64,000 bases of DNA from Candidatus Babeliales bacterium (GTDB lineage: Bacteria > Babelota > Babeliae > Babelales > JACPOV01). The stretch spans positions 96,001 through 160,000 of the forward strand of contig JBFWNW010000002.1 of assembly GCA_050250855.1 (NCBI GenBank), read 5' to 3'. Below the pieces are notes generated by a model. The model saw nothing but the letters and a program-made list of their open reading frames with translations, was not told the origin of the DNA and did no database searches. The position numbers and the translations under genes are program-made. Shown piece by piece: positions 1-64,000 of the stretch (position 1 is its first letter; each line of letters opens with the position of its first letter).

Positions 1-2083
1 TTGGCGCTTTATAATCATTGTGCATAGCGCCAAAAAAATCCTTAAGCAACTGCTCATGACCTTTATCAGGAACCATTACTTTTTCATTAAATGATGATGG
101 TAATCCAAAACCTTGCAAGACTTTATAATCGTCCATCAAAATTGATTTAGAATCATAAAAGACTTCCATACGCTCTTTTCCTAGATCGCCATGACCTAAT
201 GACGTATACAATAAAGAACAAATTGAACCATCTGCAAAGCTAAATTGAACGGAAAAATTATCCGTTGGAAAAAGATCATCATGTTTTGGTTTTAGTGATT
301 CTACTGATAATGCTACTGGATAGGAATCTGTTAAATGAACAAAAAGATCAAAAATATGACACGCCTCACCTATAATTCTGCCAGCACCAACTTCAGTTTG
401 AATCCAATGATTTTTAGGGATAAAACCAGCATTCATTCGATAATGTACAACAAGTGGTGATGAACGCTTTGCTACTTCTTTTTTTATTTTCTGCACAAAA
501 GGAGCAAAGGAACGATTATAATCAACACAGAATGGCAATGAAGAATTTTTCTCAAAAAACGCTTTCATTTCGTGTAGTTGATCAAAATCAGTAACCATAG
601 GTTTTTCTAAGAATACCGCTTTGCCATGTTGCAATGCAGCAAGAGCTTGCTTGCTATGGTATTTGTGAGGAGATGCAATTAATACTGCATCAACTAAATC
701 TTCATCAAAAAGTTTGCTATCATCAGATAATGCTTTTGCTGCACCATATGTTTTTGAAACAGTAATTGAATTTGCCATATTGGCATCAACAACGGCATTA
801 ATTTTTACATTTTTGATACGAGAAATTATAGGCATAAGCTTCACTTTTGCAAAGCCACCAGCACCAACAACCCCGACACGTAAACGATCTTTAAATGCTG
901 GAACAAATCTTATTTCTTCTAATGGTACGGATTCTTTTTGAACCGCCTCTTCTTGATGAGGCGCAAGCTCATGTTCTTCAGTACGATAAGAAAGAACTAC
1001 CGCCAAAACGTCTTGCGATTTTAAAGAATCATATGCCTTTTCTGCTTGATCAAGAGAGGCTTCTTGTGAAATTAAACTATCAACATCAAGCTTTTTACGT
1101 TCAATAAGATCAACAATTGATTCCATATTGCGATTTTCTGTCCAACGCACGTAGGCATAAGGATAATCTAAACCATTTTGCTCATACGATGCATCGTAAC
1201 GGCCAGGACCATATGAACATGAAATAAGAAAATCAATCTCTTTTTGATAAAATGGTGAACGATCAAAGGTAAGCGGAACATCACCAACTAAGACAACACG
1301 CCCTTTTTTGCGCGTAATTTCCATAGATTGTTGAATTATTCCTTTATGCGATGATCCTGCGGTAATAATAGTACAGTCAACGCCCTGATGAGCAGTTACA
1401 AATTCTATTTCTTTTTTTATATCAACTTCTGCAGGATTCAACACGGTATCAGCACCTAGTTTAAGCGCTAAATCAAGGCGATTTTTTAATAAATCTAATG
1501 CAATAACTTTGCAACCAGAAATCTTTGCCAATTGCACCGTAAATTGCCCAAGTAGACCTAAACCAAGAACGCACACGGTATCACCCAGTTTAACATCGGC
1601 ACGACGTAAACCTTGTAATGCAATTGCACCTAACGTTGTAGTACTTGCTTGGCGCAAATATTCTTCGCTGCTTACTTTAGTAACAAGATTTTCTGGCACA
1701 ATGACCATTTCAGCATGATGAGCAAAACCTGCGCCAGCACAAGCAACAAAATCTCCTGCTCTGTATTTTTTTATATTTTTGCCTACAGCAATAACTTTTC
1801 CAGAACATGAGTATCCTAGTGCTTGCAAATTGCCGGCAAGTTTTTCGCGAATAAGTGCTTTTGTTCCTTCTATCCCATTTTTTGCAATAGAAAGAAGAAC
1901 TTTAGGCAACTTTAACGGAATATTGCTAAAAACACTTTGTTGAGCATTTGCAATAGTAGAACCTTCTGTTCCTGGACTAATACAAGAGTAATAAACTTCA
2001 ACAAGAACACTATTATCATCAAGAATAGGTTCGCATACATCTTTTACTGCTATAATACCTTTTTCTAGAAACAGTTGTCTCAT
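1..2083 (-). CDS. Bi-domain oxidoreductase (Zn-ADH/MDR-like + Gfo/Idh/MocA) of a polysaccharide locus; runs off the left edge
   Basis: Absent from the ORF track. Manual translation from ATG at 2083 gives MRQLFLEKG...SCISPGTE...LGYSCSG...GAGFAHHAE...VLGLGLLGQ...SCSYGPGRYD...VGVVGAGGFA...VFLEKP. It abuts wecC. Confidence 0.85.
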   Translation of the reverse strand, partial: MRQLFLEKGIIAVKDVCEPILDDNSVLVEVYYSCISPGTEGSTIANAQQSVFSNIPLKLPKVLLSIAKNGIEGTKALIREKLAGNLQALGYSCSGKVIAVGKNIKKYRAGDFVACAGAGFAHHAEMVIVPENLVTKVSSEEYLRQASTTTLGAIALQGLRRADVKLGDTVCVLGLGLLGQFTVQLAKISGCKVIALDLLKNRLDLALKLGADTVLNPAEVDIKKEIEFVTAHQGVDCTIITAGSSHKGIIQQSMEITRKKGRVVLVGDVPLTFDRSPFYQKEIDFLISCSYGPGRYDASYEQNGLDYPYAYVRWTENRNMESIVDLIERKKLDVDSLISQEASLDQAEKAYDSLKSQDVLAVVLSYRTEEHELAPHQEEAVQKESVPLEEIRFVPAFKDRLRVGVVGAGGFAKVKLMPIISRIKNVKINAVVDANMANSITVSKTYGAAKALSDDSKLFDEDLVDAVLIASPHKYHSKQALAALQHGKAVFLEKPMVTDFDQLHEMKAFFEKNSSLPFCVDYNRSFAPFVQKIKKEVAKRSSPLVVHYRMNAGFIPKNHWIQTEVGAGRIIGEACHIFDLFVHLTDSYPVALSVESLKPKHDDLFPTDNFSVQFSFADGSICSLLYTSLGHGDLGKERMEVFYDSKSILMDDYKVLQGFGLPSSFNEKVMVPDKGHEQLLKDFFGAMHNDYKAP

Positions 2084-3409
2084 TTAAATTTCTCCTTGCA
2101 TATGATCTATAATTGAGCGAATTGCTGCATTACTTGCAGGCCAAAATAGTTTTTCTTGTGTATCTTGTTCCTTGTGAGGCTCATAAAAAATACCACAAAA
2201 ATCCAAAATCTTTTTATGCTGTATATCAAGTGCATCTATTTTTTTAAATGCTGTATGTTTTACAAGACATAAGATAATATCAGCCTGTTCGATGCCTTTT
2301 TGTAATGAAACACCATCGTGACCAAAAATTTCTACAATATTCTCATTGTGAATGTATGGATCACAAATCAGTAAATTCATATCAGTAAAAATTGAAAGTT
2401 TTTTTGCTATTTCTAATGCTGGTGATTCGCGTAAATCATCAATATCTGGCTTATAGGTGAGGCCTAAAATAAGTACGTTAGCTACTTTTTGATGCGCTTG
2501 ACGCCAACGCTCAATACAGTAACGTGTTGCTTGAACAACCTGTCTTGGCTTTGCACTATTAACATCACGAGCCATTTTTAAAAGTTTTGTTTCTTCAGGA
2601 AATGTTTGCACTAAAAACCAAGGATCAACTGCTATGCAATGCCCACCAACACCGCATGAAGGATTTAAAATATTAACGCGTGGATGTTTATTTGCTAATT
2701 CAATAACTTCAAAAGGATTTAAACCTATTTTATACGCCATTGCAGCAACTTGGTTTGCAAAGGCAATTTCAACATCACGAGAGCTATTTTCAACTAGCTT
2801 TACCATTTCTGCTGTTGTTGCATTAGTAAGATATAATGCTCCCTTTACAAATGCTTTATAAAATAGTTTTGCTTGCTCAACTGATTCTTGGTTTATACCG
2901 CCAATAATGCGAGCATTGTGTACAAGCTCATGAAAAATCTTGCCTGGCAACACGCGCTCTGGACAATGTGCAACAAAAAAGTCTACGCCTGCCTTTAAGG
3001 GGGTAAGCATTTCTAATCGCTCACCAAGCTTATCAGTAGCTCGGACCGGCACAGTAGATTCTAAAATAACAACGTCACCCTTTTTGAGTACCGTAGCTAT
3101 TGAAGCTGCAGCATGCCAAATATAAGAAAGGTCTGCTTCTTTATTTTCTAAAAATGGCGTTGGTACTGCTATAACAAAAAAGTCAGCCGCTTCTATAGCT
3201 TGTATAGCACGGAAATTACCGGAAGAAAGAGCTTCTCGCAATTTCTCCGAAAGCTCTGGCTCTTCTATGACAGGGTCAAAATTATTAATACGTTCAACTT
3301 TTTTTTGATCTATGTCAAAACCAACAACATCAAAATCTGCATTTGCTGCAACAATAGCTGTTGGAAGACCTATATAACCAAGACCAACTACACATACCTT
3401 TTTTTTCAT
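2084..3409 (-). CDS. wecC: UDP-N-acetyl-D-mannosamine dehydrogenase
   Basis: GLGYIGLP, VPTP, LESTVP, CPERVLPG, GVGGHCIAVDP, KPDIDDLRESP motifs; next to wecB. Confidence 0.9.
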   Translation of the reverse strand: MKKKVCVVGLGYIGLPTAIVAANADFDVVGFDIDQKKVERINNFDPVIEEPELSEKLREALSSGNFRAIQAIEAADFFVIAVPTPFLENKEADLSYIWHAAASIATVLKKGDVVILESTVPVRATDKLGERLEMLTPLKAGVDFFVAHCPERVLPGKIFHELVHNARIIGGINQESVEQAKLFYKAFVKGALYLTNATTAEMVKLVENSSRDVEIAFANQVAAMAYKIGLNPFEVIELANKHPRVNILNPSCGVGGHCIAVDPWFLVQTFPEETKLLKMARDVNSAKPRQVVQATRYCIERWRQAHQKVANVLILGLTYKPDIDDLRESPALEIAKKLSIFTDMNLLICDPYIHNENIVEIFGHDGVSLQKGIEQADIILCLVKHTAFKKIDALDIQHKKILDFCGIFYEPHKEQDTQEKLFWPASNAAIRSIIDHMQGEI

Positions 3410-3424
3410 AGGAAAAGTTCCTCT

Positions 3425-4609
3425 CTATTTTACTACTAATGTAGGCTTAATTTTTTTGTGATCAAGAACATTAGAATTATCGTGCATAAAAAAATTCTTA
3501 ATACCTTGTACCATTTTTTCTGCTGCATAACCATCACCAAAGATAGTACGTTTTTTTGGCTCACTTAACAAGATGGTATCAGCTATTTGTTGTAACATAT
3601 CAGTAATATTCTTTTCATCCGTCCCTACTAAATGTGCAACACCTTCCCACACTGCCTCCATGCGCTCTGTTTCGTTGCGCAAAATTAAGGTAGGCTTTCC
3701 TAAACTTGCTGCCTCTTCGCAGATGCCGCCGGAATCTGATGCTACAATATCGGCCTGTAAAAGAATGTATACTAAATCTTTATACGCTACTGGCTTACAC
3801 ATAAAAATATTTGAAGTGCCATCAAGACCAACCGACTGAATAGCTTGCAATACGTTTGGATTTGGATGATAAGGATAAATAAAAAATGTATCAGGATTTT
3901 TTTGAGCATACGTTTTGATGGCAGTTAGTATTGATTTAATACCGCCATTAAAGGATTCTCTACGATGCGCTGTTACTAAAATAATTTTTTTACCGTGTTT
4001 TTTATTCTCTTCTATAACTGCTTTAAGAGTAGCATCAATAAGAACTACTTCTTGTTTAATTTTTTCTTCCATAATACGCAAGGCATCAACAACGGTATTT
4101 CCTGTGCATAACACTCTTTGTCTTTCAATATTTTCTGATAAAAGATTTGCTGCTGCCGTTGCTGTTGGTGCAAAATGAAGCTGTGCGACCATAGAAATAA
4201 AACGTCGATTCATTTCCTCAGGAAAAGGTAAATCTATTGTTGGGGTACGCAATCCTGCTTCAACGTGAGCAAGGGGGATTCTTAGGTAAAATGCAGCAAG
4301 AGCTGCTGTCATTGCCGTGGTTGTATCTCCTTGCACAATAACAAGAGAGGGCTCAACTGACACAAATATTTCTTTAATTTTTTCCAAAACTTTTTGCGTA
4401 ATATGGAAAAGGTCTTGTCCTGGCACCATACAATGCAGTTCAAAATCTGGCTTAATTGAAAAAAGATCAAAAGCTTCTTGCAATAAATTGTTATGTTGAT
4501 TTGTTGAACATATTAAAACAGGCAACTTTGCTCGTTTAAGAGCATAGTAAAGAGGTATCATTTTAATACCTTCTGGCCTCGTTCCAATAACAAGAATAAT
4601 TGGTTTCAT
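3425..4609 (-). CDS. wecB: UDP-N-acetylglucosamine 2-epimerase (non-hydrolysing)
   Basis: GTRPEGIK, QGDTTT, HVEAGLRT, FPEEMNR, TGNTVVDAL, HRRES, SDSGG motifs. Confidence 0.95.
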   Translation of the reverse strand: MKPIILVIGTRPEGIKMIPLYYALKRAKLPVLICSTNQHNNLLQEAFDLFSIKPDFELHCMVPGQDLFHITQKVLEKIKEIFVSVEPSLVIVQGDTTTAMTAALAAFYLRIPLAHVEAGLRTPTIDLPFPEEMNRRFISMVAQLHFAPTATAAANLLSENIERQRVLCTGNTVVDALRIMEEKIKQEVVLIDATLKAVIEENKKHGKKIILVTAHRRESFNGGIKSILTAIKTYAQKNPDTFFIYPYHPNPNVLQAIQSVGLDGTSNIFMCKPVAYKDLVYILLQADIVASDSGGICEEAASLGKPTLILRNETERMEAVWEGVAHLVGTDEKNITDMLQQIADTILLSEPKKRTIFGDGYAAEKMVQGIKNFFMHDNSNVLDHKKIKPTLVVK

Positions 4610-4740
4610 ATAATAATTTTACGTTTATAAAAACTATATCAAATACATCTGCAAACATACCATAATCGTACTACATAGCAAGATTTGAAATATGAAAATT
4701 AGTTGATAAACTGATAGTTTGTATAAAAATAGGGAGTATC

Positions 4741-6222
4741 ATGAATACAACATTTTCACATTTTAATCGTCCATATTCTTGGAAAAATTTAAGCTTTCTT
4801 TTTATTGCAGCATTCATACTACGAGCTCTTTTTTTCTTTTTTTATGTACAACATGAAGAGCGTTATCGTCAAGCAGATTCTATGGATTATCATGCATGCG
4901 CAGTAAGCCTTGGCGCTGGATTTGGCTTAGTACATCCACAACATAGAAAGCCTATTTTTTGGCGCGTTCCAGGTTATCCTTATTATCTATCAAAATTTTA
5001 TACATCATATGGACTAAAGGATCCTCGCTTTGAAGGAAACCGTGAAGCACAAAAAGCATCAATTTGGTTTCAAATCTTTTTATGCTCCTTTACTCCTATT
5101 CTTACTTTTTTTCTTGCGCTCTTTTTAACAGGATCATTAGCTCTTGCATGGATTACCGGCTGGATTTTTGTATTTCATGTAGGATTCATTCTGGCAAGTA
5201 CCTATCTGCTTACAGATGGCCTTGCTACACTATTTTTTTTAATGTTTTTAATACTTTTTTATCTTTGTTTTAATTTTATAGGAGAACAGCGACACTTATC
5301 TGCCAATAAATATCTTTATTGCATTGGCGCTGCATTAACTCTTTCTGCTTATACGTGGATGAGACCAAATGGTGAATTTATTGCACTTCTTGCTCTTATA
5401 ATTTTTGCCCTTGCTGCTGGCACATGGAGAAAAAAAGTTGTTATGATGATACTCTTTTTTTCTGTATTTTTTTCAAGCATTAGCCCATGGTATTTTAGAA
5501 ATTACCGCCTTACTGAAAAATGGTTTTTCTGTCCCATGTCTGGACCTTATCATTTAGCATTTACTGCCCCAAAAATATTACGCAGAGTAACAAAACAACC
5601 CCTTGATATCTGTTTGAAATACCTTTTTTATCAAACTAAACAGGAATTAGACCGCCAAGAAAAAGAATTAAAAATTACTTCGCCCCATCTTTATGTACCG
5701 CAAGAATTAGTATGCGGTTCCATTGCGCGCCAGTGGCTAACAAAATATCCTCATTATCTTGCTTGTGATTGGGCTCGAGAAGTTTCCAAGGCAACGTTTG
5801 ATTTGTATTCAAGTCAACTTGTTGCCTTTGCAAATAATAGTTATACCTATGATCCCATTGAAGAATTTTTAACGGAAAAACTAAAAAATTGCATCTATAA
5901 ACAAGCTATGCCTTGGTGGATGCGACTAGTCTGCTGGCTTGAATTAATCTTTTCTCTTTGCGTCTGGTTTGGCTTATTTGGTGGCCTTATTTATTATGTT
6001 ATTCTTCCTTTATTCTATCTTATAAGAAAAAAACAACCTCTTCATGCTGTATCTTTACTCTGGATTAAAACAGGACTCATGATAGGGGGATTATTGTTTA
6101 TGACAGGAGGATTTGGTTATGCGCGCCTTCGTATGCCACCTGAAGCGCTCATGATCATTCTTTCGCTAACATTTTGGTATTGGTTTTTAGAAAAAAAACA
6201 TCTTGAGGAGCTTACTCAATGA
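4741..6222 (+). CDS. Polytopic membrane protein, probable GT-C (ArnT/PMT-like) glycosyltransferase
   Basis: Many TM segments; DS-x-x-Y and R-x-PGYP near the N-terminus; divergent from the wec genes. Confidence 0.55.
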   Translation: MNTTFSHFNRPYSWKNLSFLFIAAFILRALFFFFYVQHEERYRQADSMDYHACAVSLGAGFGLVHPQHRKPIFWRVPGYPYYLSKFYTSYGLKDPRFEGNREAQKASIWFQIFLCSFTPILTFFLALFLTGSLALAWITGWIFVFHVGFILASTYLLTDGLATLFFLMFLILFYLCFNFIGEQRHLSANKYLYCIGAALTLSAYTWMRPNGEFIALLALIIFALAAGTWRKKVVMMILFFSVFFSSISPWYFRNYRLTEKWFFCPMSGPYHLAFTAPKILRRVTKQPLDICLKYLFYQTKQELDRQEKELKITSPHLYVPQELVCGSIARQWLTKYPHYLACDWAREVSKATFDLYSSQLVAFANNSYTYDPIEEFLTEKLKNCIYKQAMPWWMRLVCWLELIFSLCVWFGLFGGLIYYVILPLFYLIRKKQPLHAVSLLWIKTGLMIGGLLFMTGGFGYARLRMPPEALMIILSLTFWYWFLEKKHLEELTQ

Positions 6223-6737
6223 AACATCTTTATGCTCCATGGCGAAAAAAATACGTAGAAGATATTGTTCATGGTAAAAAAGAAAAAACAGAAGAAGGCG
6301 AATGCCCTTTTTGCTTAAAAATTTTATCCCATGAAGATGAAAAAAATTTTATTTTAGCGCGTTTTAAATATTTCACTATAATGCTTAATCTTTATCCTTA
6401 TAACGCTGGCCATATTTTAATTGTATCTAATGACCATAAAAATTGCTTAAAAAATATATCAGCCCAAGCGCGCCATGAACTCATGGAGCTTACCAATGAA
6501 TCGATCAACATTTTAACTGACGTTTTAAAAGCAGAGGGCATTAACGTTGGGCTTAATATTGGCAAAGCAAGTGGCGCTGGCATTCCTGCACATTTGCATC
6601 AACACGTATTGCCGCGCTGGGTTGGCGATACTAACTTTTTACCACTCCTTGCTCATACTAAGCAAATTTCAGTGGACCTTGAAGAGCTTTTCCTTAAGCT
6701 AAAACCTTATTTTGAAAAGCTCACTGCTCACCACTAG
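6219..6737 (+). CDS. HIT family hydrolase (Ap4A phosphorylase-like)
   Basis: LYAPWR, CPFC, NLYPYNAGH, GAGIPAHLHQHVLPRW. Confidence 0.9.
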   Translation: MKHLYAPWRKKYVEDIVHGKKEKTEEGECPFCLKILSHEDEKNFILARFKYFTIMLNLYPYNAGHILIVSNDHKNCLKNISAQARHELMELTNESINILTDVLKAEGINVGLNIGKASGAGIPAHLHQHVLPRWVGDTNFLPLLAHTKQISVDLEELFLKLKPYFEKLTAHH

Positions 6738-6796
6738 GCTGTTGCGTTTTGGTTATAATACATTACTTTAAGTATACATAATCTGAAAGGAAAACT

Positions 6797-7462
6797 ATGC
6801 TTAAATTAATGTCGCTGCTACTTTTATTTCAATTAGAATCACCAGAAATAACAGTAAAAAAGGCCAATCACGATAAAGTATTGGAAATCTATCTTGATAT
6901 AGCATTTAAAACTGCCTATGAAAGAGCAGTGAATTATGGATTGTGTGCTTCAAATCTTTCGCATTATATTAAAGATTCACAGGAGATTCCTTCTTTGAAG
7001 TATAATGAGAAAAGAAGCATTATAGATTCTTTACAAAATGAATCTCATCAATATCCTTTTGCTTATATAGCAGGCAAATTTAACTTGGATCATGTAAAAC
7101 TTTCCCGTCTTTATGATGTCATAACCCCCTATGAAATGGCACTGAATTTTTATCTTTATGCTGCTTATACGAAAGGGCTTTTTAGCCGAGAGTATAATCT
7201 TCTTGCAAATATATGGCATTCAAACATACACCATAAAGAAATGATATTTGAATGCTTCAGCGATAAAGAACATAAAAAGATTCAGGCTCGATGCAAAAAG
7301 ATTATTAAAAAAGATTTTCGCCAGCCACTCTACAGTGTGAAGCCAGCCCCTCACAAAAATCCGTATTGGGTTCATCCTCATTCCCCTTATATAGATCACG
7401 GGATTAACCCTCATTCATCATGGGCTAATCATTCAAATATTTATAAATATCAGCCCTTTTAG
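6797..7462 (+). CDS. Hypothetical protein with possible signal peptide and His/Pro-rich C-terminus
   Basis: 221-aa ORF with RBS (aaagga); no recognised motif. Confidence 0.6.
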   Translation: MLKLMSLLLLFQLESPEITVKKANHDKVLEIYLDIAFKTAYERAVNYGLCASNLSHYIKDSQEIPSLKYNEKRSIIDSLQNESHQYPFAYIAGKFNLDHVKLSRLYDVITPYEMALNFYLYAAYTKGLFSREYNLLANIWHSNIHHKEMIFECFSDKEHKKIQARCKKIIKKDFRQPLYSVKPAPHKNPYWVHPHSPYIDHGINPHSSWANHSNIYKYQPF

Positions 7463-7536
7463 TATACAAAAACCCTTTTATACCAAGAGATTCTGCTGAA
7501 GCAATATTTTTCTTTTTGATCATCAATAAAAACAGC
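7425..7536 (-). pseudogene. Remnant 3' end of the HAD hydrolase gene (diverged copy of 10931-11025)
   Basis: Encodes NIASAESLGIKGFLYTKRADIYK versus NIASAESLGIKGLLYTKGADIYK in the intact gene; about 7 substitutions and 1 indel in 96 bp. Confidence 0.85.
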
Positions 7537-7544
7537 GCGAAAGA

Positions 7545-9147
7545 ATATTCTTGCTTTTTATATAAAGAATATGATGTACTTTCTATATAAAAAAAAGGAG
7601 AACCATGAAGAATCATTTTAAAAAATTACTATTGTTCGGATTACTCGGTGCAATGCCCACAATTTTTGCTGAGAAAATAAAGCTTGAATCAAGCAATGAC
7701 AAAAAGTTCGAAATCGAAAAAAAAGCCGCAGAACAATCAATAACTATTAAAAACATGTTAGCAGATATAGGTGAAGCAACTGATCAACCAATTCCTTTGC
7801 CCAATATAGATGGAGCAACGTTGGGGCATATGGTAGAATTTCTTACAAACATAGATAAAAATCCGAAAAAATATAAAAATCCTCAAGAACTAATTACTTT
7901 GATTAAAAATAAAAATTTAGATCTTGAAAATCTTATAAAAATAGTTAATGCAACAAATTATCTTGATATACCTACGCTCCTTGATGCTGCAACTACAGTT
8001 TTAGCAGAATATATCAATACCAATCCAAGCAATCTTGAAGAAAAAGTCAAAAAACTTCCTTTAGATATTCTAAAACTTGTTATGCAAAAATTAAATTTTA
8101 AAGAAACACCATTCAAAACACTTATGGAAGATAGATCTGTCACTTCAGTAGCATGGTCACCAGATAGCAAAAAGCTTGCATCAGGCTCAGATGACGGTAT
8201 CATAAAAACATGGGATACCAATACCTGGCAAAAGACACCTCTTAAAGGGCATACATCCTATGTCCATTCAGTAGCATGGTCACCAGATGGCACCAAGCTT
8301 GCATCAGGCTCATATGATGATAAAACCATAAAAATATGGGATGCCAATAACGGGAAAGAGCTCAAAATTCTTAAGGGGCATACAGGCGATATCATTTCAG
8401 TAGCATGGTCACCAGATGGCACTAAGCTTGCATCAGGCTCAAATGACGAGACCATAAAAATATGGGATGCAAAAAACTGGAAAAAGCTCCAAACTCTTAC
8501 GGGGCATGAAGGCGCGATTAATTCAGTAGCATGGTCACCAGATGGCACTAAGCTTGCATCAGGCTCACATGACGAGACCATAAAAATATGGAATGCAAAA
8601 AATGGCACAGAGCTCCAAACCCTTACAGGGCATACAGCTGAGGTCACTTCAGTAGCATGGTCACCAGATGGCACTAAGCTTGCATCAGGCTCACATGACA
8701 AAACCATAAAAATATGGGATGCCAATAACGGGAAAGAGCTCCAAATTCTTAGGGGGCATAAAGATTCTGTCTATTCAGTAGCATGGTCACCAGATGGCAA
8801 AAATCTTGCATCAGGCTCAGATGACAAAACCATAAAAATATGGAATACCAATACCTGGAAAGAGCTCCAAACTCTTACAGGGCATGAAGGCGCGATTAAT
8901 TCAGTAGCATGGTCACCAGATGGCACTAAGCTTGCATCAGGCTCACATGACAAAACTATAAAAATATGGGAACGAGAGTCTGAAATAGGAAAAAAATTAC
9001 AAGAAGTTATAAAAGAAAAAGAAAAAACAACCAAAATCTAAAACAAGAACTGCAGCTGGCAATGCATGAAATTGATTTCTTAAATAAAGAATTACAATCA
9101 TTGCAAAGTGAGCTGGATAGATTGGTAAAAATGCTGGGATAATCTAA
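7545..9147 (+). repeat. Tandem duplication unit 1 (upstream region, Skp1-WD40 gene and about 105 bp downstream)
   Basis: Upstream, 5' coding and 3' flanks near-identical to 9311-10916. Confidence 0.9.
7605..9041 (+). CDS. Secreted Skp1(POZ)-like + F-box-like + 7xWD40 protein, copy 1
   Basis: Signal peptide; IKLESSNDKKFEI..AAEQSITIKNML..PIPLPNI and ATNYLDIPTLLD resemble Skp1; LPLDILKLVMQKL; seven SVAWSPD..KIW/KTW repeats; aggag RBS. Confidence 0.9.
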   Translation: MKNHFKKLLLFGLLGAMPTIFAEKIKLESSNDKKFEIEKKAAEQSITIKNMLADIGEATDQPIPLPNIDGATLGHMVEFLTNIDKNPKKYKNPQELITLIKNKNLDLENLIKIVNATNYLDIPTLLDAATTVLAEYINTNPSNLEEKVKKLPLDILKLVMQKLNFKETPFKTLMEDRSVTSVAWSPDSKKLASGSDDGIIKTWDTNTWQKTPLKGHTSYVHSVAWSPDGTKLASGSYDDKTIKIWDANNGKELKILKGHTGDIISVAWSPDGTKLASGSNDETIKIWDAKNWKKLQTLTGHEGAINSVAWSPDGTKLASGSHDETIKIWNAKNGTELQTLTGHTAEVTSVAWSPDGTKLASGSHDKTIKIWDANNGKELQILRGHKDSVYSVAWSPDGKNLASGSDDKTIKIWNTNTWKELQTLTGHEGAINSVAWSPDGTKLASGSHDKTIKIWERESEIGKKLQEVIKEKEKTTKI

Positions 9148-9182
9148 AAGTTTATCGCAAAATTAGAAACTTTTGCAGTTTT

Positions 9183-9302
9183 ATACTTCGATTCGGGTCA
9201 AAACCCTTGCTCCCGTCGCCCCCAAGGCTACATCGGACACCGCAGGGCGAACGTTTATATTAAAGCCGTTTGTGCTGAGTTTATCCAAGCATTCGAACGG
9301 CA
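9183..9302. repeat. REP-like palindromic element (inverted, degenerate) between the two Skp1-WD40 copies
   Basis: ccgtttgtgctgagtttatccaagcattcgaacggca is a degenerate reverse complement of 15911-15947; cagggcgaacg arm also present. Confidence 0.75.
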
Positions 9303-9310
9303 GTTAAAGG

Positions 9311-18751: not shown

Positions 18752-19552
18752 ATGAATTACAAAAAAAAATTAATAAAAACTATTACACATTCTCTTGATG
18801 GCCCATTATTGGACACCATAAAAATTGCTTTTTCAGCTAATGCTCCCTTTAATGAGTATCCTTTTTGCATACCGCTTATTAAAAACTTAAAAAATATAAA
18901 CTTTCCGCAGCAAGTTACTTTTTTTGTTGGCGAAAACGGGACAGGTAAATCAACCATTATGGAAGCCATTGCGCAAAAATCAGGATTTGGCCCTGAAGGT
19001 GGCAGTAAAAACATACATTTTAAAACGTCTCAGGAAAATACCTATACAGGAACAGAGTCTCTTGCAGATGCTATGACACTTTCATGGCGAAAAAAACCTA
19101 TGAATGGTTATTTTTTTAGAGCAGAAAGTTTTTTTAATGTTGCAAATTATCTTGATCTTATAGCAAAAAATGGTGGCCCTGAATTGGCTTATGGTCCTTA
19201 TGGTGGCAAGTCTCTGCATGAACAATCACATGGTGAAAGCTTTCTTGCTTTTTTTAAAAATCGGTTAGGAATAGAAGGCTTTTTTCTATTTGATGAGCCA
19301 GAGGCAGCACTTTCACCGCAGCGTCAGTTATCATTGCTGGCAATAATGCACGATATCTGCAAACATAATACACATGCACAATTTATTATCGCAACGCATT
19401 CACCTCTATTACTTGCTTACCCAAATGCTACTATTTATTCATGTGATGGGGATGCATTAACTCAGATTTCTTACGAAGATACGCTGCATTATCAAATTAC
19501 AAAAAACTTTTTAAATAACCCAGAGGGTTACTTACGTTACTTATGCGATTAA
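18752..19552 (+). CDS. Predicted ABC/AAA-type ATPase (COG3910-like)
   Basis: GENGTGKST, RAESF, SLHEQSHGESF, DEPEAALSP, IATHSP. Confidence 0.85.
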   Translation: MNYKKKLIKTITHSLDGPLLDTIKIAFSANAPFNEYPFCIPLIKNLKNINFPQQVTFFVGENGTGKSTIMEAIAQKSGFGPEGGSKNIHFKTSQENTYTGTESLADAMTLSWRKKPMNGYFFRAESFFNVANYLDLIAKNGGPELAYGPYGGKSLHEQSHGESFLAFFKNRLGIEGFFLFDEPEAALSPQRQLSLLAIMHDICKHNTHAQFIIATHSPLLLAYPNATIYSCDGDALTQISYEDTLHYQITKNFLNNPEGYLRYLCD

Positions 19553-19555
19553 ATT

Positions 19556-19585
19556 AAATCGGGGGCTTTTCAGCCCCCCTTAATC
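19556..19585. terminator. Hairpin between convergent genes
   Basis: gggggct-tttc-agccccc. Confidence 0.65.
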
Positions 19586-19586
19586 T

Positions 19587-20657
19587 TTATTTATCGCAAT
19601 AAACAACAATACAAGGTCTGCTATTTTGTTCTTGCTTCAATTTTTCTTTTTCATATTCGAGCGATACTTGCTGAATACCTTGGCAAACGCCAGTAACAAA
19701 TTGACCTGCTTCTTTTAATGCCAAATAATCTTCTCGTGCTTGTAGTGCTGCTTCGCGTTCACGCTGTCTTATTCTTTCTTGTGCTAAACGCGCTTCTTTT
19801 TCTCGTAGCTCTTTTTCTTTGCGTTCAAGCTCTTGTTTTTTGTAATAATGGCTTGTGCTTACAATTCTCTGCACATCACGCAAAATAATAAGCATTCCAT
19901 TGGCATCTTGATACACAACAGAATATCTGTTCAAATACTGGATATGAGACTCTAAATTTCGAATATCACGATTAAGGTTTTGAACATAATACAAAGCAGG
20001 AAATTCTTTGCGTATGTTATAAACAAGTCGCTCCAAAAATTGCTCTCTGCCCGCATAAGAAAGCTTTGGCATATTCATAAACTCGCTACCATAAGAGCGA
20101 TGTAAGCAACCCTGTAACGAGCAAAATTCAAAATAATGCTTATGCATAGTAACTATATCTTTAAAATTTTTAATACGCTTTACAAAATCCTCTATCTGCA
20201 CTACAGCACGTTGCGCTTCAAATACAAACATCCCTTTTTCATAATTGTTATAAGATTTTGTTATGCGCTTTGTTAATTCTTGTCTGATTTGATCAAGATT
20301 GTTTTCATAGGTCATATTACAAAAATCAAGAAGCTTAGATCCACTAAAACGTTCATAGAGTGTTCTTAAATCATTTTCACTCAATTGATACCCTGATTTA
20401 CAACCAACAGTATATTCAAATCCTCGTATAACATGCTCCAAATTTCGCTGTGCTTCTTCTAATGCTGTATGAGCTTTTTGCAAAACTGCCTCATCTGACT
20501 CTGGCCAAAAAAGCCAGTACCCTATTCCAGCAACCGCCGCACATGCCGTTGCAAAAATACCTACCTTTTCTGGGGTGCTAAGTTCAACTGGCTTTGCCTC
20601 TTGAACCTGAGTATAAAGCGCTAAGCCTAGTGATATTTTCATAATGTGTTTTTTCAT
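19587..20657 (-). CDS. Hypothetical exported/membrane protein with charged coiled-coil C-terminus
   Basis: ATG 20657 with ggag RBS; signal peptide, TM segment, ERKEKELREKEARL region. Confidence 0.65.
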   Translation of the reverse strand: MKKHIMKISLGLALYTQVQEAKPVELSTPEKVGIFATACAAVAGIGYWLFWPESDEAVLQKAHTALEEAQRNLEHVIRGFEYTVGCKSGYQLSENDLRTLYERFSGSKLLDFCNMTYENNLDQIRQELTKRITKSYNNYEKGMFVFEAQRAVVQIEDFVKRIKNFKDIVTMHKHYFEFCSLQGCLHRSYGSEFMNMPKLSYAGREQFLERLVYNIRKEFPALYYVQNLNRDIRNLESHIQYLNRYSVVYQDANGMLIILRDVQRIVSTSHYYKKQELERKEKELREKEARLAQERIRQREREAALQAREDYLALKEAGQFVTGVCQGIQQVSLEYEKEKLKQEQNSRPCIVVYCDK

Positions 20658-20820
20658 TGAAAAGTCTCCATGTATAAGTAGTTGTGAAAAAACTAATTTC
20701 GTTTCAACTATAGCGATATTTGCCACAAAATCAAAAGCCCCCCTAGACCAAAAAACTATACAAATACATAAATTTTGGCATATTCTTTCAATAATACATT
20801 TCAACACCAAAAGGATTCCT

Positions 20821-21519
20821 ATGAAAAAATTTCTTCTTGCTTTAGCAATAATGTTTAGCACTCCGGCTGTACAAGCCCAAGACCCAATTAGTTGGTTTTT
20901 TGAATTACTTGGTTATCGAGTAGAAGAGCGTGAAGGCTGGCAAGTACAACAAGCGGCCCGTGAAAATGCAGCTTATGATGTAGCAGAGGCAAATGCTAGC
21001 CAACGCGCAGATTATTATGGTGAAATTCGCCAAACATTTAAAAATTCTTTTGATTATGTATTAGTAAAGCCAGGCACCTACAACAGTAAAATTGAAAAAG
21101 CTAAAAATCACTATTCAAATGAATTAATTAACCACTACCAAAAACAAAATGCTCATACATGGCTTGCATTAGATCAAGCAAAAAAGCAAGCAAAAGACGT
21201 TGCTGTCCAAAAAGCCAAAGAATTTATCTTGCACAACGCTAAGGATTATGCAAATAAGCTCCTTTATGGCAAAAATCTCCCTTGCAATCCCGATTACCTT
21301 ATAAATGAAGTTCATAATAACATTGCTAATAAAATAAGATATCTCGACACTTGCCAAGATTTTGTTGGCCAAAATTTATACTATGAAGTTGAGGCTATAT
21401 TAGAAAGAGAAATAGGATGTACGTGCACTATGATTACCCATGATCAATCAGATTACGCAGATTATCTTAATGCTCAGAACCAGAAATATGCACCTTCAGC
21501 ACCGCCTATGGATCTATAA
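20821..21519 (+). CDS. Hypothetical secreted protein with C-terminal PSAP motif
   Basis: MKKFLLALAIMFSTPAVQA signal peptide; aagga RBS. Confidence 0.7.
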   Translation: MKKFLLALAIMFSTPAVQAQDPISWFFELLGYRVEEREGWQVQQAARENAAYDVAEANASQRADYYGEIRQTFKNSFDYVLVKPGTYNSKIEKAKNHYSNELINHYQKQNAHTWLALDQAKKQAKDVAVQKAKEFILHNAKDYANKLLYGKNLPCNPDYLINEVHNNIANKIRYLDTCQDFVGQNLYYEVEAILEREIGCTCTMITHDQSDYADYLNAQNQKYAPSAPPMDL

Positions 21520-21530
21520 AGGAATTTAGC

Positions 21531-22292
21531 ATGCAAAAAAAAGGATATATGCTCATTGGTAATTGGAAAATGTACATGAGCACTTATGAAGCACGTGCAT
21601 GGCTGGAATCTCACACTAAAAATCTTGCTACAACTCTTAAGGGCTCAGGACATTCTTTAGTCCTGTGCCCTTCTTTTGATGCTCTTTTTTTAGTGCAACA
21701 GTTTTTAAAAGATTCTTCTATAGAATATGGTGCGCAGGATTGTTCGGAACATATACAAGGGGCGTACACGGGCCAGGTTTCTGCTCAATCATTGCAAGAC
21801 CTTGGTTGTTCTTACGGCATTATTGGCCATAGCGAAGTAAGACAGTTTCATGCAGAAACATCAGATATAGTTGCTCAAAAAATGGTGCGTTTATTGGAAC
21901 ATGCTATAACCCCGATAATTTGCATTGGAGAATCTCATCAAGATTACCTAAATGGTAAAGCACAAGAACACATTAAGAAACAACTTAAGCCCATTGAGCG
22001 TGCTCTTACTTCTTATAAAAAATCTGCAAATCTTATTATCGCCTATGAACCAATTTGGTCGATAGGAACGGGCATTGTACCAGAAGTTAATTACTTAGAA
22101 AGCATCTTTGAATTCATTAACTCTTTAACTGCCAGTTGGCCAAAAACTACTACGTTTAAACTTTTATATGGCGGTAGCGTTAATGAAAAAAGCAGTATAC
22201 AGCTTAAAAATATAGCTGCTCTTGATGGCTTTCTTGTAGGTAAAGCAAGCACTGACCCTAAAAAATTAAGTGATATGCTAAAGCTCTTATAA
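21531..22292 (+). CDS. tpiA: Triosephosphate isomerase
   Basis: GNWKM, GAYTG, IGHSE, AYEPIWSIGTG, LYGGSV. Confidence 0.95.
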   Translation: MQKKGYMLIGNWKMYMSTYEARAWLESHTKNLATTLKGSGHSLVLCPSFDALFLVQQFLKDSSIEYGAQDCSEHIQGAYTGQVSAQSLQDLGCSYGIIGHSEVRQFHAETSDIVAQKMVRLLEHAITPIICIGESHQDYLNGKAQEHIKKQLKPIERALTSYKKSANLIIAYEPIWSIGTGIVPEVNYLESIFEFINSLTASWPKTTTFKLLYGGSVNEKSSIQLKNIAALDGFLVGKASTDPKKLSDMLKLL

Positions 22293-22364
22293 ATTCTTTT
22301 TTTACAAATGCTAAAAAAAGGGTTATCCTGAAACTATAAGTATACTCAAGTACTGGAGACTATT

Positions 22365-22658
22365 ATGAATATTGTTATCGGTTTACTAACAGCTCTTTTT
22401 GTTTTTGTCAGCATTCTTTTGATTCCCCTTATTCTTTTACAAAAAGGTAAAGGAAGCATGGGTCTTGGCTCTATGGGCGGCGGCGCTCAAATGCTTTTTG
22501 GTGGCAGCGGTGGTCAAGATCTTTTCCAAAAATTAACATGGACTCTTGGTGCAATTTTCATGTTTGGCTCGCTTGCAATTTCTATCATGAAAACCCAAGA
22601 TTATCGCTCTTCTCGCTATTTAAAGGGTTATAAAACTCAACAGCAACTTCCAGAATAA
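22365..22658 (+). CDS. secG: Preprotein translocase subunit SecG
   Basis: Two TMs with LLQKGKG..GG..LFG loop; conserved tpiA-secG order. Confidence 0.9.
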   Translation: MNIVIGLLTALFVFVSILLIPLILLQKGKGSMGLGSMGGGAQMLFGGSGGQDLFQKLTWTLGAIFMFGSLAISIMKTQDYRSSRYLKGYKTQQQLPE

Positions 22659-22674
22659 GAATCTTATTCTGCGC

Positions 22675-23445
22675 ATGCTTATTAGCAACACGGGAAGATT
22701 TTTTTTAAAAGCATGTAATGCTACTGGTTCCTTTATTCTTTTTTTAGGACATGTGCTGCGTACTTTTTTTTCTGAAAAACCTCCTTATAAAAAGATACTG
22801 CACAATATTGAGTCTATAGGAATTCATTCGCTTCCTATTGTTTTATTAACCGGTACGTTTTCTGGCGCCGTACTCGCTTTGCAAAGTTATTTAGGATTCA
22901 AGCGCTTTGGCGGTCAAGATTTTATAGGCCCTATTGTAGCATTAACCTTAACACGAGAGTTAGGCCCCGTTTTAACAGGACTTATGGTCACAGGAAGGGC
23001 CGGTTCTTCCATTGCAGCAGAAATTGGCACCATGAAAATTACTGAACAAATTGATGCTCTGCGCACGATGAATATTAATATCTGGCACTATCTTATGGTT
23101 CCCCGTATTGTTGCTGCTACTTTTATAGTACCTTTTCTTTCACTGATTGCTATGCTCATGGGAATCTTAGGCGGTTATTTTGTATGCACCTATATTTTAC
23201 ATATAAATAGTCACCTTTATATTCTTGGCATTCAAAAACATATTGACCTTTTTGACATTATAAGCGGCCTGATTAAATCTGCTTTTTTTGGCCTCATTTT
23301 TTCATGGGTTGGTTGTTATAAAGGATATAAAACATATGGCGGCGCTCAAGGAGTTGGCAAAGCCACAACACAAACGGTTGTCCTTGCTTCTGTTATGATT
23401 TTAATAGCTAACTACTTTTTAACCGCACTTCTTTTTGGTCTCTAG
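22675..23445 (+). CDS. mlaE: MlaE-family ABC permease
   Basis: RELGPVLTGL, GRAGSSIAAEIGTMKITEQIDAL, GGAQGVG. Confidence 0.9.
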   Translation: MLISNTGRFFLKACNATGSFILFLGHVLRTFFSEKPPYKKILHNIESIGIHSLPIVLLTGTFSGAVLALQSYLGFKRFGGQDFIGPIVALTLTRELGPVLTGLMVTGRAGSSIAAEIGTMKITEQIDALRTMNINIWHYLMVPRIVAATFIVPFLSLIAMLMGILGGYFVCTYILHINSHLYILGIQKHIDLFDIISGLIKSAFFGLIFSWVGCYKGYKTYGGAQGVGKATTQTVVLASVMILIANYFLTALLFGL

Positions 23446-23448
23446 CAT

Positions 23449-24201
23449 ATGATTCAACTTATTAATGTTCATAAAAAAATTAAAAATTCATTTATCTCTA
23501 AGGGCATAGATCTGGTAATCCCTGCTCACAAGATGACCGTTATTATAGGAAGATCGGGTGAAGGTAAGTCACTTCTTTTAAAACAGATCATGGGACTTGT
23601 AAAACCAACATCAGGCTCAATTTTGATTGATAATAAGGATATAACTACATTATCAGAAAAAGAGTGCGCTCCTATTTTTAGCCAACTGGGCTATGTATTT
23701 CAATTTGCAGCTCTTCTTGATTCACTCAATACATTTGAAAATATAGGAATAAAGTTGCTCCTTGATGGCATGCCCCGAGAAAAGGTTCTTGCTATTGTGC
23801 AAGAAAAATTAGCTCTTGTTCATTTACCACAAGAAGTATTATGGAAATATCCTTCTGAACTTTCTGGCGGCATGCGCAAGCGCGTTGGCTTGGCACGCAC
23901 TTTAACCACAAACCCTAGCATTATTTTGTATGATGAACCAACAACGGGCCTTGACCCTATTACAACACGAGTAATTCATGAACTTATGCATGACATGCAA
24001 GTAAAACTCAATGTAACGTCTGTTGTTATTTCACATGACGTTGAAATTTTTAAATATGCGGATCATGTAGCACTATTGCATGAAGGTAAAATTCAGTATT
24101 CAGGAACTGCCTGCGACATATGGCAAACGGATAATGCTCACGTTCATCAATTCATTCATGGCTTACAAAACGGCCCTATTCAAGCAGAATGGCAACTCTA
24201 A
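23449..24201 (+). CDS. mlaF: MlaF-family ABC ATPase
   Basis: GRSGEGKS, ELSGGMRKR, YDEPTTGLDP; follows mlaE. Confidence 0.85.
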   Translation: MIQLINVHKKIKNSFISKGIDLVIPAHKMTVIIGRSGEGKSLLLKQIMGLVKPTSGSILIDNKDITTLSEKECAPIFSQLGYVFQFAALLDSLNTFENIGIKLLLDGMPREKVLAIVQEKLALVHLPQEVLWKYPSELSGGMRKRVGLARTLTTNPSIILYDEPTTGLDPITTRVIHELMHDMQVKLNVTSVVISHDVEIFKYADHVALLHEGKIQYSGTACDIWQTDNAHVHQFIHGLQNGPIQAEWQL

Positions 24202-24314
24202 AACAAATCGCCATTGTAAGATTTGATCAAACTGATACAATGAATATTACTCAGTAATTTGCACGAGGATTTACTAATAAGAATAGTATAAAACTTGGAT
24301 AGTAAGGCATAGTT

Positions 24315-25301
24315 ATGGTTCATGAATTAGATAATCAACTTATTGAAAAAATACAAGAACAAAGCGCTTTATTTAATCTTTTAAAAAATGAAGTCGGCAA
24401 ACATATTGTTGGCAATGAAAAAGCTATAGATTTTATTATTATAGCCCTTCTTTGCAATGGACATATTCTTTTGGAAGGTGTTCCTGGTGTCGCTAAAACA
24501 AAAATGATTAAAACAATTTCTGATGCGCTAGGTCTTTCGTTTAAGCGAATTCAATTTACGCCAGATTTATTACCAGCAGATTTGCTTGGCACCCTTATTT
24601 TTAACCCAAAAACTCATGAATTTGAAACAAAAAAGGGTCCTATTTTTGCCAATTTAATTTTAGCCGATGAAATTAACCGTACGCCTGCAAAAGTTCAAGC
24701 TGCTTTGCTTGAATGTATGCAAGAACATCAAGTAACACTCGGTTCTACTACCTACAATCTCGAAAAACCTTTCTTGGTATTTGCTACACAAAATCCTATA
24801 GAACAAGAAGGAACCTATCGCCTTCCTGAAGCGCAAATAGATAGATTCATGTTTAAACTTCTTATTGAATATTTAAATCCTGAACAAGAAAAACAAATTA
24901 TAGCAAAAACAGAAAATAGTAGTCCTATTGTTCGTATTCTTGACCAGGCAACTATTTCAGCCGCGCAAGCATTAGTCAAAAAAGTATATGTCGATCAAAA
25001 GATTGTTGATTATATTATTGACCTTATTTTTGCAACAAGAAGACCACAAGATTATGGCTTAAAAAATATTAAACCATATATTCATTATGGCGTTTCTCCT
25101 CGTGCTACGCTTGCACTCTATCATGCTGCTCAAGCTCATGCATTTTTAAAGAAACGACATTTTGTAATACCTGATGATGTAAAAGCAGTTGCTCCTGCAG
25201 TGCTTCGTCACCGCATAACGTTAAGCTACGAGGCAGAAGCGGATGATATTACGCAAGATGCTATCATTCAAACAATTTTAAATACTATTCCATCTCCATA
25301 A
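24315..25301 (+). CDS. moxR: MoxR family AAA+ ATPase
   Basis: EGVPGVAKT, RIQFTPDLLPAD, DEINR, ATQNPIEQEGTY. Confidence 0.9.
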   Translation: MVHELDNQLIEKIQEQSALFNLLKNEVGKHIVGNEKAIDFIIIALLCNGHILLEGVPGVAKTKMIKTISDALGLSFKRIQFTPDLLPADLLGTLIFNPKTHEFETKKGPIFANLILADEINRTPAKVQAALLECMQEHQVTLGSTTYNLEKPFLVFATQNPIEQEGTYRLPEAQIDRFMFKLLIEYLNPEQEKQIIAKTENSSPIVRILDQATISAAQALVKKVYVDQKIVDYIIDLIFATRRPQDYGLKNIKPYIHYGVSPRATLALYHAAQAHAFLKKRHFVIPDDVKAVAPAVLRHRITLSYEAEADDITQDAIIQTILNTIPSP

Positions 25302-25410
25302 TAATAAGTAGGACAAATCAAGGGTCTATTCTTGCAATCAAAAATAGCCCTTGACAAAAAATTAATATGAAGGGTATTGTGTGAAAGTAATGTCAAAAAA
25401 AGGAATATTA

Positions 25411-26562
25411 ATGAAACATCCTTTTTGGCTTCTTAATAGTACTCTATTATTAACCTTTATTGGGTCAATACTTTTTGTAATTTTTTCATGGCAAAAAATG
25501 CCTTTAAAGGTATCCTTTGAGCCTGGTCCTGAAATAAAACCTATTAAAAAAGAACTTACAAAAATTGATCTGAGTAAAATTTATACTAACGATCTTTTTG
25601 ATACGTATGTTCAACCATTGCCAAGTATCAAGCAGCCAACATTTACAGCACCTATTCCTGCACCCCCAATACCAAAACCACCAGCAATTCCTTCTACACC
25701 GCCTATAAAATTTTTAGAACCACTTAAAATTAATTTGCGTGGCATTATTATAGCAAGCGATGAACGCATGAATATTGCTATTATTCAAGATGCAAAAACA
25801 GGAAAATCTGAAAACTACAAAATTGGTGACATGCTTGAAGATGCTCAACTTATTAGAATATTAAAAAACAAAATTATTCTTATTCGCTCAAATGGGCAAC
25901 AAGAAACTCTTTATGTAAGTCAGCATGATGCAGAGCTTGAACAACTTATGAAACCTCAGCAAAACTGGACTTCTGTTATCAAGAAAACATCAGAAAATGT
26001 TTATAGCATAGATACCGATCTTTTTGCTGAAAAAATAAAAAATCTTTCACAATTTATTGACGCACTGAACTTAACAACAGTATATAAACAGGGTGAAAGC
26101 ATTGGATGCCGCCTTGGTAAACAAAGTAATGATTCATTAGGCTTAGCGCTTGGTTTAATGCAAGGTGATATTATTGAATCAATACAAGGTATTCCGGTAA
26201 CAACCACTGAAAATCGCTTTACTATTTACCAAAATCTTCTTTCTTTAGAAAAAGGTCAGGAGATTTCCGTTATTGTGATACGACGAGGTCAACCAATGCG
26301 TTTTAGTTACCTATTGGAAAAATATACGGGAATAAGTGCTGCTGCGCAGCTAGAAGGAATCTCAGTAAAATATGATGAAAAAACAGAAGAGCAAGTTAAA
26401 GCAGAAAAAAGAAAGCTTCTAGAAGAAAAATATCGTTTTGCTCCAACTGCTGAAGAACTACAAAAAAAAGAAAAACAGGATATGCTCAAATTAAGTAGAC
26501 GAAATAGCCAGTTATCTAATAGGCAAAATCGTAGTACACTATTAAATACTATGAAACTTTAA
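25411..26562 (+). CDS. gspC: Type II secretion protein C-like (TM, Pro-rich linker, HR and PDZ domains)
   Basis: LRGII..AII, YKIGD, LGLMQGDIIESIQG; upstream of a secretin; ATG 25411 preferred. Confidence 0.75.
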   Translation: MKHPFWLLNSTLLLTFIGSILFVIFSWQKMPLKVSFEPGPEIKPIKKELTKIDLSKIYTNDLFDTYVQPLPSIKQPTFTAPIPAPPIPKPPAIPSTPPIKFLEPLKINLRGIIIASDERMNIAIIQDAKTGKSENYKIGDMLEDAQLIRILKNKIILIRSNGQQETLYVSQHDAELEQLMKPQQNWTSVIKKTSENVYSIDTDLFAEKIKNLSQFIDALNLTTVYKQGESIGCRLGKQSNDSLGLALGLMQGDIIESIQGIPVTTTENRFTIYQNLLSLEKGQEISVIVIRRGQPMRFSYLLEKYTGISAAAQLEGISVKYDEKTEEQVKAEKRKLLEEKYRFAPTAEELQKKEKQDMLKLSRRNSQLSNRQNRSTLLNTMKL

Positions 26563-26574
26563 ATGTAGAAAAAA

Positions 26575-29220
26575 ATGAATTATAAAAAAATTATATCAAT
26601 GCTTTTTATATTCTTTTTTTGTCAGCATCTAGAGGGATACACGAGAAAAACAAAAACTTCTTGTGCTAGTCCTGTTGCTGCAGAAAAACAACAGAGCTCT
26701 TATGGCAAAAGAGCATCACGAAATAAACCTAAAGCGGTTATTTCTGGTTCTACCCAAGAATGTCAACCTGAAGCTTTAGATACCTGTGCTCCTGCAGTTT
26801 TTAATCCTGCGCAAAAGGTACAAAGCCGACAACCCTTTGCCGCAAAAAAAGATCCTAAACAGACTAAAACAAAACCACTATCACAAGTAGAGCAAAAACA
26901 AGTTGATGAGCCTTTAGATGGTCACGATTTTTCTGAAGCTAAAAAGCATATTCCCACGCGCCCAAAAACAGCAACTGATGATAAAGAAGATTTAATAGAA
27001 GTAAATCTTGAAAAAACAGATCTTCCTAATTTGTTGCGTTGGATTTCTGATGTATTTAACGTTAAATTTTTAAGTGAAGATGCTCTTCAACCGTCGCCGA
27101 GTGGCAGAAATTTATCTGGTAATGCTATTACTTTTAAAACCCATACGCCACTTACCAAGCGTGAAGTGTGGGATCTCTTTATTACGTTTCTTGATCTTTT
27201 TGGTTTTGGCCTTTCTGAAGGCACTATTCCAGATTTATATAAAGTTTTACCAACAGGGCCACAGGGGTCTCCTAATTTACTTTCAAAAGCACCGCTCCCT
27301 TCTTACATTAATATACCTTGGCAAGATTTACCTGATAATGATAGCACCGTGCGCTATGTATATTTGGTAAAAAATAGTAACTTAGCAACCATTCAAGGTA
27401 TTGTTGATGCCTTTAGAAGTAACACCTCAATATTACGAAAATTAGAAGATCTAAATGGTCTTTTTATGATTGATAAATCATCCAATATTCGTTCTATTAT
27501 GCAAGTTGTTGATGAGCTTGATAAAGCAACACAACCGGAAGCACTTTCTGTTCTTAAGTTAAAAAATGCTGACGCTAATGATGTTGTTAATCTTTATAAC
27601 CAATTAGTAAAAACAGAAGATCCTCGCGGCATTGCTCGCTTTTTGGGAGGCAAAAAACCTACTACTATTTACTTTCCCGAAGGCCTTCGCATGATTCCTG
27701 AACCGCGAACCAATACGCTGATTATTTTGGGAGATAAAGAAGGTATCAAAAAAGCAGAAGATTTCATTATTAACCATGTTGATACTGAATTAAAAATTCC
27801 TTATTCACCTTTGTATGTTTATGAATTACAGTACACCAGCGCCAAAGATATGGCAGAAATTTTAACGAATGTAACACAATTTACCGGAGGCTCTGCAGCC
27901 GCAGCAACAAGCGGCGGTGTTCGTGAAGGTGATAAATATTTACGTCCTATGGTGTTCAAGGCAGAAGATCAAGGAAATCGTTTACTTATTAAAGCAGAAA
28001 AAGAAGATTATTTAAAAGTGCGTGATATTATTAGAAAACTTGATGTAAAACAACCACAGATTGCTATGGAAGTTTTAATCGTCAATGTTATTCAGACCAA
28101 TGATCGCCAACTTGGCGTTCAGATTCGTAACAAGTCAACAAATACCGTTAGTAAAAATCTTGATTTCCAAACTTCCGGGTTCCCTCTTGCGAATAATACT
28201 CGCTCAGCTCCCGTCATTGATCAAAATACTGGCTCAATCATGGCAAACCTTATTAGCCTTGCGCAAGGACAATCTGTTGGCTCAACCTTGTTGACCATTT
28301 CTAATGCAGCATCGGGCGTATGGGGAATTTTTAAAATTTTACAAAACTATGCACAAACAAATATTGTTTCTAATCCGTTCTTAATTACGACTAATAAATA
28401 TACGGCTCAAGTTTCTATTGGTGAAACACGCCGTATTCAGACAAGTACAACCTCTGGTGTACAAAACGTTGCAGCATTTGGCGACGTTGAAGCGAATTTG
28501 ACAGTAAAAATAACACCACAAATAAATAGTATAGGTATTATTAACTTAGTTGTTGATATTAGCATTCAAAACTTTACGCAAGCTGACCCTAACAGTGCTA
28601 CTAAAGATACAAAAACAGTAAAAACAAACGCTAACGTTGCTAATGGCGAAGTTCTTGCTATTGGTGGCCTCTTGCAATCAAGAGAAGATGATGCCACCAG
28701 CAAAGTACCTATTCTTGGTGATTTTCCTGTGCTTGGTTGGTTCTTTAAAAGTAAGGCAAAAACGAAAACAAAAGATAATTTACTTATTTTTATTTCTCCT
28801 CGCATTATCGAACCTATGCTTGCAGGTGGCATTGGTGAATACACACAAGAAAAAGCATGTAAATCAAAAAATATTATGGGCGAAGCTCGTCATCCTGCAG
28901 AAAAACGCGATCCTATTCATCGTTGGTTCTTCCATGACTATCCATGCGAAGGTACTGAGTATATTGACGATTTCCTTGCAAGTCGCAACAATGAACCAGT
29001 ATGCCGCGTAGAATGTGAAGAATGTCCAGATCAAATAGATCCAGATTATACCTGTTGCGGAGAGCCAGCCACACGCTTTATAACAACAGATGCTGCAGTT
29101 GGCACTGATGCAAAGAAAAATAGTCCCGCACCTAAAGAAAAAGTTATTCTTGCTGATAACAAGGCAGAAAATAAAAAATCAAAAAAATCTCTTATTAACT
29201 TCTTGCCAGGTGAAGCATGA
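26575..29220 (+). CDS. gspD: Secretin (GspD-like), copy 1
   Basis: N-domain repeats (LKNADANDV, PEPRTNTLII), LDVKQPQI, KVPILGDFPVLGWFFK, LLIFISPRII. Confidence 0.85.
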   Translation: MNYKKIISMLFIFFFCQHLEGYTRKTKTSCASPVAAEKQQSSYGKRASRNKPKAVISGSTQECQPEALDTCAPAVFNPAQKVQSRQPFAAKKDPKQTKTKPLSQVEQKQVDEPLDGHDFSEAKKHIPTRPKTATDDKEDLIEVNLEKTDLPNLLRWISDVFNVKFLSEDALQPSPSGRNLSGNAITFKTHTPLTKREVWDLFITFLDLFGFGLSEGTIPDLYKVLPTGPQGSPNLLSKAPLPSYINIPWQDLPDNDSTVRYVYLVKNSNLATIQGIVDAFRSNTSILRKLEDLNGLFMIDKSSNIRSIMQVVDELDKATQPEALSVLKLKNADANDVVNLYNQLVKTEDPRGIARFLGGKKPTTIYFPEGLRMIPEPRTNTLIILGDKEGIKKAEDFIINHVDTELKIPYSPLYVYELQYTSAKDMAEILTNVTQFTGGSAAAATSGGVREGDKYLRPMVFKAEDQGNRLLIKAEKEDYLKVRDIIRKLDVKQPQIAMEVLIVNVIQTNDRQLGVQIRNKSTNTVSKNLDFQTSGFPLANNTRSAPVIDQNTGSIMANLISLAQGQSVGSTLLTISNAASGVWGIFKILQNYAQTNIVSNPFLITTNKYTAQVSIGETRRIQTSTTSGVQNVAAFGDVEANLTVKITPQINSIGIINLVVDISIQNFTQADPNSATKDTKTVKTNANVANGEVLAIGGLLQSREDDATSKVPILGDFPVLGWFFKSKAKTKTKDNLLIFISPRIIEPMLAGGIGEYTQEKACKSKNIMGEARHPAEKRDPIHRWFFHDYPCEGTEYIDDFLASRNNEPVCRVECEECPDQIDPDYTCCGEPATRFITTDAAVGTDAKKNSPAPKEKVILADNKAENKKSKKSLINFLPGEA

Positions 29221-30836
29221 TACGTGATATTTTTATTCCAGAAAAAGTTGGTACGTATTATCTATCACCAAAACGCATTATAGGATTTGATATAACCAAA
29301 ACATACGTATACGCTTCACAAGTTTATTGCGCTGGCTCTTCTATTACGTTGGAAAAATTTTATCAAGAACAGATTGACCCTGATGTTACAAGATCTTATG
29401 TAGAACGAGTGAGCCAAGCAATTAGAGCAATTATGAGCCAAGCTCCTTATTGCGATGAAATGAGATCTTCTCTTTCAAGTACCTTAATTGTTTTTAAAGA
29501 ATTAACATTACCGTTCTTGAATGCAGAAAAAATTTCCTTACTCTTGCCGTATGAAATTGAACAATCATTACCATTTTCATTACACGATGCAGTTGTTGAT
29601 TTTATTACTACAAAGCAAACAGTTCAACAAGGAACATCAGACGTTATTGCTGCTGCTACCCAGAAAGAATATATTGCAGAGCAAATAGTTTATTTTGAAC
29701 AAGCTGGCTACAACCCTACAACTCTCACTGTTGATCTTTTTGATCTTTATGGCCTTTATCGCCAAATTCCTTCTTATGCAACATCGGAGGAAACGGTGGC
29801 CCTTATTGATATAGAATTTAATATAACCAGAATTTGTTTTATTATTGATGGTCAATTAAAACTTGTGCGCACATTACAGCGCGGCATTGCAAATATTGCA
29901 AAAACAATGGCTCAAGAACTTTCTGCTGCTAATGGAAAAGCACTAGAAGATCTTGTCAGATTTGGTCTAGAAAAACATGACGATGCATCCTATACGACTG
30001 CTGCACAAAAAGCAATGCAGATGTTCTTAAAAGATATTCAGTTCACCTTGCAATCATTTATAACGCAAACAGGCTATCAAGAAAAAATTAATAAAATTTT
30101 ATTACTGGGCCGAGGCTCTGAAATTAATAATCTTGAGCAGTTCTTTACTAAAAATTTGAGTATTGAAACCGTGCTTTTTGATACGAATGCTTTATTAAAA
30201 CTACCAAATGTTTCAATAAAAACAGGCGTGCGTATTCCGCGTGCAAATAGCATAAGTTTATCTACAGCTTTCCCTACTACTATTACTGAAAGATTCAATT
30301 TACGCCAACAAGAGTTTGCTATTCCCTCAACCGTTACGTTTTACAAACAGTTTTTTGTAGCAGTTACTCTTTTTCTGTCAACATTCTTAATGCTCTTTAT
30401 GCACAGCTATTGGCAAAAAAGAACGCTAGCTCATACGGCAACAGCAATGGAAAAAGCGGTAGTAAATAAACTTAATGAGCTTGATCTAACGGATAAAAAA
30501 CAGTTTGCTACTGCTCTTGAAGATGCAGAGGAAAAAGTTGCACGAGAAGAAGAATTATGGTTTGGTTTTTCTCGTCAAACACGTTTTTCTTTCCTTAAAG
30601 CATTGCAAGATTTAAGCATTCTTATAGATAGAAAAGGCCTTGGACTTCAGCTTAAAAAAATGATCATTACCACCAATGAAATTACCCTAGAGGGTGAGGT
30701 CAGAGGATTTGAAGAACTAAAAACGCTTGAACGCGAATTGCGAGAATCAAAACTATTTGCCTATGTTCCTACACTGCAAGAGCTTAAATTTAATGAAAAG
30801 TTACCATTACGTAAAAATAATGAGGGACCTCAATGA
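29217..30836 (+). CDS. GspL/PilM-like protein (actin-like cytoplasmic domain + TM + periplasmic domain)
   Basis: IGFDI, ELTLPF, YEIEQSLPF, ALIDI, single TM, ITLEG; position in the T2SS cluster. Confidence 0.7.
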   Translation: MIRDIFIPEKVGTYYLSPKRIIGFDITKTYVYASQVYCAGSSITLEKFYQEQIDPDVTRSYVERVSQAIRAIMSQAPYCDEMRSSLSSTLIVFKELTLPFLNAEKISLLLPYEIEQSLPFSLHDAVVDFITTKQTVQQGTSDVIAAATQKEYIAEQIVYFEQAGYNPTTLTVDLFDLYGLYRQIPSYATSEETVALIDIEFNITRICFIIDGQLKLVRTLQRGIANIAKTMAQELSAANGKALEDLVRFGLEKHDDASYTTAAQKAMQMFLKDIQFTLQSFITQTGYQEKINKILLLGRGSEINNLEQFFTKNLSIETVLFDTNALLKLPNVSIKTGVRIPRANSISLSTAFPTTITERFNLRQQEFAIPSTVTFYKQFFVAVTLFLSTFLMLFMHSYWQKRTLAHTATAMEKAVVNKLNELDLTDKKQFATALEDAEEKVAREEELWFGFSRQTRFSFLKALQDLSILIDRKGLGLQLKKMIITTNEITLEGEVRGFEELKTLERELRESKLFAYVPTLQELKFNEKLPLRKNNEGPQ

Positions 30837-31402
30837 CGATAGTTAACCATATTAAAGAATTCATTGAGCAACTTGATGAAGCAGCTTTTAAGCGTTACAT
30901 AGTTACCTTTTTTGCTCTTTTTTTCCTCTGCATAGGTTTTATTATATATCGCTACTATAGTGGCGTTTCAGTTATAAAAAATCGCATTGATACTATTAAT
31001 AAAAAAAGAAAAGAGGTTAAAAATCTCTTAGAACGTTTTGAAGTTGTTAAAGTACAAAAAACGGAAGTAGATACACTTCTTGAAAAAGATGCAGCATTTA
31101 AAATTGGTGGTTATTTTGATACTATTATTAATCAACTAGGCATAGCCGGTAATCAAACTCGTGCTCCTGAAACTTCATCTGAAGAGCTAGATAATGGCTA
31201 CACTGAAGTTAAGTTGTATGCAAGCTTTACCAACATGAATACACAAAAGCTTGTAGCATTACTTGACACACTTGAGCAAAATGAACGAATCTATACAAAA
31301 GAAGTTGAAATTTATAAACCAGATGTTGGCAAAACAATCAACATAAATATTTTAATTGCAACGCTTGAACCAAAAATTGAAACAACTGAAATAACGGAGT
31401 GA
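30833..31402 (+). CDS. GspM-like protein
   Basis: TM + coiled coil + LVALLDTLE pattern; follows the GspL-like gene. Confidence 0.6.
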   Translation: MTIVNHIKEFIEQLDEAAFKRYIVTFFALFFLCIGFIIYRYYSGVSVIKNRIDTINKKRKEVKNLLERFEVVKVQKTEVDTLLEKDAAFKIGGYFDTIINQLGIAGNQTRAPETSSEELDNGYTEVKLYASFTNMNTQKLVALLDTLEQNERIYTKEVEIYKPDVGKTININILIATLEPKIETTEITE

Positions 31403-31404
31403 TT

Positions 31405-33957
31405 ATGCTAAACAAGCGTTTTATATTTCTTGTAAGCATAGTACTATTTACTACGCATGCATTAATGAGTACTGAAGAAATTTCTTTAAAAAAAGATGAT
31501 TCAGTAAAAAAAACTCATACAAGAACTGGCAAAAAAAAAATTAAATTCGAGTTTACGGATAAACCTCTTGTAGATATTATCAATGAACTCGCACAAGAAA
31601 AAAAACTAAATATTATTCTTCCGCAAGGTGATCCTGTTGAAATAAAAACAAAGGTAACCTATCATCTTAAAAAACCTTTAACCCTTGCACAAGCATGGAA
31701 AGAAGTTATTTCACTACTTGACCTTGCTGGCTATACTATGCAGCCGCAGGGCACTGATATGCTTCTTATTAGAAAAGTTGATGATAATATAAAAAAACAA
31801 ATTACTTCAATCTTTATTGATCAACCTCTCGATAAATTACCTGATAATGAAAACTTTATTCGTGCTGTTTTTTATTTGGCCAATATAAATCTTAAAAATG
31901 AGTCTAGCTGGGGGGATTTAAATCCCATATTAACCGATATGCTTTCAGCTAAAGCAAATATCCAGGTTGATAAAAAAACTAACGCTTTAATTTTAACTGA
32001 CAAAGCAACCAATATAAAATCGGTTATGAAAATAGTTTTGGAGCTTGATAAAGGTGGCCCTAAAGATAGCATTGAAGTTATTCCTCTTTACTATACCTCA
32101 GCAGATGATATTCAAAAACTTTTTGATCAACTGCTTGCACCACGTCAACAACCAGTACCTGGTGCTCCTCCTGTGCAAGAGCAAGCTTCTTATTTTCCTA
32201 AAAATACAAGAATTATTGCATTGCCGCGTAATAATAATTTAGTAATTATGGGTACGCCGTATACTATAGATCTAGTGCGTGATTTTATTATTAAATATAT
32301 TGACCGTCCTTTAGAATCTGGTGAATCAATTCTTCATATTTATGATTTACAATATCTTGATGCACAGCAATTTCAGCCCGTTTTACAACAAATTGTAAGT
32401 CCTGGGCAAACAGGACAAAGTACTGGACAGGCTGTAGCTCAAGGGCCTAAGCAATATTTCCAGGGCGTTATTATTGCTGCCGAAAAAACAAGCGAAACGG
32501 AACAGCTTGCACCGTCAACCGTAGGCACCAATGGTTCAACGGCTGGCGCACAGCCACAAGCAGAAACCGCAAAAGTAGGTGGTAATCGTTTACTTATTGC
32601 AGCACGTAAAAAAGATTGGATTCGCATTAAGCAACTTATTGAGGATCTTGATAAACCCCAACCACAAATTTCTTTAGAAGTACTTGTTGCTGATATAACT
32701 CTCAATAGCGATAAATTATTAGGCAGCCAAATGCGCAACAAACAAGGCTGGAATGATGCCATTTCACAAGGTGTTGATTGGCAAAGTGCACAACTTAACC
32801 AGCCTGTATTAAAAGCTGCACCTATAAATCCCGATGGTACCGGCGCTAGTGATATCTTCACTCAATTACCTGCAGATGCCCTTATGTCAAACTTATTGCA
32901 ATTGAATGATCCTTTTGGCAATGGCCAAAACCTTGCATCAGTTATGACACCTGGATCTTTAGTATTTTCTTTAAAAGATTCTGCCAATAATGGCATTTGG
33001 AGTGTTTGGCAATTTATTAATAACTACACCACAGCAACGCTTATCGCTCAACCCTTTGTGGTTACCAAAAATCACCAACAAGCAAGTGTAACTATTGCAC
33101 AGCAACGATTCGTTGCTGGTAAAGCAGATACCAGTAATACTGCCGTTAACGTTGCTAATGAATGGATTACCGCTGCATTTACTATTGATATTCTTCCTCA
33201 TATAAGTAGCTCTGGTAATGTCAATTTACAAGTAGTGGTAAAAATAAACCAGTTTGCATCCTCTGATGTTACTAACAACACGCGCTTGACGCGCTTAGTA
33301 CAAACCAATGCAAACGTTGGCGATGGTCAAATTTTAGCTCTTGGTGGCCTAACGCGTGAATCAACGGATGATGCTATGCGAGAAACTCCGGTTTTAGGAA
33401 ATTTCCCCATCTTAGGATGGTTCTTTAAAGCGAAGCAAAAAATTAAGGAACGTAATAACCTTATCATTTTTATTAGACCAGTAATTGATAAAGAGATTGT
33501 CGGTGGTACAAGCAAATTTACTCAACGCAAACTTGCTTATGCTAAAGATAGTATTGATGAAAGTCTTTGCTTTGAAAATCTTAATGACCCTATTACGCGT
33601 TGGTTCTTTAAGCCTGATCCGTTCTATGCAAAAAATACTATTGATGAGTACAAACATATAACGCAAAAACATCGTGAGCCATCTGGAAAAGCTGAAGACG
33701 TGAAAGTTTTAGCTGAGCAATCTGTAGATAAAAAAACTATACGAGAGCTTGTTAAAAATGAAACAAATCCTTTATTAAATACGCAAGAAGAAAAATCTGT
33801 GCATATTGCCACCACAAAATCTTCTCCTGCACGCAAAGAACGTTCTGTGCAAGAGAAAAGAATGCATGATATTATTGCAAAAGAAGCTTCATGCCAAGAC
33901 TTAAAACTATTACTTGAAGACGCAGAAAATCCTTTACTTGCTAATTCTCAAGCATAG
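31405..33957 (+). CDS. gspD: Secretin (GspD-like), copy 2
   Basis: N-domains (DKKTNALIL, PRNNNLVI), LDKPQPQI, ETPVLGNFPILGWFFK, LIIFIRP. Confidence 0.85.
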   Translation: MLNKRFIFLVSIVLFTTHALMSTEEISLKKDDSVKKTHTRTGKKKIKFEFTDKPLVDIINELAQEKKLNIILPQGDPVEIKTKVTYHLKKPLTLAQAWKEVISLLDLAGYTMQPQGTDMLLIRKVDDNIKKQITSIFIDQPLDKLPDNENFIRAVFYLANINLKNESSWGDLNPILTDMLSAKANIQVDKKTNALILTDKATNIKSVMKIVLELDKGGPKDSIEVIPLYYTSADDIQKLFDQLLAPRQQPVPGAPPVQEQASYFPKNTRIIALPRNNNLVIMGTPYTIDLVRDFIIKYIDRPLESGESILHIYDLQYLDAQQFQPVLQQIVSPGQTGQSTGQAVAQGPKQYFQGVIIAAEKTSETEQLAPSTVGTNGSTAGAQPQAETAKVGGNRLLIAARKKDWIRIKQLIEDLDKPQPQISLEVLVADITLNSDKLLGSQMRNKQGWNDAISQGVDWQSAQLNQPVLKAAPINPDGTGASDIFTQLPADALMSNLLQLNDPFGNGQNLASVMTPGSLVFSLKDSANNGIWSVWQFINNYTTATLIAQPFVVTKNHQQASVTIAQQRFVAGKADTSNTAVNVANEWITAAFTIDILPHISSSGNVNLQVVVKINQFASSDVTNNTRLTRLVQTNANVGDGQILALGGLTRESTDDAMRETPVLGNFPILGWFFKAKQKIKERNNLIIFIRPVIDKEIVGGTSKFTQRKLAYAKDSIDESLCFENLNDPITRWFFKPDPFYAKNTIDEYKHITQKHREPSGKAEDVKVLAEQSVDKKTIRELVKNETNPLLNTQEEKSVHIATTKSSPARKERSVQEKRMHDIIAKEASCQDLKLLLEDAENPLLANSQA

Positions 33958-35191
33958 CAAGAGCAAGTTCATCTTCAATCATAAGTAAGCGGTTATATTT
34001 TGCCAGGCGCTCACCACGGGAAAGTCCGCCAGCTTTTATTTGCCCAGCATTAGCACCAACAGCAAGGTCTGCAATAAAAGCATCATTGGTTTCGCCCGAA
34101 CGGTGAGAAACTAAGGTATTAAACCCATGCTCCTGGCATAATTGAAGGGCTTGTAGCGTTTCTGTGATGGTACCTATTTGATTTGGCTTAATAATAGATC
34201 CTGTTGCCAATCCTTCGATAATACCTTGATAGATACGTGTTGGATTGGTTGCAAAAATATCATCGCCAAGAATTTGAATTTTTTTGCCCAAGGTTGCCGT
34301 CAATGTTTGCCAACCTTCAATATCAAAAGCAACAAGACCATCTTCTAAAGAAAAAATAGGATAATCTTGCACCCATTGACCATAGAGCTCAATAAGTTCT
34401 TGCGTAGAAATTAATTTGCCATACCATTCGTACGCTTTTTTTTGTTTGTTGTAAAAAAATGATGCTGCAGCATCAAGCGCAATTTTAAAAAGAGATTCTG
34501 CTTTAAGTGATTGTATAGTTTCCATTAATAGATCTAATGCTTGTCTGTCATCAGTTAATAATGGTGCAAAACCACCTTCATCGCCAACACACGTCAATAA
34601 TTTTTTACGTTTTAATATATCTTTTAATCTATGATAAAATTCAACACCATATTCAAGTGACTGACGAAAATTTTGTGCTCCAGAAGGCACAATCATAAAC
34701 TCTTGTATATGAAGTTTATTATCTGCATGCATGCCGCCATTAATAACATTAAAAAAAGGAATTGGCAGCATAACTGATTCATAACCTAATAACTGAGCAA
34801 TAAATTCATACAACTCCATTTCATTAACTACTGCTTGCGCTTTAATAACTGCCATACTCGCCGCAAGCATACTATTAGCTCCCAGTTTACTTTTGTCATC
34901 AGTACCATCAAGTTGCAAAAGAATTTGATCAATAACAACAACATCAGGTTCTTTGCCAACAAGAGCTGGTGCAATAATTTCTTCTATAATTTGGATAGCT
35001 TTTGAAATTCCTTGGCCGTTAAAGCGATCACCGCCATCACGCAGCTCATGCGCTTCGTAAGGACCTTTTGATTTTCCAGCAGGAACCGCTGACGCAACAA
35101 AAAAACCATCATCTAAATAAAGATAGCATGCTATGGTTGGATATCCGCGTGAATCAAAAATCTCTCGGGCTTGAATTTTTGCTATTTTCAT
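33941..35191 (-). CDS. eno: Enolase
   Basis: DSRGYPT, ELRD, GDEGGFAP, KPNQIGT, SHRSGET, GERLAKYN. Confidence 0.95.
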   Translation of the reverse strand: MKIAKIQAREIFDSRGYPTIACYLYLDDGFFVASAVPAGKSKGPYEAHELRDGGDRFNGQGISKAIQIIEEIIAPALVGKEPDVVVIDQILLQLDGTDDKSKLGANSMLAASMAVIKAQAVVNEMELYEFIAQLLGYESVMLPIPFFNVINGGMHADNKLHIQEFMIVPSGAQNFRQSLEYGVEFYHRLKDILKRKKLLTCVGDEGGFAPLLTDDRQALDLLMETIQSLKAESLFKIALDAAASFFYNKQKKAYEWYGKLISTQELIELYGQWVQDYPIFSLEDGLVAFDIEGWQTLTATLGKKIQILGDDIFATNPTRIYQGIIEGLATGSIIKPNQIGTITETLQALQLCQEHGFNTLVSHRSGETNDAFIADLAVGANAGQIKAGGLSRGERLAKYNRLLMIEDELALAMLEN

Positions 35192-35297
35192 AGCTTCCTT
35201 TTTTGTTCTGTTTTGAAATTTGTTATATTATTTTTAATGTACTCTATCAAGAAATTATACTCAATAGTTCCTCTGAAAAATGTAAAGCTGAAATACC

Positions 35298-35720
35298 TTA
35301 TACATTCTCGCTATAAAACAGTTTCTTTATAAAGCAAGCAACACCATCACGGCTTGCATCAAAATGCGGTTGAGGAAGATTTTGAGGGTCAACCCAGCGC
35401 CATTCAGCACACTTTTCTGGCTCCATGAGCTTCAGTTCACCCGTAAAATCTTTTGCAAGCAAAATAACTGATGCGTAATGCTTGCCAAACTCTTTATACG
35501 TCTCAAGGTTGTTGGTAATTGCTATTACTTTTGGATCATGAATAATAAGATTAGTTTCTTCTTTAATTTCGCGCACAGCGCACTGCTCAAATGTTTCGCC
35601 TAGCTCTAATTTACCGCCAGGAATTGACCAAAAGGGCGCATGGCTATTAATACGCTTGCCAACTAAAATCTTGCCGTTATGCTCAATAATTACGCCAATG
35701 CCAACGCGAACTATTTCCAT
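35298..35720 (-). CDS. Nudix hydrolase (NUDT15-like)
   Basis: PGGKLELGETFEQCAVREIKEETNL Nudix box; EPEKC..W.W. Confidence 0.9.
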   Translation of the reverse strand: MEIVRVGIGVIIEHNGKILVGKRINSHAPFWSIPGGKLELGETFEQCAVREIKEETNLIIHDPKVIAITNNLETYKEFGKHYASVILLAKDFTGELKLMEPEKCAEWRWVDPQNLPQPHFDASRDGVACFIKKLFYSENV

Positions 35721-35722
35721 AC

Positions 35723-37489
35723 TTATTTTTTTACCGGCAACTTTTTCAATCCATATTCAAGAAGTTGCTTATCATCAACTGGCGTAGGACTTTCCATTAA
35801 TGGATCATAACCATTTGCCATCTTAGGGAATGCAATAACTTCACGAATAGATGTTGACTCCGTTAAAAGCATAATAAGGCGATCAAGGCCGAGGGCTATG
35901 CCACCGTGCGGAGGAAAGCCAAGTTCTTGCGCTTCTAATAAAAAGCCAAATTTTTCTTTTGTTTGTTCATCAGATAATCCAAGAAGTTCAAAAATCTTTT
36001 TTTGTACTTCTGGTTTATAAATACGAATAGAACCGCCACCAAGTTCAATACCATTAAGCACAATATCGTACGCTCGCGCCTTCATATCATGCGGCTTAAG
36101 ATTTTCCCAGCCCTCTTGTGGTGAGGTAAAAGGGTGATGTGCTGAAGACCACGATTTACTTTCTTTATCATATTCAAGTAATGGAAAATCAGTCACCCAT
36201 GATAGATTTAAAACATTTTTAGGAATCATATCAAGAGCATGCGCTACCATTAAACGCAAGCGGCCTAAAAGTTCCCATGCCTCTTTATAGTCGCCAGCAA
36301 TTAAAAATAATACATCACCATGCGCAAGGCCTGGCACTACCGTTCTTAACTGCTCATAAAAATCTGTCGGCAAAAATTTGGCAACAGGGGTTTCAATTTT
36401 ATCTTCTTCTATCTTCATCCATAGCAAACCTTTTGCGCCAATTTCTTGTGCTCGGTCAACCCAACGCACGAGCTCAGAACGCGAAATATCTTTGCCTTGA
36501 ACATAGATACCCCCAATTTTACCACCTTTATCAAGCACATCGCGTAAAAATTTAAGCTCAGTTTTTTCAAAAAGCTTGGTAAAATCTTGAATTTCCATGC
36601 CAAAACGCAGATCAGGTTTATCTGAACCATAATGAGAAAATGCATGATCATAGGTCATGCGCGATAGTGGTAATGAAATTGTTTTATTAAATAATTTTTT
36701 AAAAAGAAACGCAAAAAGCTGCTCAATTAAACTTTGCACATCCTGTTCTTTAATGAATGACATTTCAATATCAAGCTGAGTAAATTCTGGCTGACGATCA
36801 GCGCGCAAATCTTCATCACGAAAACAACGGGCAATCTGGAAATAACGCTCCAAGCCGCCGGCCATTAAAAGTTGCTTATAAAGCTGCGGAGATTGTGGTA
36901 GCGCATAAAAATAGGTTGGCTTGCAACGAGAAGGGACTAAAAATTCTCGTGCTCCTTCTGGCGTATTTTTTGTCAAAATAGGGGTTTCGATTTCATAAAA
37001 ACCTTGGTTTTGCAAAAATTCGCGCATGGCAAAAATAACATCATTGCGCAAGCGCATACGCTCCTGCATATAGTTCGTACGCAAATCAAGATAGCGGTAT
37101 TTTAGGCGCAACTCTTCATCAACATGCGATGCTTCATCAAGCATAAAGGGCAAGGTTTTTGCCTTATTTAAAATAGTCAGTTCTTCAACTTGAATTTCAA
37201 AATCACCAGTTTTTAAATCAGAGTTCTTGGTTTCTGGCGCGCGCTCAATAACGGTACCCTTAATTGAAATAACATATTCTGAGCGCAATGAATGGGCCAT
37301 TTCATGTACTTTTGGATTTTTATCAGGATTAAGCACCAACTGCACTATGCCGCTACGATCGCGTAAATCAATAAAAATCAATCCGCCATGATCTCGACGT
37401 CTTGCAACCCATCCTGCCAAAGAAACTTCTTTATTCAAGTGGGCTTTATCAATCAACCCGCAACCGGTAGTACGTTCATAATAATGCAT
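35723..37489 (-). CDS. aspS: Aspartate--tRNA ligase
   Basis: RDHGGLIFIDLRD, LPQSPQLYKQ, FRDEDLRADRQPEFTQ, PPHGGIALGLDR. Confidence 0.97.
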   Translation of the reverse strand: MHYYERTTGCGLIDKAHLNKEVSLAGWVARRRDHGGLIFIDLRDRSGIVQLVLNPDKNPKVHEMAHSLRSEYVISIKGTVIERAPETKNSDLKTGDFEIQVEELTILNKAKTLPFMLDEASHVDEELRLKYRYLDLRTNYMQERMRLRNDVIFAMREFLQNQGFYEIETPILTKNTPEGAREFLVPSRCKPTYFYALPQSPQLYKQLLMAGGLERYFQIARCFRDEDLRADRQPEFTQLDIEMSFIKEQDVQSLIEQLFAFLFKKLFNKTISLPLSRMTYDHAFSHYGSDKPDLRFGMEIQDFTKLFEKTELKFLRDVLDKGGKIGGIYVQGKDISRSELVRWVDRAQEIGAKGLLWMKIEEDKIETPVAKFLPTDFYEQLRTVVPGLAHGDVLFLIAGDYKEAWELLGRLRLMVAHALDMIPKNVLNLSWVTDFPLLEYDKESKSWSSAHHPFTSPQEGWENLKPHDMKARAYDIVLNGIELGGGSIRIYKPEVQKKIFELLGLSDEQTKEKFGFLLEAQELGFPPHGGIALGLDRLIMLLTESTSIREVIAFPKMANGYDPLMESPTPVDDKQLLEYGLKKLPVKK

Positions 37490-37555
37490 GAAAAATCCTT
37501 TTTAAAAGGGCTAAAAACCTACACTTAGTCTAACAAATGACATAGATTAAAGCAA

Positions 37556-37588
37556 TAAGGGATGCTTAGTGCATCCCTTAAAAAAAAA
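37556..37588. terminator. Intrinsic terminator hairpin
   Basis: Perfect 10-bp stem taagggatgc-ttagt-gcatccctta after the barrel gene. Confidence 0.65.
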
Positions 37589-37611
37589 TTACTCAACTTA
37601 CAATAGCTACC

Positions 37612-39615
37612 TTAAAACCTATACTCAATACCAATATTAATAGTATAAGCAATATTATCACCAAGAAGCGGATTTGCATCAACAGTAATACCCGTTACAT
37701 CAGAGTTATCAATCAATTTTAAATCATCACGATTTAGTGGCATTCCCTTAATATCTGCATAATGACCACCCGGAACAAACATAGAACCAACTACATAAAT
37801 TTTGCAGGCATCAAGCAGCGTAGCATCAATAAATGCATTCGCTTCCAAACCTAAATAGTTGCGTGCAAATTTAGTTGGTGAAGACATGCCAGTAGTAATA
37901 TCAAAAGCACGTGTTTTTCTTTGCTGCCAGTATGCAATAATATTTGGGTTAATATTAAAATTACGATCGCCACAATCTTTACGCCAGTGCAGCCCTGAGC
38001 CAACCAAAATAATATTAGTAAAACCAGAAACTACGGATGGCAAACGCTCAACAACCTCATTTGACGTAGGCAATGAAAGAGGACGCGGCACCTTACCAAC
38101 ACCACCAAGCAAGAATACACTGCGCACGCGATAGCCAGAATAAATTTCTTGCAGCCCAACAAACCCTTTAAAATCCCCATCAACATTACTATCGTTAGGA
38201 TTATCAAGATCTTTATTAGGATTTTCATCACCCGATGCAACACCAGCAGTCCATGCGATTTTCCAATTTCTTTTTTCACCAAATTTATAGGCTGCATCAG
38301 CAACGGCCATCCATCCTTTAAATTTATTAACTGATGGATTACGAAAACGATTAATATCATTATAAAGCGTTGTAGGAGCAACTTCACCAGGAGGAGTAGC
38401 TACACCTATTGGTCTGCCATTTTGTGATGCATCTTCAGCTGAAGTATTAACAAGTTGCTGAGCAGCACTATTAGCAACATAGCGCGTTTTGGGACCATTA
38501 GCTGCACCATTATGAACACGAGAATTTACTAAAATAACTTGTCCTTGGCTATTTTGAAACTCAACCATATTACGATCATAACCAGGAACTACTTGATGTC
38601 CAAAGTTTAATGCGGTATCAAAACCAGCTTCCCAATCTGAAAAGAATGTTTCACCCGCAAAACCAAGTGTTGCTAATTTTGCTCGTGCATCAGCATTAAA
38701 TTCAACCATTTGCTCAGGAGCATTATTAAAAAGAAGATACGGCTCAAAAGCAAGACGCGTATTTTTTTCTTGAATAGGATACCAGCGCAATCTACTTGCT
38801 ACTATAAAATCCATAACGCCTGAACCACGCTCTTGCACTCGTCTTCTGCCAAATTCTTGGCCACGAATTTTAAGCGCAGTGTTTGCCATGCTATCAGTCT
38901 TATTTTGCAAAATGGCGCCATATAAATCATACGCTAAATATTCTTTGGAAATATCACCTGAAGCTTTAAAACCAAATGCATATTGATCAATAACGTTATC
39001 TGAATAAAACCCCAAAATACGTGGGCCAACAGCATATGCATTACCTAAAGCAATACCACGGCCTAATTCAAAAGGAAATGCTCCTAGGGTAAAATAATGA
39101 TCATTCTGAAAATGTAAATCTAATGCAGCATTAATATTAAATTTAAGCCAAATTTCTCGGATCCACACAACATGGCGCGTAATATAATGTTTATGATCAC
39201 CAAAAACGGCTTCTAAAAGTTTCAAATTAGTAGGAGACGTTTGCGCTATACTTTCTGGATTTCCCCATACCCCTTTATTTCTGAAAGTAAGAAAAAATTC
39301 ACTGACATCATGGCCATAGAATTTTTTTCCATACAATGTTTGAAAGTTGAAATCTATAGTATGGCGATTAACAATAAATTTATCTGATTGATTATTACGG
39401 TTAAGCAACGTTGCTCGTTTATAATAAAAACTTTCTGGCCTAAATTTAATTTGAGCACGCCACTGCGTATTACCCCAATCTATAAATAAATTATCACGCT
39501 TTGGAAGCTCACAGCCGCTATGGCATGAATTCCCCAATTGAGAATGATCAGTTGAATAAGAAAATAGTGAGGCTAAAAAAAGAGGTATTACTATACTAAT
39601 ATGTAAACGCGCCAT
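37612..39615 (-). CDS. Probable outer-membrane beta-barrel protein
   Basis: Signal peptide, alternating amphipathic strands, C-terminal YTINIGIEYRF beta-signal. Confidence 0.7.
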   Translation of the reverse strand: MARLHISIVIPLFLASLFSYSTDHSQLGNSCHSGCELPKRDNLFIDWGNTQWRAQIKFRPESFYYKRATLLNRNNQSDKFIVNRHTIDFNFQTLYGKKFYGHDVSEFFLTFRNKGVWGNPESIAQTSPTNLKLLEAVFGDHKHYITRHVVWIREIWLKFNINAALDLHFQNDHYFTLGAFPFELGRGIALGNAYAVGPRILGFYSDNVIDQYAFGFKASGDISKEYLAYDLYGAILQNKTDSMANTALKIRGQEFGRRRVQERGSGVMDFIVASRLRWYPIQEKNTRLAFEPYLLFNNAPEQMVEFNADARAKLATLGFAGETFFSDWEAGFDTALNFGHQVVPGYDRNMVEFQNSQGQVILVNSRVHNGAANGPKTRYVANSAAQQLVNTSAEDASQNGRPIGVATPPGEVAPTTLYNDINRFRNPSVNKFKGWMAVADAAYKFGEKRNWKIAWTAGVASGDENPNKDLDNPNDSNVDGDFKGFVGLQEIYSGYRVRSVFLLGGVGKVPRPLSLPTSNEVVERLPSVVSGFTNIILVGSGLHWRKDCGDRNFNINPNIIAYWQQRKTRAFDITTGMSSPTKFARNYLGLEANAFIDATLLDACKIYVVGSMFVPGGHYADIKGMPLNRDDLKLIDNSDVTGITVDANPLLGDNIAYTINIGIEYRF

Positions 39616-39832
39616 GCAATCCCTTAGAGCACAAAAATATTAAATAATTACTACGCAACCGGACTGCTTCAGAAACAACTATCTTTTTTGGAAAGAGAAA
39701 GGAAAAATCCTATTAATGAATAGTACATACAGGTTAAAGTTTTTGCATAAATTGTCAATAAATTCAGGTATACTTACTATCTTTTTTTAATGCATCTGTT
39801 AGCCTTAAAAAAAATATTTTAATGGAATTATT

Positions 39833-40738
39833 ATGACTATAAAAAAACCTCTTTTACTTGGTGCTCACATTTCTATAGCTGGTGGCCTTGAAAAAGCCAT
39901 AGAGCGGGGCGAATCAATCAATTGCACATGCATACAAATTTTTACAAAAAGTAACCGTCAATGGTATGCAAAGCCCCTACAAAAAGAAGAAATTGTGCTC
40001 TTTAAAAAGGCAGCTGAACAATCTACTATTCAAGATATCGTTGTTCATGCAAGCTACTTGATTAATATCGGCTCAGCAGACAAAGAACTTGGCGCAAAAT
40101 CAGCGTCTTCATTACAGGAAGAGTTGCAAAGGGCAGAAGCATTAGGAATTCCCTATCTTGTTTTGCATCCAGGATCACGCAATGATAGCCCCCTAGAGGA
40201 ATGCCTAGAAAGAATTGCCAAAAATATTAACATTATTTTAGAAAAAAATCCTGGAAAAACTATGATCCTTTTGGAAACTATGGCTGGACAAGGATCAACT
40301 GTTGGAGATACCTTCGACCAACTAGCAACAATTTATAAAAAGATTGATCAAAAACATCGCGTAGGATTTTGTGTTGATACATGCCATTTGCTGGTAGCTG
40401 GCTATGATTTTAGAGATAAAAAAAGCTATGAAGCACTTTGGCAAGAATTTGATAAAAAGCTAGGTCTTAAAAAACTTAAAGCCTTTCACCTTAATGACTC
40501 AAAAAAAGATCTTGGCTCACGTGTTGATCGCCATGAAAATATAGGCAAGGGCAAAGTAGGGCTTGAAGCATTTAGCCTTCTTTTAAATGATGAAAGGTTT
40601 TTTGACATTCCAAAAATCCTTGAAACGCCCAAAGAGAGTCTAGCTGATGATGTTAAAAATATGAATGCGCTCCTACCATTGCTTGATAGCAAAACGCGTA
40701 AAATTCTTTCTATACCTCAGGAAAACAATAAGAAATAG
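39833..40738 (+). CDS. nfo: Endonuclease IV
   Basis: GAHISIAGG, HASYLIN, LETMAGQG, DTCH, HLNDSK, DRHENIG, ILETP. Confidence 0.95.
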   Translation: MTIKKPLLLGAHISIAGGLEKAIERGESINCTCIQIFTKSNRQWYAKPLQKEEIVLFKKAAEQSTIQDIVVHASYLINIGSADKELGAKSASSLQEELQRAEALGIPYLVLHPGSRNDSPLEECLERIAKNINIILEKNPGKTMILLETMAGQGSTVGDTFDQLATIYKKIDQKHRVGFCVDTCHLLVAGYDFRDKKSYEALWQEFDKKLGLKKLKAFHLNDSKKDLGSRVDRHENIGKGKVGLEAFSLLLNDERFFDIPKILETPKESLADDVKNMNALLPLLDSKTRKILSIPQENNKK

Positions 40739-41041
40739 TAATAGCCCAGCCTCATCTTACCGCTAAGAAGGAATTGTAGTAAAACAATTCGAGGTCTGAG
40801 CTATTACCAAAATACAGCAGTGTACTAACCATACTACCTTAGAACAAGTCTGCCACAGGAAAATTTCAAACTACTTCTAGTAGTACAGTCACCATTTTTC
40901 CCAAAATCAACAACAATTTCAACTTCTTAAAACAGCCACAAAAAAGCAACAACAAAAAAACCGCTTTAAAAGGGCACATTTATATATATAAGATGATTTT
41001 AATACAAAGCAACAAAAAAGCAACAACCTTGCGTTACTTCT

Positions 41042-42067
41042 TTAAATATGGACAAAAAGCCTTGCTTTCGGATTAATCCAAATAGCAATAAGCCAAAGAG
41101 AGAGGATTATAAACAATAGAAAAGATAAAGTTAAGAAAGTTATTCTATTCATCATGAATAAAACAGCTATTAGAAGCAAAAATAGTGATAAATAAAGCAC
41201 AAAAAACAGTATTTTTTTCTTAGACCAACCACCCTGCTGCAAATATATGGAAAAATGATCAGGGCTACCATAATAAAATGGAATTCCTTTATAGGTACGC
41301 ACAATAACTAAAGTAACAACCTCCAAAAGTGGAATCAAAAAAATAATAAGCGGCGTTATAAACCCATAAGGGTTATAGACCTCCCATTGTATTAAAAAAG
41401 GAATAGCAGCCAAAAAACCACCTATAAAAAGCGATCCCGCATCTCCTAAATAAATCTTAGCCGAAGGCTTGTTGTAATATAAAAAGGCAGACAAAGACCC
41501 TAAAAAACACAAAAGAAGTAATGCTACGTTATATTGCTTTGTAATAAGAGCCATAGCGAGCAACATTGTCGCCACGCATAATGCTATGGTAGTAGCCAGC
41601 CCATCCATAACATCAACCAAATTAAAGGCATTAATAATGGTTAAAATCCACAACAATGACAAGGGAAGAGTCCATATATTATTCAAAAAAAAGGTCTCTT
41701 TTAAATACAAGCCAGACTTTAAAAAGCCGAAGGCCGCTATAATTTGCCAAAAAAACTTTTGGTAAGGTTTAATGCGCACTAAATCATCAACAATACCAAC
41801 AAAAAGCAACAACGTTGTGCCAATTAAAAAAAGTCCTATTTTATTATCATAAGGAAATACTATAGCAAGAGATGCTATAAATCCCATAAAAACGGCAACG
41901 CCACCCAAATAAGGAACAGGCTCTTTATGAACTTTTATACGGCCATCAGGCATATCTAAAATATTGAGCTTTTTTGCTAGAGCAGCACACAAGGGAACAA
42001 GATAAAATGTTAAAAGGAAAGAAATGAACCAAGAAATCCCAAGCCTCATAAACACAGAATCCATCAA
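41042..42067 (-). CDS. MraY/WecA/TagO-family polyprenyl-phosphate sugar-1-phosphate transferase
   Basis: P-x-LGG, VGIVDD, NAFNLVDVMDGL, YLGDAGS. Confidence 0.85.
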   Translation of the reverse strand: MMDSVFMRLGISWFISFLLTFYLVPLCAALAKKLNILDMPDGRIKVHKEPVPYLGGVAVFMGFIASLAIVFPYDNKIGLFLIGTTLLLFVGIVDDLVRIKPYQKFFWQIIAAFGFLKSGLYLKETFFLNNIWTLPLSLLWILTIINAFNLVDVMDGLATTIALCVATMLLAMALITKQYNVALLLLCFLGSLSAFLYYNKPSAKIYLGDAGSLFIGGFLAAIPFLIQWEVYNPYGFITPLIIFLIPLLEVVTLVIVRTYKGIPFYYGSPDHFSIYLQQGGWSKKKILFFVLYLSLFLLLIAVLFMMNRITFLTLSFLLFIILSLWLIAIWINPKARLFVHI

Positions 42068-42156
42068 AAACTCCTTTTCAAGAATATAATATTATGCATG
42101 TTGCTATTGAGCATAACACGAAAAGGATGAAAAGCTAGAAAGCTAAAAATATTAAA

Positions 42157-44163
42157 CTATTGATTATTTTCTGCCTTAGTTTCAACAAAACACTCAACAC
42201 GATCATCTATTTGCCAATCATTAAATCCATCAACTAAAAAGGCAAATTCGAATCCTGCATGAACATCTTTTACGGATTTGCGATCACGCTCAAGACTTTT
42301 AATAGGGCCTTCTCCAATTTTTTCTTTACCTCTCCAAATAACAACGCGCCCTTTATTTGAAAAAACACCTTCTTTACAATAAGATCCTGCAATAGTGCCA
42401 AGATTTTTTATGGCAAATACTTTTCTTACAACTGCTTCACCAGATTTTCTAGAAATCATTTTTACAGGTTCTTCTTCTTTGAGCATTACCTCAAGATCTT
42501 CAAGAAGCTTGTAAATAATATCAAAAAGCTTAATTGAAACCATATTTTTTTGCGCAACAACTACCGCATTTGGCTCTACTTTTACATGAAGACCAATAAT
42601 AATTGATCCTGTATTGGCAGCAAGAACAACATCGCTTTCGCTAATTGCACCAACGCCAGAAAAAACGATATAAATTTTATCTTTGTGCTTAGCAGATATT
42701 TTTTCTATAGATTCAAGCAATGCTTCTTTTGACGATGTAGAGTCAACTTTGACAATAATATTAAGAGTATCTTCTCGCAAAGCTTTTTTCATCTCAAGAG
42801 AGGTATGCATATGAGAAGATTTTAATGCTTTAAATTTTTCTGGCGCAACAACTTCAAAAGAATCACCTGCATGCGGCATTTCATTAAATCCAGCAACTTG
42901 CACAGGAACTGAAGGGCCCACTTCTTTAATGCGAGTACCATAAGAATCAATTAAAGAACTCACCTTGCCATATGTTTGTCCTGCCGAAAAAAGATCGCCA
43001 ATTTTTAACGTTCCTTTTTGACAAATAACCGTAGCAACAGCACCAAGGCCTTTTTGCAATTTAGATTCTAAAATAAAACCAGAAGCATGTTCTTTTGTTG
43101 ATGTTTTTAAGTCCATCATCTGAGATTGCAATACAATCATTTCAAGAAGCTTATCGACACCAGTACCGACTTTTGCAGAAATCGGAACTACGATAACCTC
43201 GCCACCCCATTCCTCAGGCAAAAGATCATAACGAGCAAGATCTGCTCTAAGCACTTCAAGTCTATTTTTATCAACTTTATCCATTTTATTAGCAGCAATA
43301 ATAACGGGAATTTCTGCTTTTTTTATTTTTTGAATGGCTTCTATTGTTTGAGGCTTAATACTATCATCAGCAGCAATAACAAGCACTGCTAAGTCTGCAA
43401 CACGAACACCTCTGCCACGAATATTTGAAAAAGCTTCATGGCCAGGAGTATCAATAAAGACAACATCACCCTGAGGCGTTTCTGCTCTGTAGGCACCTAG
43501 ATGCTGCGTAATGCCACCTTTTTCTTTTTGCGCTACGCGAGTTTTCCTAATAAAGTCCAAAAGCGTTGTTTTCCCATGGTCAACATGGCCCAAAACAACA
43601 ACGACTGGCAGGCGGCTTTCCTCTCCTTGAGCAAGGCCACCAAATCTTTTTTCTTCTGCTTTTTTTACAGCATTTTGATAAATAAAGGGAATTTCATACA
43701 AGCCAAGAATTTTTTGTATAACTTCATGGGCAAGCATCTGATTTTTAGGACAGACAATGCCCTGCTTTAAAAGATTTAAAATTAAATCACTTGCAGGCTT
43801 ATTCAATTTTTCTGCTAATTGCCCTATCGTCATTGACTCAACAATAAAGGGCTCCTGTACGGCAATGGTCTCAGACTCTTTGGGGGCAATTTCTTGTTTT
43901 GGTGTAGGAGGAATTATTATTTTTTCTTGAATTTTTTGATGCATATCTTTTTTTTCAGATTTTTTTTGAACTGGAGCCTGTTGAGGTTCTACCTTTTTAA
44001 CGGGGATTTCCTCATCTTTTTTAAATTTTTTATCAATAAAATCAAGCGCTTCTTGCGGCAATGCAGACATATGGCTTTTCACCTCAAAGCCTTCTTTGCT
44101 GAGAATATCAATTAAATCTTTATTAGAAATGTTTAGCAATTTGGCAATTTCATATACACGCAT
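42157..44163 (-). CDS. infB: Translation initiation factor IF-2
   Basis: MRVYEIAK, GHVDHGKTT, GGITQH, DTPGHEAF, NKMD. Confidence 0.97.
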   Translation of the reverse strand: MRVYEIAKLLNISNKDLIDILSKEGFEVKSHMSALPQEALDFIDKKFKKDEEIPVKKVEPQQAPVQKKSEKKDMHQKIQEKIIIPPTPKQEIAPKESETIAVQEPFIVESMTIGQLAEKLNKPASDLILNLLKQGIVCPKNQMLAHEVIQKILGLYEIPFIYQNAVKKAEEKRFGGLAQGEESRLPVVVVLGHVDHGKTTLLDFIRKTRVAQKEKGGITQHLGAYRAETPQGDVVFIDTPGHEAFSNIRGRGVRVADLAVLVIAADDSIKPQTIEAIQKIKKAEIPVIIAANKMDKVDKNRLEVLRADLARYDLLPEEWGGEVIVVPISAKVGTGVDKLLEMIVLQSQMMDLKTSTKEHASGFILESKLQKGLGAVATVICQKGTLKIGDLFSAGQTYGKVSSLIDSYGTRIKEVGPSVPVQVAGFNEMPHAGDSFEVVAPEKFKALKSSHMHTSLEMKKALREDTLNIIVKVDSTSSKEALLESIEKISAKHKDKIYIVFSGVGAISESDVVLAANTGSIIIGLHVKVEPNAVVVAQKNMVSIKLFDIIYKLLEDLEVMLKEEEPVKMISRKSGEAVVRKVFAIKNLGTIAGSYCKEGVFSNKGRVVIWRGKEKIGEGPIKSLERDRKSVKDVHAGFEFAFLVDGFNDWQIDDRVECFVETKAENNQ

Positions 44164-44226
44164 TTATTTTTTTACTCTTGATTTTAAATAAACAGAAACA
44201 CCACGTAATTTTATTTGCTCAGCAAA

Positions 44227-45315
44227 TTAATCATCCCGAGAATGTTCTTCTTCTTGGTCAATGCTTGACTCAACAACATCCTCAAATGAAACCTTGGCTG
44301 GTTTTTTTTCGCTCTGAACTAAATTAATATTTAGCCCTGTTAGGCGAGAGGCAAGCAAAATATTTTGGCCCATTCTTCCGATAGCAAGAGATCGCTGATC
44401 TTCATCAAGCCAAACATTTGCATTATCACCAACAACTTCAACACGATTAACAAGAGCAGGCTTAAGAGCCTGAGCAACAAGGCTTTCCACAGAATCAGTC
44501 CAAGGAATTATATCTATTTTTTCGCCGCCAAGTTCTTTCAAAAGAGGCTTAATGCGAACGCCACCGACACCCACACAGGTACCAACTGGGTCTATATTTT
44601 TATCATTAGACACAACAGCAATCTTGGTTTTATAGCCAGGAGTGCGAACAATTTTTTTAATTTCAATAAGCTTTTCAAAAGCCTCGGGAATTTCAAGCTC
44701 AAAAAGTCTTTGAACAAACTCAGCCGAAGCGCGATCTAGAATAAGCTGATTATCATTGCGCGGTTCCTTAAGAACTTCTTTTAAAAGAGCTCTAATAGAA
44801 AATCCTACAACGCATTTATCTGTTGGCATAGAAAGAGATTTGGGCAAGAATGCCAACGCTTCGCCTATTTTTACGGTAACACCACCGCGCTCGCATTTGT
44901 GTATCACGCCATGAACAATAGAGCCCTGCTTGCCGATGTAATCACGATACACCGCCTCAGCTTCTATAGATCTGATTTTATTGGCAATCACTTGCTTTGC
45001 GCGCAAAATTTCAATTCTGCCTATAGGGCCATCAAAGCCAACCATTATCTCTTGGCCTAGCTGAGCGTCAGCATCGATGCCGCGAGCTTTTCTGAGCGAA
45101 ATTTCAATTTCATCATCTTCAGGAGTAGAAACAACCTTTTTTTCAACCTTTACAACAAGGTCATCAGTTTTTCTATTGTGCTCAACCTGAAAAACGAGCC
45201 CAGGGTATTTTTTTTCATAGGCCGCTTTCATGCCTTCGCAAATAATAGAGCTTAAAAGGTCTCTATCAAGACCGCGCTCTTCAACAAGTTCATCTATAAC
45301 CAGAGAAAGTTTCAC
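44227..45315 (-). CDS. nusA: Transcription factor NusA
   Basis: LFELEIPE, DPVGTCVG..G.RI, GEKIDII, SLAIGRMGQN..LASRLTG; precedes infB. Confidence 0.95.
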   Translation of the reverse strand: MKLSLVIDELVEERGLDRDLLSSIICEGMKAAYEKKYPGLVFQVEHNRKTDDLVVKVEKKVVSTPEDDEIEISLRKARGIDADAQLGQEIMVGFDGPIGRIEILRAKQVIANKIRSIEAEAVYRDYIGKQGSIVHGVIHKCERGGVTVKIGEALAFLPKSLSMPTDKCVVGFSIRALLKEVLKEPRNDNQLILDRASAEFVQRLFELEIPEAFEKLIEIKKIVRTPGYKTKIAVVSNDKNIDPVGTCVGVGGVRIKPLLKELGGEKIDIIPWTDSVESLVAQALKPALVNRVEVVGDNANVWLDEDQRSLAIGRMGQNILLASRLTGLNINLVQSEKKPAKVSFEDVVESSIDQEEEHSRDD

Positions 45316-45428
45316 GATGTGTACACCTTTATTCTTAAATAAATTCGAATGGTAAGTATTGTCTAGTGTATCAAAGATTAAAAAAAAGAAAAGAAAAGAT
45401 CTTAGCTTTTAAAGCACTGGTTCTTTTA

Positions 45429-45580
45429 TTCTACTTCGCCAGAAAACCCCAAGGCTTTTGAAGCCTGGGAATGAATGGCAAGTAGAACCCTTCGTAGCTT
45501 TAGCGTAGTAGGGTTTTGGCTTCGAAGAACTTCGCGCGAATCAACGGCCTAAAAACCGTTGAGCGCTTCGTTGAATAGCC
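45429..45580. repeat. Cluster of GC-richer hairpins (REP-like or IS-end-like) upstream of nusA
   Basis: ctacttcgcca..tggcaagtag, ggctt-ttg-aagcc, aaccct..agggtt and tcaacgg..ccgttga stems. Confidence 0.5.
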
Positions 45581-45599
45581 ATAAACTCTAAATTAGTTT

Positions 45600-45945
45600 T
45601 TTTAAGGTCTTATTATTATTAATATTAACTATATATAGTTATTTATATGATAATAATAGGCGAGCGCAAAATTGTGGATAACTTTGCCTTTTTTTCAAAA
45701 AAAACCTGGACTTTAGCCGTTTTTTGGACTTTCACAATTGTGGATAACCTGTGGATAACCTGTGGATAACTTTGTGGATAACTCAAGGATCCCCCTAAAA
45801 ATAGCGTGCTATTGAGCTGTTTAAACGGTGCTGTTTTTGGTGCATCCATAGGAGCTTTTTCCCGAGATTTTCAAAAGTTATCCACATTTCATTCACAGGT
45901 TATCCACATTTCATTCACAGGTTATCCACATTTCATTCACACTTT
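45600..45945. other. oriC: Probable chromosomal replication origin (oriC)
   Basis: Eight perfect TTATCCACA boxes (45673, 45739, 45750, 45761, 45773 reversed; 45878, 45900, 45922 forward). An AT-rich tract with trio-like repeats and a short GC-rich spacer flank the first box. Confidence 0.9.
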
Positions 45946-45999
45946 CTATTTGTATTTTTTTGATGTGCTATAAGCGTGGTATCTTTAAAAAGCCTATTT

Positions 46000-46572
46000 T
46001 TATGAGGCTTTTTCAAAGAGAGTTTTTAGGTCGTGAATAAAAGTAGGAAGTTCTCGGGGGTTGCGTAGTATATAGGCCGGGTGAAAGGTTGGAAAAAGCT
46101 TTATAGTATTCCATGAAGAAAACTTCCCTCGCATCTGGGTCATTTTTACTTTTTGATCAAGTAAAGATTCTAGAGCGCTTGCGCCAAGTGTGCAAATAAA
46201 CTGAGGGCGTATAATTTTAAGTTGCTTAAAAAGAAGCAAGTTCTTGCATGTTGTTGCCTCTTGAAGTGTTGGCGCACGGTTTCCTGGTGGACGACATTTT
46301 ACAACATTGGTAATAAATATATCGCTTCGCTGTATGCCAATATGTTCAAGGGTTCTATTAAGAAGTTGGCCAGATCTACCAACAAAAGGCTTATTGAGTT
46401 CATCCTCTTTTTGGCCAGGGCCTTCGCCAATAATAACAACTTTTGCATCAGGATTTCCTTCCCCAAAAACAACATGCGTTCTACCGAGTGTTCCTAGGGG
46501 GCAAGCGGTGCACTGTTTATAGGGCGCGTAAAGTTGTTCCAAGAGGTTGTGCTTAAATTCTTTTATGCTCAT
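46000..46572 (-). CDS. Uracil-DNA glycosylase family 4
   Basis: CTACPL, IGEGPG, PFVGRSG, NVVKCRPP, TFHPAY. Confidence 0.95.
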   Translation of the reverse strand: MSIKEFKHNLLEQLYAPYKQCTACPLGTLGRTHVVFGEGNPDAKVVIIGEGPGQKEDELNKPFVGRSGQLLNRTLEHIGIQRSDIFITNVVKCRPPGNRAPTLQEATTCKNLLLFKQLKIIRPQFICTLGASALESLLDQKVKMTQMRGKFSSWNTIKLFPTFHPAYILRNPRELPTFIHDLKTLFEKAS

Positions 46573-46597
46573 ATGTGTTTAATAAAATATTAACCTT

Positions 46598-48037
46598 TTA
46601 AGCTGCTAAGAAATATTTTATTAGTGTAAACCAATTATTGCTTTGTGCAAACTTAGTTTTTTGATATGAAGGATAAATTTTTCGCTCAGGAAAATAGATG
46701 GAAATGCCACGTGCTTGTGCTAAATTTTTTCCTGAAACATTAGCAATAACCATTTTTTCTAGTAATGCTAAAGCTTTTTTTATCTCTTCATGAAGATCAT
46801 TTACTAGAGCTTTACCGCTTTGTTGATTAGTAAATTCAAATTTTTTGCTATTTGCTGCAAAGTTTCTTAAAAGATGATGAAGGTCAAGATAGTTAGGTTC
46901 ATCAAAATAGGTGCAGTAAAGTTTGTGGCGGCTGATTTTTATGGCTTCTCGTACGGTATTGTTTTTTTGGATTTTTAATGCTTCAATCAAGTACTGTGCT
47001 ATGCGATCTACACTCTGTTCAAGTGCTGTTGCGCAAGAAAGATCGAGTGCTGATTGCGTATAATCTTTTGTTATGTTGCCATATGCTGCGCCGTAGCATT
47101 GTACAATATGTTGCGCAAAAGATTTTTTATCAAGTGATCGCGTTTCAAATGGCTTTAATATAGTATAGTAATTATAGCCAGTGCCCAGTTCAACTTCTTC
47201 AGATGCAGGCATGAAGTCTGCAAAATCTTTTACAATGTTAGCAATTTCAAGCATCGCCATTAAGCAGGCATCAAAACAAATAAGATCAAATTTTCTACCG
47301 CCAAGAAGTGTGGAGCAAATTGTTCTAAGAGCATATTCTAAATCTTGATTACTTAAGTAATGCCCTGTTGAATCGTCAAAACAAATGCCGCGATGGTCAG
47401 GATAATACATCGCATGAATGTAATCAATAAATGGAATGCTTCTATCAAGTTCCAAGAGATTGCTTTCTGGATTAAACATAAAAAGAGGAGAAGGGTTAAT
47501 GCTTTTGCGCGGGCCAAAATCGATAGCTCCCGATCCATGATTCCAAAGTACAAGAGCATAGTGCCGTGCAGGATAGTTTTGGATAGCCCATTTGCAACAA
47601 TCAATTAACGTTGCAGGAAGGCCACTATCCATTTTTTGAGTATGAGGATCTTTTTCATTGGTTGCTATGTATTTATCTTTTTCAATGTAATAACGTTTTG
47701 TGATTTTTTTATTGCCAGCAATGCGCGTATCAAGTTGCGTTACAATATTTATATATTGCGTAGAACCAACATCCGCTTGTTGCTTTAAATTTTTACGGGC
47801 AAAAGGCGCAAGGTCATTATCGGCTGCCATGTAGGTAATAAAGGTCCATTCTTTTATAGCGCGCGCTTTTGTTGCATCGGCAAGAGCATTATTTTCTTGT
47901 GCTGTTTGAAGATCGGTAATTACCGTGCTGCTTTTAATAATATCATGTAATTGTTTATGCGGGCAAAACGTAACGTTTATATGCAGAATAAAAAAAAGTA
48001 ATAAGGCGAGAGGGTTTATTTTATAATTTTTTATCAT
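46598..48037 (-). CDS. Clostripain-family (C11) cysteine peptidase, secreted
   Basis: WTFITYMAADNDL, LVLWNHGSG, FDACLM, ASEE, GISIYFP; signal peptide. Confidence 0.85.
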   Translation of the reverse strand: MIKNYKINPLALLLFFILHINVTFCPHKQLHDIIKSSTVITDLQTAQENNALADATKARAIKEWTFITYMAADNDLAPFARKNLKQQADVGSTQYINIVTQLDTRIAGNKKITKRYYIEKDKYIATNEKDPHTQKMDSGLPATLIDCCKWAIQNYPARHYALVLWNHGSGAIDFGPRKSINPSPLFMFNPESNLLELDRSIPFIDYIHAMYYPDHRGICFDDSTGHYLSNQDLEYALRTICSTLLGGRKFDLICFDACLMAMLEIANIVKDFADFMPASEEVELGTGYNYYTILKPFETRSLDKKSFAQHIVQCYGAAYGNITKDYTQSALDLSCATALEQSVDRIAQYLIEALKIQKNNTVREAIKISRHKLYCTYFDEPNYLDLHHLLRNFAANSKKFEFTNQQSGKALVNDLHEEIKKALALLEKMVIANVSGKNLAQARGISIYFPERKIYPSYQKTKFAQSNNWFTLIKYFLAA

Positions 48038-48072
48038 GAGATCCCCTTTTTTAAGATAGGTACGTTGTTAGC

Positions 48073-49209
48073 TTATGAATTTTGCCTCATAATTATCAAG
48101 TCTTTTTGAATAATAGTTGTTTTATGGTGCGTAATAAACGATATCCATGTCAAAAGAAACGTGATACCAAAGCTTAACTGAAAATCAAGAGAAAAAAGAA
48201 AGAAAGGATTATAAGCGAGTGTAGCTATGGTAACCGTTGTAATAAGATGGAGAGGATGAATCGGCTTTTCTAATAAAATGCCCAATTTATATATAAAAAA
48301 TCCTAAAAGTGAGCGCGCAAAAGAAAGAGATGTCCAACTACAAAGAACATAGATGCAGGAAATAATAATAAGAAGAATTTGTTTTACTATAAATGAGAGT
48401 GGGATTAATGATAAAAAGAACTCCCAGATAGCAATAAATATAACAAGATGAAGGCCAGACCTGGCTAAATAATGGGAAATACCCCAATATTTAAAATCCT
48501 CTTGCAAGGGCGCAAGAGATTTTTTATCAAGTTCTTTATTACCAAAAAATAAAAGTGCTAGCCAGGTAAATGTTTCGCGTGAACATTTCTTTTTAAGGGA
48601 TTTTAAAAGATAATCACGATATTCAAAGAGCCAGCGCATGAAGCTTTTAGATGGTCGAGAAACCTGCTTGAAAGTTTTGCTGCAGAATGTTCCTGCAATA
48701 GAATTTTTTAAAGAGTATAAATACATAGATTCTTGCTTTGGCTGCCTAATAACAATATTTTCAAAGGAGACGGTATCGGTTATTTTCACATCAGGCTTTT
48801 CTGGGCAGTACCATACAAGAGAATGCTGATTTGAGTTGATAGGAGCTGTTTTTTGTTGTGATATTTTTTCAATGCTTCCTGTAAAACGGTGTTTCAAGTA
48901 GCGATGATTGCATGTTGTATAATCAGTAATAGTAAGAGTACAATCAAATGTTTTATGTGCTAAATAGTGCTGAAATGCATCATAAAAATTAAGTTTCTTT
49001 TGATACAAAGAGGCTCCCGCAAGAACTGAGCAGCCGATAATAAGATAAAAAGGCATGCGCGTTGCATATGCTAATGCACTAGCAATAATAAATAGTAAGA
49101 AAGAAAGATAGAATATATGGTAACTATGCTGCAGCCAAATGCCAGCAATAAAAAAAATGGTAGCAGGTAAAAGAGGATGAAGAGCACTATTATTTTTTTG
49201 TAGTAACAT
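48073..49209 (-). CDS. comEC: ComEC/Rec2 competence-domain membrane protein (no MBL domain)
   Basis: GISHYLARSGLHL, FQLSF, multiple TMs; start codon uncertain. Confidence 0.75.
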   Translation of the reverse strand: MLLQKNNSALHPLLPATIFFIAGIWLQHSYHIFYLSFLLFIIASALAYATRMPFYLIIGCSVLAGASLYQKKLNFYDAFQHYLAHKTFDCTLTITDYTTCNHRYLKHRFTGSIEKISQQKTAPINSNQHSLVWYCPEKPDVKITDTVSFENIVIRQPKQESMYLYSLKNSIAGTFCSKTFKQVSRPSKSFMRWLFEYRDYLLKSLKKKCSRETFTWLALLFFGNKELDKKSLAPLQEDFKYWGISHYLARSGLHLVIFIAIWEFFLSLIPLSFIVKQILLIIISCIYVLCSWTSLSFARSLLGFFIYKLGILLEKPIHPLHLITTVTIATLAYNPFFLFSLDFQLSFGITFLLTWISFITHHKTTIIQKDLIIMRQNS

Positions 49210-49328
49210 AAGGGAGTAATAATTTTTGTTTAATTTTCTATAAGTATAGCATAAAATAAGAATTGATCGCAAAGTTAAAAATTAGCACTTGAAGGGTGCG
49301 AACCAAATTATACAAAAAGAGGAAATAT

Positions 49329-49952
49329 ATGAAACGCTTTATAAAAGTACTATTTTTATTACAAAGTATTAATATCACGATGAATTCATCACCTTTAGTA
49401 GCAATAAGATCAAAAATACCTTCTATTCTCGTTGATTTGCCCTATGCGACGGCGGATAATTTTACCCGAAGTCAAGTTTATCCAGATTGTGCTGATGCAT
49501 ACGCACTAGCAGAGGTGATAGAGCAACTTGCTTTAGTGCAAGAGTATTTGAAGCAAAAAGGTTTTGGTTTAAAAATATGGGATGCTTATCGCCCTCTTGC
49601 AGCGCAATATAAATTTTGGGAGCTTGTTCCTGATGAGCGTTATGTTTCAAATCCTGCAAAAGGAGGCGGCCGTCATACGCGTGGAACTACGGTTGATGTG
49701 ACACTGGTTACTTTAGATGGTCAAGAGGTTGCAATGCCAACGGAATTTGATAATTTTACTGAGCAGGCGCATGCAGATTATCAAGACTTTCCGGATGTTA
49801 TTCTAGCTCATAGAGAGATTTTGCGTGAAGCTATGGAGCGCTTTGGTTTTAAGGGTTTAGCAACGGAATGGTGGCATTTTGATCTTGTGGGCTGGCAAAA
49901 ATATCCTGCACTAGCGTTAGATTTTGAAGATTTAGCGAAAGCTGAATACTAA
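49329..49952 (+). CDS. D-Ala-D-Ala dipeptidase (M15D, VanX/DdpX-like)
   Basis: YATADNF, WDAYRP, HTRGTTVD, MPTEFD, EWWHF. Confidence 0.9.
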   Translation: MKRFIKVLFLLQSINITMNSSPLVAIRSKIPSILVDLPYATADNFTRSQVYPDCADAYALAEVIEQLALVQEYLKQKGFGLKIWDAYRPLAAQYKFWELVPDERYVSNPAKGGGRHTRGTTVDVTLVTLDGQEVAMPTEFDNFTEQAHADYQDFPDVILAHREILREAMERFGFKGLATEWWHFDLVGWQKYPALALDFEDLAKAEY

Positions 49953-50971
49953 AAAATATCAAGATTCAAATCAGAATATTCATTCTTTTTTGCTTTATAA
50001 TTGCCAACAAAAGCGATCATGGCAGCATTATCGGTACAAAATTGTGCTTGCGGAGAAAAAAATTCTAAGCCATGTTCTTGGCAATATTCTTTGATTGCTT
50101 GTTTTATAAATTTATTACAAGCAACGCCACCGACAAATGTAACCGCTTTTACGTGAGGATATTTTTTTAATGCCTGCGCAATTTTAATAATAAAAATATC
50201 TTTTATAGCAACCAGCAAAGAGCTGGCAACTTGCTTTTTAAGTTCCGGAGTCAATAAAGAAGTTTGTTTTTTTTCTGCAAGATTATAAGCGCCCTTTTTT
50301 ACTAAATCATAGAGCACAGCAGTTTTTAGGCCAGAAAAACTAAAATCAGGAGAATCTATTGATGCACGCGGATAATGAAAAAAATCTTGAAAATGCTCTT
50401 CTTGTGCTAGTTTTTCAATAATAGGTCCGCCAGGATAAGCAAGATTTAATAATTTTGCTATTTTATCAAAAGCTTCACCGGCAGCATCATCACGCGTTTG
50501 GCCTATAACTTCATAATCACCAAAATCTTTTACAAGATATAATGAAGTATGCCCTCCTGATGCAGTTAAACACAAATGAGGAAATGGTGGTGTATTATCT
50601 AAGAATGAAGAAAATGCATGCCCTTCTAAATGATTAACGCCAATAAGTTTTTTATGCTGCGCCCATGCGATAGCTTTTGCAAAACAGACTCCTACAAGCA
50701 GTGACCCAGGAAGGCCCGGTTTATTAGTTACTGCAATAGCGTCAATATCTGCCCAGGTTTTGCCAGCTTTATCTAAAGCTAATTGTACAATCTGTGGTAT
50801 TTTTTCAATATGTGAACGTGATGCTACTTCGGGCACTACGCCACCATATTTTTTATGTAGTTCTGTTTGTGAAAAAAGTTCATTAGAAAGAACGCCATGT
50901 TCTTTAGAATATACTGCTGCTGCGGTTTCATCACATGATGATTCTATACCAAGAATAATATGATCTTGCAC
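49949..50971 (-). CDS. tsaD: tRNA threonylcarbamoyltransferase TsaD
   Basis: GIESSCDET, GGVVPEVASRSH, NHLEGH, SGGHT, GEAFDK, TDNAAMI. Confidence 0.95.
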   Translation of the reverse strand: MQDHIILGIESSCDETAAAVYSKEHGVLSNELFSQTELHKKYGGVVPEVASRSHIEKIPQIVQLALDKAGKTWADIDAIAVTNKPGLPGSLLVGVCFAKAIAWAQHKKLIGVNHLEGHAFSSFLDNTPPFPHLCLTASGGHTSLYLVKDFGDYEVIGQTRDDAAGEAFDKIAKLLNLAYPGGPIIEKLAQEEHFQDFFHYPRASIDSPDFSFSGLKTAVLYDLVKKGAYNLAEKKQTSLLTPELKKQVASSLLVAIKDIFIIKIAQALKKYPHVKAVTFVGGVACNKFIKQAIKEYCQEHGLEFFSPQAQFCTDNAAMIAFVGNYKAKKNEYSDLNLDIF

Positions 50972-50981
50972 GGTAAGTTTC

Positions 50982-51671
50982 CTAGACTATTGGTTTTCTT
51001 GTATTAAAGGGCATGGAGAGCATTCTATTGTTTGCATAAGGGATTGAAGCAAGATTTGCTTTTTTGTGTAAAAATTTAAAATCAAGCAAAGAAAGTTTCA
51101 TTTTATCTGCAAGGTCATAGAGCATTGCTTTAGTAATCGATTCTTTAAGCTTAATAATAGGAAGCTGTAGAATGTTGCTTTCTTTATGCCACGGCATTGG
51201 TTGGATCTTTTCAACAACGTTTGGATTGATAAACGTAATAATAGTATTATCAGGAATTTTTATACTTTTTTGCTTGGATATAACTTCTTCTATAGACCAT
51301 GTTGAGGTGCCATCATCAAGTATAGTGCGGGTGAGTTTAAAAAAGCGATACGGATGATCTGGGCTTGTAGAAAGAGATTCTACCAAGGTATTTTCTGGTA
51401 GAGCAAGATAATCAGTAATGAGGACATACAGTGTTTCTGGTTTTTCCTCTTCATACAATTCAAAATGGGCTTTATGTGAATCACCAGTGGTTTCCACCTT
51501 TGCACTATATTCTTTGCCTTTAAAAAGAATAGGAAGTTCAAGTTCTCTATCAATAGAAACGTTAAACTGAATTGATCCTAATAAAATAACGCTCTTTGGC
51601 ATGGGGAATGAGGTATTGGCGCAAGTCCAGCTGCAAAAAAATAAAGGGAATAATGACAGTATTTTTTTCAT
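50982..51671 (-). CDS. Hypothetical exported protein
   Basis: MKKILSLFPLFFCSWTCA signal peptide; aagga RBS. Confidence 0.65.
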   Translation of the reverse strand: MKKILSLFPLFFCSWTCANTSFPMPKSVILLGSIQFNVSIDRELELPILFKGKEYSAKVETTGDSHKAHFELYEEEKPETLYVLITDYLALPENTLVESLSTSPDHPYRFFKLTRTILDDGTSTWSIEEVISKQKSIKIPDNTIITFINPNVVEKIQPMPWHKESNILQLPIIKLKESITKAMLYDLADKMKLSLLDFKFLHKKANLASIPYANNRMLSMPFNTRKPIV

Positions 51672-51762
51672 AAAGATTCCTTGCAATTGGTATTTTTTAT
51701 TCTTTATTCTTAGTGTATACTATACTATACGATTCGCAATTGCTTTTAAATAAAGACTTTCT

Positions 51763-52296
51763 ATGAACTCTTTTGTTAATTTTTTTAAAAAATATCTTAT
51801 ACAAGACCCATCGCCTGAGCGCTTAGCCCTTGCTGCATGCGTTGGCAATTTTATAGCATTTTCACCCTTTTTGGGCCTGCATACTGCTATGGTATTTTTT
51901 TGTGCATGGGCTTTTCGGCTTAATTTTCCCATTATGCTGGCAGTTTCTATGGCCATTAATAATCCTTGGACCTTAGTGCCCGTGTATCTTTCTGATTATA
52001 TTTTTGGTTATTGGCTTTCTTATTCAGTATTTAAGTTTAATTTTTGTTATCTGAATGCCTTAATTATGCAGTTTGTGAATGTAATGCCAGTTTTTGTAGC
52101 CCATGTTCTTGAAAGCGCAATACAGTATATTAACTATTCTTTTGAAGTGACTTTTGGCTTGCCAAAGCCCTGTATTTGGTCATTTTTGATAGGAGGCAAT
52201 ATATTAGGACTCGTGACAAGTCTTATGCTTTATCCTATAATAAGAGGACTTTTTGCTAAATTAGCACGTGAATTGGAAGTACCTAAGGCCTTATGA
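51763..52296 (+). CDS. DUF2062-like membrane protein
   Basis: SPERLALA..G..P..GLHT, NNPWT..P. Confidence 0.75.
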   Translation: MNSFVNFFKKYLIQDPSPERLALAACVGNFIAFSPFLGLHTAMVFFCAWAFRLNFPIMLAVSMAINNPWTLVPVYLSDYIFGYWLSYSVFKFNFCYLNALIMQFVNVMPVFVAHVLESAIQYINYSFEVTFGLPKPCIWSFLIGGNILGLVTSLMLYPIIRGLFAKLARELEVPKAL

Positions 52297-52745
52297 AAAT
52301 TATTGCACAAAATAAAAAAGCATTTCATGATTATTCTATGGTTGATACCTTAGAAGCAGGTATTGTACTGAGCGGTGACGAAGTAAAATCTATTCGCGCC
52401 GGCCATGTTTCTTTGGTTGGTTCATATGCAACCATTCATCAAGGAGAGCTTTTTTTACTCAATTGCAACATTTCTGCTTATAAACAAGCTTTTGAAAAGC
52501 GTGATGATTTAGCAACGCGCAGCAGAAAGCTGCTTATCCACAAACATGAGCTTGATAAAATTACCGGCCAAATTGCCCAAAAAGGCATTACGGTTGTTCC
52601 TTTAAAAATTTACTTGAATGAAAAAGGCCGCATTAAGGTTGAGCTTGGTATAGCTAAACATAAAAATGCTCCTGACAAAAAGAAGGCGCTCAAAGAGCGC
52701 GATATTAAACGAGAAACTTCTCGCGAACTTAAAAAATTCAGGTAA
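52293..52745 (+). CDS. smpB: SsrA-binding protein
   Basis: NKKAFHDY, EAGIVLSGDEVKSIR, RKLLIHK, VPLKIY, DKK. Confidence 0.95.
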   Translation: MKIIAQNKKAFHDYSMVDTLEAGIVLSGDEVKSIRAGHVSLVGSYATIHQGELFLLNCNISAYKQAFEKRDDLATRSRKLLIHKHELDKITGQIAQKGITVVPLKIYLNEKGRIKVELGIAKHKNAPDKKKALKERDIKRETSRELKKFR

Positions 52746-52810
52746 AATCTACTATGCGCTCATCCCGAGTGATTTTGATGAAATCAAAATTGTATCGAGG
52801 GATAAAGGTC

Positions 52811-52839
52811 TTGACATTAAGCCTATTTTTTGTTACTAT
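52811..52839 (+). promoter_or_regulatory. Sigma70-type promoter of ssrA
   Basis: TTGACA-17 nt-TACTAT about 28 nt upstream of the mature tmRNA 5' end. Confidence 0.7.
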
Positions 52840-52867
52840 TTGAATAGAAAAATCATTGAAATTTCCT

Positions 52868-53245
52868 GGGGGCGTCAAGGCTTCGACGTGCTCTTGATAG
52901 CTCAGAAAGCATGCCAAGTTTCGGCTGAGAACTTGTAAAAAAGCAGTCAAAATAATAAATGCAAACCAATTTGGTTTCACTCCAGCTGTAAATGACGCTG
53001 TTTGGGCGTAATTTAAGTTAGAGCTGGTCACAATGCGTTTCTGCCCGTTGCGTGACTCGTATAATAATCGGTAGGACTTTTCTTGCGAGGGTCTCCAGCA
53101 GTGTAGCAAGGATCGTATCACGGAGCTGGTTCTTACACTAATCTGTGTTTTTGAGGTAGTGTATGAATAGAATCAAAAACTAAGCATGTAGCGTTTTGAG
53201 TTTGATATTGTGCGGACATGGGTTCGATTCCCATCGCCTCCACCA
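52868..53245 (+). ncRNA. ssrA: tmRNA
   Basis: 5' GGGGGCG..GGCTTCGAC; 3' T-arm ATGGGTTCGATTCCCAT + CGCCTCCACCA; tag ORF 52961-53011 ANQFGFTPAVNDAVWA*; follows smpB. Confidence 0.95.
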
Positions 53246-53447
53246 GTCTACGCTTATCCGGGTCTTCCGACTCGGCAAGCTTCGACTGGCGCGGCCAGTT
53301 TTTTAAAGGATTGATAAAAATTATTTTTGGCAAGAGGAAGCGAAAGCTGCCCGGCATGGCCAGTAGCTGAGAAATTTTATATTTTTTATAGATTTTAGTA
53401 CAAAACAAATATTCCGTTTCGCCTGAGTTTATCGAAGGCGTAAACGT
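53246..53447. repeat. GC-rich palindromic/REP-like segments immediately 3' of tmRNA
   Basis: actggcgcggccagt palindrome; ccgtttcgcctgagtttatcgaagg resembles the REP right arm. Confidence 0.55.
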
Positions 53448-53449
53448 CT

Positions 53450-54028
53450 TTATCCATACCACCAACTGTAAAAATAGTGCCTTGCAAGTAATCCTAATCC
53501 AAACCAACAGGCATTGTACATAATATTCGTAGAACTACTCTGCTTTGCTTCTTGACCGAATATTTGACGAACAGCATTACGAATATTGTCTGGTGTTTTT
53601 TCTTTTAGATTGTTAAGTTTTTGTGTTAAATCAGTTATTAAAAGTTCTCGTGCTTTTTCTTCGCCAGAGCCAATCAGCTGCGCAAGCCCTTCAGGATAAT
53701 TTGCTTTATGCAAAGCCTCTTCTAAAATTCCTTTGTGTGAAATAGCCTTTTTGAACTCTTCAATATCTTTGTTAGAAAAGACATTAGTTTTTACCCCTTG
53801 CAAAAAAAGCTCTACAAATGCAGCTTCATACTCAGATTGTTGCATGCTTGCTGGTAAATTTCTTTGCCATTCTGTTACGAGCGTGCTGAAATTGGTACGC
53901 GTATTTTCTTCTGCCGTATTTTCTGTATGCAAATAACTATCATTCAGCGTTAAAATAGTTTGTTTTTGCATGCTATGTATATATACAGAAGTAATACAAA
54001 ATAGCATGCAAACAGTATGTTTAATCAT
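53450..54028 (-). CDS. Hypothetical secreted protein with aromatic C-terminal tail
   Basis: Signal peptide; shares motifs with 54035..54778. Confidence 0.65.
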   Translation of the reverse strand: MIKHTVCMLFCITSVYIHSMQKQTILTLNDSYLHTENTAEENTRTNFSTLVTEWQRNLPASMQQSEYEAAFVELFLQGVKTNVFSNKDIEEFKKAISHKGILEEALHKANYPEGLAQLIGSGEEKARELLITDLTQKLNNLKEKTPDNIRNAVRQIFGQEAKQSSSTNIMYNACWFGLGLLARHYFYSWWYG

Positions 54029-54034
54029 TACGCG

Positions 54035-54778
54035 TTAAGCACAATCAGATTTTTTAGGCCAAAGCAAATTAGTAAGATATGAAGCGCTTGCAGTAAATGG
54101 CGTTGTAACATAGCTGCTGATGCTTTCCCAGCTTGATGAAGCATCAGTATTCAAGTGATGTGCCGCTGCATATTCTTCTAATTTTTCTTTAATGCTATCG
54201 GGTATATGGTTTGAGTTTTCAAGGAGTTTAATAATGAGCTTTTCAATTTTTTGTTTGATGAATGGTGGAAGGTTTTCTATTTTTTCATGGAAATCTTCAA
54301 TTTTCTGGCCAATTTCTGTTTCTGTTAACTGTGCAATGCGCATTTCTATGCGTTTGCGGATAAACTCTCTGAATTTATTGATTAAGTCAATTTCAACATC
54401 GCCAATGAGTTCTACTAATGCTTCTTCAAGATCTGTTTTTTCAAGGATACTTTCTAGAGCACCTTTATTGAAGATACGGCGCAAATATTTAGTTTCTCTG
54501 GTATGAAAATCATGTTCAATAGCAGCAATTAAATAAACAAAAAACTGCTCTTCATACTCAAGCTGTGAAACTGTTTTTCCACGTAAACTTTCTGTCCATC
54601 TTTCAAGCGCTGCATATACTAAACCAAGTTCTTCACTGACATGCTCCGGTTTGTGTGCTGCAAGATAGCCGCCATCTATAGTTATTTTTGTGCTTTCAGA
54701 TTTTTTTGCTTTTGTTTCAGCTTCTTGGCACAGGATGCCATTTGTTATAATAAAAGCGAATATATAATATTTTTTCAT
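54035..54778 (-). CDS. Hypothetical secreted helical protein
   Basis: Signal peptide, aggag RBS; paralog-like to 53450..54028. Confidence 0.7.
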   Translation of the reverse strand: MKKYYIFAFIITNGILCQEAETKAKKSESTKITIDGGYLAAHKPEHVSEELGLVYAALERWTESLRGKTVSQLEYEEQFFVYLIAAIEHDFHTRETKYLRRIFNKGALESILEKTDLEEALVELIGDVEIDLINKFREFIRKRIEMRIAQLTETEIGQKIEDFHEKIENLPPFIKQKIEKLIIKLLENSNHIPDSIKEKLEEYAAAHHLNTDASSSWESISSYVTTPFTASASYLTNLLWPKKSDCA

Positions 54779-54866
54779 AAAACTTTCTCCTTAATTTTTA
54801 TGTCAAAAATAGTTCGTTACCACTCTAATATTCATAATTAGTATATGTCAAGATTAGGGTTAATAA

Positions 54867-54895
54867 CAAAAAAGGGCCCCTTAAGGACCCTTTTG
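54867..54895. terminator. Terminator-like hairpin
   Basis: aaaagggccc-ctta-aggacccttttg after the stop of 54921..55370. Confidence 0.55.
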
Positions 54896-54920
54896 ATTTT
54901 AGAGTTTTATCATGTAGTAT

Positions 54921-55370
54921 TTAAGGCTTTTTTGTAAAAAAGTTGAAAGGATTTATATCTATATTGAAATAGTTGGTAGTAAGCCAGCCTAGACCAAAAA
55001 ATGCTGAAATGCCAGCTGACCAGGTCAATGTTCGTCTGCTTGGTATTAAATCTTGTTTGCCAGGAAGTTTGCTGGCTATTTTTGAGAGGCATGAATTTTC
55101 TTGGTTTTCCTTTTTTACAAATTGACTAAGACGATCTGGATGAAGGTTATTCAAGAGGCTTGCATCTATAGCTGCAGGAAGGTTTTCAGTTGGTAGAAGA
55201 CCCAGTTTTTGAAAAGCTTGTATAGTGTGCGGATTTAATTCCATAGATTGGCTACCTAGTGTCATGGTAACGTTTTGAACTTCAAGTTTTGGAGTTTGAT
55301 TCTCCTGAGCCGTTACTACCCCACTTGCTAAAGCAACTACAATGCAAACTATGCGACGTGTATATTTCAT
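54921..55370 (-). CDS. Hypothetical protein with signal peptide and C-terminal TM
   Basis: ATG 55370 with gagga RBS; WSAGISAFFGLGWL tail. Confidence 0.65.
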   Translation of the reverse strand: MKYTRRIVCIVVALASGVVTAQENQTPKLEVQNVTMTLGSQSMELNPHTIQAFQKLGLLPTENLPAAIDASLLNNLHPDRLSQFVKKENQENSCLSKIASKLPGKQDLIPSRRTLTWSAGISAFFGLGWLTTNYFNIDINPFNFFTKKP

Positions 55371-55459
55371 AATTAGGTCCTCTTTTTTAAACATTAAACA
55401 TAAAATGCCAGTCACATTCTAGTACGTAATAATCAGTTTTGTCAAAAAAATAGAACTAT

Positions 55460-55906
55460 TTAATCAAGAAATGTTGATTTTATCCACCAGCAAAGGCCTA
55501 TGAGGGATGCAGTAAACCCTGCTGTTAGTGCATGTGATCTCCAGCCAGGTTTAAACCAGTAGTAATGCGCATTGTATGATTGCACAAAGTTAGTAACATT
55601 ATGATCTAGCTTTGCAACATGTTTTAGCTTTAGATAATTAAGTTCTGTTTGTAAAAAATCTTTTGTATATGCATTACCAAATTTTGTTAATCTAGTATCA
55701 AGGCTAATGTATTGCTGTTTTTTAAGAAATTCATTTTGTTGTTTAAAGAAATCTTGTAATACATTATTATTGAGAGACTGATGCTCTTTTTTTGTTAACC
55801 TTTGTTGTTCCAGAGGATCTATTTCTTTTTTTAAAGGTTTTTGCATTGCCCCTAATGGCGCATAAGAACAGCTGAGTGCAATAAAGAGTGCCCAAATATA
55901 TACCAT
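55460..55906 (-). CDS. Hypothetical protein with signal peptide and C-terminal TM
   Basis: ..APLGA-MQK; ALTAGFTASLIGLCWW tail. Confidence 0.65.
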   Translation of the reverse strand: MVYIWALFIALSCSYAPLGAMQKPLKKEIDPLEQQRLTKKEHQSLNNNVLQDFFKQQNEFLKKQQYISLDTRLTKFGNAYTKDFLQTELNYLKLKHVAKLDHNVTNFVQSYNAHYYWFKPGWRSHALTAGFTASLIGLCWWIKSTFLD

Positions 55907-56015
55907 AAATATTCCTTACTTATATAACTATTGTTAAAAACTTTATACAAATTGTAGGCTTTCATAAAACTTTGTCAATTACATAGTAGTATGCAAAAAT
56001 GGGACACTTTTTAGT

Positions 56016-56210
56016 TGCCGTCCGAATACTTCGACCCATTCGACAGGATCTCAGACTTCGCATAAAAGCTGCGTCGGGCACGGCAGGGCAGGCAAGCTAA
56101 ATGGCCTTTAGTCCCGAGCAGCTGCAAAGCTGGCGAGGGGTCAGTACGAACGGCCTAAAGTGGTATTTTCTTTTCCGTTCGCCCTGAGCGAACGAAGTGA
56201 ATCGAAGGGT
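56016..56210. repeat. Nested REP-like palindromic element C
   Basis: Contains the reverse complement of the inner module of elements A and B (56103-56144) plus a ccgttcgccctgag..tcgaaggg arm. Confidence 0.8.
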
Positions 56211-56228
56211 AAAAAAAGGAGTTAGTTG

Positions 56229-57236
56229 ATGAAGATAGTATTTTTTGAATTGAACGAACAGTTTCATGATTCATTAAAACAAGCATTCCCGCATGATGAA
56301 CTATTATTTTTCGCAAATCCACTGCCGGAAAAAATACCAAATACTATAAAAGATGCAGATGTTCTTTCCATATTTATTTGTTCACAAGTTGATGCTGCAA
56401 TTTTGCAACAATTTTCCAAGCTTTCATTCATTGCCGTGCGTGCAACGGGCTATAATAATGTTGATATTAAAGTAGCACAAAAACGCGGTATTAAAGTATG
56501 CAATGTACCTTATTATGCAAGCCAAACGGTTGGAGAATTCACCTTTGCACTTTTGCTGAGTTTATCGCGCAAAATTAATCGCGCATATTATCATGTTGTT
56601 TACGAGCGGTCTTTTTCTATGGATTCATTACAAGGCTTTGACCTTGAAGGTAAAACGTTAGGCGTTGTAGGAACTGGCAATATTGGCAAACAGGTAATTC
56701 GTATTGCCAAAGCATTTGCCATGAACATTATTGCCTGCGATGCAAGGCCAGATACAGCGTATGCACAGCAGATGGGTTTTGCCTATTGCTCGTATCAAGA
56801 ATTATGCGCGCAAGCAGATATCATTACCTTTCATGTACCGCTCATAAAAGAAACAAAACATATGTTTAATAAAGAAACATTACCGTGGCTAAAAAAAGGC
56901 ATTTATATTATAAATACGGCGCGTGGTGGCATTATTCAAACAGATGCACTAGTGCAAGGGCTTGAGCAAGGTATTATTGCAGGCGCCGGGCTTGATGTTG
57001 TAGAAGAAGAATGTTACATGCGTAATCCAGCAGCAGTGCTTACGCACCATGCAGATGCGCATGAATATAAGGTTATGCTAGAGAATGATTATTTAATACA
57101 TCATCCGCGTGTTATTATAACGCCGCATATAGCATTTAATTCTAGAGAAGCGGTTGAGCGTTTAATTAAAACGACGATTGAAAATATTAAAGGGTGGCAC
57201 GCTGGTACGCCATGCAATCTTATTAATGAACAGTAA
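56229..57236 (+). CDS. D-isomer-specific 2-hydroxyacid dehydrogenase (D-lactate dehydrogenase-like)
   Basis: RATGYNNVD, GVVGTGNIG, HVPL, INTARG, LDV.EEE, TPHIAF. Confidence 0.9.
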   Translation: MKIVFFELNEQFHDSLKQAFPHDELLFFANPLPEKIPNTIKDADVLSIFICSQVDAAILQQFSKLSFIAVRATGYNNVDIKVAQKRGIKVCNVPYYASQTVGEFTFALLLSLSRKINRAYYHVVYERSFSMDSLQGFDLEGKTLGVVGTGNIGKQVIRIAKAFAMNIIACDARPDTAYAQQMGFAYCSYQELCAQADIITFHVPLIKETKHMFNKETLPWLKKGIYIINTARGGIIQTDALVQGLEQGIIAGAGLDVVEEECYMRNPAAVLTHHADAHEYKVMLENDYLIHHPRVIITPHIAFNSREAVERLIKTTIENIKGWHAGTPCNLINEQ

Positions 57237-57239
57237 ACA

Positions 57240-57270
57240 AAAGAGGGACCCGGAGAGGATCCCTTTTTGT
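57240..57270. terminator. Hairpin between convergent genes
   Basis: aaagaggga-ccc-ggag-agga-tcccttttt imperfect stem with T tract. Confidence 0.5.
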
Positions 57271-57287
57271 AAAAAATCTAATTAAAA

Positions 57288-58295
57288 TTAATTATTAAAT
57301 ACGTAAGCTTTGAGCAAATAAGCAGTTCCAAGGAATGCACCGAGGCCAAAAGTATACATAGCTTTTTTGCCTGGTCTAGTAAATGAGATAGTGATTTTGT
57401 TTGAATCTGTTATAGGTTGCATGCTTTGCTTATCTTGATCAGACGTTTCTGATTTTCTAACGATTACTACATTGAGTTTTTTTTCTACTTGATTTGCAAA
57501 TTCAGTAAGAGCTTGGTTTTCTGTACCGCCCAAATGAGCGTTAGTTACTTTTGGAAGAATAGTATTAAAGAGGTCCATGACTCTTGGATCGACTTGACCA
57601 AGATCATTTTGGCCTTGATTTTTCAAAACGCTTGTTAACCATCTATTTTTTTGTTCACTAAGAACATTTTCTTCATTGCTAAGCGCGCACTCTTGATATA
57701 GATTTTTATAATATTCATCAATATCGCCAGTGAGATTTTGATTTACTAGGGGGTAGTTAGTAGATTTTCCTGTGGCATGCGCTAAAACTTCTAGTTCAGC
57801 GACAGATCTAATATCTTTGAATCCAGCGATGGAGCCCGGGTTTTTTATTTCTTTTTCAACTGCTCTTCTCGTTTGTTCATTAAGTATTTCAAGAAGAATG
57901 TAATTGGTAGGTGTATCTTCTATTTGCTGGCCTCTTAGGAATTGATCTATAGCCAATTCATTTTGTTTTTTGAGTCTTTCTGCAAAATTGCTTAGTAATG
58001 TAGCAACAGCACCTTGTTCAATAAAATAATTGTTTTCTTCCTCTCGATTTATTACAAAATCTTTTTGAGGATCAAGTGATAAAAGCGCTTGGGCACATTC
58101 TGCAGAGACGGAAAATTGTACCGGAAGACCTTGTGTTTCTGTAAAATCTGGTACTTGATCGTCATTACTTTGGTGACTGTTTTGGTTATCTTGATGACGA
58201 CTGTCTCCGCTACCAATGCTTTGGAAATCTTCCATAGCACTCAGGTTGCCACTCAGTAAAAGCGCGGTAAGTATAAGGGAAAGTAGATTTTTCAT
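57288..58295 (-). CDS. Hypothetical protein with signal peptide and C-terminal TM
   Basis: ..SGNLSA-MEDF; MYTFGLGAFLGTAYLL tail. Confidence 0.7.
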   Translation of the reverse strand: MKNLLSLILTALLLSGNLSAMEDFQSIGSGDSRHQDNQNSHQSNDDQVPDFTETQGLPVQFSVSAECAQALLSLDPQKDFVINREEENNYFIEQGAVATLLSNFAERLKKQNELAIDQFLRGQQIEDTPTNYILLEILNEQTRRAVEKEIKNPGSIAGFKDIRSVAELEVLAHATGKSTNYPLVNQNLTGDIDEYYKNLYQECALSNEENVLSEQKNRWLTSVLKNQGQNDLGQVDPRVMDLFNTILPKVTNAHLGGTENQALTEFANQVEKKLNVVIVRKSETSDQDKQSMQPITDSNKITISFTRPGKKAMYTFGLGAFLGTAYLLKAYVFNN

Positions 58296-58457
58296 AAAAT
58301 TCCTTCTTTTTTTATTAATTTTTTTTCATGGGAAACGACTGCCATATTTTAGTACATATTCATGTATATTGTCAAAATTAAAAAATGGTTGCAAATTATC
58401 AGAGGTGGTATATTTTTTTGTATATAATCTAAGGGCTTATCCATAAATTATTAATTT

Positions 58458-58616
58458 CGTTCGAATGCTTCGACAGGCTCAGCACGAACGACTCTAGGGT
58501 AAGCATTTTAACTCCGTTCGCCCTGACCCCTCGTCAGCTTTGCAGCTGCTCGGGACTAAAGGCAATTCGAGGGGAGCCTGCCCTGAGCTTGTCGAATGGG
58601 TCGAAGGGTGCGAACG
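58458..58616. repeat. Nested REP-like palindromic element B
   Basis: Both arms nearly identical to element A, with a different and shorter spacer. Confidence 0.85.
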
Positions 58617-58667
58617 CAGAATATGTTTTTTTGGGTCTATGGATAAGCACTAAAAAAAAGGATTTTT

Positions 58668-64000: not shown

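Follow-up and report, generated by a model that had tools for sequence, protein, structure and literature searches.

Frame transitions that stand near the 3' ends of genes and do not cluster were read as probable indel mutations in the GeneTack work on frameshifted genes (Antonov et al., 2013; PMC3711429). The locus described here is like the singleton genes of that work in having a single 3' frame transition, unclustered across genera and devoid of recoding signals, and like its 3' truncations in that a slightly shortened and plausibly functional product is left; it is unlike those cases in that two tandem paralogs are affected and in that the lost part, for which no homolog is known, is a coiled coil of unusual regularity. 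The loss of a 3' module through a single base is an ordinary, already known kind of event, and, read as such a loss, the present case is a further instance of it.

A similar layout is found in E. coli dnaX and in the reversed dnaX of Chlorobium (PMC5009743), where a 0-frame stop follows an A-rich site and a C-terminal module lies in the -1 frame. In contrast to dnaX, our locus lacks an A_AAA_AAG, has no stimulator within working distance and is not conserved across genomes, and the genome has genes for both tRNA-Lys(CTT) and tRNA-Lys(TTT). In Citrobacter rodentium tssM1 (PMC4256274), too, a premature stop lies behind an A run and the C-terminal part is in another frame; that run is an A11 and full-length homologs exist, whereas here the runs are A6 and A7 and no full-length homolog was found. 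Efficient polymerase slippage was described at runs of 9 (PMC5009743) and 11 (PMC4256274), and insertion errors are reported to grow exponentially with run length in a paper that describes no case of a restored frame in Buchnera (PMC5574713).

The surroundings of the locus resemble the inserts of Furuta et al. (2010; PMC2853133), which are below 20 kb, are flanked by direct repeats of more than 30 bp, hold no mobile-element gene and have an empty site; those inserts carry restriction-modification genes, whereas here the insert carries a Skp1-WD40 pair and the empty site is seen at the level of gene order, in another species. The proteins themselves, with a signal-peptide-type N-terminus and a eukaryote-like repeat domain, are like the exported repeat proteins of Dependentiae/TM6 (PMC4776705, PMC6561590), as are the paralog arrays, the 1.2-Mb genome and the ATP/ADP translocases found here. 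Skp1 is absent from the main text of PMC4776705, and BTB and WD40 from that of PMC6561590; subscription journals and supplements aside (the TM6 supplementary domain tables could list Skp1), we found no paper on Skp1 in Babeliales and none on frameshifting in Dependentiae.

Results

The Skp1-WD40 Gene Pair

The window, that is, the whole stretch of DNA analyzed (64,000 nucleotides; C2:96001-160000), belongs to an assembly of 1.22 Mb in 11 contigs, 95% complete and with a GC content of 35-37% on the large contigs, and landfill metagenome runs contain the same DNA. The genome encodes ATP/ADP translocases (six PF03219 matches in three reading frames, against 0 of 14 control genomes), and the genomes listed by our phylum search, all of the same order or closer, measure 0.5-2.4 Mb. 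We infer that the genome is that of a member of the Dependentiae/Babeliae (TM6) and that the organism is a parasite of protists. The genes under study and their neighbors are as follows.

7605..9041, plus strand: Skp1-WD40 gene copy 1, 478 aa (Pfam PF03931, E 1.6e-16; PF00400, seven times)
9371..10810, plus strand: Skp1-WD40 gene copy 2, 479 aa (Pfam PF03931, E 6.3e-18; PF00400, seven times)
7540..7604, plus strand: upstream/RBS region of copy 1, with which the duplicated unit begins (differs from 9306-9370 at 1 of 65 nt)
9306..9370, plus strand: upstream/RBS region of copy 2, compared with that of copy 1
9149..9305, no strand: REP-like element, repeated in the genome, that lies between the copies (44 hits, itself included, by blastn against the genome at E<=1e-3)
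10921-11655, minus strand: HAD hydrolase gene, convergent with copy 2, its 3' end forming the right direct repeat (see below)

Both proteins have a signal-peptide-like N-terminus (judged by eye), a Skp1_POZ domain that lies above the Pfam cut-off in either copy (60.7 and 65.1 bits against 21.9) and seven WD40 repeats, and a PDB sequence search returned 33 matches, all labelled Skp1-type (best E 1.3e-16). An AlphaFold model of the short form of copy 1, built from a 9-sequence alignment (mean pLDDT 89.5), comprises a Skp1-like domain, 28 strands that form a closed seven-bladed propeller and an end helix at residues 460-477. In this model the short protein looks like a complete fold, whose end helix the tail described below would merely lengthen. 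Going by domain content, the exported short forms are plausibly mimics of a host SCF adaptor. Between the Skp1 domain and the propeller (residues ~150-162; 8050-8090 and 9800-9845 in the DNA) there is a helix pair with the motif LP.DI, which may resemble the start of an F-box; possibly the protein mimics an SCF substrate receptor as a single Skp1/F-box/WD40 chain.

Skp1-like matches were found in 10 of 60 relatives; in a search with the full-length protein, generic WD40 proteins swamped the output, and a search with the Skp1 region gave no scoring match. Paralogs in the same genome have tails of 36-56 residues after the propeller, with hydrophobic ends and different from the tail described below, which suggests that long add-on tails are normal here; the C-terminal tails of the family are of three different kinds within this genome alone. 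A second assembly record, apparently of the same species (P0122, P0124; a contig of 7,525 nt), encodes the HIT protein with a single residue changed and gene 1 up to residue 72, the contig ending inside this gene; this places copy 1 at the same locus in that assembly.

A Hidden Coiled-Coil Tail in the -1 Frame

An earlier note, made from the letters of this DNA, had reported that both genes stop four codons past an A6 run and that a 38-residue frame then continues at -1. Translation of the frames reproduced this exactly in both copies: in frame 0, copy 1 ends in KEKEKTTKI (stop 9039-9041) and copy 2 in KEKEKTTRT (stop 10808-10810), and the parts concerned are these.

9022..9027, plus strand: A6 run of copy 1, the most likely site of the frame break (ungapped match in X2 and X3 contigs, see below)
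10791..10796, plus strand: A6 run of copy 2 (ungapped match in X1 and X2 contigs)
9026..9142, plus strand: hidden coiled-coil tail of copy 1, 38 codons (9026-9139) and stop (9140-9142)
10795..10911, plus strand: hidden coiled-coil tail of copy 2, 38 codons (10795-10908) and stop (10909-10911)

The heptad pattern claimed for the tail is pronounced. Leu or Ile stands at 9 of the 10 a/d positions, and the two tails rank second and third by heptad score (a hand-made score, written after the tail had been seen) among 564,980 stop-free 35-residue windows from the six frames of contigs C1-C4, 317,016 of them in genes and 247,964 elsewhere. Its score was attained by none of 2,000 residue shuffles of the tail, and four other top-listed windows outside called genes, the first-ranked included, proved to be real small genes or gene starts. 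With an X put in place of the break, the Leu and Ile of the helix upstream occupy positions d and a in the register of the tail (two informative positions), and the continuity with the preceding helix that the note had described is found if exactly one base is missing.

A coding origin of the tail is supported on sequence grounds, because its heptad score ranks second to third in the genome, and the statement that the tail is or was coding also agrees with the position of the tail stop, at the end of the duplicated unit and 9 nt from the stop of the convergent HAD gene; if the tail is not counted, that gap becomes 110 nt. A chance origin of the tail we consider scarcely credible. The codon-usage score was uninformative, lying at the 31st percentile of genes and being equaled by 23% of intergenic stop-free windows.

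The -1 frame as a whole is open from 8984, for 52 codons. A bZIP identity of this longer frame was rejected (Pfam bZIP, E 0.03-0.09, below the cut-off), its basic stretch being what the shifted KEKEK codons yield, and so was a separate small gene starting at ATG 9062, a codon that is AGG in copy 2. A 635-codon -1 extension of a repeat protein on C1 (344110-348003, minus strand) turned out to be an artefact of a 100-N scaffold gap. A promoter-like match with a TG extension overlaps the tail stop in both copies (9114-9143 and 10883-10912); the promoter scan was at chance level (10 found, 12.2 expected), as was the terminator scan, and an Rfam search gave nothing significant.

The A6 Runs in Public Sequence Data

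The note had asked for A6 and A7 to be told apart in reads. The region is contained in contigs of three public runs from one study (X1, X2 and X3), of which X1 is probably the source sample. Contig records covering 9004-9117 (X2), 9005-9291 (X3) and 10773-10886 (X1 and X2) have no other letters and no gaps; four records from three samples span the runs and all read A6, with no insertion listed at either run at a 5% threshold, the run lying just 17-18 nt from the left ends of the records, under the 31-letter bridging rule, and contigs being prone to drop rare alleles. Subject to this bridging caveat, A6 in the contigs of all three runs makes a sequencing error, the exit that the note had kept open in the form of a true A7, unlikely. 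In this genome, runs of six or more A occur in 935 of 1,016 genes, A6 runs within genes number 2,296, and the neighboring genes are intact.

Differences Between the Copies

Over the 117 nt of the tail, the copies differ at four sites. Two of them, 9034 and 9037, are silent in the -1 frame but alter residues in frame 0, as had been noted; the two others, 9063 (M/R) and 9087 (K/T), had been missed, and each replaces a residue of the -1 frame outside the a/d positions, which makes the tally of synonymous to non-synonymous changes 2:2. The argument for coding that was built on the synonymous changes does not stand, since a 2:2 tally fits neutrality (neutral probability of at least two synonymous changes among four, 0.17-0.30; of no stop, 0.77-0.79) and the non-coding DNA upstream is no less conserved (1 of 65 nt differs; in the first 83 codons, 3 of 249 nt). 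Compared with neutrality, purifying selection at omega 0.3-0.5 makes the same split ~1.5-2.6 times more likely. There are no differences between the copies in 8961-9033, nor in the 66 nt that precede the break. With non-coding upstream DNA equally conserved, we attribute the likeness of the tails to recent duplication or conversion; in neutral simulations with two substitutions, 89% of runs retained an open frame and 71% a high score.

Insertion and Duplication History

The gene pair lies between two direct repeats.

7425..7536, no strand: direct repeat of ~110 bp, left copy, a duplicate of the HAD 3' end that overlaps the last 38 nt of ORF 6797-7462
10913..11025, no strand: direct repeat of ~110 bp, right copy, the 3' end of the HAD gene (88.6% identity to the left copy over 114 columns)

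These repeats flank an insert of ~3.4 kb that holds the whole Skp1-WD40 pair. In a genome of the same genus (G001), the homologs of ORF 6797-7462 (32% identity) and the HAD gene (52%) converge as immediate neighbors, and the insert is absent. The locus has the marks of an insertion with long target duplication, namely repeats above 30 bp, an insert below 20 kb and an empty site in a relative. The duplicated unit spans 7540 to 9147 and 9306 to 10916, and identity between the copies ends at 9147/10916, 5 nt past the tail stop, where the earlier note had placed the end of the unit. At its very end, the tail is similar to the target site, with 9 of 10 nt shared around 7421-7430.

Divergence between the flanking repeats amounts to 8-11%, and a tail left neutral over 7-10% divergence kept its score in just 7-20% of simulations, which together suggest that the frame was under selection for most of the time since the insertion and that the break is recent. 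The tail was probably translated at this locus until recently, a timing that fails if the repeats came from different strains. ORF 6797-7462 has its last 12 codons inside the left direct repeat, and its end (7330-7462) is a Pro/His/Trp-rich repetitive stretch that is absent from the G001 homolog.

Search for Homologs of the Tail

Homologs carrying the tail, to which the note had looked for a decision, were not found among 23 relatives, either in frame or hidden. A comparable coiled coil after the last WD repeat, in frames 0, -1 or +1, occurs in 0 of these 23 WD40-type ORFs (best 1.22 against 1.64); 26 ORFs had been scored, the pair itself and one antisense shadow being left out of the 23 and ORFs running off their locus being skipped. 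Two G001 homologs end 18 and 21 residues past the last WD Trp, compared with 23 here, and share an L.E.I-type helix.

A protein search with the tail gave no matches at E<=0.001 among 1.84 billion representatives, and none of 29 candidates for the tail within longer proteins reached E<=10. JGI metagenomes and IMG/VR yielded 594 and 106 pattern matches, respectively, none confirmed by tblastn, and no exact match to a 24-nt tail motif. The tail was found in 0 of 60 relatives, and 260 genomes of the phylum gave two weak matches (E 0.005 and 0.008) to unrelated proteins, about what chance gives at E<=0.01. DNA searches outside the own genome returned only short, mostly A-rich matches (best E 2.6e-6), and small coiled-coil clusters in the ESM Atlas at 0.91, with recognition below the bar, are a lead only. 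No intact in-frame allele was found, with one other genome of the genus covered and with a 38-residue coiled coil as a weak query.

An X1/X2 contig that shares 9086-9119 was rejected as an in-frame homolog, as its flank matches a coiled-coil ORF of Candidatus Nitrosocosmicus; this we regard as a chance match, because it is local (~35 nt) and has no flanking similarity. Two near-identical Candidatus Nitrosocosmicus ORFs that end in a coiled coil (L051 and L052; about 1940-2030, minus strand) match in the tail's frame.

Signals for Recoding

The A6 run is outside the canonical X_XXY_YYZ phase, as the earlier note had said. A heptamer in phase, which would give an alternative -1 entry and which the note had not mentioned, lies upstream.

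8990..8996, plus strand: in-phase A_AAA_AAA (GGA AAA AAA), 11 codons upstream of the A6 run (in copy 2, 10759-10765)

With the -1 frame open from 8984, a shift at this heptamer would also reach the tail. The heptamer is common, with 791 in-phase occurrences in 495 of the 1,016 called genes. A stimulatory 3' stem-loop or pseudoknot typically lies 5-9 nt downstream of a -1 shift site, and an internal Shine-Dalgarno-like stimulator about 9-14 nt upstream. There was no stem-loop at a working distance from the A6 run (z +0.07 to +1.8 in 60-nt windows after it) and no excess structure in the 73 nt after the A7 run of the heptamer (z +0.55). Among the many folding windows tried, those of 90-121 nt gave z of about -2.1 to -2.8 for copy 1, whose whole tail RNA folds into a long hairpin; the stable part of this hairpin starts 25 nt downstream of the A6 run, and the structure of copy 2 is weaker in most windows (z -0.35 to -2.3). 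The 25 nt before the A6 run have no Shine-Dalgarno-like duplex below -3 kcal/mol, and before the A7 run there are weak matches only (-3.3 to -3.9, at offsets -25 to -21 and -6). For transcriptional slippage, an A/T run of about 9 or more was sought, and the runs present are A7 and A6. Conservation of the shift site together with its downstream frame was seen neither in the 23 relatives nor in the 260 phylum genomes. No RNA run was listed as containing this DNA, which is neutral as to the products made. The evidence for programmed slippage is weak.

Discussion

The note had left the choice between slippage and a 1-nt deletion. Deletion is much the better supported of the two; neither a canonical site at the run nor a stimulator within working distance was found, and relatives showed no conservation. 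We consider it probable, by no means certain, that the tail is a relic C-terminus, cut off by one lost base shortly before the inserted cassette was duplicated in tandem. The ancestral unit would have encoded a post-propeller region of ~57 residues ending in a leucine-zipper-type coiled coil, which probably served self-association. One base would then have been lost in the A-rich Lys/Glu stretch, most simply at 9022-9027 through replication slippage, either shortly before the duplication or later in one copy and followed by gene conversion. The genes would now make the short proteins of 478 and 479 aa, and any read-through into the tail would be background error with no programme behind it. 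As the short proteins still have their Skp1 domain, a closed propeller and five initial turns of the helix, such a loss could be tolerated, and the tail DNA would be undecayed because it is too young. That the short form matches the ends of two same-genus homologs and that A6 runs are ubiquitous speak for a relic; against it, the in-frame ancestor is a reconstruction, no intact allele was found, the 2:2 pattern leans to purifying selection, both replacements spare the a/d positions, and the divergence of the flanking repeats requires the break to be recent.

That the true sequence has A7, with the tail simply in frame, seems very unlikely. A homopolymer one base short is a classic error, the run lies near the record ends under the bridging rule, and all of the sequencing runs come from one study, with X1 probably the source sample and the platform not on record; however, separate contigs for each copy match letter for letter without gaps in X1, X2 and X3, the X1 record of copy 2 (16.5) and the X2 record of copy 1 (9.0) are at single-copy depth, and neighboring genes are intact in spite of A runs as long in most genes. 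Somewhat less remote, and still improbable, is phase variation, in which A6/A7 flips in the DNA would turn the tail on in a subpopulation and the assembly would give the majority state. Single-base changes in A runs are the commonest reversible indels, the intact tail would be restored to frame by one such event and a minor A7 would not show in contigs, which drop rare variants; nevertheless, six A are few for a contingency tract, the two copies do not differ in state, and all four records from three samples read A6 with no insertion at the 5% threshold. A captured fragment, which we rate as unlikely, would be the terminal part of some coiled-coil gene unrelated to this one; illegitimate recombination during assembly of the cassette would have fused it to the WD40 gene in the wrong frame, and it would never have been translated within this protein. 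It would suit a family whose C-terminal tails, of three kinds in this genome, are freely exchanged and whose same-genus homologs stop where the short form does and share the L.E.I-type helix, and the resemblance of the tail's last bases to the target site means that the tail stop may come from the junction. Yet the register continues from the helix if exactly one base is missing (judged by two informative positions only), a search of the genome, the loci and the fetched proteins turned up no donor, and a piece never translated should have decayed more over the age of the insertion.

Functional recoding appears a little more doubtful than capture. Here -1 slippage of the ribosome or of RNA polymerase at Lys codons, with no detectable stimulator, would add the tail in a minority of products and yield two forms of an exported Skp1-WD40 mimic of an SCF adaptor, a short monomer and a long zipper dimer, the shift being made by tandem Lys tRNAs at the A_AAA_AAA of 8990-8996 or by a single tRNA-Lys at 9022-9027. 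In both copies no stop interrupts the -1 frame between 8984 and the tail stop, the A runs are identical between them, the likelihood ratio of ~2 favors constraint, an in-phase A_AAA_AAA exists and the tail RNA of copy 1 forms a hairpin. On the other side, the A6 site is not an X_XXY_YYZ, A_AAA_AAA, which in E. coli induces far less shifting than A_AAA_AAG, is present in about half of the genes, the stable part of the hairpin is 25 nt away, with no excess structure in the 60-nt windows and a weaker fold in copy 2, there is no Shine-Dalgarno-like match upstream of A6, and neither the 23 relatives nor the 260 genomes conserve the arrangement. The runs are also shorter than the 9 (PMC5009743) or 11 (PMC4256274) for which efficient polymerase slippage was described.

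If the tail is a relic, the locus captures, on a small scale, the turnover of tails on exported repeat proteins in a reduced parasite genome, through insertion with target duplication, tandem duplication and the loss of a C-terminal module through one base; this is known biology, and its importance lies mainly in annotation. Were slippage true, it would tune the avidity or the location of host-protein degradation, as isoform control of a host-mimicking ubiquitin-ligase adaptor, and it would be, as far as the literature was searched, the first case of recoding in the phylum. With a shift at 8990-8996, the long form would gain a basic KRKRK stretch that could act as a nuclear-localization signal.

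The Skp1-WD40 fusion family may merit more attention than the tail. At least four further Skp1-WD40 paralogs form a tandem array (C1:471001-476265 and C3:1-595) in which the genes abut stop to start; the array is interrupted by the end of contig C1 and probably continues at the start of C3, and two hydrophobic C-terminal tails alternate along it.
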